The position numbers were made by a program, and so were the translations under genes. DNA of 64,000 nt from Thalassobaculaceae bacterium (lineage in GTDB: Bacteria; Pseudomonadota; Alphaproteobacteria; Thalassobaculales; Thalassobaculaceae), in the NCBI GenBank assembly GCA_965228875.1, contig OZ245843.1, forward strand, positions 1,284,616-1,348,615, in the 5' to 3' direction. Positions 1-64,000 of the stretch are shown in pieces. The notes under the pieces are model-generated. The model was not told the origin of the DNA, did not search any database, and saw only the letters and a program-made list of their open reading frames with translations. Numbering within the stretch: position 1 is the stretch's first letter; each line of letters starts with the position of its first letter.

Positions 1-492
1 CTGGAGGGCGCCGACGAGGTCTCCCTCGACGATTGGGAGCTGATGGTCGACACCAACATCAAGGGGCTGCTGTACTGCACCCGTTCGATCCTGCCGCAGA
101 TGGTCGCCAACGGTTACGGCCACGTGGTCAACATCGGGTCGATCGCCGGCTACTGGCCCTATCCGGGCGGCAACGTCTACGGCGCCACCAAGGCCTTCGT
201 TCGCCAGTTCTCGCTGAACCTGCGCGCCGATCTCGTCGGCAAGAACATCCATGTCACCGACGTGGAACCCGGCCTGGCCGAGACCGAGTTCTCCGAGGTT
301 CGCTTCAAGGGCGACAAGGACAAGGCCGCGGCGGTCTATGACGATGTCGAACCGATCAAGCCGGAGGATGTGGCCGACGCGGTGTTCTGGGCGGCGACCC
401 GGCCGCGCAACATCAACGTCAACCGCATCGAGATCATGGCCGGCGCCCAGGCGTTCTCGCCGTTCAACATCGTGCGCGGCCTGAACAAGTAG
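1..492 (+). CDS. ydfG: NADP-dependent short-chain dehydrogenase, YdfG-like (5' truncated by window)
   Basis: Frame 1 open from base 1; SDR catalytic YxxxK in YPGGNVYGATKAFVRQFSLNLRADL, plus NIGSIAG and EPGLAETEFS typical of YdfG. Confidence 0.8.
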   Translation: MEGADEVSLDDWELMVDTNIKGLLYCTRSILPQMVANGYGHVVNIGSIAGYWPYPGGNVYGATKAFVRQFSLNLRADLVGKNIHVTDVEPGLAETEFSEVRFKGDKDKAAAVYDDVEPIKPEDVADAVFWAATRPRNINVNRIEIMAGAQAFSPFNIVRGLNK

Positions 493-520
493 GCCGCCGC
501 AGGGTCGCAGGATCGAAACC

Positions 521-553
521 TCGAGATGGGGCGGCTTGTCCGCCCCGTCTCGA
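521..553. terminator. 14-bp GC-rich hairpin between convergent genes, possible bidirectional terminator
   Basis: TCGAGATGGGGCGG-cttgt-CCGCCCCGTCTCGA (one G-U pair); no clear U tract. Confidence 0.5.
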
Positions 554-558
554 CCGTC

Positions 559-753
559 TCAGACTTCGTCCTGAAAGACGTCCTCAACGCCCAGTTCGAA
601 CAACCGCGCGATCCTGAATGCAAGCGGCAAAGACGGGTCGTATTTGCCGTTCTCGATCGCGTTCACGGAATTTCTCGACACACCGAGGTGTTTGGCGAGG
701 TCGGCCTGCGTCCAGCGCCGTTCTGCCCGCAGAACCCGGATCTTGTTTTTCAT
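559..753 (-). CDS. XRE/Cro-C1 family HTH transcriptional regulator (64 aa)
   Basis: MKNKIRVLRAERRWTQADLAKHLGVSRNSVNAIENGKYDPSLPLAFRIARLF is a classic HTH_3 pattern; ATG at 753. Confidence 0.9.
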   Translation of the reverse strand: MKNKIRVLRAERRWTQADLAKHLGVSRNSVNAIENGKYDPSLPLAFRIARLFELGVEDVFQDEV

Positions 754-777
754 GCTGAGTTCCGACGCAAGCTCCAT

Positions 778-1197
778 TCACCGTCGACGTGCCCACCAGA
801 TCCACGACCCGGCAGCGCAGAGAATGCATAGCACAATGACCATGAACGTAACGCCCAGCGCGAACCCGAAGGGAGCCGGGGTAAGGCCGCTTCCCGAGAC
901 TGAGTGAAGCCGAGTAAGCGCGCCCTGAAGGTCCGGCGTGGCTATCATCAAATTGACGAACACCAAACAGGCCGGCACGCCGACTACACTAGCCATCGCA
1001 AGGCCATACCTGACGCTCGCCGACTGCAGTTCGTCCGGTCCACGCAAGACCGCGATGAAGATCCATCCCGCCCATGTGATGCAGAGGACCACGAAGACCA
1101 CGTTTGCGATGAACGGGGGTTCGAAGAAGAACAGCAAGACGAGGCCGAGAAGGATGACGGCGGATGCCGTAGCCTGAGACCGCGCAGAGAGCGGCAT
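778..1197 (-). CDS. Hypothetical membrane protein (about 4 TM), co-oriented with XRE regulator
   Basis: 139 aa with hydrophobic segments; GGAGG SD just upstream of ATG. Confidence 0.75.
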   Translation of the reverse strand: MPLSARSQATASAVILLGLVLLFFFEPPFIANVVFVVLCITWAGWIFIAVLRGPDELQSASVRYGLAMASVVGVPACLVFVNLMIATPDLQGALTRLHSVSGSGLTPAPFGFALGVTFMVIVLCILCAAGSWIWWARRR

Positions 1198-1214
1198 GAA
1201 AACCTCCCTTATCT

Positions 1215-1238
1215 AAATGACAATGAAACTTGTCATTT
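1215..1238. promoter_or_regulatory. Palindromic operator upstream of the membrane protein/XRE operon
   Basis: AAATGACAA-tgaaac-TTGTCATTT, perfect 9-bp inverted repeat; TTGACA on minus strand at 1251-1256. Confidence 0.6.
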
Positions 1239-1326
1239 GAGTTGAACGAATGTCAAGCGTTCCTCCCCCTACCGCTCACCCCCGTCTTTCCTGTAAGGTG
1301 CGGCTCCCGAAACACAGGAGGCGGTC

Positions 1327-2295
1327 ATGGGATCGGCACGGGTGTTCATCGATGGCGAAGCGGGGACGACGGGTCTGCAGATCCGCGAGCGCCTGCTGGC
1401 GCGTCGTGACATCGAGCTGATCTCGCTCGGCGAGGCGGAGCGCAAGGATGCCGATGCCCGGCGCGACGCGCTGCACGCCGCCGACGTCGCGATCCTGTGT
1501 CTGCCCGATGCCGCCGCCCGCGAGGCCGCAGCACTGGCGGAAGGCTCCGGCACCAGGCTGATCGACGCCTCCACGGCGCACCGGACCGCCGAGGGCTGGG
1601 TCTTCGGGTTTCCCGAGTTCCGCAGCGGTCAGCGCGATGCGGTGATCGCCGCCGACCGGATCTCCAATCCGGGATGTTACTCCACCGGCGCGATCGCCAT
1701 CCTGGCGCCGCTGGTGGCGTCCGGTCTGGTGCCGGCCGACTTTCCGGTCACGATCAATGCGGTTTCCGGCTACACCGGCGGCGGCAAGGCGCTGATTGCG
1801 CGCTACGAGGCCGAGGGCGAGAGCGGCTACAAACCGGACGCGTTCTGGCAGTACGGGCTGAGCCTGGCGCACAAGCACGTACCGGAGATCACCCGCTGGA
1901 CCGGCCTCGCCCATCCGCCGATCTTTCAGCCCGCGGTCGCCAACTACGCCCAGGGCATGCTCGTCAGCGTGCCGCTGGCGTTGTGGGCCTTGCCGGGATC
2001 GCCGGGCGCGGCTTCCGTCCACGAAACGCTGGCCGCGCAGTATGCCGGCACGCGGTTCGTCCGCGTCGCCCCGCTCGGCGAGGCCGAAGGCCTGAAGGAA
2101 CTCGATCCGCAGGCGCTGAACGGCACCAACATGCTGGAGCTGTTCGTTTTCGCCCACGAGGAGACCGGCCGCGCGGTGATCACCGCCAGGCTGGACAACC
2201 TGGGCAAAGGCGCGTCGGGTGCGGCGGTACAGAACCTGAACCTGCTGCTGGGCATGGCGGAGGACGCCGGGATCGAAGCGGCGGCCGCCGCCTGA
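1327..2295 (+). CDS. argC: N-acetyl-gamma-glutamyl-phosphate reductase (type 2)
   Basis: VFIDGEAGTTGLQI, DASTAHR, SNPGCY, DNLGKGASGAAVQNLN motifs; AGGAGG SD. Confidence 0.95.
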   Translation: MGSARVFIDGEAGTTGLQIRERLLARRDIELISLGEAERKDADARRDALHAADVAILCLPDAAAREAAALAEGSGTRLIDASTAHRTAEGWVFGFPEFRSGQRDAVIAADRISNPGCYSTGAIAILAPLVASGLVPADFPVTINAVSGYTGGGKALIARYEAEGESGYKPDAFWQYGLSLAHKHVPEITRWTGLAHPPIFQPAVANYAQGMLVSVPLALWALPGSPGAASVHETLAAQYAGTRFVRVAPLGEAEGLKELDPQALNGTNMLELFVFAHEETGRAVITARLDNLGKGASGAAVQNLNLLLGMAEDAGIEAAAAA

Positions 2296-2374
2296 CCGCA
2301 CCTCCGGTCGTCCTCGGGGCCGCCGACAGGCCTCGGGCCTCGACCCCTCCGGAATAGCGGAAGGCTGCTGGTTC

Positions 2375-2710
2375 ATGTGGGTGAATGACGGTCAGGATCC
2401 GATCTACGCCGCGTTCTGGCGGTCGCTGGCGCTGTTTCTCGCAGGCGTACTGGTGGCGATGCTGGCGCAGATCGCCCCGGTCTTCATCGACGGCCGCTTC
2501 GGCGGCACGTCGGCGATGGGGTACCTCGCGGTCTACCTGCTCGGATTTCCGATCCTGTCGATCGGCGTCGCGGCCCTGTCGGCGGCGATGTTCTACGGCA
2601 TCGCACCGCTACGCCGCCTGACCGGACGTCTGCCCTGTCCGGTGCTCACGCTGCAACCGCTGCACCTGCTGTCAGGGGCGGTGTTCTTCCTGGTGTTCGT
2701 CCGCCCCTGA
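2375..2710 (+). CDS. Hypothetical membrane protein (about 3 TM)
   Basis: 111 aa hydrophobic ORF with host-like codon usage. Confidence 0.6.
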   Translation: MWVNDGQDPIYAAFWRSLALFLAGVLVAMLAQIAPVFIDGRFGGTSAMGYLAVYLLGFPILSIGVAALSAAMFYGIAPLRRLTGRLPCPVLTLQPLHLLSGAVFFLVFVRP

Positions 2711-2750
2711 TCCATACGCCCCTGATTCATACGTCCCTGAAACACCCTGA
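2702..2750 (+). repeat. Degenerate 15-bp tandem repeat reiterating the stop codon of 2375..2710
   Basis: CGCCCCTGATCCATA, CGCCCCTGATTCATA, CGTCCCTGAAACA, CCCTGA. Confidence 0.75.
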
Positions 2751-2820
2751 CCGGTACCCGAGGACCGAACGTGGCGGCCGGGTCCGGCGGGAGGTCCCGC
2801 CGGGTCCCCTCACAGCCCGC

Positions 2821-3228
2821 TCAGGCGGCGTTACTGCTGCCGCTGCTTTCCCGCGAGGTGGTGTAGGCGACGGCGCAGTGTTCTGCGCAGTACGGACGGC
2901 CAGGCTCGACCGTGGCGCCGCAGAAGCTGAAATTGTCGGTCTTCGGGTCGCCGATCGGCCAGGAACAGGTGTTGCGATCCCACTGTTCCAGGGTCAGCGG
3001 CACGGCGCGGCGGCGCTGGATCGGACGCTCGTCGCGCTTCGGGTTGGCGCTGCGCACGATCGGCGACTGCCGCTTCGGCAGGCCCATCCGGTGCACCTTG
3101 CCGACCACCGCGTTGCGCGATACGCCGAGCTTGAGGCCGATCTGGGTGATCGACAGCCCTTCGGCCCAGAGCGCCTTCAACTGCTCGAGCCGCTCCTCGT
3201 TCCACACGCTCTGCGAATTGTCGCCCAT
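2821..3228 (-). CDS. gcrA: GcrA family cell-cycle regulator (short form, 135 aa)
   Basis: WNEERLEQLKALWAEGLSITQIGLKLGVSRNAVVGKVHRMGL N-terminus and CSWPIGDP..FCG..YCAEH C-terminus; AAGGAGG SD before ATG 3228. Confidence 0.9.
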   Translation of the reverse strand: MGDNSQSVWNEERLEQLKALWAEGLSITQIGLKLGVSRNAVVGKVHRMGLPKRQSPIVRSANPKRDERPIQRRRAVPLTLEQWDRNTCSWPIGDPKTDNFSFCGATVEPGRPYCAEHCAVAYTTSRESSGSSNAA

Positions 3229-3368
3229 TCCTGCCTCCTTGCCGGCCGTTCCCGGGCGGACGGTCTGTCTTGCGACTCGTCGCACCCACATTTAGTGGCT
3301 AACTGGCAAGAGGCTACGGCATGTGGGGTGGCTCGACAAGCGGCTTCCCCACATTTCGCGCAGATTGT

Positions 3369-3377
3369 TGTGGATAA
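3369..3377 (-). promoter_or_regulatory. DnaA box upstream of gcrA
   Basis: TGTGGATAA is the exact TTATCCACA consensus on the minus strand. Confidence 0.7.
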
Positions 3378-3417
3378 CACAAGAAGTTGTTGATTCGCGG
3401 CGACTCGTTGACCTGCC

Positions 3418-4041
3418 TTACTTTCTCTCCCGCCACTCCTCCAGGGAGACTCGGGGGAGCTGCAGTGTGTCGGCGATTCGCGAATAGGTCGGTCCGTAGA
3501 GACGGGCGATCGGGCGCCAATGGTCTGAAATATAGAGCTTTTCCATGTCGATCAGATCGTCGCGCACGTGGAAGCTTACGACCTCTCCGAGTGCCACGGT
3601 GTGCTTGCGGCCGACCTGGACGAGCGCCTTCTGCACGCATTCGAACCGCACCGGACTTTCGGCGATGCCCGGCGGAGCGATCCGGCTGCTCGGCGCCGGC
3701 GTCAGGCCGATCTCGGCGAACTCGTCGATCTCCTCCGGAAAGTCGATGGCGGCCAGGTTCATCTTCTCGGCCAGGGCCTCGTCCACCATGTTGACCACGA
3801 ACTCGCCGGTGCGGCGGATGTTGCGGCCGGTATCCTTCTCGCTGCCGTCGTCCCACTGCTCCAGCCCGAGGGCCACGACCGGCGGAGCGTAGCCGACGGC
3901 ATTGAAGAAGCTGAAGGGGGCGCAGTTCAGCGTGCCCTCGGCGCTCTTGGTCGACACGAAGGCGATCGGGCGCGGGATGACGAGGGAGCCCAGCAGCTTG
4001 TAGGCATCGCGCTCGGCGAGGTCGGCGGTGGGAATGTCCAT
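3418..4041 (-). CDS. Flavin reductase family (flavoredoxin-like) protein
   Basis: VIPRPIAFVST, NCAPFSFFNAV, KDTGRNIRRTGEFVVN. Confidence 0.88.
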   Translation of the reverse strand: MDIPTADLAERDAYKLLGSLVIPRPIAFVSTKSAEGTLNCAPFSFFNAVGYAPPVVALGLEQWDDGSEKDTGRNIRRTGEFVVNMVDEALAEKMNLAAIDFPEEIDEFAEIGLTPAPSSRIAPPGIAESPVRFECVQKALVQVGRKHTVALGEVVSFHVRDDLIDMEKLYISDHWRPIARLYGPTYSRIADTLQLPRVSLEEWRERK

Positions 4042-4133
4042 TGGGCGGGGTCCTTGTCTTGTATCCGGCCCTCCCCTGCTACACGCCCCACGCCGGTGGG
4101 CATAGACCGGAAACGCGCCTAACCCGCCTCCCT

Positions 4134-4165
4134 GGACTATCTGTGCGCCGGACTATCTGTGCGCC
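4134..4165. repeat. Perfect 16-bp tandem duplication spanning the ATP-grasp gene stop codon
   Basis: GGACTATCTGTGCGCC x2. Confidence 0.85.
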
Positions 4166-5109
4166 GCCACCCTGGGCGATGCCAGCCGGCCGTTGCGCTC
4201 GCGGATCAGGTAGTCGACCAGCGCCTGGGGGGCGGAGACGCCGGCCGCCGCCTCGGCGTCCGGATTGTAGTTGGTGTTGGTGTTGACGTCGTACACGAAC
4301 GGGCGCCCTTCGGTGTCGCGGGCGAACTCCACGCCGGCGATGTCGATGCCGGCATCGGCCAGGAACCGCTCGATCGCCGCCTGAAGCGCCGGCTCCACGG
4401 CATTCTCGACCACGGTGAACACCGGCCCGCCCGTCTCCGCCGCGTCCTCGGGCGCGCAGACGTCCGAGGGGCAGAGTTCGAACGTGCCGCCGGTGTCGAT
4501 GCGCACGGCGTAGAACAGTTTGCCGCCGATGAACTCGGCGCGGGTGACGCTGCCGTCGGGGGTGGCGACGTAGTCCTGCAGCAGGGTGATGCCGTCGATC
4601 GAGCCCTGCAGGGTGCCGGCCGCGGCCCGCTCGACCACCTCGCGCGCGTCCTCGAAGAGCTGGATGCCGAGGCCCTTGCCGCCCCGGTTCGGCTTCACGA
4701 TCACCGGGCCGTCACCCCAGAGCCCGGCGGCCTCGGCCACCTTGGCGTCGCCCAGGGCGGCGACGGTGCGCGGCACCGGCACGCCGGCGCGCTTGAGCCG
4801 GGCGAGCTGGGCCGCTTTGTTGACCTCAAGCGAGATCGCACCCGAGCCGTTGACCACCGGGCGGTCATGGGCCTCCAGCCAGGCGATGACGGCGGCGGCG
4901 AACTCGGGCGAGTAGCGGTGGCCGCGGGTGTGGGCCGAGGCGCTCATGCGGTTGTAGAACAGGCCCGCCGGCGGCTCGGCGGCCAGGTCGATGGCGCCGT
5001 CCGACAGGTCCATGTCGACGAACGCCTCGCCGCGCGCCTCAAAGGCCCGGGCGAACGGCGGCAGCCATTCCGGGTTCTCGTGGATCACATGAATCGGCTG
5101 ATCGGTCAT
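4153..5109 (-). CDS. RimK-like ATP-grasp ligase
   Basis: IHENPEW, NRMSASAHTRGH, KPNRGGKGLGI, YDVNTNTNYN; start taken at MTDQP (5109). Confidence 0.85.
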   Translation of the reverse strand: MTDQPIHVIHENPEWLPPFARAFEARGEAFVDMDLSDGAIDLAAEPPAGLFYNRMSASAHTRGHRYSPEFAAAVIAWLEAHDRPVVNGSGAISLEVNKAAQLARLKRAGVPVPRTVAALGDAKVAEAAGLWGDGPVIVKPNRGGKGLGIQLFEDAREVVERAAAGTLQGSIDGITLLQDYVATPDGSVTRAEFIGGKLFYAVRIDTGGTFELCPSDVCAPEDAAETGGPVFTVVENAVEPALQAAIERFLADAGIDIAGVEFARDTEGRPFVYDVNTNTNYNPDAEAAAGVSAPQALVDYLIRERNGRLASPRVAAHR

Positions 5110-5436
5110 CGCGCGTCTCCCGCTGCGTCGCGCCCTCGACGGGCGTCGCACTCAGATGGGGCAGTGTCACGATGTCGCAACGGCGCAAAACCGGTCCGTC
5201 GGGAAGCGGTTCAATGCCTCCGCGGCGTCAATAAAATGACTCCCCGTCCGAAGTCGGCCCGACTCCGGCGGCAAACACGCGCGACAGCACCGCGTCGCCC
5301 CGGTGAGCGGGACATCGGTGGCGATTGTCTCGTGAAGGCAGACCCGCGGCACACGGGAATAGCAACCGGCGCGCCGCGCGGCTTCCGGTCGCCCTCCTGG
5401 TCGGACTCTCTGTACCGTGTACCCCGAAGCGGCCGC

Positions 5437-6252
5437 CTACTCCGGCAGCGGACAGCCCATGAAGGCGCCGATCAGCTTGATCTGCTCGTCCAGCATCGGC
5501 TTGCCGAAATAGATCGGGTGGCCGTTGGCCTCCGCCTGTTTCAGCAGCTCGGTGTGGACCGGGGTCATGATGATCTCGCTGACCGCCGCGCCGGGGCTCA
5601 GCTTGGCCACGTCCACCGGCAGCGCGTCGCCGTCATGCAGGCCGAGCGAGGTGGTGTTGATGACCAGGTCGTAGCCCGCCGGGTCCGCATCGGCCGCCAC
5701 GCCGCTCACCTTGGTGTCGGGGAAAGCCGCCTGCAGCCGCTGGCCCAGAGCCTCGGCCTTGGACACCGTGCGGTTGGCGATGGCGATCTCCGCCGCCCCG
5801 GCCTCGGCCACGGAGAAGGCGATCGACATCCCCGCCCCGCCGGCGCCGAGCTGCAGGACTTTTTTGCCGGTGAAGTCGTACCCGGCCTTCTCCATCCCGG
5901 TGACGTAGCCCTTGCCGTCGAAATTGTCGCCCAGCATGCGGCCGTCCTCGGTGAAGCGGATGGCGTTGACCGAGCCGACACGCGCGCCGCCGGGGGCGAG
6001 TTCGTCGCACAGCTCGGCCATCGCCACCTTGTGCGGCACCGTGACGGTGAGGCCGTGGAGGTTGCGGGTCGCCTTCAGTCCGGCGACGACCGTCGCCAGG
6101 TCCTCCGGCTTCACGTCGAGCGGCACCAGCACCGCGTCGATCCCCGCCGCCTCATAGGCCGCGTTGAACACCTGCGGCGCGCGCACATGATCGGTGGGAT
6201 GGGCAAGAATGCCGTAGACGGCGGTCTTGCCGGTGATGTTCAGGGTCGGCAT
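5437..6252 (-). CDS. Shikimate dehydrogenase family protein (AroE/YdiB-like paralog)
   Basis: VTVPHK, GSVNAI, GDNFDGKG, LGAGGAG, IANRT, INTTSLG. Confidence 0.85.
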   Translation of the reverse strand: MPTLNITGKTAVYGILAHPTDHVRAPQVFNAAYEAAGIDAVLVPLDVKPEDLATVVAGLKATRNLHGLTVTVPHKVAMAELCDELAPGGARVGSVNAIRFTEDGRMLGDNFDGKGYVTGMEKAGYDFTGKKVLQLGAGGAGMSIAFSVAEAGAAEIAIANRTVSKAEALGQRLQAAFPDTKVSGVAADADPAGYDLVINTTSLGLHDGDALPVDVAKLSPGAAVSEIIMTPVHTELLKQAEANGHPIYFGKPMLDEQIKLIGAFMGCPLPE

Positions 6253-6268
6253 GTCTCGATCCGCCGTC

Positions 6269-7204
6269 TCAGAACTTCACCATGTCGCCGCCCTTGAGGG
6301 CCAGCATCTCGCGGGCCTCCTTCGGCGTGGCGACCTCGAGGCTCAGATCCTCGATGATGCGGCGGATCTTGGCGACCTGCTCGGCGTTGGACTTGGCGAG
6401 CTGGCCCTTGCCGAGGAACAGGCTGTCCTCCAAGCCGACGCGGACGTTGCCGCCGTTGATCGCCGCCATGGTGGTGAAGTTCATCTGGTGGCGCCCGGCC
6501 GCCAGGACCGACCAGTTGTACTGGTCGCCGAACAGCTTGTCGGCGGTGCGCTTCATGAACAGCAGGTTCTCCGGATCGGCGCCGATACCGCCGAGGATGC
6601 CGAAGATCGTCTGCACGAAGAGCGGCGGCTTCACCAGGCCGCGGTCGAGGAAGTGGGCCAGGTTGTAGAGGTGGCCGACATCGTAGCACTCGTACTCGAA
6701 CTTGACGCCGTGGCCCTCGCCCAGCTCCTTAAGGACGTACTCGATATCCTTGAAGGTGTTCCGGAAAATGAAGTCGCGGCTGTTCTCCAGGAACTTCGGC
6801 TCCCACTCGTGCTGGAAGTCCTTCATCTTGTCCAGGATCGGGAACAGGCCGAAATTCATCGAGCCCATGTTCAGCGAGGTCATCTCCGGGCTGGCCGCCA
6901 CGGCCGCCGCCAGACGCTCCTCGAGGGTCATGCCGTGACCGCCGCCGGTGGTGATGTTCACCACCGCGTCGGAGTTCTGCTTGATGCGCGGCAGGAACTC
7001 CATGAACGCCTTGGGATCGGGCGTCGGGCTGCCGTCGGGATTGCGGGCGTGCAGGTGCAGAATGGAGGCGCCGGCCTCGGCGGCGTCGATCGCCTGCTGG
7101 GCCACCTCGTCGGCGGTGATCGGCAGGTGCGGGCTCATCGTCGGGGTATGGATGGAGCCGGTCACCGCACAGGTGATGATGACCTTGTCCTGCTTCGCCG
7201 CCAT
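6269..7204 (-). CDS. Beta-keto acid cleavage enzyme family (BKACE/DUF849)
   Basis: ITCAVTG, LPIT, ILHLHAR, SLNMGSMNF, VRVGLED motifs. Confidence 0.92.
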   Translation of the reverse strand: MAAKQDKVIITCAVTGSIHTPTMSPHLPITADEVAQQAIDAAEAGASILHLHARNPDGSPTPDPKAFMEFLPRIKQNSDAVVNITTGGGHGMTLEERLAAAVAASPEMTSLNMGSMNFGLFPILDKMKDFQHEWEPKFLENSRDFIFRNTFKDIEYVLKELGEGHGVKFEYECYDVGHLYNLAHFLDRGLVKPPLFVQTIFGILGGIGADPENLLFMKRTADKLFGDQYNWSVLAAGRHQMNFTTMAAINGGNVRVGLEDSLFLGKGQLAKSNAEQVAKIRRIIEDLSLEVATPKEAREMLALKGGDMVKF

Positions 7205-7293
7205 TGTTTCCTCCGTGGATTCTCGGCTTTCGTGTTTCGGGCGCTACGGTAGCCCCTCGGCGCGAGGCTTCAAAGACCCCGATCACATCGCCG

Positions 7294-7319
7294 CGACGGA
7301 AATCTCGGGACACCCCGTT
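7294..7319 (+). promoter_or_regulatory. Putative ECF sigma-dependent promoter
   Basis: CGACGG-N16-CGTT; same motif with same spacing recurs at 7890-7915. Confidence 0.45.
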
Positions 7320-7375
7320 GAGGGGAATACAGGTGGCCACCTGGACCTATCCACCCCCCAACGGAGACATCCGAG

Positions 7376-7837
7376 ATGACCACCCGTTTCAAAGCCCTCG
7401 CCCTCGCCACCGCCCTCGGCACCGCGGTGATCGTCCCCTCCCTCGCCCTCGCCCATAGCGGCTCCGACGGTCCCCGTCATGGCGGCGGCCCGCGCATGGA
7501 GGAACGCTTCGTCGAGATGGACGCCGACAAGGACGGCAAGGTGACCGCGGCGGAGCTCGCCGCCTACCACGCCGCGCGTTTCGCCAGGGCCGACACCAAC
7601 AACGACGGCAAGCTCAGTCTGGAGGAGATGGACGCCGCCCGGGCGGACAAGCGCCACAAGCGGATCCAGCGTATGATCGCCTGGCACGACACCGATGGCG
7701 ACGGCTTGCTGAGCGCCGAGGAGATGCCGACCCGCGGCCCCGGCAAGCTGATGCGCCTGGACCGTGACGGCGACGGCGCGGTGTCGCTGGAGGAACTGCG
7801 GGCCGGCGGCCCCGGCAAGCATCGCGGCAAGCACTGA
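7376..7837 (+). CDS. Exported EF-hand domain protein
   Basis: Signal peptide (..PSLALA) then four DxDxDG loops: DADKDGK, DTNNDGK, DTDGDGL, DRDGDGA. Confidence 0.9.
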   Translation: MTTRFKALALATALGTAVIVPSLALAHSGSDGPRHGGGPRMEERFVEMDADKDGKVTAAELAAYHAARFARADTNNDGKLSLEEMDAARADKRHKRIQRMIAWHDTDGDGLLSAEEMPTRGPGKLMRLDRDGDGAVSLEELRAGGPGKHRGKH

Positions 7838-7882
7838 TCCGAGGCAATCGGTCTTCGGCCACGGGTCCGTGGCCATTGCTCT

Positions 7883-8479
7883 GTGACGACGACGGGAGAC
7901 GGCGGCTTGTCCGTTCAGCAACAGGAGGATCCGGATGCGGCGCTCATGCCGCGGATCGCCGACGGCGACTCGGCCGCCTTCCGTCTCCTCGTCGACCGCC
8001 ACGCCGACCGTCTCCTCGGCTTCTCCCAGCGCCTGCTCGGCGACCGGGCGACCGCCGAGGACGTGGTCCAGGACACCTACCTCGCCCTCTGGCGCAAGGC
8101 GGGCGAGTGGACGCCGCAGGCCCGCGTGTCCACCTGGCTCTACCGCGTGGCGCGCAATGCCGCCCTCGACCGCCTGCGCCGGGCGAAACCGACGGTCGAT
8201 CCGGAGGACGTCACCTTGATCGACACCGGCCCCGCCCCCGATCGCCGGCTCGACGACGCCGCCACCGCCGATACCGTGCGGGCGGCCCTCGACGCCCTGC
8301 CCGAGCGCCAGCGCGCGGCGATCGTCCTGGTGCACTACGAAGGCCTCTCCGGCGCGGAGGCCTCGGGCGCCCTCGACATATCGGTCGAGGCGCTGGAATC
8401 CCTGCTCTCGCGCGGCCGGCGGGCGCTGCGCCAGGCGCTGGCATCCCGGCGCACCGAACTTCTGGGAGAAGCACGATGA
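7883..8479 (+). CDS. ECF RNA polymerase sigma-70 factor
   Basis: AEDVVQDT, TWLYRVARN..LD.LR, LDALPERQR, EALESLLSRGR; start uncertain (GTG 7883 or TTG 7907). Confidence 0.92.
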   Translation: MTTTGDGGLSVQQQEDPDAALMPRIADGDSAAFRLLVDRHADRLLGFSQRLLGDRATAEDVVQDTYLALWRKAGEWTPQARVSTWLYRVARNAALDRLRRAKPTVDPEDVTLIDTGPAPDRRLDDAATADTVRAALDALPERQRAAIVLVHYEGLSGAEASGALDISVEALESLLSRGRRALRQALASRRTELLGEAR

Positions 8480-8937
8480 CGAACATCACACGCGAACGGG
8501 TCATGGCCCTGATCGACGCCTATGGCGGCGAGCCCGAACGCTGGCCGGACAGGGAGCGCGAGGCGGCGGTGGCGATGCTGTCCGGCGATCCCGACCTCGC
8601 CCGGGCCGCCGAGGATGCGCGCGCCCTGGACCTCGCCATGGACGCGCTGCCGGCGCCCGTTCCGAGCCCGGCCCTGCGGGTGGCGCTCAAGGAGATCCCC
8701 GACCGCCACGGCGGCCTGCTCGAGGTCGTCGCCTCCTGGTTCGGCGTCTGGCGCCCGGCGGCCGGGCTGGCCGTCGCCGCCGCGCTCGGCATCGTCATCG
8801 GCGCCGCCAATCCCGACCTCCCGCTGCCCGGTTTCGAGACCGCGTCGGTCGTCGAGGAGGCCGCCGAGGCCGAGATCGATTCCTACTCCCTGGCGGCGGC
8901 GTCGGCCGCCGGCTTCGCCATCCAGGACACGTTCTGA
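8476..8937 (+). CDS. Putative single-pass anti-sigma factor
   Basis: ATGA overlap with sigma stop; LIDAYGGEPERWP N-terminus and one TM helix. Confidence 0.75.
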   Translation: MTNITRERVMALIDAYGGEPERWPDREREAAVAMLSGDPDLARAAEDARALDLAMDALPAPVPSPALRVALKEIPDRHGGLLEVVASWFGVWRPAAGLAVAAALGIVIGAANPDLPLPGFETASVVEEAAEAEIDSYSLAAASAAGFAIQDTF

Positions 8938-8987
8938 CCGCCGTTCCCAGAGGCCCGTTACCTGAGGCCCGAGACCCGAGACCCGAA

Positions 8988-9482
8988 ATGACCCGAACCC
9001 GCTGGCTGATCCTCGCCCTGCTCTCGTCCCTCGCCGTCAACCTGTTCATCGGCGGCCTCGCCATCGGCCGCTGGGTCGACCACGGCTGGCACCACGCCGA
9101 CCGGCCGCACTGGCGCAACGGGCCGCCACCGGAGGGGCCGGGCCCGCGCTGGCTGCGTCGGATGGTGGGCGAGGACGGCATGCCGGCGGTCGCCGCCGTG
9201 TGGGAACGCCATCAGGCGCTGATCGACCCCTTGCGGGCGGAGGCCGACGCCGCCCGGCGCGCGGTGGCCGACACCCTGGGCGCCCAGCCGTTCGTGCGGG
9301 CCGACTACGAGGCGGCGCTGGCCAATATGCGCGCGACGATGGAAGCGATGCATGCCGCGACCCACGCGGCGGTCGTCGATGTGGTCGACAGCCTCAGTGC
9401 GGAACAGCGCGCCGCCTTCGCCGAACGGGCCAGGCACTGGGCCGACAAGCGCCGCGGTCCGCCGCCGCCCCCTGGCGATTAA
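8988..9482 (+). CDS. Periplasmic heavy-metal sensor-like (Spy/CpxP/ZraP-type) protein
   Basis: LLSSLAVNLFIGG TM, helical body, LSAEQR motif. Confidence 0.75.
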   Translation: MTRTRWLILALLSSLAVNLFIGGLAIGRWVDHGWHHADRPHWRNGPPPEGPGPRWLRRMVGEDGMPAVAAVWERHQALIDPLRAEADAARRAVADTLGAQPFVRADYEAALANMRATMEAMHAATHAAVVDVVDSLSAEQRAAFAERARHWADKRRGPPPPPGD

Positions 9483-9518
9483 TCGGTTGGGCGAAGCGGT
9501 CGGACCTGGCCGGCGGCG

Positions 9519-10358
9519 TCAGTTCAGGTCGGCATCGCCGATGACGCGTTCGCGGATCGCCTGCCACCCGGCCTCGTCGACCGCCGCCAGGATCCCGCCG
9601 TGAAGCTCGCGGGGGCTGTAGGGTCGGCCGTCCAGGCGGGCGGCGTGGCCGCCGGCCTCGGCATGGATCAGCAGGCCCGGCGCATGGTCCCAGGGCATGT
9701 TCTTCCAGTACACCGCATAGTGCCAGCGACCGGTGCCCAACTGGATGTAGTCGTACCCGGCGCAGCCCCGGCGATGGTGCCGGTCGCCCAGCACCGCGTT
9801 CGCCCGCTCGCGGATTCCGGCGCGTGCCGCTTCCGGGAAGAAGCGGAAATTGAACGATCCCTCCATCGCCGCGATATCGACCGGATCGGCGACGCGCAGG
9901 CGGGTCCGCTCCCCGTCCGACAGCATCCAGGCCCCCTCGCCCCGGGCGGCGACGGCGGTTCGCTTCTCGGTCGGCTGATGGATGGCGGCGGCGACGGTCT
10001 CGCCGCGCAGCGTCAACGCCACCATGACGCAGAACCGCTCGGATCCCTTGGCGAAGTTCTTGGTGCCGTCGACGGGATCGACGATCCAGACCGGCGCCTC
10101 GCCGTCGATCGCCTGCAGCAGGGAGCGGTCCTTCTCCACCGACTCCTCGCCGATAACGATCGAGCCCGGCAGCAGGTCGGGCAGGAGCGCGATCAGCCGC
10201 CGCTCGGCAGCCTCGTCGGCGACGGTCACCAGGTCGTTCGGCCCGGTCTTCTCGCGAATCTCCCCGTCGGCGAGGTTGCGCCAGCGCGGCAGGATCTCCT
10301 CCTGCGCGACCGCATCGAGCGTGGCGGCCAGCCGCTCGAGATCGACCGTTGTCATCAT
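9519..10358 (-). CDS. Inositol monophosphatase family protein
   Basis: DLVTVAD, IGEE, WIVDPVDGTKNF, PWDHAPG. Confidence 0.9.
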   Translation of the reverse strand: MMTTVDLERLAATLDAVAQEEILPRWRNLADGEIREKTGPNDLVTVADEAAERRLIALLPDLLPGSIVIGEESVEKDRSLLQAIDGEAPVWIVDPVDGTKNFAKGSERFCVMVALTLRGETVAAAIHQPTEKRTAVAARGEGAWMLSDGERTRLRVADPVDIAAMEGSFNFRFFPEAARAGIRERANAVLGDRHHRRGCAGYDYIQLGTGRWHYAVYWKNMPWDHAPGLLIHAEAGGHAARLDGRPYSPRELHGGILAAVDEAGWQAIRERVIGDADLN

Positions 10359-10391
10359 GGGCTCCGTCGGCGAACTGCGTTGGAAACGAGA

Positions 10392-10418
10392 AAGGGCCGG
10401 ACACACGGTCCGGCCCTT
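10392..10418 (-). terminator. Intrinsic terminator after groEL
   Basis: AAGGGCCGGAC-5nt-GTCCGGCCCTT followed by TCTCGTTT on minus strand. Confidence 0.75.
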
Positions 10419-10440
10419 CCCTAGCACGCTGTCGGCTGGC

Positions 10441-12436
<1,996 letters not shown>

Positions 12437-12475
12437 GGGGGCCTCCTCCATGCTCGGCCTGGGGATACGGCGGTG

Positions 12476-12502
12476 TTAGCACTCGCCGTCAATGAGTGCC
12501 GA
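12476..12502 (-). promoter_or_regulatory. CIRCE element (HrcA operator) upstream of groESL
   Basis: TTAGCACTC-N9-GAGTGCCGA versus consensus TTAGCACTC-N9-GAGTGCTAA. Confidence 0.9.
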
Positions 12503-12528
12503 GGGTATGGAGGCTCATCCGTTTCCTG

Positions 12529-13848
12529 TCAACCGACTGGCCTCGGCACCAGGTGGATCCGGTCGCCAAAACGCTTCTCACCGCGGGCCAGCGTATCGGG
12601 ATCGAGCCCAACGGTGATGGTCGAGCCGGTATCGTCGTCCGCCCGCTCGATGATGTCGCCGTGGGCATGGAGCCAGGCGACAATCTCGCCGTCGGCGTAG
12701 TCGACATGAACGGTGACCACCCGATGATCGGCCGATAGCACCTTGTCTATCGCGGCGACCAGATCGTCGATCCCCTCGCCGGTGACGGCGGAAACACACA
12801 CCGTCAGATCGTTCGACCGGCTCACCTCGTTGCGCAGGGTGATGCGGCGGTCATCGGGCAAGCGGTCGATCTTGTTGAGCACGTCCAGCATCCGGCCCGA
12901 TCTCGTCGTCTCGTCGACGCCGAGATCGCCGAGCACCGCGAGCACGTCGCGCTTCTGCGCCTCGGTATCGGGGTGAGAGATGTCCCGGACGTGCAGAACG
13001 ATATCGGCCTCGGTCACCTCCTCCAGCGTGGCGCGGAACGCCGCCACCAGGTGGGTCGGCAGGTCGGAGATGAACCCGACGGTGTCGGAGACGATCACGG
13101 TCCGCCCGCCCGGAAGATCGATCCGCCGCATGGTCGGATCGAGGGTCGCGAACAGCAGATCCTGCGCCATCACCGAGGCGCCCGAGAGCCGGTTGAACAG
13201 GGTCGACTTGCCGGCGTTGGTATAGCCGACCAGGGCGACGATGGGGAACGGCACCCGCCGGCGTGCCTCGCGATGCAGTTCGCGGGTGCGCTTGACCTCC
13301 TCCAGTTCCCGTCGGATCCGGGTGATCCGGTCGCCGATCAGCCGCCGGTCGAGCTCCAGCTGACTCTCGCCCGGACCGCCGAGGAAGCCGGCGCCGCCGC
13401 GCTGACGCTCCAGGTGGGTCCAGGACCGCACCAGCCGGGATCGCTGAAAGGTCAGCGACGCCAGATCGACCTGCAGACGCCCCTCGTGCGTACGGGCGCG
13501 GGCGCCGAAGATCTCGAGGATCAGCTGGGTGCGGTCGATGACCTTGGCGTTGAGCCCGGTCTCGAGGTTGCGCTGCTGCACCGGGGTCAGCGCGTGGTCG
13601 ATGACCACGACCTCGACCTCCAGAGCCTGGGACAGATCGCGGAACCGCTCGATCTGGCCGGTACCGAACAGCGTGCCGGGGCGCGGCCGGTTGACCGTCA
13701 GAACCTCCGCGTGCGCCGTCTCCAGGTCGATGGCGGCGGTCAGACCGACCGCTTCCTCGAGACGGGCCTCGGGGTCGCGCACGCCCGGGCCGTCCTCGTC
13801 CTTCGAGGGCAGCCGAGGATGCAGCACGATGGCGCGCGCCTTACCCAT
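12529..13848 (-). CDS. hflX: GTPase HflX
   Basis: HLERQRGG, GPGESQLE, VGYTNAGKSTL, LFATLDPT, DTVGFI. Confidence 0.98.
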   Translation of the reverse strand: MGKARAIVLHPRLPSKDEDGPGVRDPEARLEEAVGLTAAIDLETAHAEVLTVNRPRPGTLFGTGQIERFRDLSQALEVEVVVIDHALTPVQQRNLETGLNAKVIDRTQLILEIFGARARTHEGRLQVDLASLTFQRSRLVRSWTHLERQRGGAGFLGGPGESQLELDRRLIGDRITRIRRELEEVKRTRELHREARRRVPFPIVALVGYTNAGKSTLFNRLSGASVMAQDLLFATLDPTMRRIDLPGGRTVIVSDTVGFISDLPTHLVAAFRATLEEVTEADIVLHVRDISHPDTEAQKRDVLAVLGDLGVDETTRSGRMLDVLNKIDRLPDDRRITLRNEVSRSNDLTVCVSAVTGEGIDDLVAAIDKVLSADHRVVTVHVDYADGEIVAWLHAHGDIIERADDDTGSTITVGLDPDTLARGEKRFGDRIHLVPRPVG

Positions 13849-13926
13849 GACGCGGCCCGGCCATCAGCCGATCAACCATACCCGTCTCTCGTCTTGGTCC
13901 AGTCAAACCGCGACCGGCCACGGTCC

Positions 13927-14175
13927 TCAGCTGCCGCTGTCCTCGCCGGCGTCGAACAGCTGGACCGGGTGCTGCGGCATGATGGTCGAGACCGCGTGCT
14001 TGTAGACGAGCTGGGAATGGGCATCGCGTCGCAGCAGCAGACAGAAATTGTCGAACCACGTGACGATGCCCTGGAGTTTCACGCCGTTGACGAGGAACAC
14101 CGTGACGGGTGTCTTGTCCTTGCGGATCTTGTTGAGAAAGACATCCTGGACGCTCTGGCTCTTTTCTGCGGCCAT
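13927..14175 (-). CDS. hfq: RNA chaperone Hfq
   Basis: [27 protein letters not shown]. Confidence 0.98.
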
Positions 14176-14280
14176 GGTTTTTTCCTTCGCTCCTCAATCG
14201 GCTCGTCCGCGGGAATGGCGGCACCATTCTTTCGCAGATGCGAGATCGCCACGAAACATATACCGTGAAATCGTTTCGAC

Positions 14281-14937
14281 TCAACCGCGTAGCGCGCCAA
14301 GAAGCGCAGAACACCCAAAAAGATGCGCGGCGGGGGGGTGAGCGGTGAGATCCTCGGGGTGCGGATCGTCCGGATGCAGCAGCACCGGAACGCATCCGGC
14401 GGCATGGGCGCAGGCCAGATCGACCGCGCTGTCGCCGACAAACCACACCGCGGGACCGGCGGTCACGCCGGTGCCGTCGAGGGCCATATGGACCGGATCG
14501 GCCGCCGGTTTGTCCCGTGGTGCGTCCTGGGCGCCGAGTACCTTGTGGAAGTACCGGCTCCAGCCAAGGTGCCCGACCTCGCTGCGGACATAGCGCCCGG
14601 ACTTGTTGCTGACCACCGCCATCGGGATGCGGTCGTCGACAAGGGCGTCGAGCACGTCGACGGCCCCCGGCAGCGGTCGCAGGGTCTGCAGGTGAACCTC
14701 GGCGAAGGTGTCGTAGAACAGCGTCGCCGCCTCCTCCCAGCGCTCGCCGAACAGGACCGGGAAACTGTCGCGCATCGACCGTTTGGCCCTGGCCCGGACC
14801 GTCGGCTCGTCCCACGGCTCCTGTCCGAACGCGGAGAGCGTCGCCGCCATCGCCCGGGTGATCCCGCCCCAGTTGTCCACCAGGGTCGAATCCCAGTCGA
14901 ACAGGACCGCGTCGGGACGCGGCAGCGGACCGGTCAA
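14281..14937 (-). CDS. HAD family hydrolase (phosphoglycolate phosphatase-like)
   Basis: FDWDSTLVD, VSNK, KP, VGDS motifs; TTG start overlaps the upstream gene's TGA. Confidence 0.88.
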   Translation of the reverse strand: MTGPLPRPDAVLFDWDSTLVDNWGGITRAMAATLSAFGQEPWDEPTVRARAKRSMRDSFPVLFGERWEEAATLFYDTFAEVHLQTLRPLPGAVDVLDALVDDRIPMAVVSNKSGRYVRSEVGHLGWSRYFHKVLGAQDAPRDKPAADPVHMALDGTGVTAGPAVWFVGDSAVDLACAHAAGCVPVLLHPDDPHPEDLTAHPPAAHLFGCSALLGALRG

Positions 14938-15797
14938 GCGGTCGCCCCCTCCCCGGCGGCGTAATCCAGATAGGTTTGCCGCAGACCGGTCGACAGGGTG
15001 CCGGCCTTGCCATTGCCGATCACCGTGTCGTCGATCTGGGTCACCGGTGTCACGAAGGAGGTCGCCGAAGACACGAAGGCCTCGCGCGCGCGCTTCGCCT
15101 CGTCGACCGAGAACGCCCGCTCGACGAATTTGAGGCCCTGGCGGTCGGCGAGCTTCAGGATCGACAGCCGGGTGATGCCGTTGAGGATCTCGTTGGTCGC
15201 CGGCCGGGTCACCAGTTCGCCGTCCTGGGTCACGATCCAGGCGTTGCTCGACGTGCCCTCGGTGACATTGCCCTCGTCGTCCACCTGCCAGGCCTCGTAG
15301 GCGCCGTTCTCCCGCGCCTGCTGCTTGCCGAGCACGTTCGGCAGCAGAGCCACCGATTTGATGTCGCACCGCTCCCATCGGATGTCGCGGATGGTGATGA
15401 CCTTGACCCCGTTCTCGACCGTCTCGGGGCTCGCCATGGCGAGGCGTTTGGCGGTCATCACAAGGCTCGGCCGGGTGTTCTTGGGGAACGGATGGTCGCG
15501 GCGGGCGACGCCGCGGGTCACCTGCATGTAGACCAGCCCGGTCCGGATCCGGTTCAGACGGACCAGTTCCCGCATCACCGAGCGCAGGGCGCCGCGGCTC
15601 ATGGGACGGTCGATCCGCAGCTCGTCGAGCGACCGGTCAAGCCGATCGAGATGCGGCACCTCGTCGACCATCACGCCGTTCTGGACCAGCACCACCTCGT
15701 AGACGCCGTCGGCGAACTGGTAGCCCCGGTCCTCGACGTGGATCTCGGCATGGGAATGCGGCACGAAACGGCCGTTTACATAGGCGACCCTGGACAT
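14934..15797 (-). CDS. dat: D-amino-acid transaminase (class IV PLP aminotransferase)
   Basis: EDRGYQFADGVYE, RCDIKS, TEGTSSN, ILNGITR. Confidence 0.9.
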   Translation of the reverse strand: MSRVAYVNGRFVPHSHAEIHVEDRGYQFADGVYEVVLVQNGVMVDEVPHLDRLDRSLDELRIDRPMSRGALRSVMRELVRLNRIRTGLVYMQVTRGVARRDHPFPKNTRPSLVMTAKRLAMASPETVENGVKVITIRDIRWERCDIKSVALLPNVLGKQQARENGAYEAWQVDDEGNVTEGTSSNAWIVTQDGELVTRPATNEILNGITRLSILKLADRQGLKFVERAFSVDEAKRAREAFVSSATSFVTPVTQIDDTVIGNGKAGTLSTGLRQTYLDYAAGEGATA

Positions 15798-15843
15798 GGG
15801 ACCTCCGGCAGGACGGGTTCGATCTGAGGGACGTGGGCGGTAT

Positions 15844-17220
15844 CTAGAAGAAATCGAGACGGACGGCGAACAGTTTCTCGACTTTCTTCACCGCTTCATA
15901 GGTGGCGAATACGACGACCCGGTCGCGGGCCTGGATGACCGTGTCGGCGCGCGGCACGATGACCTCCTCTCCGCGCACGACGGCGCCGACGATGACGCCG
16001 TTGGGCAGCTTGGCGTTCTTCAGCGGATGACCGACCAGAACCGAGGTCTCCAGCGCCTCGGCCTCGATCACCTCGCCGAAATCCTCGCGCAGCGAGTACA
16101 CGCTGCGGATGCGGCCGCGCCGCACGTGCTGAAGGATGGTCGATACGGTGATCGCCCGCGGGTTGACCACCGCGTCGATGCCGAGCTGGGTGATGAGCGG
16201 CGCGTAGGTCGAGGCGTTGATCAGCGACACTGTGCGCTGACACCCCGAGCGCTTGGCCAGCAGCGAGCTCAGGATGTTGACCTCGTCGTCGTTGGAGACG
16301 GCGACGAAGGTCTCGGTCTGGGAGATGTTGGCCTCTTCCAGGATCTCCGGGTCGAGCACGTCGCCGTTCAGCACCATCGTCCGCTGCAGCGACTGAGCGA
16401 CCGACCGGGCCCGGGCCCGATTGAACTCGATCACCTTGGCGTTGACGCCGACGTGCTCGCGCTCGATCTCCTCGGCCAGGGTCAGGCCGATGTTCCCGCC
16501 GCCGGCGATGATGACGCTGCGCGCCTCCGGTTCCTCGTGGCCGAAGCTGGCGAGGGCCCGCGACAGGTGCCGGCTGTCGCAGACGAAATACACCTCGTCC
16601 CCCGGCAGCATCTGGTCCTCGGCCTTCGGGACGATGGCCCTTCCCTCACGCAGGATGCCGACGATGACAATGGCGAGGTCGGTGAACAGGCTGGTCAGCT
16701 GGCGCAGGGGCGTGTGAATGATCGGCGTGGACTCCTCGCAGCGCACGCCGACGACCCGCACCTTGCCGTCGGCCATCGGCACCACGTCGAGCGCACCCGG
16801 CACCTGCAGCCGCCGACCGATGGCGCGCGCCACCTCGCGCTCGGGCGAGATGATGACATCGATCGGCATGTGCTCGCGGGAGAACAGGTCGGCCCAGATC
16901 GGCAGCAGATAGTCCTGATTCCGCACGCGGGCGATCTTGGTCGGCACGTTGAAGATCGAATGGCCGACCTGACAGGCGACCATGTTGACCTCGTCGCTGT
17001 AGGTCACCGCGATCAGCATGTCGGCATCGCGCAGTCCGGCCTGCTCCAGGACGCTCGGGTAGGAGGCGAAACCGGCCATCGCGCGCACGTCGAGCGTGTC
17101 GCTGAGCTTCTGGATGAGTTCCGGCGACTGGTCGAGGACGGTGACGTCGTTGTTTTCGCCGGCCAGATGGCGGGCGATGCTGGTGCCGACCTGTCCGGCT
17201 CCGCAGATCACGACTTTCAT
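15844..17220 (-). CDS. trkA: Trk K+ uptake NAD-binding subunit
   Basis: Two RCK domains (GAGQVG, GGGNIG), 458 aa. Confidence 0.97.
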   Translation of the reverse strand: MKVVICGAGQVGTSIARHLAGENNDVTVLDQSPELIQKLSDTLDVRAMAGFASYPSVLEQAGLRDADMLIAVTYSDEVNMVACQVGHSIFNVPTKIARVRNQDYLLPIWADLFSREHMPIDVIISPEREVARAIGRRLQVPGALDVVPMADGKVRVVGVRCEESTPIIHTPLRQLTSLFTDLAIVIVGILREGRAIVPKAEDQMLPGDEVYFVCDSRHLSRALASFGHEEPEARSVIIAGGGNIGLTLAEEIEREHVGVNAKVIEFNRARARSVAQSLQRTMVLNGDVLDPEILEEANISQTETFVAVSNDDEVNILSSLLAKRSGCQRTVSLINASTYAPLITQLGIDAVVNPRAITVSTILQHVRRGRIRSVYSLREDFGEVIEAEALETSVLVGHPLKNAKLPNGVIVGAVVRGEEVIVPRADTVIQARDRVVVFATYEAVKKVEKLFAVRLDFF

Positions 17221-17244
17221 CGCTGGATTGCTTTCATTTCGGGC

Positions 17245-18642
17245 TCAGCCGGACTGACGGACCGGTTTGTCCGCCTGCTGGAGGCCCAGGGACTTCAACT
17301 TGCGGTGCAGGGCCGACCGCTCCATGCCGACGAAGGACGCGGTCCGGGAGATGTTGCCGCCGAACCGGTTCACCTGGGCCAGCAGGTATTCCCGCTCGAA
17401 GGTCTCCCGCGCCTCGCGCAGGCTGAGCCCCATGATCTCGCTGCCCTTGTCCCAGCGCAGGGCCGCGGGCGTTGCCGACCCGATCTCCGGCGGGAGCTGG
17501 TCGGCACGAACCGGATCGCGGGCGCCGCCGCCGGCCATGATCAGCATCCAGTCGACGACATTCCGCAGCTGGCGGACATTGCCCGGCCAGTCATAGGCCT
17601 GAAGGGCCGCGAGTGCGTCTTCCCCCAGCGGCCGGGCCGCCATTCCGCTGGCCTCCGACGACTGGATCACGAAGTGTCGGGCGAGCAGCGGCACGTCCTC
17701 GCGTCGCTCCCGCAGCGGCGGCACGCGGATCGGCACGACGTTGAGGCGATAGAAGAGATCCTCGCGGAAGCGGCCGGCGCCCATCTCCTGCTGAAGATCG
17801 CGGTTGGTGGCGGCGATCACCCGGACATCGACCTCGACCTCGGTATCGCCGCCGACCCGGCGGAACGACTGCTCCTGCAGGACCCGAAGGATCTTGCCCT
17901 GGGTCTCGAGCGGCATGTCCGCCACCTCGTCAAGCAGCAGCGTGCCCTTGTGGGCCAGTTCCAACGTGCCGACGGTGCGCGGCTCGGCTCCCCCCGGTTC
18001 CGTGCCAAACAGCTCCGTCTCCAGGCGATCCGGCGTCAGGGTGGCGCAGTTCAACACGACGAACGGTCCGTGGCTGCGCCGCGAACGTTCGTGGATCCGC
18101 CTTGCGACGATCTCCTTGCCGACCCCCGCGGGGCCGGTGATCAGCACCCGGCTGCCGGTCGGCGCCACCTTCTCGATCGAGGCGCGCACGACATTGATAC
18201 CGCTGGACACGCCGACGAGATCGCTGCCGCTGCCGGTACGCCGCTTCAACTCGTCGTTCTCGCGACGCAGGCGCGCGGCCTCGATCGCGCGCTGAACCAT
18301 GAACAGGAGGCGGTCTGCCTTGAACGGTTTCTCGATGAAGTCGTAGGCGCCCTTCTTGATCGCGGTGACGGCCGTCTCGATGGTTCCGTGGCCGCTGATC
18401 ATGATGACCGGCAGGCCGGGGTGATCGCGCTGGACCGCGCCGAGGATCCCGAGCCCGTCGAGCTCGCTGTTCTGCAGCCATATGTCCAGGATCACCAGCG
18501 AGGGCATCCGCCGCCGGATGGCCTCCAGCGCCTCGGTGGAGTTCGCCGCCTGACGGGACTCGTAGCCCTCGTCCTCAAGGATGTCGCCGATCAGCATCCG
18601 GATATCGGCTTCGTCATCGACGATCAGGATGTCATTGGCCAT
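17245..18642 (-). CDS. ntrX: Response regulator NtrX
   Basis: REC (ILDIWL), AAA+ lacking GAFTGA (ELFGTEPG), HTH GMERSALHRK; follows ntrY. Confidence 0.95.
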   Translation of the reverse strand: MANDILIVDDEADIRMLIGDILEDEGYESRQAANSTEALEAIRRRMPSLVILDIWLQNSELDGLGILGAVQRDHPGLPVIMISGHGTIETAVTAIKKGAYDFIEKPFKADRLLFMVQRAIEAARLRRENDELKRRTGSGSDLVGVSSGINVVRASIEKVAPTGSRVLITGPAGVGKEIVARRIHERSRRSHGPFVVLNCATLTPDRLETELFGTEPGGAEPRTVGTLELAHKGTLLLDEVADMPLETQGKILRVLQEQSFRRVGGDTEVEVDVRVIAATNRDLQQEMGAGRFREDLFYRLNVVPIRVPPLRERREDVPLLARHFVIQSSEASGMAARPLGEDALAALQAYDWPGNVRQLRNVVDWMLIMAGGGARDPVRADQLPPEIGSATPAALRWDKGSEIMGLSLREARETFEREYLLAQVNRFGGNISRTASFVGMERSALHRKLKSLGLQQADKPVRQSG

Positions 18643-20908
18643 GGGATACCAGAGCCGGGTTGGTTTCGTTCAGGACCGTCGGCGGGACTGAAAACACCAG
18701 ACTGACGATCGCGCCGCCCTCGGGACGGTCTCGCAGTTCGATCGAGCCGTCATGATCTTCCATGATTTTCTTCACGATGGCCAGCCCGAGGCCGGTCCCC
18801 TTCTCGCGGGTCGTCACGTAGGGCTCGGTGAGCCGCGAGCGCTCCCCCTCCGGCAGCCCCCGGCCATTGTCGGCGACCGTGACCGCAACCGCGCCGTCCC
18901 GGCGCTCTATGCGGACGTCGATGACCCCGGGCTCCGCCGATCCGCCCGGACCGTTCTGGCGCCCCTCGATCGCGTCGACCGCGTTTTGCAGAAGGTTGGT
19001 CAGCGCCTGGCGCAGCTGGCGCGAATCGCACCGCAGCACAACCGGTTCGTCGCCCGTCGCCACGGAGAGAGCGACGCCGCTGCGCGCACCGCGCTGCAGG
19101 TCGACGGCGGCGACCACGAGTTCGCGCAGGTCCTCGTCCCGCATCACCGGCGTCGGCATCCGCGCGAAGGCGGAGAACTCGTCGACCATGCGCCCGATGT
19201 CGCCGACCTGACGGACGATGGTCTCGATCATCCGCGAGAAGGTGTCGCGGTCGGACTCGATCTCGTCGAGATACTTCCGCTTGAGCCGCTCGGCGGAGAG
19301 CTGGATCGGGGTCAGCGGGTTCTTGATCTCGTGGGCGATCCGCCGGGCCACGTCCGCCCAGGCCGCCTTGCGCTGGGCCGACAGCAGTTCGGTGACGTCG
19401 TCGAACGTCAGCACGTAGCCGGTGATCGCCCCATCGGAGACCTCGGCCGAGAGGCGGCCATGGAAGGTCCGGGTCTCGCCGCTGTCCAGGGTGACCGCGA
19501 TCTGATCCGTCGCCTCGCGCCACGGCCGCTGGGCCACCTCCGCCATCAGCGGCGCGAACGACGGCAGGGTGTCGGCGAAGTCGGTGCCTAGCTTCTGCTC
19601 CAGGTCGGTGCCCAGGAGCCGGCTTGCCGCCCGATTGGGCAGGTTGATCCGGCCCTCCTCGTCGAGTCCGACCACGCCGGAGGACACCCCGCCGAGCACC
19701 GCCTCGGTGAAACGCCTGCGGTCGTCCAACTGGGTGTTGGCCTCGACCAGTTCCTCGTGCTGCGACTCGAGCTGCGCCGTCATGCGGTTGAACGCCCGGG
19801 TCAGGCTCGCGACCTCGTCCAGACCGACCCCGAGCGGCACCCGCACGGAGAGATCGCCGTGCCGGACCCGCTCGGCGCCGTCGATCAGCGCGCTCACCGG
19901 GCGGACCAGCCGGTCGGCAAGCAGCAGGCCGACCCAGATCGCCGCCAGCAGGATCAGCAGGGCCACGAGCGCGAAGACGATGGCGAAGGTCAGCTGGAAA
20001 TCGAGCCGGCGCCCCTCCAACTCCTCGTACTGGGATACCGCCTGCTGCGTGTCCTCGACCCGCGCCAGCAATGCAGGGTCGACGAAGCGCCCGACAAACA
20101 GGAAGGTGTCGACGATCTGATTGAGCGCGACCAGCGCCCGGATCCGATCGTCGTTCTCGCTGGTAATGATTACAACCTCGCCCCGGCGTGCCCGCTCCAT
20201 CGCGATTTCCGGCAAGGGCTCGAAATCGAAGGCGAAGGACAGGCCGGTGCGAGCGTAGACCCGGCCCGCGCCGTCGAACACCACCGCCTCGGTCAGGTTG
20301 CGCACCGCCGCCTGGGCGGTGATCACCTGTTCGAAACGCCGACTGTCCGACAGCAGGAAAGGCGCCTCGCGGTTGAGATCGTTGGCCATCGCCAGCACAT
20401 CGCCGCGAATTGTCTGGCGGTGCTCCTCGAGATAGGCCTCGGCCACCGCCGCCGACTGGGTGACCGCCGTCGACACCCGTTCGCTGAACCAGCCGCGCAC
20501 GCCGAGGTCGAAGAACACGGCCGAGAAGACCGACACGATCAGCGTGGGAATGACGGCGATCAGGGCGAACAGCAGGGCGAGACGGACATGCAGTCGGGCG
20601 CCGGCATGGCCACGGCGCCGCTCGATCCAGATCCGCACGAGTTGGCGGACCACCAGCGCGCCGAGGCCGAGCAGGAACGCGATGTTCAGATAGACGCAGG
20701 CGAGGACCAGGTCGGGATCGGGACCGAGCGGACCGGACCGCGTGATCGCAATGGCGGTCGCCGCACCGGAGAGGATCGCCAGCAGGCTGAAGGCGACCGC
20801 CAGCTTGCGTTCCAGCGCGACCCGCCGGGCCCAGCGCCGGAACACCCGCCACAACGCGAGGCGGGACGGCTCCGCCGCGGTATCGCTCACCATGGAGGGT
20901 CCGGTCAT
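18632..20908 (-). CDS. ntrY: Sensor histidine kinase NtrY
   Basis: TMs, HAMP, PAS, AWADVARRIAHEIKNPLTPIQLSAERL, HATPase; start 20908 or 20893. Confidence 0.96.
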   Translation of the reverse strand: MTGPSMVSDTAAEPSRLALWRVFRRWARRVALERKLAVAFSLLAILSGAATAIAITRSGPLGPDPDLVLACVYLNIAFLLGLGALVVRQLVRIWIERRRGHAGARLHVRLALLFALIAVIPTLIVSVFSAVFFDLGVRGWFSERVSTAVTQSAAVAEAYLEEHRQTIRGDVLAMANDLNREAPFLLSDSRRFEQVITAQAAVRNLTEAVVFDGAGRVYARTGLSFAFDFEPLPEIAMERARRGEVVIITSENDDRIRALVALNQIVDTFLFVGRFVDPALLARVEDTQQAVSQYEELEGRRLDFQLTFAIVFALVALLILLAAIWVGLLLADRLVRPVSALIDGAERVRHGDLSVRVPLGVGLDEVASLTRAFNRMTAQLESQHEELVEANTQLDDRRRFTEAVLGGVSSGVVGLDEEGRINLPNRAASRLLGTDLEQKLGTDFADTLPSFAPLMAEVAQRPWREATDQIAVTLDSGETRTFHGRLSAEVSDGAITGYVLTFDDVTELLSAQRKAAWADVARRIAHEIKNPLTPIQLSAERLKRKYLDEIESDRDTFSRMIETIVRQVGDIGRMVDEFSAFARMPTPVMRDEDLRELVVAAVDLQRGARSGVALSVATGDEPVVLRCDSRQLRQALTNLLQNAVDAIEGRQNGPGGSAEPGVIDVRIERRDGAVAVTVADNGRGLPEGERSRLTEPYVTTREKGTGLGLAIVKKIMEDHDGSIELRDRPEGGAIVSLVFSVPPTVLNETNPALVSHGQ

Positions 20909-20937
20909 GAGGTTCCGGTCATGAGGTTCCGGTCATG
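20898..20937 (-). repeat. 14-bp tandem repeat (about 3 copies) reiterating the ntrY start
   Basis: Minus-strand unit ATGACCGGAACCTC; ATGs at 20936, 20922, 20908. Confidence 0.85.
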
Positions 20938-20991
20938 CTGCCGCCGCGCCGATCGAACACAGTACCGCTCGTCGGCCCCGGCCGGCGCGGA

Positions 20992-22469
<1,478 letters not shown>

Positions 22470-22473
<4 letters not shown>

Positions 22474-23639
22474 GGCATTGCGCTCCCTGCGCCGCTTTCC
22501 CGACGACGGCGGACCCGGCGCGGCTTCGGCGCGTCCACGATCGGCAGGGTGAGCCGGAAGATCGTGCGCCTGGGCACCGAGTCGACCTCGATCACGCCGC
22601 CATGGTCGGCCACCGCCTTGGCGACGAAGGCAAGGCCAAGGCCGGAGCCGTTGGTCTTGGTGGTCACGAACGGCTCGAACAGATTGGCCTGAAGTTCCTC
22701 CGGAATGCCGGGACCGTTGTCCTGCACCGTCACCTGCAGCGGCAGGTGCAGCCGCTCGCGCGATCCGGCGACGGCGACCCGCATGCCGTGTCGGTAGCTC
22801 GTGGTCAGCGTGATCTCGCCGCCCTCCTCCGGCACCGCCTCGGCGGCGTTCTTGATCAGGTTCAGGAACACCTGAACCAGGAGGTCGTGGTTGCCGAGGA
22901 CCGCCGGAAGGGACGGGTCGTACCGCTCGACGAAGGTCGTCTTTCGGCCGAACCCGTTCTGGGCGACACGGCGGCAGCGTTCCAGCACTTCGTGGATATT
23001 GACCTCGGTCCGCTCGATCGGACGCTCGTCGCTGAACACCTCCATGCGGTCGACCAGCGCACAGATCCGGTCGGTCTCGTCGCAGATCAGCCGGGTGAGC
23101 ACCTGCTCGTCGCCATGGACGGACTGTTCGAGAAGCTGCGCCGCCCCGCGAATGCCGGAGAGCGGATTCTTGACCTCGTGCGCCAGCATCGAGGCCATGG
23201 CGCTGACCGACCGGGCCGCACCCCGGTAAGAGAGCTGGCGGTGCATCTTCGAGGCGATCGTGCGTTCCTGAAGGTTCACGGCCACCGACCCGGTCACCTC
23301 GGGGATCGGGGCGATCTGCACGTTGACGACGATCTGACCGATGCGCGGGGACTCGATCTCCAGATCGTAGTCGCTGAGCCCCGACTGCGACGACCGGGAC
23401 TGCGAGATCATTCCGAGCAGCGGGCTGTCCTGCGGCACCCACTCGGTCACATTCCGGCCGGCTGCCGCCGCGGAACTCGACGCCAGCAGGTTCTCGGCGG
23501 CGATGTTGAGGGTGGTGATGCGGTTCTCGGCGTCCAGCACGATCACCGCCCACGGCAGGGCGTTCAGGACCGTGTTGCCGTCCATGGCCCCCGCAGCCGC
23601 CTTGCCCGGCTCCGGTCCCAGCGGCGCCAGCGCGCTCAC
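22470..23639 (-). CDS. ntrB: Nitrogen regulation sensor kinase NR(II)
   Basis: [40 protein letters not shown] start overlaps dusB stop. Confidence 0.95.
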
Positions 23640-24637
23640 GCCGCGATCCTCCGAGCCGGAGCCTGCGGCTCGAGCTCGGCGAAGAACCGGTCGATCTCGC
23701 CGAACACGGTCCGCGGATCCATGGTGTTGTTGACCCGCTGGCGGAACGCCGCCGATCCCGCGAGGCCGTCCGTGTACCAGCCGATATGCTTGCGGGCGTT
23801 GCGGATTCCCGACTGGACCCCGTAGTGCTCCAGCATCGCGTCCAGGTGCTCGACCAGGATGGCGTGGCGTGCCGACGGACCGGGATCGTCCTGCGGCACA
23901 CCGCCGTTCAGCGCCGCCGCCACCTGCGCCGGGAACCAGGGTCTGCCGTAGCAGCCGCGGCCGATCATCACGCCGGCGGCCCCGGACTGGGCAAGACAGG
24001 CATGCGCCGACGCGATCGAGATCACATCGCCGTTGGCGATCACCGGCAGGGAGACCGCCTCGACCACCTCGCGGATCGCCGGCCAGTCCGCCGAGCCGGT
24101 GTACATCTGGTTTCGTGTTCGCCCATGCACCGTGATCAGTCGAATTCCCGCCGCCTCGGCGATACGGGCGAGGCGCGGCGCATTTCGGCTGTCCGCGTCC
24201 CAGCCGAGCCGCATCTTCAACGTCACCGGACGGTCGACGGCGGCCACGACCGCTTCCATGATACGGCCTGCCAGCGCCTCGTCGCGCATGAGCGCCGATC
24301 CGGCGTACTTGTTCACCACCTTCTTGGCCGGACAGCCCATGTTGATGTCGATGGCATCGGCGCCGCGATCGGCCATCATCCGGGCCGCCTCGGCCATGAC
24401 CTCCGGCTCCCAGCCGGCGATCTGAACGACGGCCGGCGTGTCTTCGGCGTCGATCTCGGCCTTGCGGGTCTCCTCGCGGACATCGTGCAGCACCGCGTGA
24501 CTGGCGATCATCTCGGTCACCACCATCGGCGCGCCCAGCCGTCGGGCCAGCCGACGGAAAGGGCGGTCCGTGACGCCGGACATCGGGGCCACCATGACCG
24601 GGGCGGACAGGCGATATGGGCCGACCTGTGTGCACAT
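23636..24637 (-). CDS. dusB: tRNA-dihydrouridine synthase B (NifR3)
   Basis: [27 protein letters not shown]. Confidence 0.96.
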
Positions 24638-24675
24638 ATTTTAGGCAACTCAAGGCTGTGACCAATGTTTAGGCA
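24631..24675. promoter_or_regulatory. Two tandem NtrC-type binding sites over the dusB-ntrBC start
   Basis: TGCAC-ATATTTT-AGGCA (24631-24647) and TGACC-AATGTTT-AGGCA (24659-24675) resemble TGCAC-N7-GTGCA. Confidence 0.7.
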
Positions 24676-24741
24676 CGATAACCGGGAATTCGGCCGACGC
24701 AAAGGGGCTATCGCGGATCGCCCTGCCGCCGGGCCGAAGAC

Positions 24742-25533
24742 CTAGTCGCCGATCAGCGCGTGAACCGCCTTCACGCCGGGATAGGCCAGGGTCAGCAGCA
24801 GGTAGACGGCCAACACGCCGCGTACCGCGCGCCGCCCCCGCAGCCCGAGCCGGGCGTGCGCGATCAGCACGCCCCCGACCACGACGAAGGCGACGACCGA
24901 CAGCACGGACTTGTGGTGAACGGAGATCCATCCCTGGCCGGAAACGACGCTTAGCGCCACCCCCGAGAGGATGCCGACGCCGAGCACGATCTCGGCGGAC
25001 GACAGCAGCCTGAACAGCAGGTCCTCCGCGTCGGCGACCGCCGGAAGACCGGCACTGATGCCGAACGGCCGCTTGGCCTTCAGCGCCCGCTCCTTGAGAA
25101 ACACCGCGAGGCCGGCGACAGCGGCGAGGGTGGCAAGGGCGTAGGTGGTCAGGGACACCGCGATGTGAACGACGACCCAGCCTTCGGGCATCCCGCCCAC
25201 ACCGCCCGCCGCCGGCCGGTCGAGCACGCTCGCCAAGACCGCGACGATCAGCAGGTAGGGCCCGAGGAGACCCGAGAGCCGTGCCATGGTCGGCGACACC
25301 GCAGAGATCGCCGCGAACAGGACCACCGTGGCCGCGGCCGACACCCATATCGCGGCGCCGAGCCCACCGTCCCAGTGACTGCCGAAACGTATCAGCGTCC
25401 AGCCGGCGGCGCCGATCGTCGCGACCGCGACAGCCCCCCAGAACCGTCGGTCGCGCGCCGGATGCGGCCGCCAGGCAAGCAGTGCCAGGGGCAGCATCGA
25501 CACAACCGCGGACAGGTTGACCAGCAGAGACAT
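24742..25533 (-). CDS. Cytochrome c assembly family (CcsA/YpjD-like) membrane protein
   Basis: About 8 [13 protein letters not shown] and HHKSVLS histidine motifs. Confidence 0.75.
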
Positions 25534-25620
25534 GGGCCGTTGCCTACACTAAGATCCGCCCCCACTCCAGCGACCAACGTAGCCGCATTCGACCGCCATG
25601 ACTTCCCGGATCTGTCAACT

Positions 25621-26802
25621 ATGACCACCGTCGCCCTGATCGTCGCCGCCGGCACCGGCGAACGCGCCGGCGGCGGTCTGCCCAAACAGTACCGGTCGCT
25701 CGGTGGCGTGGCGGTGCTGCGCCGCGCCGTGCTGGCGTTCCACCGGCATCCCCGGATCGACGCGGTCCGGGTGATGATCGCCGACGGACATCGGGCGTTC
25801 TACGACGCGGCGGTCGCCGGGCTCTCGCTCGGCCCGCCGGTGATCGGCGGCCCCGAGCGGCAGGCCTCGGTCCGCAATGGGCTGGAGAGCCTCGTCGTCG
25901 AGACGCCGGAAAGGGTGCTGATCCACGACGCCGCCCGGCCCCTGATCCCGGGCGCGGTGATCGACCGGGTGCTGGACGCGCTGGACCGGCACCCGGCCGC
26001 CCTTCCCGCGCTCGCCGTCGCCGACACCCTGAAGCGTGGCGCCGACGGGATGACCGCCGGCACGGTCGACCGCGGCGGTCTATGGCGCGCGCAGACCCCG
26101 CAGGGCATGCGGTTCGACCTGATACTGGACGCGCACCGCCAGGCGGCGGAGGCGGCAACGACCGTCACCGACGACGCCGCGCTGATGGAATGGGCCGGCC
26201 ATGCCGTCGCCCTGGTCCCCGGGTCGGAGGACGCGATGAAGATCACCCACCCGGAGGATTTCGCGATGGCGGAACGACTGCTGGCCGGCGCCATGGAGAC
26301 CCGGGTCGGCACCGGGTTCGACGTTCACCGCCTGGGCGGGAAAGCCGCCGGCGGCATCGACGGCGTCGCGCTCGGCGGTCTGGTGATTCCGCACGATCGT
26401 GCCCTGATCGGCCACTCCGATGCCGACGTGGCGCTGCACGCGCTGACAGACGCCCTCCTCGGCGCCCTCGGCGACGGCGATATCGGTAGCCATTTCCCGC
26501 CGAGCGACCCCCAGTGGAAAGGCGCGGCATCGGACCGGTTCCTGGCGGACGCCTGCCGGCGGGTGCGCGACGCCGGCGGGGCGATCCGCCACCTCGACCT
26601 CACCGTGATCTGCGAGCGCCCCAAGGTCGGACCGCATCGCGACGCCATGCGCGCGCGGATCGCGGAGATCTGCGGCGTTCCGGTGTCGCGCGTGTCGGTC
26701 AAGGCGACGACGACGGAGCGCCTTGGTTTCGCCGGCCGGGGCGAAGGCATCGCCGCCCAGGCTGCCGCGACCATCGCCCTGCCCTCGGCCGACGACTCGT
26801 GA
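25621..26802 (+). CDS. ispDF: Bifunctional IspD/IspF
   Basis: [51 protein letters not shown]. Confidence 0.97.
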
Positions 26803-27278
26803 CCGCCCGCCCGCCCCTATGGTCGCCGGCAATCCTTGTCGCGACGGGTTTCGGCAGCGGCTACCTGCCGAAGGCGCCGGGGACCTGGGGCTCCCTGGCG
26901 GCGGCGATCCTGGCCTGGCCGCTGGCCGTCGGTCCGGGCAGCATGGCGCTGCTCGGCGCGGCGGTTCTCGCGACGGTCTGCGGAATATGGGCAACCGCCG
27001 TGTACATGGACCGAACCGGCCAGACCGATCCGGGACCGGTGGTCATCGACGAGTTCGCCGGCCAGTGGCTGGCGCTCGCCGTGTGCCCGGCCGAACCGCT
27101 GTGGTGGGTGGCCGGCTTCGTCGCGTTCCGCGTGTTCGACATTCTCAAGCCGTTTCCGGCAAGCTGGATCGACCGGCGGATGCACGGTGCGATCGGCGTG
27201 ATGCTGGACGATCTGGTCGCGGGCGGGTATGCCGCTGTCGTGCTGTGGGCGGCCGCGACCTGGTTGATCGCCCCGTAA
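26799..27278 (+). CDS. pgpA: Phosphatidylglycerophosphatase A
   Basis: [42 protein letters not shown] overlap. Confidence 0.93.
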
Positions 27279-27382
27279 CCTGTCCAGGTCCGGGCGCGCT
27301 CAATTCGATCTGATGTTTCCGATCGATCGCGATTTACTCTAGGCACGGACCGATACCCGGCGACACGGAAACGACGACCGAA

Positions 27383-28135
27383 ATGACCGCATCGACGACC
27401 GACGCAGACATCGACGAATTCGCCGCCCAGGTCGCCTACGTGATCCACAACGCGGCGCCCTCCCCCTGGCCGTATCCGCATCTGCGAATGCAGCCGCTGC
27501 TGCCGCCGGCGCTGTACGAGTCCCTGAGCGGTCTCGAACTCGCGAGCGACACGCTGGTCTCGCACGTCTACGGGGTCGAGGACACCAAGTCGGAGCAGAA
27601 CCGGTTCTCGCTCGACTACTCCGCCGCCGACCTCTCCGCCGGACGGGTCACGGTGCCGGAGCTGGAGCGCGCCTACCGCGTGCTCAGTCATTCGCTGGTC
27701 CGCAACGCCCTGCTGGGGCGATTCCGGGACGAGGTCGCCAAGCGGTACGCCAAGCTCCAGGTCACCCTCGACACGGCATTCTACTACATCGAGGACTCGA
27801 CGGGGTACGAACTGCTGCCGCACACCGATACGGACTCCAAGGCGGTCACGCTGCTGATCTACCTGGCCCGCGAAGGCGACAACCCCGAGCTCGGAACCCA
27901 CCTGTACGTGCCGCGGAACCCGCAACTGTACGACGTCCAGGCCGCCTCCTCCGCGCGCTACCGGCGCGAGGCGTTCTACTCCGCCTGCAGCGTGCCGTTC
28001 CGGCCGAACGCCGCCGTCGCCTTCGCGCCGTCGAAGCGGACCTTCCACGGCGTCCCGGCGGTGCATCATGGCGACCGGCGGCGGCGACTGATTCAGTTCC
28101 AGCTTCTCGCCCGCCCGGCGGTGAAGCCGGCCTGA
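27383..28135 (+). CDS. Hypothetical 2OG-Fe(II) oxygenase-like protein
   Basis: PWPY N-terminus, LLPHTD (HxD), VTLLIYL, FHGV distal His, terminal Arg. Confidence 0.65.
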   Translation: MTASTTDADIDEFAAQVAYVIHNAAPSPWPYPHLRMQPLLPPALYESLSGLELASDTLVSHVYGVEDTKSEQNRFSLDYSAADLSAGRVTVPELERAYRVLSHSLVRNALLGRFRDEVAKRYAKLQVTLDTAFYYIEDSTGYELLPHTDTDSKAVTLLIYLAREGDNPELGTHLYVPRNPQLYDVQAASSARYRREAFYSACSVPFRPNAAVAFAPSKRTFHGVPAVHHGDRRRRLIQFQLLARPAVKPA

Positions 28136-28154
28136 CCCCGGCCCGGAGGTACGA

Positions 28155-28640
28155 ATGCTACCCGCTCCCCTGCTTGCGCTCGCGACCGACGTTCTCGATC
28201 GAGCCCGATCACGAAGCCTCATGGTCGCGACGGCGGAGTCCTGCACCGGCGGCCTGATCGCCGGCTGCCTGACCGAGATATCCGGCTCTTCGGCGGTGGT
28301 CGATCGGGGGTTCGTCACCTATTCCAACGAGGCCAAAGCGGAGATGCTCGGCGTGCCGGCCACGCTGATCGACGAGGTCGGAGCCGTCTCGGAGGCGGTG
28401 GCAAGGGCCATGGCGGACGGTGCGCTCGCACGATCCCGCGCCGACCTGACGGTCGCGGTCACGGGCATCGCCGGCCCGGGCGGTGGATCGACGGAGAAGC
28501 CGGTCGGCCTCGTCCACTTCGGATGTGCGATGGCCGGCGGCGAGACGCAGCACCGCCGCGAGGTCTTCGCCGGCGACCGTCCATCGGTGCGCGCAGAAAC
28601 GGTCCGCGTGGCCCTGGAGATGCTGCTGGCGCGGCTGTAG
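28155..28640 (+). CDS. cinA: CinA C-terminal domain / NMN deamidase PncC
   Basis: TAESCTGG, TYSNEAK, GAVS, TGIAGPGG, KPVGLV. Confidence 0.92.
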   Translation: MLPAPLLALATDVLDRARSRSLMVATAESCTGGLIAGCLTEISGSSAVVDRGFVTYSNEAKAEMLGVPATLIDEVGAVSEAVARAMADGALARSRADLTVAVTGIAGPGGGSTEKPVGLVHFGCAMAGGETQHRREVFAGDRPSVRAETVRVALEMLLARL

Positions 28641-28647
28641 CGGGCCG

Positions 28648-29079
28648 CTACCCGTACAACGCCTCTGCCCGGTCCTCGAACGCCTGGACCATCCGGCGAA
28701 CGGCCTCGTTGAAGAACAGCCCCATCACCCGCTGAAGCACCACGTTCTTGAACTCGAAATCGACGTAGAAGTCGATCAGGCAACCGCTTTCGTCCTCGAG
28801 GAAGAGCCAGTGGTTGTTCAGATACCGGAACGGGCCGTCGCTGTAGGTCACGTCGATCCGCATCGCCTCGGGGTGCAGTTCGACGCGCGAGGTGAATCGT
28901 TCGCGGATCATCTTATAGCCGATCATCAGGTCGGCCCAGAAGACGTTGCCCTCGCGCTTCTTGACCCGTGCGCCGACGCACCAGGGCAGGAATTCCGGAT
29001 ACCGGTCGACGCCGGCGACCAGCGCGTACATCTGCTCCGGCGAATACGGAACGATGCGCTTTTCGGCGTGAGTCGGCAT
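28648..29079 (-). CDS. ratA: RatA/PasT (Coq10-like START domain) protein
   Basis: YSPEQMYALV, YPEFLPWC, GPFRYLNNHW, AFEDRA. Confidence 0.9.
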   Translation of the reverse strand: MPTHAEKRIVPYSPEQMYALVAGVDRYPEFLPWCVGARVKKREGNVFWADLMIGYKMIRERFTSRVELHPEAMRIDVTYSDGPFRYLNNHWLFLEDESGCLIDFYVDFEFKNVVLQRVMGLFFNEAVRRMVQAFEDRAEALYG

Positions 29080-29098
29080 TCCGGGCGTATCGGGCGGG

Positions 29099-30097
29099 TT
29101 ATTCGGCGGCGGTAGCCGGGGCCGGCGCGGACAGCGCCTGCGCCTCGGAGACGGGCTTTCCCGCAAGCCGGGCGTCGCGGGCAGCGCGCAGCCTGGCGAA
29201 GTCGTCGCCGGCGAAATAGGAGGACCGGGTCAGCGGCGAGGCCGAGACCATCAGAAACCCCTTGTTGTACGCCCGCCGCTTGTAGCTCTCGAACTCGTCC
29301 GGCGTGACGAACCGGTCGACCACATGGTGCTTCGGCGTCGGTTGCAGGTACTGGCCGATGGTCAGGAAATCCACCTCGGCCGAGCGCAGGTCGTCCATCA
29401 CCTGCAGCACCTCCTCCTGGCTCTCGCCGAGCCCGACCATGATGCCGGACTTGGTGAACATGGAAGGGTCCATCTCCTTGACCTGATGCAGGAGGTGCAG
29501 CGAGCCGAAATAGCGCGCACCGGGCCGCACTTCGCCGTAGAGGCGCGGCACCGTCTCCAGGTTGTGGTTGAACACGTCGGGCTTCGCGCCGACGACAATC
29601 GCCAGCGCGTCCTTCTTGCGCCGGAAGTCGGGGGTGAGCACCTCGATCGTCGTGCCCGGCGAGGCGTGGCGGATGCGCAGGATGGTCTCTGCGAAATGCC
29701 CCGCCCCGCCGTCCACAAGGTCGTCGCGGTCGACGGAGGTGATGACCACGTGGTTCAGGCCGAGCCTGGCGACCGATTTAGCCACGTTCTCCGGCTCGTG
29801 CGGGTCGAGCTGGTCCGGGCGGCCGGTGGCGATGTTGCAGAACGAGCAGGCCCGCGTGCAGACCGAGCCCAGGATCATCATCGTCGCGTGCTTCTTGGAC
29901 CAGCACTCGCCGATGTTCGGACAGGCCGCCTCCTCGCACACGGTGTGGAGGTTGTGGTCGCGCATGATCTTGCGCGTCTCGTGATACGTCGCCGAGGTCG
30001 GCGCCTTCACCCGGATCCACTCGGGCTTGCGCTTGTGCACCGGATTGTCCGGCTTGTGCGCCTTCTCGGGGTGGCGGATTTTTTGCAGTTCTTTCAT
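29099..30097 (-). CDS. lipA: Lipoyl synthase
   Basis: [25 protein letters not shown]. Confidence 0.98.
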
Positions 30098-30492
30098 GTT
30101 GCATCCACTACTGCAGACTCATCGTGCTCTTCATCGCTCGTCAGAACAAACTTTCTCCACACCGATACTTTCCACAGCACAGCTATGTAATCTGTACTCC
30201 CCCAAATGGACTTATTTCTACCCCAATAGAAAAAATGCGACCTACTACCAGAGGAATTTTTTCGTACTCTGGATTTTCCATCTTTTGTGTAAAGGACAAC
30301 TGTGTCTCCGGCATTCACAGACTGATCGGGGAACCAGAACGCGTCCGAATCGCCCGATAACGGTAAATCGCCCCGCTGTTCAGATCGAACAGCTGCGTAG
30401 TCGCCTACGTCTCCGTCCTCCAGAACCCGCAGCACCATTCGCTCTGATTCTAGCGAGTCTGCACCCACGATTGATTGAATTTCGAGGATCAT
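30094..30492 (-). CDS. Hypothetical low-GC protein, lamin-tail-domain-like pattern (132 aa)
   Basis: ATG 30492 overlaps upstream TGA and its TGA overlaps lipA ATG; FWFP..V.AGD.VVLYT..G..FYWG..IW pattern. Confidence 0.7.
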
Positions 30493-30938
30493 TTTTTCAT
30501 GTACCTCGACACTAAGCCTACGCACAGTGCAACAACACCGATTACGCCAAATCGATCAATGGCTCCATCTTGAAAACCAAGACCTATCAAGACGGACCCA
30601 ATGGCAACGAGTGCCGTCGAAGAAGCTTCTAGTGCGATCTTCTGCGTATTCTGGCTCCGAAAGACGGCATTTTCTTTGTCAGCTTCATAGAACCGACCTT
30701 CAACGATCTTCAATCGAGCGTTTTCTGTTTCAAGTTGCTCGACTTCATCCATAAGAAATCGTTGAACAGCAGGATGGCGAACCTCCTCTTCCGTCAGATC
30801 ACGATCAGCACGCTGAAGAAACGCTCTCGGCTTCTTCTGTTTCTGGCCCGCATTTTCCTCACCGGCGATTGATCCGTCGCCTGAATCAAGCTCGAGGTTG
30901 GGAGCCTCTTCGTCATCTCTAGGACTTCTGGACGCCAA
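30489..30938 (-). CDS. Hypothetical low-GC coiled-coil protein with two C-terminal TM helices (149 aa)
   Basis: TTG start 26 nt after lpdA stop; heptad-like LMDEVEQLETENARLK; two hydrophobic C-terminal segments. Confidence 0.7.
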   Translation of the reverse strand: MASRSPRDDEEAPNLELDSGDGSIAGEENAGQKQKKPRAFLQRADRDLTEEEVRHPAVQRFLMDEVEQLETENARLKIVEGRFYEADKENAVFRSQNTQKIALEASSTALVAIGSVLIGLGFQDGAIDRFGVIGVVALCVGLVSRYMKK

Positions 30939-30964
30939 AGGCTCACTCGCTTCGATTTCGCTTT

Positions 30965-32377
30965 CTAGAAATGGATCGCCCGTCCATACGCGTCAAGCAC
31001 CGACTCGTGCATCATCTCGCTCAGGGTCGGGTGCGGGAAGATGGTGTGCATCAGCTCCGCCTCCGTGGTCTCCAGCGTCATGGCCACGCCGTAGCCCTGG
31101 ATCAGCTCGGTCACCTCGGCGCCGATCATGTGCGCCCCCAGCAGTTCGCCGGTCTTGGCGTCGAACACGGTCTTCACCATGCCCTCGGGCTCGCCGAGCG
31201 CGATCGCCTTGCCGTTGCCGATGAACGGAAAGCGGCCGACCTTGAGCTCGTGCCCGCGCTCCTTGGCCTGTGCCTCGGTGAGGCCGACGCTGGCGATCTG
31301 CGGGCGGCAGTAGGTGCAGCCCGGCACCAGATCGGTGTTCAGCGGGTGCAGGCCCTTCACGCCGGCGATCTTCTCGACGCAGAGCACGCCCTCGTGGCTG
31401 GCCTTGTGGGCGAGCCAGGGCGGGCCGGTCAGGTCGCCGATGGCGTAGACGCCGGGCTCCCCGGTCTCCAGCCACTCGTTGGTGACAACGTGGGTCTTCT
31501 CGACCTTCACCTTGGTCCCTTCGAGACCGATATCCTCCACATTGCCGACGATGCCGACCGCCAGGATCACCCGGTCGACCTCCAGGGTCTCCTTCTTGCC
31601 CTTCACCTCGATCTCGGCCTTGGCCCCCTTCGAGGTGGCCTCGAGCTTGTGGACCTTGGCGGCGGTGTGGACCTTCATACCCTGTTTGGTGAACTGCTTC
31701 AGCGCGAAGGCGGAGATCTCCGCGTCCTCGGCCGGCAGGATGCGGTCGACCACCTCAACGACGGTCACTTCCGCGCCCATGTCGTGGTGGAAGCTCGCGA
31801 ACTCCATGCCGATGGCGCCGGAGCCGATGACCAGCAGCTTCTTCGGCATCGTCTCGGGGACCATCGCCTCCTTGTAGGTGACGATCGTCTTGCCGTTCGG
31901 CTCCATGCCCGGAAGCGTGCGGGCGCGCGCACCGGTGGCCAGAATGACGTGCTTGGCAGTGTAGGTGCCGACCGCCTTGCCGTCCTTGGTCACCTCGACC
32001 TTGCGCAGCCCGCCGGAGGCTCCGGCCAGCTTGCCCTGGCCGTCGACCACGGTGACCTTGTTCTTCTTCAGCAGGTGGGCGACGCCCGAGGAGAGCTGCT
32101 TGGCGACCCCGCGCGAGCGTTTGACCACTTTCTGAAGATCGAACGATATGTCCTTGGCAGAAAAGCCATAAGCGTCGAGGTTCTGCAGGATGTGCCCGAC
32201 CTCTGAGGAACGCAGGAGCGCCTTGGTCGGGATACAGCCCCAGTTCAGGCAGATGCCGCCGAGGTGCTCGCGCTCGACCACCGCCGCCTTCATGCCGAGT
32301 TGGGCGGCGCGGATCGCGGCGACATAGCCGCCCGGCCCGCCGCCGACCACGATCACGTCGAATTGGGTATCGGCCAT
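30965..32377 (-). CDS. lpdA: Dihydrolipoyl dehydrogenase E3
   Basis: GGGPGGYVAAI, GGICLNWGCIP, HPTLSE. Confidence 0.98.
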   Translation of the reverse strand: MADTQFDVIVVGGGPGGYVAAIRAAQLGMKAAVVEREHLGGICLNWGCIPTKALLRSSEVGHILQNLDAYGFSAKDISFDLQKVVKRSRGVAKQLSSGVAHLLKKNKVTVVDGQGKLAGASGGLRKVEVTKDGKAVGTYTAKHVILATGARARTLPGMEPNGKTIVTYKEAMVPETMPKKLLVIGSGAIGMEFASFHHDMGAEVTVVEVVDRILPAEDAEISAFALKQFTKQGMKVHTAAKVHKLEATSKGAKAEIEVKGKKETLEVDRVILAVGIVGNVEDIGLEGTKVKVEKTHVVTNEWLETGEPGVYAIGDLTGPPWLAHKASHEGVLCVEKIAGVKGLHPLNTDLVPGCTYCRPQIASVGLTEAQAKERGHELKVGRFPFIGNGKAIALGEPEGMVKTVFDAKTGELLGAHMIGAEVTELIQGYGVAMTLETTEAELMHTIFPHPTLSEMMHESVLDAYGRAIHF

Positions 32378-32419
32378 CGGTTCTCTCCCTCTCCGCCGGA
32401 TGTCCCTGGGCGTCTCCGC

Positions 32420-33733
32420 CTAGAGCAGCATCGTCAGCGGGTCTTCGATCAGCTTCTTGAACGCCGCCAGGAACTCGGCCCCGACCGCGCCGTCGACCAC
32501 CCGATGGTCGACCGACAGCGTGCAGCTCATCACCGTGGCGACGGCCAGCGCGCCGTCCTTGACCACCGCCCGCTGCTCGCCGGCACCGACCGCCAGGATC
32601 GCGCCCTGGGGCGGGTTGATGACGGCCGCGAAGTCCTTGATGCCGAACATGCCGAGGTTGGAGATCGAGAAGGTCCCACCCTGGAACTCCTCGGGCGACA
32701 GCTTGCCGTCACGGGCCCGGGTGGCCAGGTCCTTCATCTCCGACGAGATCTGCTTTAGCCCCTTGGAACCGGCGTCGCGGATCACCGGGGTGATCAGCCC
32801 GCCCTCGATCGCCACGGCAACGGAGATGTCGACCTGGTCGTAGATCCGGATCGCTTTTTCGGTCCAGGTCGCGTTGGCCGCCGGCACCTGCTTCAGCGCG
32901 ATGGCCGAGGCCCGGATCACCAGATCGTTGACCGAGAGCTTGTAGGAGTCGCTCTTGGCGTTGAGGTCCTTACGGACCTTCAGCAGGTCGTCGATCTCGC
33001 AGTCGACCGTGAGGTAGAAATGCGGAGCGAACTGCTTCGACTCCGTCAGGCGCCGGGCGATGACCTTGCGCATGTTGGAGTTCGGGATCTCCTGATAGCT
33101 CGGCAGACCCGGAACATCGGGCGACGGCGCCTGGGCCGCCGGCGCTGCGGCGGCAGCGGGCGCCGCGGCCGCGGCGGGGGCGGCACCCTGGCCGGCGGCC
33201 TGCTTCGGCGCGCCGCCGGCGAGCGCCTTCTCGATATCGGCCTTCACGATTCGGCCGTTCGGACCGCTGCCGGCAATGCCGTTCAGGTCGAGCCCAGCCT
33301 GCTCCGCCATCCGGCGGGCCAGCGGGCTTGCGAACACCCGACCGCCGCTGTTCGCGGCCGCCGGTGCCGCCGGAGCTTGCGCCGCCGGAGCGGGGGTCTC
33401 AGCCGACGCAGGTTCGGGCTTCGGCTCCTCCGTCGCCGGTGCAGGCGCCGGCGCATCGCCGCCATCGGCCGGGATGTCGTCGGCGCTCTCGCCCTCTTCG
33501 AGCAGGTAGGCGATGACCGCGTTCACGGCCACGCCCTCGGTGCCGTCGGCGACGACGATCTTGCCGATCGTCCCCTCGTCGACAGCTTCCACTTCCATGG
33601 TCGCCTTGTCGGTCTCGATCTCGGCGAGCACGTCGCCGGCGGAAACCGTGTCGCCCTCTTTCACCATCCACTTGGCGAGGTTGCCCTCGGTCATGGTCGG
33701 CGACAGGGCCGGCATCAAAATCGGAACTGGCAT
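32420..33733 (-). CDS. pdhC: PDH dihydrolipoamide acetyltransferase E2
   Basis: Lipoyl ETDKAT, ASPLARR, DHRVVDG. Confidence 0.97.
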   Translation of the reverse strand: MPVPILMPALSPTMTEGNLAKWMVKEGDTVSAGDVLAEIETDKATMEVEAVDEGTIGKIVVADGTEGVAVNAVIAYLLEEGESADDIPADGGDAPAPAPATEEPKPEPASAETPAPAAQAPAAPAAANSGGRVFASPLARRMAEQAGLDLNGIAGSGPNGRIVKADIEKALAGGAPKQAAGQGAAPAAAAAPAAAAAPAAQAPSPDVPGLPSYQEIPNSNMRKVIARRLTESKQFAPHFYLTVDCEIDDLLKVRKDLNAKSDSYKLSVNDLVIRASAIALKQVPAANATWTEKAIRIYDQVDISVAVAIEGGLITPVIRDAGSKGLKQISSEMKDLATRARDGKLSPEEFQGGTFSISNLGMFGIKDFAAVINPPQGAILAVGAGEQRAVVKDGALAVATVMSCTLSVDHRVVDGAVGAEFLAAFKKLIEDPLTMLL

Positions 33734-33747
33734 CGCTCGATCCCCCC

Positions 33748-35172
<1,425 letters not shown>

Positions 35173-35256
35173 TCGGTATCCCCCCTCTCGGGTGCCGCGG
35201 CCATTGGACCCCGTGGGTCGGGCCGCGCGATTGTTCCGTCGGCGGACGGTCCTGCG

Positions 35257-36327
35257 TCAGCGCGCCTCGACCAGCACGTCGGTCCAGAGCTCGGCGACAT
35301 CCGGCTCCGGGCTCTGCTGGGCGAAGTCGGCGGCGTCGGTGATCAGGTCCTTCACCTCGCGGTCGACCTGCTTCAGCGTGTCCTCCTCGACTCCCTGATC
35401 CAGGACCAGGCGGCGCAGGGTGTCGATCGGATCGTGCTCCTGACGCATCTTGTTGACCTCCTCCTTGGTCCGGTACTTGGCCGGATCGGACATGGAGTGG
35501 CCACGATAGCGGTAGGTCTTCATCTCCAGGATGAACGGTCCCTTGCCCTCGCGGCAGTGCTTGACCGCCTTCTCACCGGCGGCCCTGACCGCCAGCACGT
35601 CCATTCCGTCGACCTCTTCGCCCGGAATGCCGTAGGCATGGCCGCGCTGCGCCAGCGACGGGCCGGCCGCCGCGCGCTGCTGCGAGGTTCCCATGGCGTA
35701 CTTGTTGTTCTCGATGATGAAGATCACCGGCAGCTTCCACAGCGCCGCCATGTTGAAGCTCTCGTAGACCTGACCCTGGTTCACCGCGCCGTCGCCGAGG
35801 TAGGTCAGCGAGACCCGGTCGGTCTTGCGGTACTTGTGATTGAACCCGAGGCCGGTGCCGATGGGCACCTGGGCGCCGACGATGCCGTGGCCGCCGTAGA
35901 AATCCTTCTCGCGGCTGAACATGTGCATCGAGCCGCCCTTGCCCTTGGAGTATCCGCCGGCGCGTCCGGTAAGCTCGGCCATCACGCCGCGCGCCTCCAT
36001 GCCGCACGCCAGCATGTGCCCGTGATCGCGGTACGAGGTGACGACGGTGTCGCCCTCCCCGATCGCCGCCTGCATGCCGACGACCACCGCCTCCTGGCCG
36101 ATGTAGAGATGGCAGAAGCCTCCGATCAGGCCCATGCCGTAGAGCTGCCCCGCCTTCTCCTCGAAACGGCGGATCACCAGCATGTCGCGATAGTAGCCGA
36201 TCAACGCGTCCTTCGACGGCATCTCGGGTTCGGCGGAGCGGGTGGATCGGGAGGTGCGTTTCGCGGCTGCGGGTTTCTTCGCGGCTCCGTTGGTCGAGGC
36301 CGACTTCGTGGTGGCTGCGCGGGCCAT
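35257..36327 (-). CDS. pdhA: PDH E1 alpha subunit
   Basis: GFCHLYIGQEA, GDGAVNQG..NN, YRYRGHSMSDP. Confidence 0.97.
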   Translation of the reverse strand: MARAATTKSASTNGAAKKPAAAKRTSRSTRSAEPEMPSKDALIGYYRDMLVIRRFEEKAGQLYGMGLIGGFCHLYIGQEAVVVGMQAAIGEGDTVVTSYRDHGHMLACGMEARGVMAELTGRAGGYSKGKGGSMHMFSREKDFYGGHGIVGAQVPIGTGLGFNHKYRKTDRVSLTYLGDGAVNQGQVYESFNMAALWKLPVIFIIENNKYAMGTSQQRAAAGPSLAQRGHAYGIPGEEVDGMDVLAVRAAGEKAVKHCREGKGPFILEMKTYRYRGHSMSDPAKYRTKEEVNKMRQEHDPIDTLRRLVLDQGVEEDTLKQVDREVKDLITDAADFAQQSPEPDVAELWTDVLVEAR

Positions 36328-36486
36328 GGGTCTCCCCCTGTTCGTTTCCGAGACCTGCGTCCCCGCAAGCCAACTCGGTCCGAACAGAACTAAGGGAAAC
36401 ACACGATCATTTCAAGATGCGTAACATCTTGTGTTGCAACGCAAAAACGTAACTTAACTTGATTTTGGTTAAACTTCCGGAATCGC

Positions 36487-36840
36487 TCAGCGAACGGCGA
36501 CATTCAGGACAAGACCGTCCGCGGGGACCAGTCCGTCGCCGATGACCACCGCGTTCGCCGGCACATAGCCGAGCACCAGGCGGGCCCGTTCCTCCAGCAT
36601 GTCGGTGTCGAGACTGTTCGGGTTCAGCCGGGCCACGCGGGCCTCCAGCGCCTGCCGCTCGGCGGCCACCGCGTCGAGCACCTGGCTCGCCGCCATGATC
36701 TCGCCGTCCAGCCGCTGCCATGCGCGCAGACCGCGATCCCCCTCAACCGCGTGATAGACGAAGTACGCCATCAGCAGCGAGGCCACCAGGGGCCCGAGAA
36801 CCTTGGGAACGCGACGCTTGAGTTCGGCGGTCAGGGACAC
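36487..36840 (-). CDS. ftsB: Septum formation initiator FtsB/DivIC
   Basis: TM, YHAVEGDRG, coiled coil, LDTDMLEERAR..LG; GTG 36840 with AGGAGG SD. Confidence 0.85.
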   Translation of the reverse strand: MSLTAELKRRVPKVLGPLVASLLMAYFVYHAVEGDRGLRAWQRLDGEIMAASQVLDAVAAERQALEARVARLNPNSLDTDMLEERARLVLGYVPANAVVIGDGLVPADGLVLNVAVR

Positions 36841-36961
36841 CGATCCCTCCTGGCTGCGAATCGGCGCCATTGGACCACGACCGAGTCGCACGGTCACCGT
36901 GAACAGAACGGGAATACCTGGAGTTACAGAGGCTTATCGGCATGGGTGTTGCAGAAAAGAC

Positions 36962-37453
36962 TCACACCGTCCGTCGGTGCTTGAGAGCCCGCGCCCGCCA
37001 GGCGTTGAGCACTTCGGCGATTACAATGGCGTCGCCGGATCCGTCCTCAAGCACCAGACCGATCGGCAGGATATGGCCGCGTCCGGTCAGGAAACGGTTC
37101 ATCGCCCGGGCGATCGGCCATCCCCGGTCGGCGTCGAAGACCACATACGCCAGCTTGGCGCCCCGCGCCGTCCCCCGGCCCGCCACCTCGAAGACGGAAA
37201 CCTCGTCCCAGCCGTAGCGACGCACCGTCCACAACCGGGCCACGGTCATCCCCTCGCGGTCGAGGCGGACCTGCAGGCGGGCGAACAACTGGGTCGCGGC
37301 GAGAAAGGCGGCGCCGGCAACGAGACCGACCGCAACCATGATGGCGCCGGTCTCGGGTCGCGGCTCCTCGCCGACGATCAGCGCTCCGCCCGCCGCCGCG
37401 ACGACGGCGCAGGCGAAGGGAAACACCGCCCGGCGCCAGCCCGGCAGCATCAT
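36962..37453 (-). CDS. Hypothetical 2-TM membrane protein with bacterial PH-like C-terminus
   Basis: Two TMs then V.LD..G......RRYGWDEV; start uncertain (37453 or GTG 37507). Confidence 0.6.
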   Translation of the reverse strand: MMLPGWRRAVFPFACAVVAAAGGALIVGEEPRPETGAIMVAVGLVAGAAFLAATQLFARLQVRLDREGMTVARLWTVRRYGWDEVSVFEVAGRGTARGAKLAYVVFDADRGWPIARAMNRFLTGRGHILPIGLVLEDGSGDAIVIAEVLNAWRARALKHRRTV

Positions 37454-37518
37454 CGTCGTGCTGTCGCCGAGACGGCTCGGATGGATCCGGGGCTTGTCCT
37501 GCGCCACGCGCGCCCGGA

Positions 37519-38853
<1,335 letters not shown>

Positions 38854-38882
38854 TCAATAGCCCTGCTCCCGGCCGGGTTCAA
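38854..38882 (-). promoter_or_regulatory. Putative sigma70 promoter of eno
   Basis: TTGAAC-N17-TATTGA followed by GC-rich GGCGCGCC. Confidence 0.5.
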
Positions 38883-39014
38883 CACGGCAAGTTGATCGCG
38901 CCCGGGTGGACAAATCCCGGTTTTCCACCCGAGCGCATTTGAATTCCGCCAGGATTGGGATTAAATATCGGGTGTTGCAGGAAACTCCCGCGCAGCACGA
39001 CGAAGGAGCGCGAC

Positions 39015-39470
39015 ATGGCCATCGCCGGCGTCGATCCCCAGAGCAGCGGTTCGCTGACCGCCCTCAGGAACGTCCAGCAAACACCCCGAAACGACGACGC
39101 ACGCGCCGAGGAGGCGCAAGCCGCCCGTCTGGGCACGACGGACTCGTCGGAAGCCGAGGGAAGGTTGGCCCGCCTCGGGACCGAGGAAAATCTCGGAGCC
39201 CGGCAGGGAACGGGCGTGCCGGGAGCTTCCCTCGACAGTCAGTCGCTCAACGCACTGATACAGGTCACGCAGGAGCAGGACGGCCAGGAGCCGACCGGCG
39301 GCCCGGCGAGCCCTGCGACGGGCGCGACAGATTCCGCCGAGGAAGCCGAAGACGAGACGCGCCAGCAGCAGGTGGCCGCCGGCAACGTCACCAACTCTCT
39401 CGCCCCCGGCACCACAACCGGCCTGGCCAACGGCGCGGCGGATACGCGAGGCGTCTCGCTGCTGGTCTGA
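39015..39470 (+). CDS. Hypothetical low-complexity acidic protein (151 aa)
   Basis: AAGGAG SD before ATG, own terminator, C-terminus RGVSLLV. Confidence 0.65.
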   Translation: MAIAGVDPQSSGSLTALRNVQQTPRNDDARAEEAQAARLGTTDSSEAEGRLARLGTEENLGARQGTGVPGASLDSQSLNALIQVTQEQDGQEPTGGPASPATGATDSAEEAEDETRQQQVAAGNVTNSLAPGTTTGLANGAADTRGVSLLV

Positions 39471-39494
39471 TCCGGCATCGACACGTTCCGACGA

Positions 39495-39525
39495 CGGCGG
39501 CCTGCGGGCCGCCGCTTTTGTTTTG
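39495..39525 (+). terminator. Intrinsic terminator
   Basis: CGGCGGCC-TGCG-GGCCGCCG then CTTTTGTTTTG. Confidence 0.8.
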
Positions 39526-39586
39526 CGTCCCTGAACGCCTGTCGAGTGCCGCCTTTCCCGCCGCCCGCCGCCCGCCGAGGATTGAA

Positions 39587-40081
39587 ATGCCAGAGTCGCC
39601 CCGAACACCCGCCTTCAGCGTCATTTCGGTCGAGCCGCTTACCGGAAACGACTACCCGGACGCGTTCGCCGACGCGTCCGCTCCGCGGATCAAGCGGCGG
39701 CTCGGAGACCATGGCGGGCTGACGAACTATGGGATCAACCATGTGACACTGCCGCCGGGCTGCCAGTCGGCGCTGCGCCACTGGCACACCCTTCAGGACG
39801 AATTCGTCATGGTGCTGACCGGCGAGTTGGTGCTTCTGACCGATGCCGGCGAACGGACACTGCACCCGGGCGACTGTGCCGCCTTCCCCGCCGGCCGCCC
39901 GGACGGGCACGCTCTGGTCAACCGCAGCGCCGGCGAGGCCACATATCTCGCGATCGGCGACCGCACCGCCGGCGACGAGGTCGACTACCCGGACGTCGAC
40001 ATGCAGGTGCGGTGGATCGACGGCGAAGAGGTGTTCGTGCGGCGCAGTGACGGGACACCCTACGGCAAGCTGGGCGAGTGA
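39587..40081 (+). CDS. Cupin domain protein
   Basis: LPPGCQSALRHWH..QDEFVMVL.GE, FPAG..DGH.LVN. Confidence 0.88.
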   Translation: MPESPRTPAFSVISVEPLTGNDYPDAFADASAPRIKRRLGDHGGLTNYGINHVTLPPGCQSALRHWHTLQDEFVMVLTGELVLLTDAGERTLHPGDCAAFPAGRPDGHALVNRSAGEATYLAIGDRTAGDEVDYPDVDMQVRWIDGEEVFVRRSDGTPYGKLGE

Positions 40082-40106
40082 CGCCAAACCGCCGCGCGTC
40101 TACCGA

Positions 40107-40952
40107 TCAGTCGAGGACGATCGGACTGGCCTTGGCCACGGCGTCGAAGGCCTTGAAGGTCGCCAGCAGGCCGGCGACCTGATCGAGCGGCACCATATTC
40201 GGTCCGTCCGACGGCGCGCTGTCCGGGTCCGGGTGGCATTCCATGAACACGGCCGCCACGCCGACGGCAAGCGCCGCGCGGGCGATGACCGGCACGAACT
40301 CCCGCTGACCGCCGGACGATCCGCCCCTGCCGCCCGGCTGCTGCACCGAGTGCGTGGCGTCGATCACCACCGGATAACCGTCGCGCGCCATCTCCGGCAG
40401 GCCCCGCATGTCCGAAACCAGGGTGTTGTAGCCGAAGCTGGTCCCCCGGTCGGTCAGTAGGATGTCACTGTTGCCGGTCGCTGCGACCTTTGCCGCCACG
40501 TTCGCCATGTCCCAGGGGGCGAGGAACTGCCCCTTCTTGACGTTGACCGCCTTGCCGGTCTCGCCGGCGGCGACGACGAGATCGGTCTGGCGGCACAGGA
40601 ACGCCGGAATCTGAAGGACATCGACCGCCTCGGCCACGACCGCGCATTGCGGCGGTTCGTGGACGTCGGTGAGCACCGGGCAGCCGAACCGCTCGCGAAT
40701 TTCGGCAAGGATGGCGAGCCCCTGGTCGATCCCGACACCGCGCCCGGCGTTGAGGCTCGTGCGGTTCGCCTTGTCGAAGGATGACTTGAAGATGAACGGC
40801 ACGTCCACGTCGCGGCACACCCCGACCAGGATCTCCGCAATCTCTATCGCGTGCTCGCGGCTCTCGATCTGGCAGGGTCCGCCGATCAGGGTGAAGGGCC
40901 GGTCGTTGGCGACGGCGATGTCACCGATGCGCACGGTACGGGCGGCTGCCAT
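40107..40952 (-). CDS. kdsA: KDO-8-phosphate synthase
   Basis: GPCQIES, FDKANRTS, PAFLCRQTDL, DATHSVQQPG. Confidence 0.97.
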   Translation of the reverse strand: MAAARTVRIGDIAVANDRPFTLIGGPCQIESREHAIEIAEILVGVCRDVDVPFIFKSSFDKANRTSLNAGRGVGIDQGLAILAEIRERFGCPVLTDVHEPPQCAVVAEAVDVLQIPAFLCRQTDLVVAAGETGKAVNVKKGQFLAPWDMANVAAKVAATGNSDILLTDRGTSFGYNTLVSDMRGLPEMARDGYPVVIDATHSVQQPGGRGGSSGGQREFVPVIARAALAVGVAAVFMECHPDPDSAPSDGPNMVPLDQVAGLLATFKAFDAVAKASPIVLD

Positions 40953-40973
40953 CGTAACGGCCCCTCCTCCGGA

Positions 40974-42608
40974 TCAGACGAGACGCGACTGCTCGACCGC
41001 AGCGGCGATGAAGCTGGTGAACAGCGGGTGCGGGTCGAACGGCTTGGACTTCAGTTCCGGATGGAACTGCACGCCGACAAACCACGGATGGCTCGGCAGT
41101 TCGATGATCTCCGGCAGCAGCCCGTCCGGCGACATTCCGGCGAACCGCAATCCGGCCTGTTCCAGCGCGCCGCGGTAGTTGATGTTGACCTCGTAGCGGT
41201 GCCGGTGGCGCTCGAAGATCCGCTGGTCGCCGTAGATGTCCTGCACCCGGCTGCCCTCTTCGAGCAGGCACTCGTACGCGCCGAGGCGCATGGTGCCGCC
41301 GTAGTCGCTCTCGGCGTCGCGGGTCTCGGTCACGTTGCCGCGGGTCCATTCGGTGAGCAGGCCGACAACCGGCTCATCGCAGGGACCGAATTCGGTCGAC
41401 CCGGCGGCCGGAATGCCCCCGCCGGACCGGGCCGCCTCGATGCAGGCCATCTGCATGCCGAAGCAGATTCCGAAATAGGGGATCTGGCGCTCCCTGGCGA
41501 AGGTCACGGCGGCGATCTTGCCCTCCGATCCACGCTCGCCGAAGCCGCCCGGCACCAGAATGCCGTGGACATCCTCGAGCCGGATCACCGCCTCGCTCTC
41601 CGTCTCGAAGATCTCGCTGTCGATCCAGTCCAGCTCGACCTTGACGTTGTTCGCGATTCCACCGTGAGTCAGCGCCTCTGCCAGCGACTTGTAGCTGTCC
41701 AGCAGGCTCGTGTACTTGCCGACCACGGCGATCTTGACGTGACCTTCGGGGTTCTCGACCCGATCCATGATCCCGGTCCAGCGCGACAGGTCCGGCTCGC
41801 TTTCGTCCTGCAGCAGACCGAAGTGGCGGAGCACCTCGGTGTCCAGGCCGTCCTCGTGGTAGCGAAGCGGAACCTCGTAGATGGACGAGGCATCGAGCGC
41901 CGGGATGACCGCCTCCGGGCGGATATTGCAGAACTGGCCGATCTTGCGGCGCTGGTCGCTCGGGATATCCCGGTCGCAGCGGCACAGCAGAATGTCCGGC
42001 TGGATGCCGACGCTCTGCAGTTCCTTGACCGAGTGCTGCGTCGGTTTGGTCTTCAGCTCGCCGGCCGACGGGATGAACGGCACCAGGGTGAGGTGGAGGA
42101 ACAGCGAACGCTCGTGGCCGAGCTCGTTGCCGAGCTGGCGGATCGCCTCCAGGAACGGCAGCCCCTCGATATCGCCGACCGTGCCGCCGATCTCGCAGAG
42201 CACGAAGTCCTCGTCGGTGATGTCGCCCTTGGCGAACTCCTTGATGGCGTCGGTGACGTGCGGGATCACCTGGATGGTGGCGCCGAGATAGTCGCCGCGC
42301 CGTTCCCGGGTGATCACGTCCATGTATATCTGGCCGGTGGTCACGTTGTCGCTCTTGCGCGCGGACACGCCGGTGAAGCGCTCGTAATGACCGAGATCGA
42401 GATCGGTCTCCGCCCCATCGTCGGTGACGTAGACCTCGCCGTGCTGATACGGGCTCATGGTGCCCGGATCCACGTTCAGATAGGGGTCGAGCTTGCGTAG
42501 CCGGACCTTGTAGCCACGGGCCTGCAACAGCGCGCCCAGAGCTGCGGAGGCGAGACCCTTGCCGAGAGAGGAGACCACGCCGCCGGTAATGAAGATAAAC
42601 CGCGTCAT
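40974..42608 (-). CDS. pyrG: CTP synthase
   Basis: [31 protein letters not shown]. Confidence 0.99.
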
Positions 42609-42720
42609 GGGCGTTCCTTATACATCATCGGGCGTCATCCAAGCACGCGTTGTGACGGTCCGGCGCCACGACTGCGATGCCGGTCGAGAACGGGCGGGAA
42701 AAACCCGCCTTATCAGAGTG

Positions 42721-43044
42721 TTACTGCGAGAGAGGCGCGGCCGGTGCGGTCGGCTCCGCGGGCTCCTCGATGGCCGGGGCCTGGTCGACGATCGACGATG
42801 TCGTGGTCCGCGAGGCGAGAATCGCCAGCAGCAGACTGGTTGCCATGAAGCAGGCCGCCAGAATCGCCGTCGTGCGGGTCAGCAGGTTGGCCGTCCCGCG
42901 CGCCGACATGAACGAGCCGAGACCGCCGCCACCGCCGCCGCCACCGCCGATGCCAAGGCCGCCACCCTCGCTGCGCTGCAGCAGGACGACGACGATCAGC
43001 GCCAGCGCGATCATCAGGTGTACGGTGAGAATGATCAGTTCCAT
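42721..43044 (-). CDS. secG: Preprotein translocase subunit SecG
   Basis: VLLQRSEGGGLG, NLLTRTT; position between tpiA and pyrG. Confidence 0.93.
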   Translation of the reverse strand: MELIILTVHLMIALALIVVVLLQRSEGGGLGIGGGGGGGGGLGSFMSARGTANLLTRTTAILAACFMATSLLLAILASRTTTSSIVDQAPAIEEPAEPTAPAAPLSQ

Positions 43045-43138
43045 GTCGAACCCCGGTCTTCGGTCGGCGCGGGTTTTAGCGTTTCCGGCCCGGCTTGGCC
43101 AGCACGACGTGAAGGTCGCCCTGACCTGAGGATGTGAG

Positions 43139-43882
43139 TCACGGCGTCGCGCGGGCGATGGCGAGGAAATCCTCGGCCTTGAGCGCGGCCCCGCCGACGA
43201 GCGCACCGTTGACGTTGGCCACCGCCATCAGTTCGCCCGCGTTGCCCGGCTTGACCGATCCGCCGTAGAGCAGCCGGACACCGGCCGCCTCCTCGGCGAT
43301 CTCCGTCAGGACCGCCCGTATATGGGCATGGACGGCGGCGACGTCATCCGCCGTCGGCGTGCGGCCGGTGCCGATCGCCCAGACCGGCTCGTAGGCGACG
43401 ACCAGGGTGTCGCCGTTCAGTCCCGGCGGCACCGAGCCGCGGAGCTGCGTCTCGACCACTTCGAGCGTGCGTCCCGCATCGCGATCGCCTTCGGTCTCGC
43501 CGACGCAGACGATCGGAACAAGGCCGGCCCGGCGGGCCGCCTCGGCCTTCGCCCGGACGGCGGCATCGTCCTCGCCATGATCGGCCCGCCGCTCGGAATG
43601 GCCGACGATCACATAGGCACAGCCCAGATCGGCCAGCATCTCAGCGGCGGTATCGCCGGTATGCGCACCGCTTGCCGCCGCGTGACAGTCCTGCGCGCCA
43701 AGCGCGACTCCGCTGTCGCCGAGCCGGGCACCGACGGACGCGACGTAGACCGCAGGCGGACAGACGGCCAGCTCGACCAGGACGGTGGCGGCCTCGGCGG
43801 CAAGCGCTCCCGCCAGCGCCTCGGCGGAAGCGCGGTCCAGGTTCATCTTCCAATTGCCGGCGATCAGCGCACGCGGAGCCAC
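43139..43882 (-). CDS. tpiA: Triosephosphate isomerase
   Basis: [30 protein letters not shown]. Confidence 0.98.
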
Positions 43883-44078
43883 GGCGGTGCCCTCCCTTGG
43901 TGGTCACACAGAATTGCGGAACTCGGCGACGCTCTAGCACGACCGGGGCGGTCCGGCCAACCGTGCCGGACGGCCCCACCGCCCCGTACCGCCCAAAGCC
44001 TTGCGTTCAAAGGCGCGCGGGGCCTACAACCCAGTTCCGAGCGAATACCCGCGACCCGCTGCATCAGGCCGCCCGATC

Positions 44079-45971
44079 ATGCTTCAGTTCATCCGTTCCA
44101 AGGTCTCGTCGATCTTCGTGAAGATCCTCTTCGTTCTGCTGATCGCCAGCTTCGCGATCTGGGGGATCGGCGACACGATCTTCGGCAACCCCGCCGGCCG
44201 CGCCGCGATCGAGGTCGATGACGATGTGCGGATCACGGCGGTCGAGGCGGCCGGCGAGTTCGACCGGGCGCGCCGGCGCCTCGGCATCCCGCTGACGGTC
44301 GATCAGGCCATCCAGATCGGCCTGCTGGACCAGACCCTGCAGAACCTCACGGTCGAGAGCATGCTGGTCGCGGCGACCAACCGGCTCGGCCTCTCCGCCA
44401 GCGACGCCCAGGTCGTCTCGCTGATCCGGCAGCAGTTCCGCGACAGCCTCGGCCAGTTCGACCGGACGGCCTACGAGACGCATCTGGCAGCCAACGGCCT
44501 GACGGAGGAGGAGTTCGTCGCCCGCATGCGCCGGGACCTGGCGCGCAATCAGCTGATCGGCGCCGTCGCCGCCGGAAGCGAGGAGACCGTACCGGAAAGC
44601 CTTGTCGAGGCACTTCACGCCTACCGCGAGGAGCGTCGGGTGGCCGATGCGGTACGGATCGACGCCGCCGCGATGCCCGCGCCGGAACAGCCGGGCGCCT
44701 CGACGCTATCGGCGTACTACGAGGATCGGAAGGCCGATTACGAGACACCCGAGTATCGCGGTATCAGCTGGTTGGCCTTGTCGGTCGAGAGCATCGCGGA
44801 CGAGATCGACATTCCCGAAGATGAGGTCCGAGCGGCGTTCGAAGAGCGCGGCTCCTCTTTCGCCACGCCGGGATCGCGCACGATCGACCAGATCCTGTTC
44901 GACGACGAGGCGGCCGCCCGGGCCGCCAGCGATCGACTCCGGGCGGGCGAGGATTTCGCTGCCGTCGCCCAGGAGATCACCGGCCTGAGCGCCGCCGAGA
45001 TCGATCTCGGGACGGTGTCTCGCGCCGACCTGCCCGAGGGAACCGCCGACGGCGTCTTCGCGGTGACCGAACCGGGCGGAATCACCGAACCGCTGCAAAG
45101 CGACTTCGGCTGGCATCTGTTCCGCATCCGAGCAGCCGAGGTCGGCGCGCCGGCGAGCTACGACGACGTGCGCGACGCGCTGAAGCGCGAACTGGCGCTC
45201 GATCAGGCCTACGACGCGGTCTTCGAGCGGTCGAACGAGTTGGAGGACGTGTTGGCCGGCGGTGCCACCCTGGAGGAGGCCTCGCAGTCGCTCGGACTGC
45301 CGTTGAACCAGATTCCCTTCGTCGCCCGCGACGGCAGCCAGCCGGAGGGCGGCATCGCGACCACGCTGCCGGGCGATCCGTTCCTGCAGACCGCCTTCGA
45401 CACCGAAGTCGGACAGCAGAGCACGCTGACCGAGAGCCGCGACGGCACGTACTTCATCCTGCGGGTCGACGGCTCCGAGGCGCCGCGCATCCCGGACCTG
45501 TCGGAGATCCGTGAGACCGTCGCCGCCGACTGGATCGCCGAGCAGCGCCTCGAGGCGGCCGAGAATACCGCCGACGCGATCGTCGACGCGGTGGCCGACG
45601 GTACGCCGATCGACGAAGCCGCCGCCGACCATGGCCTGCAGGTGACACGCCTGGCGGCGATCACCAGACGCGGCCAGGGACTGGCGGCCGGCTGGCCTCC
45701 GGCGGTCGCGGGCGCGCTGTTCGACCTCGATATGGGCGCGGCGGGTGCCGTCAGCAGCGAGAGCGGCGCCGCGGTCGTCGCCCTGGTCGAGGTGATCGCC
45801 GGTGGCGGCGACATGGCGGCCCCGGCCGAGCAGGTCCGCCGCGAACTGGCGGGCGCCATCTCCTCCGACATCGTCGAGCTGCTGATCGCCGATCTCGAGA
45901 GCCGCCACACCGTCTCCGTCAACGCCGACGCCGTCCGTCAGCTGTTCACCCTCGGCGAAGGCGCGCAATGA
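44079..45971 (+). CDS. ppiD: PpiD/SurA-N rotamase family periplasmic chaperone
   Basis: MLQFIR..N-terminal TM SFAIWGIGD, rotamase-like domain, divergent from tpiA and upstream of trpE. Confidence 0.88.
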   Translation: MLQFIRSKVSSIFVKILFVLLIASFAIWGIGDTIFGNPAGRAAIEVDDDVRITAVEAAGEFDRARRRLGIPLTVDQAIQIGLLDQTLQNLTVESMLVAATNRLGLSASDAQVVSLIRQQFRDSLGQFDRTAYETHLAANGLTEEEFVARMRRDLARNQLIGAVAAGSEETVPESLVEALHAYREERRVADAVRIDAAAMPAPEQPGASTLSAYYEDRKADYETPEYRGISWLALSVESIADEIDIPEDEVRAAFEERGSSFATPGSRTIDQILFDDEAAARAASDRLRAGEDFAAVAQEITGLSAAEIDLGTVSRADLPEGTADGVFAVTEPGGITEPLQSDFGWHLFRIRAAEVGAPASYDDVRDALKRELALDQAYDAVFERSNELEDVLAGGATLEEASQSLGLPLNQIPFVARDGSQPEGGIATTLPGDPFLQTAFDTEVGQQSTLTESRDGTYFILRVDGSEAPRIPDLSEIRETVAADWIAEQRLEAAENTADAIVDAVADGTPIDEAAADHGLQVTRLAAITRRGQGLAAGWPPAVAGALFDLDMGAAGAVSSESGAAVVALVEVIAGGGDMAAPAEQVRRELAGAISSDIVELLIADLESRHTVSVNADAVRQLFTLGEGAQ

Positions 45972-47473
45972 GCACCAGCCCGGATTTCGAGACGTTCCGC
46001 GAGGCTTACGACGCGGGACGAGCCCAGGTCGTCTGGACGACCCTGGTCGCCGACCTGGAAACGCCGGTTTCCGCCATGCTCAAGCTCGCCGACGGGCGGG
46101 CGAACTCGTTCCTCCTGGAATCGGTGGAGGGCGGGGCCGTGCGCGGCCGGTATTCGATCATCGGCCTGAAGCCGGACGTCATCTGGCGGTTCTACAAGGA
46201 CCGGGCGGAGATCAATCGTCAGGCGCGGATCGATGCGGCCGTGTTCGAGCCCGTCGCGGAACCGCCGCTGACCTCGCTGCGGAGCCTGATCGCCGAGAGC
46301 CGGATCGATCTGCCGGACGGCGTGCCGCCGATGGCCGCCGGGCTGTTCGGCTACATGGGTTACGACTCCATCCGACTGTTCGAGGACATTCCGGATGAGA
46401 ACCCGGACACGCTTGGCATCCAGGACGGCATCATGATGCGGCCGACCATCGTCTGCGTGTTCGACAATATCGACGACATGGTCACCATCATCACGCCGGT
46501 CTACCCGGATGCCGGGATGTCGGCCGGCGCGGCCCATGCGGCGGCGGCCGAGCGGCTGGCCGACACGGTCTCGGACTTCGAGCGCTCCCTGCCCTACCGG
46601 CGGGAAAGCGGGCGCGCGATCGACGCCCTCCCCGAGCCGGTCTCCAACACCGGGCGCGAGGGCTATCACGAAATGGTCCGGCGCACGGTCGACTACATCA
46701 ACGCCGGAGACGCTTTCCAGGTGGTGCCGTCGCACCGCATGTCCGTGCCCTTCACGCTGCCGCCGTTCGCCCTCTACCGTTCGCTGCGCCGTCTGAACCC
46801 GTCGCCCTTCCTGTTCTTCTTCGATTTCGGCGAGTACGCCATCGTCGGTTCCAGCCCCGAGATCCTGGTGCGGTTGCGCGACGGCGTGGTCACCATCCGA
46901 CCGCTTGCCGGCACCCGCAAACGCGGGGAGACGGCGGAGGAGGATGCCGCACTCGCCGAGGACCTGCTGTCCGATCCCAAGGAGCGGGCCGAGCACCTGA
47001 TGCTGCTGGACCTCGGCCGCAACGACGTCGGCCGGGTCTCGGAGATCGGCACGGTCGAGGTGAAGGACAAGTTCACCATCGAGCGCTACAGCCACGTGAT
47101 GCACATCGCCAGCCATGTCGACGGGAAACTGGCGGCGGACAAGGACGTGATGGAGGCGCTGTTCGCCGGCTTTCCGGCCGGCACCGTGTCCGGGGCACCG
47201 AAGGTGCGCGCGATGGAGATCATCGACGAGCTGGAGGTGTCGCGCCGCGGGGTCTATGCCGGCGCCGTCGGCTATCTCTCGGCGACCTCGATGGACACCT
47301 GCATCGCCCTGCGGACCGCGCTGGTCAAGGACGGGACGATGTACGTCCAGGCCGGCGGCGGGGTTGTCGCCGACAGCGATCCCGAGGCGGAATGGCAGGA
47401 GACCCTAAACAAGGCCCGCGCACTCATCCGCGCCGCCGAGGAAGCCGTCAGGTTCGCGGCGAAGCGCTCATGA
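45968..47473 (+). CDS. trpE: Anthranilate synthase component I
   Basis: DLETPVS, LLES, NPSPF, GSSPE, AEHLMLLDLGRND, PAGTVSGAPK. Confidence 0.96.
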   Translation: MSTSPDFETFREAYDAGRAQVVWTTLVADLETPVSAMLKLADGRANSFLLESVEGGAVRGRYSIIGLKPDVIWRFYKDRAEINRQARIDAAVFEPVAEPPLTSLRSLIAESRIDLPDGVPPMAAGLFGYMGYDSIRLFEDIPDENPDTLGIQDGIMMRPTIVCVFDNIDDMVTIITPVYPDAGMSAGAAHAAAAERLADTVSDFERSLPYRRESGRAIDALPEPVSNTGREGYHEMVRRTVDYINAGDAFQVVPSHRMSVPFTLPPFALYRSLRRLNPSPFLFFFDFGEYAIVGSSPEILVRLRDGVVTIRPLAGTRKRGETAEEDAALAEDLLSDPKERAEHLMLLDLGRNDVGRVSEIGTVEVKDKFTIERYSHVMHIASHVDGKLAADKDVMEALFAGFPAGTVSGAPKVRAMEIIDELEVSRRGVYAGAVGYLSATSMDTCIALRTALVKDGTMYVQAGGGVVADSDPEAEWQETLNKARALIRAAEEAVRFAAKRS

Positions 47474-48306
47474 ACGTTTCCTCCAACTACCTGACGGAGG
47501 AGCAGTATCGACAACGGATCGCCGCGCCGGCATTCGGACTCAAGGTCGGACAGGCCGGGATCGACCCGTCCTTCGTTCGCGCCGCCAAGGGTCTGATCGA
47601 GCGCCTGCCCAATGCCGACAAGCATGCGGGCGGCGAGATGATCTACATGTCCCAGGGACCGGATCGCGACCTTTACCGGACCTACGCGCGCTTCCTGGTC
47701 TCGTATTTCTGGAACCACAGTCCGTTCCCCGACCTCTACCAGCAGGCCTTCGGCCTGGAACCGATGCTCCTGGTGCATTTCCTCACCACGCGCCGCCATC
47801 TGGAGAACGTCTCGACGACCTATGTCGATTGGCACATGGACGCCAATTTCTACGGCTACATCGTGCCTATGCTGACGGCTTGGGTGCCGCTGGACGATGT
47901 CGGGGTCGATGCGCCGGGATTGGAGTTCCTGGAGATCAGGAACGCATCGGTTCTGGAGCTGGTGAAACTCTGGCAGGGAGTCCACGCATCGGTCGACGAG
48001 GGCGCACCGATCGTGATCGAGGATAGCGCGCTGCTGAACACTCTTTCGGCCTACGAGACCGAACGGCTTACACCCACACTCGGTCCGGGCGGATACCTTC
48101 TCTTCGATCAGATGCAGCTTCACCGCACACAGCTTCTGGAGCGGCCGAAGTCGCGGACGGCCATCGAGTTCCGCATCGCCTCCAGGCGCTATCGCCCGCG
48201 CGAGCGCAGCCCCGAGGACATCGCCACGATGGTCGTCTCAACACGCGATGACGGCGCCGTCCGCATCGGGTTCGGACGCGACCTGGTTCCCGAGCTCGCG
48301 GTCTGA
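47470..48306 (+). CDS. Hypothetical PhyH-like 2OG-Fe(II) dioxygenase
   Basis: ATGA overlap with trpE; WHMD, LTAWVPLDD...APGLEF, LGPG..LLFD...LHRT, R.AIEFR. Confidence 0.7.
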   Translation: MNVSSNYLTEEQYRQRIAAPAFGLKVGQAGIDPSFVRAAKGLIERLPNADKHAGGEMIYMSQGPDRDLYRTYARFLVSYFWNHSPFPDLYQQAFGLEPMLLVHFLTTRRHLENVSTTYVDWHMDANFYGYIVPMLTAWVPLDDVGVDAPGLEFLEIRNASVLELVKLWQGVHASVDEGAPIVIEDSALLNTLSAYETERLTPTLGPGGYLLFDQMQLHRTQLLERPKSRTAIEFRIASRRYRPRERSPEDIATMVVSTRDDGAVRIGFGRDLVPELAV

Positions 48307-48386
48307 CCCCGGCGCCTGCCCGGCAAAATCGCCTGCTCCGCAGGTGTTGAGTCACCGCCGATATTTCCATCTTACCGTGATTTTCT

Positions 48387-48899
48387 CTAGGACACCGCAA
48401 GGCGTCGCAGGGCTCGCACCCGGGCCCGGACCGACGCCGCCTCGTCCGACGCCATCCGCGCAAGCAGCGCGCGTACCTCATCCGTCGGCCCTTCGAGGTT
48501 GCAGAGGGCATCCAGAGCCCAAGCCCGCAGAAACGGCCGGTGGGCGTCGAGACGGTCGCGCAGCCATGCCACCAGCGCCGGCCGACAGGCCTCGGGAATG
48601 TCCAGCATGGCCACGCACTGGCAAAAATGAAGCTGCGCCTGCCAGGCCTCGATCGCCGAAACCGACTCAATCAACCGGGCGACCTGCTCCCGTGTAGGCC
48701 GAATGCCGTCCTTCAATACCGCCCTGAACATCCACGTCGCGCCCTCCGACACGGGTCGGTCGGGATGCACCGAAAGGCTTACCAGCGCGTCGAGATATCC
48801 TGGATCGTCACGGTACCGGATCGCCGCCTCGGTGAGGATGGTGGTCGACCGTCCGTCGAACGCCGCGATGGCGACCGCCAGGTCATGGCAGACCGTCAT
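48387..48899 (-). CDS. Hypothetical helical-repeat (HEAT/ARM-like) protein
   Basis: 170 aa, repeats such as PFLRAWALDAL and AASVRARVR; GGAGG SD. Confidence 0.65.
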   Translation of the reverse strand: MTVCHDLAVAIAAFDGRSTTILTEAAIRYRDDPGYLDALVSLSVHPDRPVSEGATWMFRAVLKDGIRPTREQVARLIESVSAIEAWQAQLHFCQCVAMLDIPEACRPALVAWLRDRLDAHRPFLRAWALDALCNLEGPTDEVRALLARMASDEAASVRARVRALRRLAVS

Positions 48900-48938
48900 A
48901 AAGCCTCCGTTGCTCGCGACCGGCGGCCGGATGCAGTC

Positions 48939-50141
48939 TCACTCCGCCGGTTGCGTCACCGCCTCCCCACGCCGCGCCGACGGCAGCAGGAAACCGGCCA
49001 CCGCTCCGCTCGTGGCGAAGACGGCGAGCAGGATCAGCAGCGGCTCGAAATCGCCGGCGAAATCGTAGAGTTTCCCGACCAGCGGCACGCTGATGGCCGA
49101 AACGCCGAGCGAAATAAGGAACTTCACCCCGAAGGCGGTGCCCCGCCACGCGGGCGGCGAATATCGGGCGAACAGGCTGTTCTCCGCCGGCACGAAGGCG
49201 GTGTTGGTCAGCACCATCATCGCCGCCACCGGTAGGAGGAGCGGTCCGGCCAGGGTCGCCGCGACGATCAGGAACGGGATCTGCAACGCCCAGCAGGCGA
49301 TATAGACCCGTTTCAGATCGTACCGGTCGGCCATCCAACCGCCCAGCACCTGAGCCAGGGCGGAAAAGCCGTAGATCAACGAGACCAGGAGGCCGATGCC
49401 GGCCGTGCTGTCGACCAGTCCGGTCAGACGCTGATCGAACAGTTTCGGCATCGCGAACGTCGTGGACTGGTAGATCAGCCCGGAGAACGCGATCGTGACC
49501 ATCAGCACCAGGACACCGCGCAGCATGTCGCTGCGCGACGCCTCGGTCGGCGCCGAGCGCACCACCGACCGGTTGTCGCGCACCATGCCGAGTCCAATGG
49601 CAACGACCAGCGCGATGCCGGTCAGGACGCAGACCGTCCCCGGCACGAAGAACGCCCACCGCCAGTCGAGGACGGCCGCCAGCGTCCCGGCGACCGCCGC
49701 CCCGCCGGCGGTGCCGAGAGAACCGAAAACACCGTTGATGCCGAGCGCGCGCCCGCGTGTGGCCGGATCGCGCGTCACCCAGGCGATGCCGACCGGGTGG
49801 TAGATCGCCGCGAACAGGCCGATTCCACCGAGGCCGACCGCCATCGCCAACGGTCCGTCTGCGAAACCGGTCGCGACGCACATGCCACCGGTCCCCAGAA
49901 AAAACACCGCCATCATTCCCGGTGCGCTCCATCGATCGGCGAGCCATCCGGCCGGGACGGCGCCGGCCCCGAACAGGACCTGTCCGACCAGCATCAGGGC
50001 GATCAGCTCACCGAAGGGCATGTCCCATACGCCTTCCAGCGACAGAACCACGGTCGGGTACAGCAGCATGAGCAGGTGCGAGAACGTGTGGCCGACGCAG
50101 GAGAAACCGAGCGCCAGGCGCGAAGAGACGGGGAGGGTCAT
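48939..50141 (-). CDS. MFS transporter
   Basis: About 12 TM; GWLADRW and GGWMADRY loop motifs; YHPVG. Confidence 0.9.
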   Translation of the reverse strand: MTLPVSSRLALGFSCVGHTFSHLLMLLYPTVVLSLEGVWDMPFGELIALMLVGQVLFGAGAVPAGWLADRWSAPGMMAVFFLGTGGMCVATGFADGPLAMAVGLGGIGLFAAIYHPVGIAWVTRDPATRGRALGINGVFGSLGTAGGAAVAGTLAAVLDWRWAFFVPGTVCVLTGIALVVAIGLGMVRDNRSVVRSAPTEASRSDMLRGVLVLMVTIAFSGLIYQSTTFAMPKLFDQRLTGLVDSTAGIGLLVSLIYGFSALAQVLGGWMADRYDLKRVYIACWALQIPFLIVAATLAGPLLLPVAAMMVLTNTAFVPAENSLFARYSPPAWRGTAFGVKFLISLGVSAISVPLVGKLYDFAGDFEPLLILLAVFATSGAVAGFLLPSARRGEAVTQPAE

Positions 50142-50239
50142 GGCGTTTCCTTTTTCGCGAGTGTCCCACGGCGCGGAAACCGCCGGCAAGCCGCCGCGCG
50201 CGCTTGCCCCGGGCCAATCGGCTTTCTAGAGTCGGCGCC

Positions 50240-50503
50240 ATGGTGGGAGCGGCAAAGCAGACGAAGACGGCGCCGACACGGGCGCAGAAGGCATGGCTGC
50301 AGCGCGGCCTCGGGCAGCCGGGCGGCAAGCTTCCGCTGTTCGACGAGAACGGCCAACGGGTCAATGCCCGGATGGTACGGGCCTGCATGGACAAGGGATG
50401 GGCCGAACCCTGGTTCGAGAACCCGCTCAAGCCGGACTGGCTCGTCTGCAAACTGACCGAGGACGGCCGCCGGATCGCCTCGGAGTCGAGGGGGCGCGGG
50501 TAG
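50240..50503 (+). CDS. Small hypothetical protein (87 aa)
   Basis: WLQRGLGQPGGKLPLFD..C...GWAEPWF.NP.KPDWLVCKLT pattern, host codon usage. Confidence 0.7.
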   Translation: MVGAAKQTKTAPTRAQKAWLQRGLGQPGGKLPLFDENGQRVNARMVRACMDKGWAEPWFENPLKPDWLVCKLTEDGRRIASESRGRG

Positions 50504-50576
50504 GTGTGCCAGCAGTGGCGCGGGTGGACAGCCCCCACCGGGCTCGCCATGATCGGGCAGCATCCGGGGGATCTGC

Positions 50577-51074
50577 ATGACGCTTGACGACTATCTGACG
50601 GTTATCGCCTCCAGCAAGCCGAGCGACTGGCGGGCAACCGTTCTGCCGACCTTCATGTTCCGAGTCGTTCCGGTCCGCGCCGCCGGCGGCGGTACCGTCG
50701 ATTTCGAGCTGCAGGAACACACCACCACCCTCACCTTCCTGCGCGACGTGCGCTTCGGCATGGCCTGGGGACTGGTCGGCGACAAGAACTACAGCGAGGA
50801 ATGGATCGAGAAGCTGCCGAACAAGCGGGCGCAGGGTGTGCTGATCGACTTCCTCTACAACGGCGCCATGGTGTACCGCGACATGCTGGTCGCCGTGGAT
50901 GGCTGGCGCTGCATCCTGCCGCAGCCGGTGGACGAGACGGGGCCGATCTTCCGCGTGCCCCAGCGCCGCATGACGATCGCCAAACTGGTCCACCAGCTCG
51001 TCGGACCGGAGACGAATTTCGATGCCTACTTCAAGCGTGTCGGAATGCAGCCGCTGGACGCCCCCTGGCCGTAG
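50577..51074 (+). CDS. Hypothetical protein (165 aa)
   Basis: Protein-like composition, strong GC3 bias. Confidence 0.7.
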   Translation: MTLDDYLTVIASSKPSDWRATVLPTFMFRVVPVRAAGGGTVDFELQEHTTTLTFLRDVRFGMAWGLVGDKNYSEEWIEKLPNKRAQGVLIDFLYNGAMVYRDMLVAVDGWRCILPQPVDETGPIFRVPQRRMTIAKLVHQLVGPETNFDAYFKRVGMQPLDAPWP

Positions 51075-51182
51075 GATGGCGCCGCGTCGCTCGCGAATGC
51101 GCAAGGCCCGCTCGAGACGTTGATCCCACCCCAGACGTTGAATACGACCGCGCGGAACCCTGACACCTGAACGCGTTCCGCA

Positions 51183-51205
51183 CCGCGATCGCCGAACGAT
51201 CGCGG
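51183..51205. terminator. 9-bp hairpin between convergent genes
   Basis: CCGCGATCG-ccgaa-CGATCGCGG. Confidence 0.4.
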
Positions 51206-51243
51206 ATGAGGATGACGGGCCGGAACGGCGTCCTATCCGTCGG

Positions 51244-52011
51244 CTACTGTCGGAACTCAGGCTCGTCGCGGTCGAGCAGGCGCATCAGCGCGGCGAAATG
51301 CCTGTGGGCCTGGGCGCGCTCGGAGTTGGACGCCATCTGATCGGCCGTCATCTGAGCGACGTCCTGCGGGACACGGCGCATGGGCCTGTTGGTCGACATG
51401 GCGATCACTTGCGCCTGGGCTGCGCGTTCCAGGTAGTACAGGTCGTCGAACGCCTCCGCGACGTTCCGCCCGGTCACCACGACGCCATGGTTGGCCAGGA
51501 ACGCGACCCGCTTGCCCCCCTGCAGCGCGGCGGCGATCCGCTCGCCCTCGGAGTCGTCCAGCGCCAGTCCGTTGTAGAGATCGTCATAGGCGATCTGGTT
51601 GTAGAACTTCAGCGAGGTCTGCAGCACCGGCTCCAGCCGGCCGTCCTCGAGCATGGTCAGCGCGGTCGCGTAGGGCATGTGGGTGTGCAGCACCACCTTC
51701 GCATCCGGCACCAGACGGTGGATGTGGTAGTGGATGAAGAACGCGGTCGGCTCCGGCGGTTCCCTGCCGTCGACGGCATTGCCCTCCGAATCGACCTCCA
51801 CCAGGTCGCTCGCCCGGACTTCGGACCAGTGATAGCCGTGCGGGTTGATCAGGAACCGATCGTCCTCGCCCGGAATCACCGCCGAGAAGTGGTTGCAGAT
51901 GCCTTCGTGCATCCCCATGCGAACGGCCCAGCGCAGCGCGGCGGCGAGCTCGACACGGGTCCTGGCACGGGCGTCCAGATCCTCGGACTCGGGGATGGCG
52001 GCAAGTGACAT
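51244..52011 (-). CDS. Class II aldolase/adducin family protein
   Basis: EGICNHFS, AFFIH..IH, VLHTHMPYA, LANHGV. Confidence 0.9.
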   Translation of the reverse strand: MSLAAIPESEDLDARARTRVELAAALRWAVRMGMHEGICNHFSAVIPGEDDRFLINPHGYHWSEVRASDLVEVDSEGNAVDGREPPEPTAFFIHYHIHRLVPDAKVVLHTHMPYATALTMLEDGRLEPVLQTSLKFYNQIAYDDLYNGLALDDSEGERIAAALQGGKRVAFLANHGVVVTGRNVAEAFDDLYYLERAAQAQVIAMSTNRPMRRVPQDVAQMTADQMASNSERAQAHRHFAALMRLLDRDEPEFRQ

Positions 52012-52094
52012 CTGTCCCTCCATGGGGCCCGACCGCCGGGGACCCGGCTCGGGGCATCGCAGTAGCGGGGGAATATCGGGTCTGACGAGGTCGA

Positions 52095-52171
52095 TGGTCG
52101 GAGCGGCGGGATTCGAACCCACGACCCCCACACCCCCAGTGTGGTGCGCTACCAGGCTGCGCTACGCTCCG
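52095..52171 (-). tRNA. tRNA-Pro(GGG)
   Basis: CGGAGCGTAGCGCAGCCTGGTAGCGCACCACACTGGGGGTGTGGGGGTCGTGGGTTCGAATCCCGCCGCTCCGACCA, 77 nt, anticodon GGG, encoded CCA. Confidence 0.97.
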
Positions 52172-52180
52172 ACGCGGCGG

Positions 52181-52209
52181 ACTATAGGCGATCCGCCGAA
52201 TGGCCACAA
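52181..52209 (-). promoter_or_regulatory. Sigma70 promoter of tRNA-Pro
   Basis: TTGTGG-N17-TATAGT followed by GC-rich discriminator CCGCCG. Confidence 0.6.
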
Positions 52210-52278
52210 CACGCAGCAGCCCCCGGATTCACGACTTTCGGCAAAGACAACGCCCTCTTCAGTCGGGGGCGAACGGGC

Positions 52279-52785
52279 CTAGCCCCGGGCGGCGGCCAAC
52301 AGCTTCTTCAGGGCGGTCAATTCGGTCAGAACGGCCTCGACGGCCTGGCGGTCGACGGTGTCGCCCGTCTCTTCCGCGTCACCGGCCGTGTCTTCGGACT
52401 GACCGGCGTGGCTGCCGCCGTTGCCGTTGCTCGGCACCGGTGTCGTCGACGGGTCTCCGGCCTGTACCGCACGCGCCGTCTCGCCGGCGGTCGGCATCCG
52501 GACCGCCCCTTCCCGCAGCAGCTTCTGCACGCCCTTGATCGTGTAGCCCTCGCGGTACAGCAACTCGCGGATGCGACGCAGCAGCGCGATGTCCTCGGGC
52601 CGGTAGTAGCGCCGGCCACCGCCCCGCTTCAGTGGGCGTACCTGATTGAATTTGGTTTCCCAGAACCGCAGGACGTGGGGCGGCACGTCCAGGTCTTCCG
52701 CCACCTCGCTGATGGTGCGGAAGGCCGCCGCCGACTTGCCGTTACGGCGCGGCGGAGGAGGATTTGTCGCTTGCGAATCGACCAT
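52279..52785 (-). CDS. MerR family regulator (ihfA-linked)
   Basis: [29 protein letters not shown]. Confidence 0.92.
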
Positions 52786-52805
52786 TGCGCGGTCCCCTCG
52801 AGGGG

Positions 52806-53108
52806 TTAGTCGCCCTGGACCTGGTTGATCCGGTTCTTGAGCACGTGGGACGGACGGAACACCAACACCCGGCGCGGAAGAATCGGAACCTCTTCGCCGG
52901 TCTTGGGATTGCGCCCGATGCGCTCCCCCTTCTGGCGAACCGAGAAGCTGCCGAACGACGAGATCTTAACCATTTCGCCCCGCACCAGCGCGCCGATCAT
53001 CTCGTCCAGAACCGACTCGACAAGGTCGGCCGATTCGTTCCGGGACAGCCCGACTTCCTGGTAGACGGCCTCGCTCAAATGAGCGCGAGTGATCGTTTCG
53101 CCGGCCAT
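52806..53108 (-). CDS. ihfA: Integration host factor alpha
   Basis: [35 protein letters not shown]. Confidence 0.97.
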
Positions 53109-53174
53109 GCGCACCCCCGTTGTGGCTAAGCAAGGTACCTCGAACGAATCGAAGCGTCAATTAATTCGGTGATT

Positions 53175-54209
53175 TCAGGCGATTGGCGCGACTTCCTCGC
53201 GTGCCATCTCGGTCCCGGCGCGCTCCGCCCGCGCGGGAACGCCGTATCGGACCAGCCCGGCCCCCCAGGCAAGACCGCCACCGATCGCCTCCAGAAGCAG
53301 CAGGTCGCCGGGGCGGATGCGGCCGTCGCGCACCGCCTCGTCCAGCGCCAACGGCACCGACGCGGCCGAGGTGTTGGCATGGCGCTCGATCGCCACCACC
53401 ACCTTCTCCGCCGGCAGCTTCATCCGGTTCGCCATGGCGTCGATGATCCGCCGGTTGGCCTGATGCGGAATCAGCCAGTCGATGTCCGCCGGTGACAGGC
53501 TGTTGGTCTCCAGAGACTCGTCGATCACACCGGCCAGCTTCGAGACGGCGTGGCGGAAGACCTCTTTGCCGTTCATCCGGACATGACCGACGGTCTTCGT
53601 CGTCGACGGACCGCCATCGACGTAGAGGATGTCACGCTCGCGGCCATCGGCATGCAGATGCGTCGACAGCACGCCCCAGCCGCCGGCCGTGCCTTCGGTC
53701 GCGCGCAGCAGGACCGCCCCCGCTCCATCGCCGAACAGGACGCAGGTCGTGCGATCCTCCCAGTCGAGCAGGCGGGTGAACGTCTCGGCGCCGATCACCA
53801 ACGCGGTCCGGGCCTGACCGGCCTTCAGGAAATTGTCGGCGACGGCCAGGGCGTAGACGAACCCGGCGCACACCGCCTGGACGTCGAAGGCGGCACCATG
53901 GAACGCGCCGAGCGCCCGCTGAACCTTGGTGGCGGTGGCGGGGAAGGTATCGTCGGGCGTCGTGGTCGCGACGACGATGAGGTCGATGTCCTCGCCCTCC
54001 AGCCCGGCCATGTCGAGGGCGTTGCGGGCGGCCTTGATCGCGAGATCGCTGGTGTACTCGCCGTCACCGGCCATGTGGCGCTGGCGAATGCCGGTGCGCT
54101 GCCGGATCCATTCATCGGAAGTGTCGACCCAGGTGGACAGCTCGTCGTTGCTGACCACGCGTTCGGGAAGATAGGACCCGGTCGCGATCATCAGGGACCG
54201 TCTCGTCAT
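53175..54209 (-). CDS. fabH: Beta-ketoacyl-ACP synthase III
   Basis: [35 protein letters not shown]. Confidence 0.97.
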
Positions 54210-55267
54210 GCCGTTGCCACCGCCGTTGGTTGCTCGTCCGGCCGATCGAGGCCGCCGTTGGTCAGTTCTTCGCGCACCTTCTCGAGGAAGCCGTAGCGCT
54301 TCATGTCGGCCGCGACGCCGATCGCGTTCGCGAACCCGATGGCGTCGGTGCCGCCGTGGCTCTTCACGGCGATGCCGTTGAGGCCGAGAAACATTGCGCC
54401 GTTGTAGCGCCGCGGGTCCATCCGCTGGCGGAGCTGTCCGACCGCGCCCCTGGCGAAAAGATATCCCAGTTTGGACAACAGGGAGTTTCGGAAGGCGTCG
54501 CGCAGGAACTGACCGATCAGGCGCGACGTGCCCTCGGCCGTCTTCAACGCGATATTGCCGGAAAAGCCGTCGGTCACCACCACGTCCACCGTGCCGGCGG
54601 GAATGTCGTCACCCTCGACAAACCCATGAAACTCGAACGGCATGTCGGTCATCGACCGCAGGATCGCCGCCGCCTCGCGAACCGACTCATGGCCCTTCTG
54701 TTCCTCGCTGCCGACATTGAGGATCCCGATCGTCGGCCGCTCCAGACCGAGAACGGTCCGCACGAAAATCTGCCCCATGATCGCGAACTGTACCAGGTTG
54801 TTGGCGTCGCAGACCACGTTGGCGCCGAGATCGAGCATGGCGCTCTCGCCGCGGCGGGTCGGGAAGAACCCGGCGATCGCCGGCCGGTCGATTCCCGGCA
54901 TCGGCCGCAGGACCAGCTTGGCCATGGCCATCAGCGCACCCGTGTTGCCGGCGGAGACGACGCAATGCGCCTTCCCCTTCCCGACCAGGTCGATGGCGAC
55001 CCGCACGCTGGTCCCCTTGCCCTGGCGCAGCGCCACCGACGCCTTGTCCTCGGCGGCGACCACCTTGTCGGTGTGCACAACCTCCGGCGCGCGGGTCTTC
55101 AGCCGGCGGGTGCTGGCGATGAGCGGCCGGATCCGGGCCTCGTCGCCGACCAGTATGAACTTGAGCTCTGGGCTGCGTTCCAACGCGATATCGGCGCCGC
55201 GGACCACCATGTCCGGCGCCTTGTCCCCTCCCATAGCGTCCAGTGCGATCGTCAGACCGTCAGACAC
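54206..55267 (-). CDS. plsX: Phosphate acyltransferase PlsX
   Basis: [35 protein letters not shown]. Confidence 0.97.
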
Positions 55268-55449
55268 CCGTCGACCCTCTTCGTCGCCTCTCCAACGGTC
55301 CCACGCGGCGCAGGACCGGCGGTATCGAACGCGCGGACTTTAGCGTTCCATCCCACCCGCGTCGACCGTCGCCCGACCGAACCCAGCCGCCGCGCCGCCA
55401 TGAACCGGGCGCGTCTTGTACGCCAGATACCGGTTTCCAAACAACTACG

Positions 55450-56004
55450 TTACCGATTCTTGACAGCCCTGTCTTTCAGCAAGGCCAGCGCGGCGAAGGG
55501 CGACGTCCGTCCAGCCCCCTCCCCGTCCGGGTCATCGCCGGTGTCGCCGGCCGGCCCGTCGGCGTCCGGCGCGCGGGGATAGGGATCAATCGCCAGCGAC
55601 AGGTTCTGGGCGATCACCTCGCCGATATCCAGCGAGTCGCCCTCGATCGGCTCCGGCTCCTCGGCCACCGGATCGAGATCGACCTCGACGCCGCCAACTT
55701 GGCTGTCGTCGTCGAACAGCTCATCAATCTCCGCCGAAATCTCGCCCGATACCGGTTCGAGCGTGACGACGCATTCCTGGACCACCCGGGCGGTGAGCGT
55801 GCCCTTGACCTCGATCCAGCCCGTGTCGCGCCGACGGCGCACCGTCACCTGCGCCTGGAAGGCCTGCAGCTCCATCAGCCCGAAGCGTCGAGCCAGCGCC
55901 GCTCGCGCTGCGGCGTCGGCCTCGACGGCCACGGTCTGCGCCCCGTGACCGAGTCGCGCCAGCGGGACAGGGTCGGCCAGAACGGGCCCGGTATCATCGC
56001 TCAT
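55450..56004 (-). CDS. yceD: YceD/DUF177 family protein
   Basis: QECVVTLEP, LAIDPYPR, SPFAALA.LK. Confidence 0.88.
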   Translation of the reverse strand: MSDDTGPVLADPVPLARLGHGAQTVAVEADAAARAALARRFGLMELQAFQAQVTVRRRRDTGWIEVKGTLTARVVQECVVTLEPVSGEISAEIDELFDDDSQVGGVEVDLDPVAEEPEPIEGDSLDIGEVIAQNLSLAIDPYPRAPDADGPAGDTGDDPDGEGAGRTSPFAALALLKDRAVKNR

Positions 56005-56537
56005 CGCCCATCCTCCACGGGAGGGAAACGCAGATCGCCGTCCAGCAGCGCGTCCAACGGCAGATCGTCGACCGCAGCCCGCGCCCGTTCCGTGTAGTCC
56101 GCCAGCCTCCTGGCATGCGCCGCGACATCCGCGCCCGCATAGACGTTGCGGGTCAGCGCGTCGACCAGATCGCCATCGCCCGCCAGCGCCTCCTCGTAGA
56201 CCGCGCAGCGTCCATAGTAGGCGCGCACCATGTCCTTGACCTTCTTGCCGACACTCATGTCGCCGACGCCCATGGCGCGCAGCGTGCGATCCATGTCGTG
56301 GAAGAACGTGTCGAACAGGGCCTGCGCCCTCTGCGCGGCTCGGGGTTCCTCACTGGCGGACAGACGTCGGACCACCAGATGCAGGTGCAGGACCAGAAGA
56401 TCGAACCGTCCCTCCAGCTGGTCGGCGACTCCCAGATCGGCGTAGAACGCGGGCTGCCGCGCCTGATCGACCACGGCGTCGTACAGCCGTTCGACCGCCA
56501 GGCGGGTCTCGTCCTTCTTGAAAAACCGTGCGAAAAT
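56001..56537 (-). CDS. Ubiquinol-cytochrome c chaperone (Cbp3-like); probable ATT start
   Basis: LY..VV.QAR.P.FY..GV.D..EGRF, MD..LR.MGVGDMSVGKK; first canonical start GTG 56474 falls inside the first motif. Confidence 0.85.
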   Translation of the reverse strand: MFARFFKKDETRLAVERLYDAVVDQARQPAFYADLGVADQLEGRFDLLVLHLHLVVRRLSASEEPRAAQRAQALFDTFFHDMDRTLRAMGVGDMSVGKKVKDMVRAYYGRCAVYEEALAGDGDLVDALTRNVYAGADVAAHARRLADYTERARAAVDDLPLDALLDGDLRFPPVEDGR

Positions 56538-56616
56538 CTCTGTTCTCCGTTACTTCGACGGCAGTTGAGCCGCGATCCCCGCCAACCGCGGGGGCCAAGA
56601 GACATCAGGAACCGCG

Positions 56617-57081
56617 ATGCGCCCGTCTGTCCCGTTCTCCCGTTTCCGTTCCGGCGTAGCCGGTCTGGCGTTCGCCGTCGGCGTCCTGTCCCTCGCCGCC
56701 TGCAGTCCGCAGATCGCGACCCATGGCAACATGGTGGATGTCGACGCGCTCGCCAAGGTCGAACCGGGCAGAACCGACCAATCGACCGTGCTCGCCCTGC
56801 TCGGTTCACCGTCCAGCCAGGCCAATTTCGGCGAGCCGACGTGGTACTACATCGGCCAGCGCACGGAGCGACAGGCTTTCTACCGCCCGGAAACGATCGA
56901 GCGCCGTGTGGTCTACATCGATTTCGAGCCCCAGGGCACGGTCAAGTCGATCGGCACGCTGGACATGGACGACGGCAAGAAGATCGCGATCGTCGATCGC
57001 GAGACGCCGACCGCCGGACAGCGCATCACCCTCCTGAAGCAGCTGATCGGCAATATCGGGCGCTTCACCCCGACCGAGTAG
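56617..57081 (+). CDS. bamE: Outer membrane assembly lipoprotein BamE
   Basis: Lipobox LAAC, HGN, LLGSPS, WYYI. Confidence 0.92.
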   Translation: MRPSVPFSRFRSGVAGLAFAVGVLSLAACSPQIATHGNMVDVDALAKVEPGRTDQSTVLALLGSPSSQANFGEPTWYYIGQRTERQAFYRPETIERRVVYIDFEPQGTVKSIGTLDMDDGKKIAIVDRETPTAGQRITLLKQLIGNIGRFTPTE

Positions 57082-57106
57082 CGCGACGGACGTCCACCGA
57101 AACGCG

Positions 57107-57136
57107 AAAGGCCCCCGGATCGCTCCGGGGGCCTTT
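57107..57136. terminator. Bidirectional intrinsic terminator between bamE and hppA
   Basis: AAAGGCCCCCGGA-tcgc-TCCGGGGGCCTTT. Confidence 0.88.
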
Positions 57137-57169
57137 GTCTTGTATGCGGTATCTTAGCTGCGGCGAGGA

Positions 57170-59263
<2,094 letters not shown>

Positions 59264-59392
59264 CGTAGGAGGCCCTTCCATCCCTCTAAGGAAACCCCGC
59301 CACGGACCTTGGCATCCGCTTTACAGGGAAAATGAGACAATAGCCGGAGGACTAATTCAGCGCGCCTTTGCCCCCGGTTCAAAGGCGCGCGG

Positions 59393-59420
59393 ACAATAGC
59401 AAATATTGCCGCAGGTTCAA
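59393..59420 (-). promoter_or_regulatory. Putative sigma70 promoter of hppA followed by a 5' hairpin
   Basis: TTGAAC-N16-TATTGT then CCGCGCGCC; 11-bp stem at 59360-59390. Confidence 0.5.
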
Positions 59421-59460
59421 CTGTCCCCACGGATACTCAGGGCTTGCGAGACTTTGACCG

Positions 59461-60648
59461 TCAGACGGTCGCCGCGCGGCGCCGGCCGGCGAACCACAGC
59501 AGCGCGATTCCCACGGCCACCGCTAGCGGCAGCAGACCCAGGTTGACCGCCTGCCAGCCGAACGCATGGTTGATGGCGCCCGAGGAGAAGGCGGCCAGGG
59601 TCGACATGGAGAACACCAGGAAATCCCCGACGCCCTGAACCTTCGCCCGCTCTTCCGGACGGTAGGACTCGGTCAGCAGCGTGGTGCCGCCGATGAACAG
59701 GAAATTCCAGCCGATGCCGAGCAATACAAGGCCGGAGAAGAACTGAAGCAGTTCGATACCGGAGAGGTTGATCGCCGCGCAGGCGATATAGGCGACCACG
59801 CCCGTCAGCATGATGCGGATCACGCCGAACCGCTGGATCAGCGAGCCGGTGAAGAACGACGGGGCGAACATGCCGACGGCGTGCCATTGGACGACGAAGG
59901 CGGCATCGCCGAACTCGAAGCCGCAGTCGATCATGGCGAGCGGCGTCGCGGTCATCACGAACGTCATGCTGCCGTAGCCGATCATGGCGCCGAACACGGC
60001 GACCAGGAAGACCGGCTGGCGCATGATCTCAAGCAACGGCCGGCCGCTGTTCGAGCGTTCCTCGATGCTCGGGCGCGGAATCTCGACGAAGGCCAGGAAC
60101 AGCAGGCTGATCGACTGGACGACCGCGATCGCCACGAAACTACCGGCGAACAGGATCGGGGCGAACCAGTCGAAGGACAGTTTCGCGAGTTCCGGGCCGA
60201 TCAGGGCGGCGACCACGCCGCCCGCCAGCACCAGCGATATCGCCCGCGGCCTGAACGTGTCGGAGGCGGTGTCGGCGGCGGCGTAGCGATACAGAACCGC
60301 AAACCCCTGGAACGATCCGATCAGCATCGACGCCAGACAGAACAGCACGAAGGCATTGGCGAAGATCGCGGCGACGCCGAGCACGGCGCCGGTGACACCG
60401 ATCAGCACGCCGGTCGCGAAGCCAAGGCGCCGCCCGACCTGGCGCATGTACAGCGACGCCGGCACGGTGGTGAGCATGGTCGCGGTGAACTGCAGCGCCA
60501 GCGGCAGGGTCGCGAGCGAGGCGTCGGGGGCCAGATCCTTCCCGGCGAGCGCGGTCACCGTCATGTTCATGGTCATGCCGGTCATCGCGAGCGCCTGGCA
60601 GATGGCCAGCAGGACGACGTTCTTCACGGTGGGGTCGCGCATCGACAT
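59461..60648 (-). CDS. MFS transporter
   Basis: About 12 TM; YRYAAAD, MTATPLAM, QWH.VGMFAPSFFTG, GWNF. Confidence 0.9.
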   Translation of the reverse strand: MSMRDPTVKNVVLLAICQALAMTGMTMNMTVTALAGKDLAPDASLATLPLALQFTATMLTTVPASLYMRQVGRRLGFATGVLIGVTGAVLGVAAIFANAFVLFCLASMLIGSFQGFAVLYRYAAADTASDTFRPRAISLVLAGGVVAALIGPELAKLSFDWFAPILFAGSFVAIAVVQSISLLFLAFVEIPRPSIEERSNSGRPLLEIMRQPVFLVAVFGAMIGYGSMTFVMTATPLAMIDCGFEFGDAAFVVQWHAVGMFAPSFFTGSLIQRFGVIRIMLTGVVAYIACAAINLSGIELLQFFSGLVLLGIGWNFLFIGGTTLLTESYRPEERAKVQGVGDFLVFSMSTLAAFSSGAINHAFGWQAVNLGLLPLAVAVGIALLWFAGRRRAATV

Positions 60649-60882
60649 CCGGGGCGATCTCCTGGCGGTGGGCGGCTCCGCATACCGGGCGATACCGGGC
60701 ACCGACATGCGGATGAGAAGGGGCGGACGTGTCCCCTACTCCCGGGCACCGATGGCGTAAACCCCAGAACGCCGCCCTTGGCGGGGCGAAAGATCGGACC
60801 ATGCGGCCCGGCGCGGCGTTGTCGGTTTGTTAACCAGTGCCGCGCGATGATCCTCGCAGTCCGGAACAGTCTTAGGCCGCAC

Positions 60883-61581
60883 ATGTCGCCGACCCGCGCC
60901 CCTGGAGTCCCGCAATCCGCTGGTTCCCTGTTCCGCCAGTCCCGGCGACTGTTGAGATTCGTGCCGACCATCGGCCTGGTGGATTTGTGGCTGGAGGGCC
61001 TCGCCGCCGGTCCGGAGGCCGGTATTCCGGGTTTCGACCCGATCGATGCGCCAGCACTGCTCGGGTTTGTCTACATCCTGGAACGCGACGGCGATCACTT
61101 GCGCTACCGGGTGTCCGGTGAGTCGGTCAACCAGCTCTTCGGGTCGAACCACGCCGGCAAGCGGCTGGACGAGGTCGTGCCCCGAGGCGTTCACAGCCTG
61201 GTCGAACCGTATTTTCTCGACGTGCTCGACCGGAAGGCCTGCATCATGAAGGGTCAGGTCAGGCTGACCGGCCACCGCACCGCCGAGTTCGAGCGCGTTC
61301 TTCTTCCGGTTCATCGGGCCGGTCGAACCCAGATCCTCGGCGCGGTCGCGTTGAGCAACACCGCCACCCTGCGCGCCGAAGATCCGGTGCCACCGCCCGC
61401 CGATCCCGGATTTCACTTCACTCAGATCGACCTGAGCACCGGCGCGGTTGCTGAGAAGTCCGTGCCGCTCTCCGAGATCCCCGTCGAACAGCTCCCGTTC
61501 GAGGACCATGTCAGGCGTCGTTCCCGGGCGATGAACGTCAGCCGAGCGGTCGCTCAAAAAGATTTTGAAACAGAATGTTAA
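60883..61581 (+). CDS. Stand-alone PAS (PAS_5-like) domain protein
   Basis: FDPID.P.LL..VYILE....RYRVSG..V...FG...G..LDE, FER.LLP; start uncertain. Confidence 0.7.
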   Translation: MSPTRAPGVPQSAGSLFRQSRRLLRFVPTIGLVDLWLEGLAAGPEAGIPGFDPIDAPALLGFVYILERDGDHLRYRVSGESVNQLFGSNHAGKRLDEVVPRGVHSLVEPYFLDVLDRKACIMKGQVRLTGHRTAEFERVLLPVHRAGRTQILGAVALSNTATLRAEDPVPPPADPGFHFTQIDLSTGAVAEKSVPLSEIPVEQLPFEDHVRRRSRAMNVSRAVAQKDFETEC

Positions 61582-62017
61582 CGACGTATCCTTTACCTAT
61601 TGTCTCATCCAACTTGGCCAGCAGCCGCTCCTTGAGAAACTGCCGGTCGCCAATGCCGGGCGCGATATCCAGCGAGGCCAGGGCGTGGACATGCGTGATC
61701 ATCGCATCGACGATCCGCGGCATCTGCTGATTCACATAGGCCTGCTTCTCGCCGAACTCGACCTCGAGCAGAACATCCATAACCAGGAACCGATCGACAT
61801 CGCCATCCTCGAAGATCGGGATGGTCAGGGGGTCAAGGTCGATCAGCGTCGTGTTTTCGGGCTTCTTTTCCTCGACAGGCTCATCGGGGGTTTCCACCTC
61901 GATGCCGAGCATGGCCTGTACCGGCGGCGGCAGCAGGTCCGGCGCGAACGATGCGACTCCGAAGACGCCGCCGCCGATGAGGACGAGCAGGACGACGAGG
62001 ATGATGACGATCTTCAT
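61538..62017 (-). CDS. FliL-like protein
   Basis: N-terminal TM ending IGGGVFG, LDPL.IP, PRIVDA, V.NILF. Confidence 0.7.
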   Translation of the reverse strand: MKIVIILVVLLVLIGGGVFGVASFAPDLLPPPVQAMLGIEVETPDEPVEEKKPENTTLIDLDPLTIPIFEDGDVDRFLVMDVLLEVEFGEKQAYVNQQMPRIVDAMITHVHALASLDIAPGIGDRQFLKERLLAKLDETIGKGYVVNILFQNLFERPLG

Positions 62018-62031
62018 CGTTCGGCTTTCCC

Positions 62032-63024
62032 TCAGAAATGGCGCCAGCCCCGGGTCGCAAGGCCTTCCACCGGCTCACCGCCGCGGTCGAGTACGGCGAC
62101 GCCGCTGCCGGAGTCTACCCGACCGATGCGTGTGACGGATACGCCGGCGTCCCGTCCGGCCGCCATGACCCGCGCATCGGCTTCCGCAGGCGCGGTGAAC
62201 AGGAGCTCGTAGTCATCACCGCCCTCCAGCACCTGGGCGAAACGGTCGGGATCATCGCCCACCAGTTCCGCCGCCGAAGCCGAGAGCGGTACCGCAGGTG
62301 CGTCGACGACCAGCCGGACGCCGGAGCACGCCGCCAGGTGGCCGGCGTCCTGAACGAGGCCGTCCGACACGTCCATGGCCGCCGTCGCGACCCCGACGAG
62401 CCGGCATCCGAGGGCGACGCGCGGTCGCGGTAGGCGGTAGCGGTCGGCGAGATCGGCGAAACCGCCCATGATCGCGCCCCGGGCGACGTCGAGCCCCAGC
62501 GCCCCGTCACCGATCGTTCCGCTCACCCAGAGCGCATCGCCGTCGCGTGCCCCGCCGCGCCGCAGAGCGCTCCCCCTCGCCACCCGGCCGAAGGCGGTGA
62601 TCGACACGGTAACGGGTCCGGGCGTCGAGACGCTGTCTCCGCCGAGAAGATGCACGCCGAACGCGCTCTGATCGGCGGCCAGGCCGTCGGTGAAGGCGCC
62701 GAGCCATCCCTCCACGTCCGGCATGTCCCTCGGCAGGGCAAGCGCCAGGGTGTATCCCAGCGGCTCGGCCCCCATGGCGGCCAGGTCGGAGAGGTTCACC
62801 CGCAGCGCCTTGCGCGCCACGAGGTCCGGCGGGTCTCCGGGCAGGAAATGAACACCGGCGACCAGGGCATCGACGGTCACCACCCACGCCTCACTCGCGT
62901 CGATCTCGGGCAGTTCGGCGGCGTCGTCGGTCAGGCCGAAGGCGCCGGGCGCCTCCTTGGCCAGCGGCGCGAAGAACCGGGCGATCCTGTCGAACTCACC
63001 GAGCGTTGCGCCGTCCTGTGTCAT
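62032..63024 (-). CDS. thiL: Thiamine-phosphate kinase
   Basis: GEFDRI, DDAA, GVHF, NLSDLAAMGA, GGD, MDVSDGL, GGDDYEL. Confidence 0.96.
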   Translation of the reverse strand: MTQDGATLGEFDRIARFFAPLAKEAPGAFGLTDDAAELPEIDASEAWVVTVDALVAGVHFLPGDPPDLVARKALRVNLSDLAAMGAEPLGYTLALALPRDMPDVEGWLGAFTDGLAADQSAFGVHLLGGDSVSTPGPVTVSITAFGRVARGSALRRGGARDGDALWVSGTIGDGALGLDVARGAIMGGFADLADRYRLPRPRVALGCRLVGVATAAMDVSDGLVQDAGHLAACSGVRLVVDAPAVPLSASAAELVGDDPDRFAQVLEGGDDYELLFTAPAEADARVMAAGRDAGVSVTRIGRVDSGSGVAVLDRGGEPVEGLATRGWRHF

Positions 63025-63162
63025 CCCGTGTCCTGTGTCATCCCGTGTCCTGGGTCATCCCGTGTCCTGTGTCATCCCGTGTCCTGTGTCATCCCGTGTC
63101 CTGGGTCATCTCGTGTCCTGGGTCATCCCGTGTCCTGGGTCATCTCGTGTCCTGGGTCATCC
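63013..63162. repeat. 17-bp tandem repeat, about 8.8 copies, overlapping the thiL start
   Basis: Unit GTCCTG(T/G)GTCATC(C/T)CGT from 63013 at 17-bp period. Confidence 0.97.
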
Positions 63163-63172
63163 GGCATTCAGA

Positions 63173-63230
63173 GTTACCCTGCCCGAGTCTACCCTGCCCA
63201 GGTTCCCCTGCCCGGGTTCCCCAGCACTCG
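63173..63230. repeat. Degenerate 14-15-bp tandem repeat (about 4 copies)
   Basis: GTTACCCTGCCCGA, GTCTACCCTGCCCAG, GTTCCCCTGCCCGG, GTTCCCCAGCACTCG. Confidence 0.7.
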
Positions 63231-63258
63231 GAAGCGTCCCGATACCGCCCGCGGCACC

Positions 63259-63771
63259 TCAGCAGGTCTTGTCGGTGAACTCGTCCTCGCGCAGCAGGCG
63301 GGCGAGGCGGTCGAGGACCGCGTTGACCAGCGCCGGCTCCCGTCCGGAAAAGAAGTCTCGCCCAAGCTCGACATACTCCGTGATGACGACCTTGGCCGGC
63401 ACATCGCCGAACGCGAGGAGTTCGTAGGCACCAAGGCGCAGAATCGCGCGCAGCAGCACCTCCAGCCGCGCGAGCTTGAACTCCGGCTCCAGGGCATCGG
63501 TGAGCATGGGATCGACCGTCGGCATGTCGCCGACAGCCCCCAGCACGAGCTTCTCGAAGAACAGGGCGTCGACAGGACCCGATTCGGTATCCTCGACGAT
63601 GCCGCGGAACCCGCTGGACACATAGGTCGGCACGACCTCATGCGGCGACGCCGCCACGATCTCGATCTCGTACAGTGCCTGTGCGGCCGCGAGGCGGGCC
63701 AGCGTTCGCGCGACGGACCGGCCCCGGCCGCGGGCGCCCGATGACCGGCTTGAGGACTTGGAGGAGGTCAT
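63259..63771 (-). CDS. nusB: Transcription antitermination factor NusB
   Basis: ARLAAAQALYE, RAILRLGAYEL, VP.KVVITEYV, VNAVLD. Confidence 0.95.
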   Translation of the reverse strand: MTSSKSSSRSSGARGRGRSVARTLARLAAAQALYEIEIVAASPHEVVPTYVSSGFRGIVEDTESGPVDALFFEKLVLGAVGDMPTVDPMLTDALEPEFKLARLEVLLRAILRLGAYELLAFGDVPAKVVITEYVELGRDFFSGREPALVNAVLDRLARLLREDEFTDKTC

Positions 63772-64000
63772 GACAGGGCGAACTGATGACGGAGCGAAAC
63801 CATGGCGAGGCAGGCCTCGGCAGCGTCCTTGCCCTTGTTCTTGCCGCTCTCGACACCGGCCCGCGCCCAGGCCTGGTCGCCGTTCTCGACCGTCAGGATG
63901 CCATAGCCGATCGCGAGGTTGTCGCGGATCGCCAGATCCTGGAGGCCGCGCGCGCTCTCGCCGCAGACATAGTCGTAGTGGCTGGTCTCGCCCCGGATCA
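63768..64000 (-). CDS. ribH: Lumazine synthase (3' part; truncated by window)
   Basis: Hand translation IRGETSHYDYVCGESARGL..YGILTVEN..QAWARA..KNKGKDAAEAC; ATGA overlap with nusB. Confidence 0.93.
   Translation of the reverse strand, partial: IRGETSHYDYVCGESARGLQDLAIRDNLAIGYGILTVENGDQAWARAGVESGKNKGKDAAEACLAMVSLRHQFALS

Follow-up and report, generated by a model that had tools for sequence, protein, structure and literature searches.

The locus between lpdA and lipA in Thalassobaculaceae bacterium raises the question of where two small genes of low GC content came from, whether they belong together, and what their products may do. We addressed this question in the window, which is the whole 64,000-nucleotide stretch of contig OZ245843.1 that was analyzed here.

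Foreign DNA between lpdA and lipA

The original prediction had placed two minus-strand open reading frames, of 149 and 132 amino acids, at this site, and their coordinates were borne out. Gene A, with a TTG start, occupies 30489..30938, and gene B, with an ATG start, occupies 30094..30492. The upstream flank is lpdA (dihydrolipoyl dehydrogenase; 30965..32377, minus strand; Pfam Pyr_redox_2 and Pyr_redox_dim) and the downstream flank is lipA (lipoyl synthase; 29099..30097, minus strand; Pfam Radical_SAM and LIAS_N). The flanking genes as a whole are ispDF, pgpA, cinA, an SRPBCC gene, lipA, lpdA, and the pyruvate dehydrogenase E2 and E1-beta genes.

The cassette had been described as low in GC, and this is the case. 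The 1-kb bin 30001-31000 (GC 0.505) is the lowest of the 64 in the window, with the other bins at 0.624 to 0.740, and 200-nt windows in 30100-30900 have GC values of 0.425 to 0.54, against 0.63 to 0.72 in the flanks. The insert has a GC of 0.49 and a GC3 of 0.44 to 0.47 (gene A, 0.49 and 0.44; gene B, 0.49 and 0.47), compared with a GC of 0.68 and a GC3 of about 0.9 in the flanks (lipA, 0.91; lpdA, 0.92; pdhC, 0.89). This composition is far outside chance variation within the window.

Homology with genomes of the same genus stops at 30078 and restarts at 30967, with 82 to 84 nt in between. The site is cassette-free in all eight same-genus genomes measured, with an lpdA-lipA gap of 82 to 84 bp. 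In contigs from three metagenome runs (X3, X5, and X1), 30078 and 30967 are separated by 82 letters, which is the empty-site arrangement; the flanks of such contigs are approximately 98% identical to the window, with 5/397 and 9/434 differences. The foreign insert, delimited by the break in homology and by the metagenome contig junctions, is 30079..30966 (888 bp, GC 0.488, no strand assigned), and it has displaced an ancestral lpdA-lipA spacer of 82 bp that included the original lipA start. This extent and the displacement of the lipA start are additions to the earlier description of the locus. The cassette is a horizontal acquisition without a mobility gene of its own, in agreement with the earlier claim that none is found inside the insert, and its arrival in the present strain was very recent.

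The 888-bp insert had no blastn match among plasmids and no match in Rfam. No convincing terminal repeats or target duplications were found at the insert ends, terminator-like sites did not exceed the shuffled expectation, and a sigma-70 promoter scan of 29000-32500 returned zero sites. When a close donor was sought in a metagenome scan, a single locus with 45% identity was obtained. The cassette itself was present in only two sequencing runs from one study, possibly the source data of the assembly, and in none of the RNA runs. A further run bearing the same species label (X24) yielded no contig here, which does not prove that the cassette is missing from it. An assembly artifact was ruled out by a contig, possibly sharing the data of the assembly, that crosses both junctions with 0 differences. 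An origin as an integron cassette was dropped because the interval between the B stop codon and lipA has no room for an attC site.

The stop codon of lpdA (TAG in the window, TGA in relatives) is separated from the TTG of gene A by a spacer of 26 nt (30939..30964, minus strand), in which no promoter-like site was found. The two predicted ATGA overlaps, between the A stop and B start (30489..30492, minus strand) and between the B stop and the new lipA start (30094..30097, minus strand), were both read directly in the sequence, and the latter is specific to the present genome. The insert replaced the ribosome-binding region of lipA, its start codon, and its first 13 codons. Comparison with the spacers of relatives indicates that seven insert-derived codons (MKELQKI; 30077..30097, minus strand) now stand in place of the 13 ancestral ones. 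As the lipA start and ribosome-binding region are now insert-derived, simple loss of the cassette would cost lipoate synthesis. In the present genome, the promoterless cassette would be transcribed by readthrough of the pyruvate dehydrogenase operon, and lipA translation would now begin inside the stop codon of B. The chaining into an essential operon that had been claimed is real here, but it is confined to this strain rather than typical of the family. The insertion provides a clean natural case of a promoterless cassette that has become entrenched in an essential operon.

The product of gene A

Gene A had been predicted to encode an acidic disordered N terminus, a coiled coil, and two C-terminal transmembrane (TM) helices, and the first and last of these elements held up. 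Residues 1-35 have a net charge of -5, and in the AlphaFold2 model (mean pLDDT 84.2), residues 1-38 are unstructured (pLDDT 51-55 over residues 1-30). This head is followed by a basic motif and by one continuous predicted helix formed by residues 56-124 (69 residues, pLDDT 90-98; 30567..30773, minus strand), the last part of which (about 104-122) corresponds to TM1 according to the model and hydropathy. After a turn, a second predicted helix at residues 130-148 (30495..30551, minus strand) contains TM2, placed by hydropathy at about 130-145, and ends in a basic C-terminal tail (net charge of +3 in the last 7 residues). For a coiled coil in the strict sense, the heptad test gave no clear sign, as the periodicity peak of the long helix lies off the coiled-coil angle. 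No Pro/Gly-rich column interrupts alignment positions 58 to 103, and a coiled coil is something that we can only infer for this helix.

A word-based search with A returned no homologs, and the family surfaced through the neighbors of B homologs and a profile search, the latter with 982 representative clusters at E ≤ 1e-3. Gly residues at positions 114, 119, and 134 are near-invariant in the family. The copy in the window is an outlier, with 20 to 35% identity to other members, and the conserved Trp/Pro/Gly-Trp positions are missing from its TM1-TM2 loop; it may therefore work differently or be decaying. Window A matched no model in Pfam, NCBIfam, PADLOC, or PHROGs. The A profile had no hit among PDB sequences (best E value, 0.84), and Foldseek gave 0 matches to the A model at E ≤ 0.001. 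In a wide VIA search, the best Z score was 7.8 and 730 chains had Z ≥ 5, all of them long helices or hairpins of a generic kind that fall short of the level at which the tool is meaningful for helical models; no fold was assigned.

Neither A nor B of the window hit any family in PADLOC-DB 2.0.0 at E values up to 10, and the search was extended to homologs. None of the 40 B homologs gave a match, and 8 of 110 A homologs matched weakly to one model, LeoBC PDLC03841 (E, 7e-5 to 9e-4), on the part of the model that includes the TM hairpin. With hhalign, the A hairpin was in register with the hairpins of two LeoBC homologs, including the Trp...Pro-x-Gly-Trp loop (33 columns; E, 4e-4; probability, 34%). 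This similarity is short and hydrophobic, and as a sign of relationship it appears inconclusive. Unlike the dynamin-like LeoBC, A lacks a GTPase domain and is one-fourth as long, and window A itself is not matched. The identification of A as a dynamin-like LeoBC protein was rejected, as A is 149 residues long, has no Pfam domain that would represent the GTPase, and aligns through the hairpin alone.

The product of gene B and the lamin-tail fold

The gene B product is predicted to be an all-beta cytosolic protein with an acidic C-terminal tail. Its beta-rich nature, proposed from the outset, is reproduced in the model, which contains 8 beta-strands and no helices (mean pLDDT 91.5), with the first strand beginning at residue 3. 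Forty homologs with 35 to 51% identity were found, and the invariant columns include E17, R18, W53, F54, D63, Y68, K70, G72, H86-W90, and W97. The pI is not conserved (median of 6.4; above 8 in 11/41 and below 6 in 13/41 sequences), which disfavors a simple DNA-binding role, and no HTH or other DNA-binding family of Pfam was found in A or B.

B had also been likened to the lamin tail, and with respect to the fold this likeness was retained. Ranks 1 to 16 of the Foldseek search with the B model are all lamin Ig-like domains. VIA-align gave Z scores of 9.8 to 8.2 for 11 lamin entries versus 4.6 for the next entry, and in a wide search of 48,161 representative chains, lamin B1 was found with a Z score of 8.9 and the next chain with 5.0. 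The model superposes on the Ig-like domains of lamins A/C, B1, and B2 over 91 to 93 residues with rmsd values of 2.6 to 3.0 Å; PDB 1ifr, 7crg, 7dtg, and 3umn are among the structures compared. Judged from the predicted model, the lamin Ig-like fold is the only clear structural match of B in the PDB. Identity in the structural alignments is 13 to 19%.

In contrast to the fold, membership in the Pfam LTD family (PF00932) was rejected. B did not match the family HMM (gathering score, 34.3 bits), and hmmscan up to an E value of 10 gave 0 families. When the whole genome was searched in six frames with PF00932, 0 candidates were returned. An hhalign comparison of the 41-sequence B alignment with a shallow alignment of 10 bacterial LTD domains from nine genomes resulted in a probability of 4% over 26 columns that were out of register. 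In ESM-Atlas, the nearest named cluster to B is a PF00932 cluster (score, 0.86), which we regard as a lead only. Window B did not match any model of NCBIfam, PHROGs, or PADLOC; the B profile had no significant hit among PDB sequences (best E, 0.19), and the B model had 0 matches at E ≤ 0.001 among the viral structures of BFVD. A search for longer relatives, which constitutes weak evidence, identified one protein, an A-B fusion.

The bacterial LTDs described in PMC6085458 belong to multidomain hydrolases that are secreted or associated with membranes, and the same article, citing Mans 2004, reports a suggested targeting of bacterial lamin-tail domains to membranes or membrane-associated structures. 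In contrast to these multidomain proteins, B is a stand-alone, predicted cytosolic protein of about 120 residues with an invariant motif set of its own. With the lamin tail it shares the predicted beta-sandwich fold (Z, 8.2 to 9.8) but does not match the PF00932 HMM.

Conservation and distribution of the A-B pair

Co-occurrence of A and B homologs, which the original prediction had made a check, was found. In 18 of 20 genome loci, A immediately precedes B, one further locus is a fused open reading frame, and one has no A; the arrangement is also present in 9/9 assessable viral contigs, and a search seeded with A recovered the same order in 3/3 loci. The 4-nt overlap is found in at least 16/18 genome loci and in 9/9 assessable viral loci. 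The distance matrices of A and B correlate with an r of 0.705 (24 pairs), a value as high as this being reached in 0/2,000 permutations. B is present as one copy in each of 15 genomes checked, and one genome harbors B without A anywhere. In two independent A-B fused open reading frames (L008 and P0193), the frame is lost exactly in the TM region of A. Our results demonstrate that A-B is a conserved, co-inherited, and translationally coupled unit that moves between phyla.

The record labels of the 20 loci comprise Acidobacteriaceae, Ensifer, Shinella, Vibrio, Burkholderia, Thermomonas, Spirochaetia, Chryseobacterium, Algoriphagus, Ignavibacteria, Gemmatimonadales, Planctomycetota, and Krumholzibacteriia, among others. 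B was found in 0/40 relatives and in 0/400 other genomes sampled from the phylum, and tblastn gave no match in 50,697 cultured-phage records or in 72,556 plasmids (PLSDB). Where the names in source records were looked up, all family proteins were annotated as "hypothetical protein."

Genomic context

On viral contigs, the pair is located among structural genes. In L032, it is flanked by the genes for the large terminase and the portal, both of which lie on the other strand; in L033, by neck/minor-head and head-protease genes; and in L034, by portal and major-head genes. In L040, it separates the integrase side from the tape measure gene. The pair is arranged in the same way in a Shinella prophage (L021). 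Mobile-element genes lie within 6 kb of the pair in seven loci (L003, L004, L005, L006, L014, L015, and L017). L011 (yicC/A-B/gmk), L018, and the window locus itself have housekeeping neighbors only.

PADLOC matches (E ≤ 1e-8) occur within about 5 kb of the pair at 11/20 loci and include Hachiman HamB, Old and Wadjet JetABC, type I RM, GmrSD-like, CBASS NucC/TRIP13, Uzume, PD-Lambda-2_B, and PDC-S13; several of the matches are generic (methylases and kinases). The enrichment in defense islands that was to be checked was not significant, with defense genes nearby at 9/15 loci versus 5/15 matched control regions taken from the same genomes at a distance of 40 kb (two-sided Fisher test, P = 0.27). 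The pair does sit in some defense islands; as a general association this is only suggestive.

Discussion

The explanation that we favor, tentatively and at a strength somewhat short of probable, is that A-B is an undescribed two-gene exclusion or defense module. To the same degree we regard it as a self-contained, horizontally mobile accessory module of the prophage "moron" kind, most likely excluding or aborting infection by other phages or mobile elements. The absence of window A and B from PADLOC 2.0, Pfam, NCBIfam, and PHROGs agrees with the earlier proposal that the system is undescribed. A would be anchored in the inner membrane, its two termini facing the cytoplasm, and would oligomerize through the 69-residue helix and the glycine-rich TM hairpin. 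The cytosolic, lamin-fold B, with its invariant aromatic cluster, would dock on the cytosolic part of A. A membrane cue of infection, or a phage protein bound by B, might alter the A-B assembly, resulting either in membrane permeabilization (abortive infection) or in a block of genome entry (exclusion). In favor of this reading, we weighed the unit character of the pair, its mobility, its context and architecture, and the analogy with known prophage defenses. Against it, we weighed the absence of an enzymatic or known sensor domain from A and B, a PADLOC proximity not significantly above the control by Fisher's test, the absence from cultured phages and plasmids, the housekeeping-only loci L011 and L018, the genome with B only, the outlier status of window A, and the unconserved pI of B.

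The pair could instead be an addiction module, in which a membrane-damaging toxin A is restrained by B, loss harms the cell, and carrier elements are stabilized, with no dedicated anti-phage role. We consider this unlikely. In type II toxin-antitoxin systems, toxicity is neutralized by a partner, and the antitoxin binds DNA and autoregulates. The co-inheritance of A and B, their compact, promoter-proximal architecture with ATGA translational coupling, and their residence on plasmid/ICE-like and IS-rich DNA (L003, L005, L006, and L014) would suit such a module, but the order with the membrane protein first and the absence of a DNA-binding antitoxin domain are unlike the classical type II modules. 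Breakage of the fused frames of L008 and P0193 within the TM region of A would fit counterselection of a toxic A, with sequencing error an equally possible cause, and the genome with B alone reverses the prediction of toxin loss only if B is otherwise useful. Toxin-antitoxin and abortive-infection functions are not mutually exclusive. A role outside genetic conflict altogether, for instance as a scaffold or in the stress response, with B held beneath the inner membrane by A and neither protein acting against phages or mobile elements, is likewise improbable in our estimation. The loci with housekeeping neighbors only (L011, L018, and the window) and the nonsignificant defense association relative to the control are consistent with it, as are the membrane targeting suggested for bacterial lamin-tail domains (PMC6085458, citing Mans 2004) and the generic match of the A hairpin to ESCRT-III/Vipp1-type hairpins (Z, 6.5 to 6.8, below the meaningful level of the tool for helical models). 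However, the distribution is extremely patchy (0/400 sampled genomes of the phylum), the pair is strain specific here, and recurrent residence in prophage structural modules typifies conflict or conversion genes rather than housekeeping scaffolds.

It is also conceivable, at a far lower probability, that the pair serves the phage life cycle, as a holin/antiholin-like timer of lysis or an accessory of virion assembly, and is chromosomal only as prophage debris. Class II holins are small proteins with two TM helices and both ends inside, and A resembles them in its predicted topology; the pair also sits among head, portal, and tail genes in four distinct viral contigs. Nevertheless, no endolysin, spanin, or other lysis gene was found by Pfam or PHROGs beside the pair in the 20 genome and 4 viral loci scanned, in a scan of open reading frames above a lower limit of 80 to 110 amino acids. 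The pair in L032 is opposite in strand to the terminase and portal genes, many loci are without any phage genes, and there is neither a match in the 50,697 cultured phage genomes nor a PHROGs family.

The favored reading, an exclusion or defense module, has several counterparts among known systems. In mycobacteriophage Butters, gp30 and gp31 are adjacent prophage genes, one predicted to encode a transmembrane protein and the other not; the two products interact and defend the lysogen against heterotypic phages, as reported in PMC7542560. The gp30/gp31 pair of Sbash is a further prophage-encoded two-component defense (PMC6426596). The A-B pair resembles that of Butters in its two adjacent genes for a membrane and a nonmembrane protein, its moron-like position, and its lack of an enzymatic domain. 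They differ in the number of TM helices and the fold of the partner, no sequence relation was detected in the libraries used, and defense is only a candidate function for A-B. Kiwa, according to 10.1101/2023.02.26.530102, consists of a membrane protein (KwaA) and a cytosolic partner (KwaB) whose membrane-associated complex responds to membrane changes caused by phage infection or conjugation. This pairing is shared with A-B, but PADLOC gave no match for window A or B, and A combines 2 TM helices with a long stalk helix, while B is a 120-residue beta-sandwich. RexAB of lambda and its relatives comprises a prophage-expressed cytosolic component and a small membrane component that is thought to depolarize the cell. 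It is thus similar to A-B as a two-gene prophage module with a cytosolic and a small membrane component, but gene order and protein sizes differ, and no match was found in Pfam, PHROGs, or PADLOC. An example of the RexAB type has been described in Pseudomonas putida (PMC12894663). Exclusion at the membrane, one of the two outcomes envisaged for A-B, has a model in SNIPE, described in PMC13190303 as a constitutively membrane-located defense that acts where the phage genome is injected. SNIPE is a nuclease, whereas A-B has no recognizable catalytic domain.

A bolder idea, which we think very improbable, is that the two genes encode a split, membrane-tethered lamin-like assembly. A would supply an acidic head, a basic patch, a long oligomerizing helix, and an anchor, B would supply the lamin-tail fold, and a lattice of both under the inner membrane would intercept phage or plasmid DNA or piloting proteins. 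If so, B would belong to a prokaryotic, cytosolic lineage of the lamin-tail fold whose structure is nearer to that of eukaryotic lamins than to that of the secreted LTDs of bacteria, and this would bear on the origin of the lamin tail. If instead the pair proves to protect against phages or mobile DNA as an exclusion or defense module, it would add a system built from two protein families that are unnamed in the libraries used, and the lamin-tail fold would gain its first bacterial role as a cytosolic, stand-alone protein. As A-B is small (about 270 amino acids in total) and widespread (982 A clusters), it would be quick to test.

A foreign two-gene cassette between lpdA and lipA

On the minus strand, four consecutive genes run in the order lpdA (positions 30965 to 32377), gene A (30489 to 30938), gene B (30094 to 30492), and lipA (29099 to 30097). 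Gene A (149 aa) begins with a TTG codon 26 nt after the lpdA stop. An ATGA at 30489 to 30492 is common to the stop of A and the start of B (132 aa), and another at 30094 to 30097 is common to the stop of B and the start of lipA. The GC content of the 1-kb bin from 30001 to 31000 is 0.505, the lowest of the 64 bins in the window, whereas the remaining bins range from 0.624 to 0.740. The GC3 values are 0.44 for A and 0.47 for B, in contrast to 0.91 for lipA, 0.92 for lpdA, and 0.89 for pdhC; the A-B stretch is compositionally foreign. All that the original prediction had read from the DNA (two genes, the ATGA overlaps, low GC) was borne out, and no mobility genes were seen near the cassette, as it had claimed. 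Elsewhere in the window, a 250-aa open reading frame between pgpA and cinA (27383 to 28132, plus strand), at whose start the GC content falls to approximately 0.61, matched no Pfam family at an E value of ≤1e-5.

Both flanks are present in 10/10 other genomes of the genus, and lipA and lpdA are separated by 82 to 84 nt, without the cassette, in all 8 same-genus genomes in which the junction was measured. Homology to the same genus ends at 30078 and restarts at 30967. This break, together with the 82-bp spacer in the relatives, indicates that 888 bp of foreign DNA (GC 0.488) replaced the spacer. The lost 82-bp piece comprised the ribosome-binding region, the start, and the first 13 codons of lipA; the window lipA starts with seven cassette-derived codons (MKELQKI), followed by the shared RHPEK motif. 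The lpdA stop codon is TAG in the window versus TGA in the relatives.

The empty site also occurs in contigs of three public sequencing runs (X3, X5, and X1), in which the 888 positions are skipped and 82 letters lie between the flanks. In X3, a seawater metagenome, the empty-site flanks differ from the window at 5 of 397 and 9 of 434 positions, and an X1 contig with 0 differences crosses both junctions of the filled site. The cassette was thus acquired at the strain level and is unameliorated. Run X1 also contains an empty-site contig (depth 5, versus 7.7) beside the cassette contig, hinting that the sample was mixed or that this run also covers a close relative. No convincing repeats mark the insert ends, a promoter scan detected no promoter-like site at the cassette, and no Rfam element was found there. 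Without a promoter of its own, this copy would be expressed only when transcription of the pyruvate dehydrogenase operon reads through into it. A close donor was found neither in the metagenome scan nor in the protein collection, where the nearest relatives of B share 45% and 51% identity, respectively.

A and B form one widespread, unnamed family

The cassette is real, well delimited, and recently acquired, and it belongs to a widespread, unnamed two-gene family. B has 40 homologues at 35 to 51% identity, with a strong set of invariant motifs. A pattern scan taking one genome per species gave 20 loci from many phyla, and in 18 of these B is directly preceded by an A-like frame of approximately 140 to 160 aa; the two overlap by four bases in at least 16. 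A and B are fused in locus L008 through frame loss in the transmembrane (TM) region of A, and Chryseobacterium (locus L010) harbors B alone, with no A anywhere in that genome. Among IMG/VR loci, A overlaps B in the same manner in 9/10, the tenth being cut by the contig end, and a scan seeded with A gave three viral loci (one new contig, two already seen), all with B downstream. Homologues of A and B are thus nearly always paired, in agreement with the original treatment of the two as one system. Their divergences are correlated (r = 0.705, n = 24; 0 of 2,000 permutations as high), which demonstrates co-inheritance rather than binding.

The A profile matched 982 representative clusters at an E value of ≤1e-3 and 785 at 1e-10, and nearly all among the 150 matches listed are 136 to 165 aa long. 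The pair is single-copy in every genome checked, and it is rare, being absent from the relatives searched (0/40) and from other sampled genomes of the phylum (0/400). The single longer relative of B that was found is another frame-lost A-B fusion. The fusions in L008 (5533 to 6378) and in the homologous protein P0193 are independent, and in each the frame is lost in the TM1-TM2 part of A and enters that of B; either a sequencing error or an inactivated A would explain them equally well, and the two could not be told apart.

Neither window protein had a match in Pfam, PADLOC, NCBIfam, or PHROGs, no Pfam family was consistent across 120 A members, and PADLOC matched 0/40 B members. Every family member looked up is named "hypothetical protein" at its source. 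A search of full-text literature, mostly outside subscription journals and supplementary files, found no lamin-tail anti-phage or phage-defense system. The description of the pair as undescribed thus holds for the accessible literature and these four family libraries.

Predicted structures of A and B

In its model (pLDDT 84.2), A begins with an unstructured acidic head. Two short helices flanking a conserved basic motif follow, then a 69-residue helix (residues 56 to 124) that continues without a break into the membrane and, after a turn of five residues, a second TM helix; the acidic disordered N terminus and the two C-terminal TM helices had been anticipated. Glycines are near invariant in both TM helices, and the C-terminal tail is basic. 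Hydropathy, tail, and glycines fit an N-in/C-in hairpin built for tight packing. Structure searches gave only generic matches to the fold of A. The window A diverges from the other members, and the positions conserved in the family are missing from its periplasmic loop. In two A-family proteins of 211 aa (P0043 and P0066), the helical segment before the hairpin is repeated in tandem, with two or three copies, so that stalk length varies within the family. As a weak lead, 8 of 110 A members gave PADLOC matches to LeoBC that fall on the TM hairpin of the model, and hhalign placed the two hairpins in register with a probability of 34%.

B is modeled as an eight-stranded beta-sandwich (pLDDT 91.5). 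In a Foldseek search against the PDB, ranks 1 to 16 are all lamin Ig-like tail domains, and VIA-align superposed B on 11 lamin entries with Z scores of 9.8 to 8.2 (root mean square deviation, 2.6 to 3.0 Å; 91 to 93 residues), the next entry scoring 4.6. When 48,161 representative chains were searched independently, lamin B1 had a Z score of 8.9 and the runner-up 5.0. The likeness to the lamin tail domain (LTD) that had been proposed from sequence therefore stands at the level of fold but not of family: B did not match the PF00932 HMM, hhalign against ten bacterial LTDs gave a probability of 4%, and its sequence profile found no lamin among PDB sequences. The models thus support a lamin fold for B at the fold level. 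Bacterial LTDs are, as described in PMC6085458, components of secreted or membrane-bound hydrolases, whereas B would be a stand-alone cytosolic protein.

Genomic contexts and possible function

In viral contigs, the pair occupies moron-like positions among structural genes. It is flanked by terminase and portal genes in one contig, by neck and head-protease genes in a second, and by portal and major-head genes in a third; in a fourth, it adjoins the tape measure gene, with an integrase close by. A Shinella prophage (L021) has the same moron arrangement. At other loci, the mobile-element genes comprise IS elements, RepA with a conjugative coupling protein, a Toprim primase, a serine recombinase, or an integrase fragment. 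These contexts, the basis for linking the pair to prophages and mobile DNA, are uncontrolled, and neither the cultured phage genomes nor the PLSDB plasmids contained a match to B. A function in the phage life cycle itself seems very improbable to us.

PADLOC genes lie within approximately 5 kb of the pair in 11 of 20 loci. It is found downstream of a Hachiman helicase gene in one locus, together with CBASS, NACHT, and PDC-M29 genes in another, and near Uzume and GmrSD-like genes. Controls were equal-size regions 40 kb away on the same contig, by a rule fixed beforehand, with a fixed region (contig C1, 100000 to 109800) as the fallback for two genomes. Defense matches occurred in 9/15 real loci versus 5/15 control regions of the same genomes (Fisher two-sided P = 0.27). 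The enrichment in defense islands, named earlier as a check, is thus seen in direction but is not significant, and the association is suggestive, not shown. Three controls (L065, L066, and L068) gave strong matches (IetAS with a reverse transcriptase, a type I REase with HEC-05, and DrmMI/type IIG), which raises the possibility that in these genomes the pair lies in large defense- or mobile-rich regions.

We tentatively favor, at slightly short of an even chance, the reading of A-B as a mobile two-gene exclusion/defense module. A would be a membrane-embedded oligomer with B as its cytosolic partner, and the module could act through permeabilization (abortive infection) or by preventing genome entry. 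Small prophage-borne modules of one membrane and one cytosolic protein are an already known kind, and A-B would fall among them. We infer each step from architecture and from analogy, including to Kiwa, which reportedly offers a parallel. The other analogues are Butters gp30/gp31 (PMC7542560) and SNIPE (PMC13190303). An addiction module is an unlikely explanation for the pair, and a non-conflict membrane scaffold, the other function originally proposed, is just as doubtful; the four readings together do not take up the whole of the probability.

Some loci of the family merit separate mention. In L009 (5525 to 6372), A-B is part of a type I restriction-modification cluster, where hsdM and the gene for a second DNA methylase flank it and every gene has the same orientation. 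The solo B of Chryseobacterium populi (L010, 6001 to 6366) has all family motifs intact and lies between genes for an Old-family nuclease and Wadjet jetABC. In L034 (4244 to 4528), a gene for a 95-aa HTH regulator precedes A in the same orientation, its end 17 nt away from A; it characterizes a single viral lineage, represented by six near-identical IMG/VR loci (GC 0.39), and was not seen in other loci.
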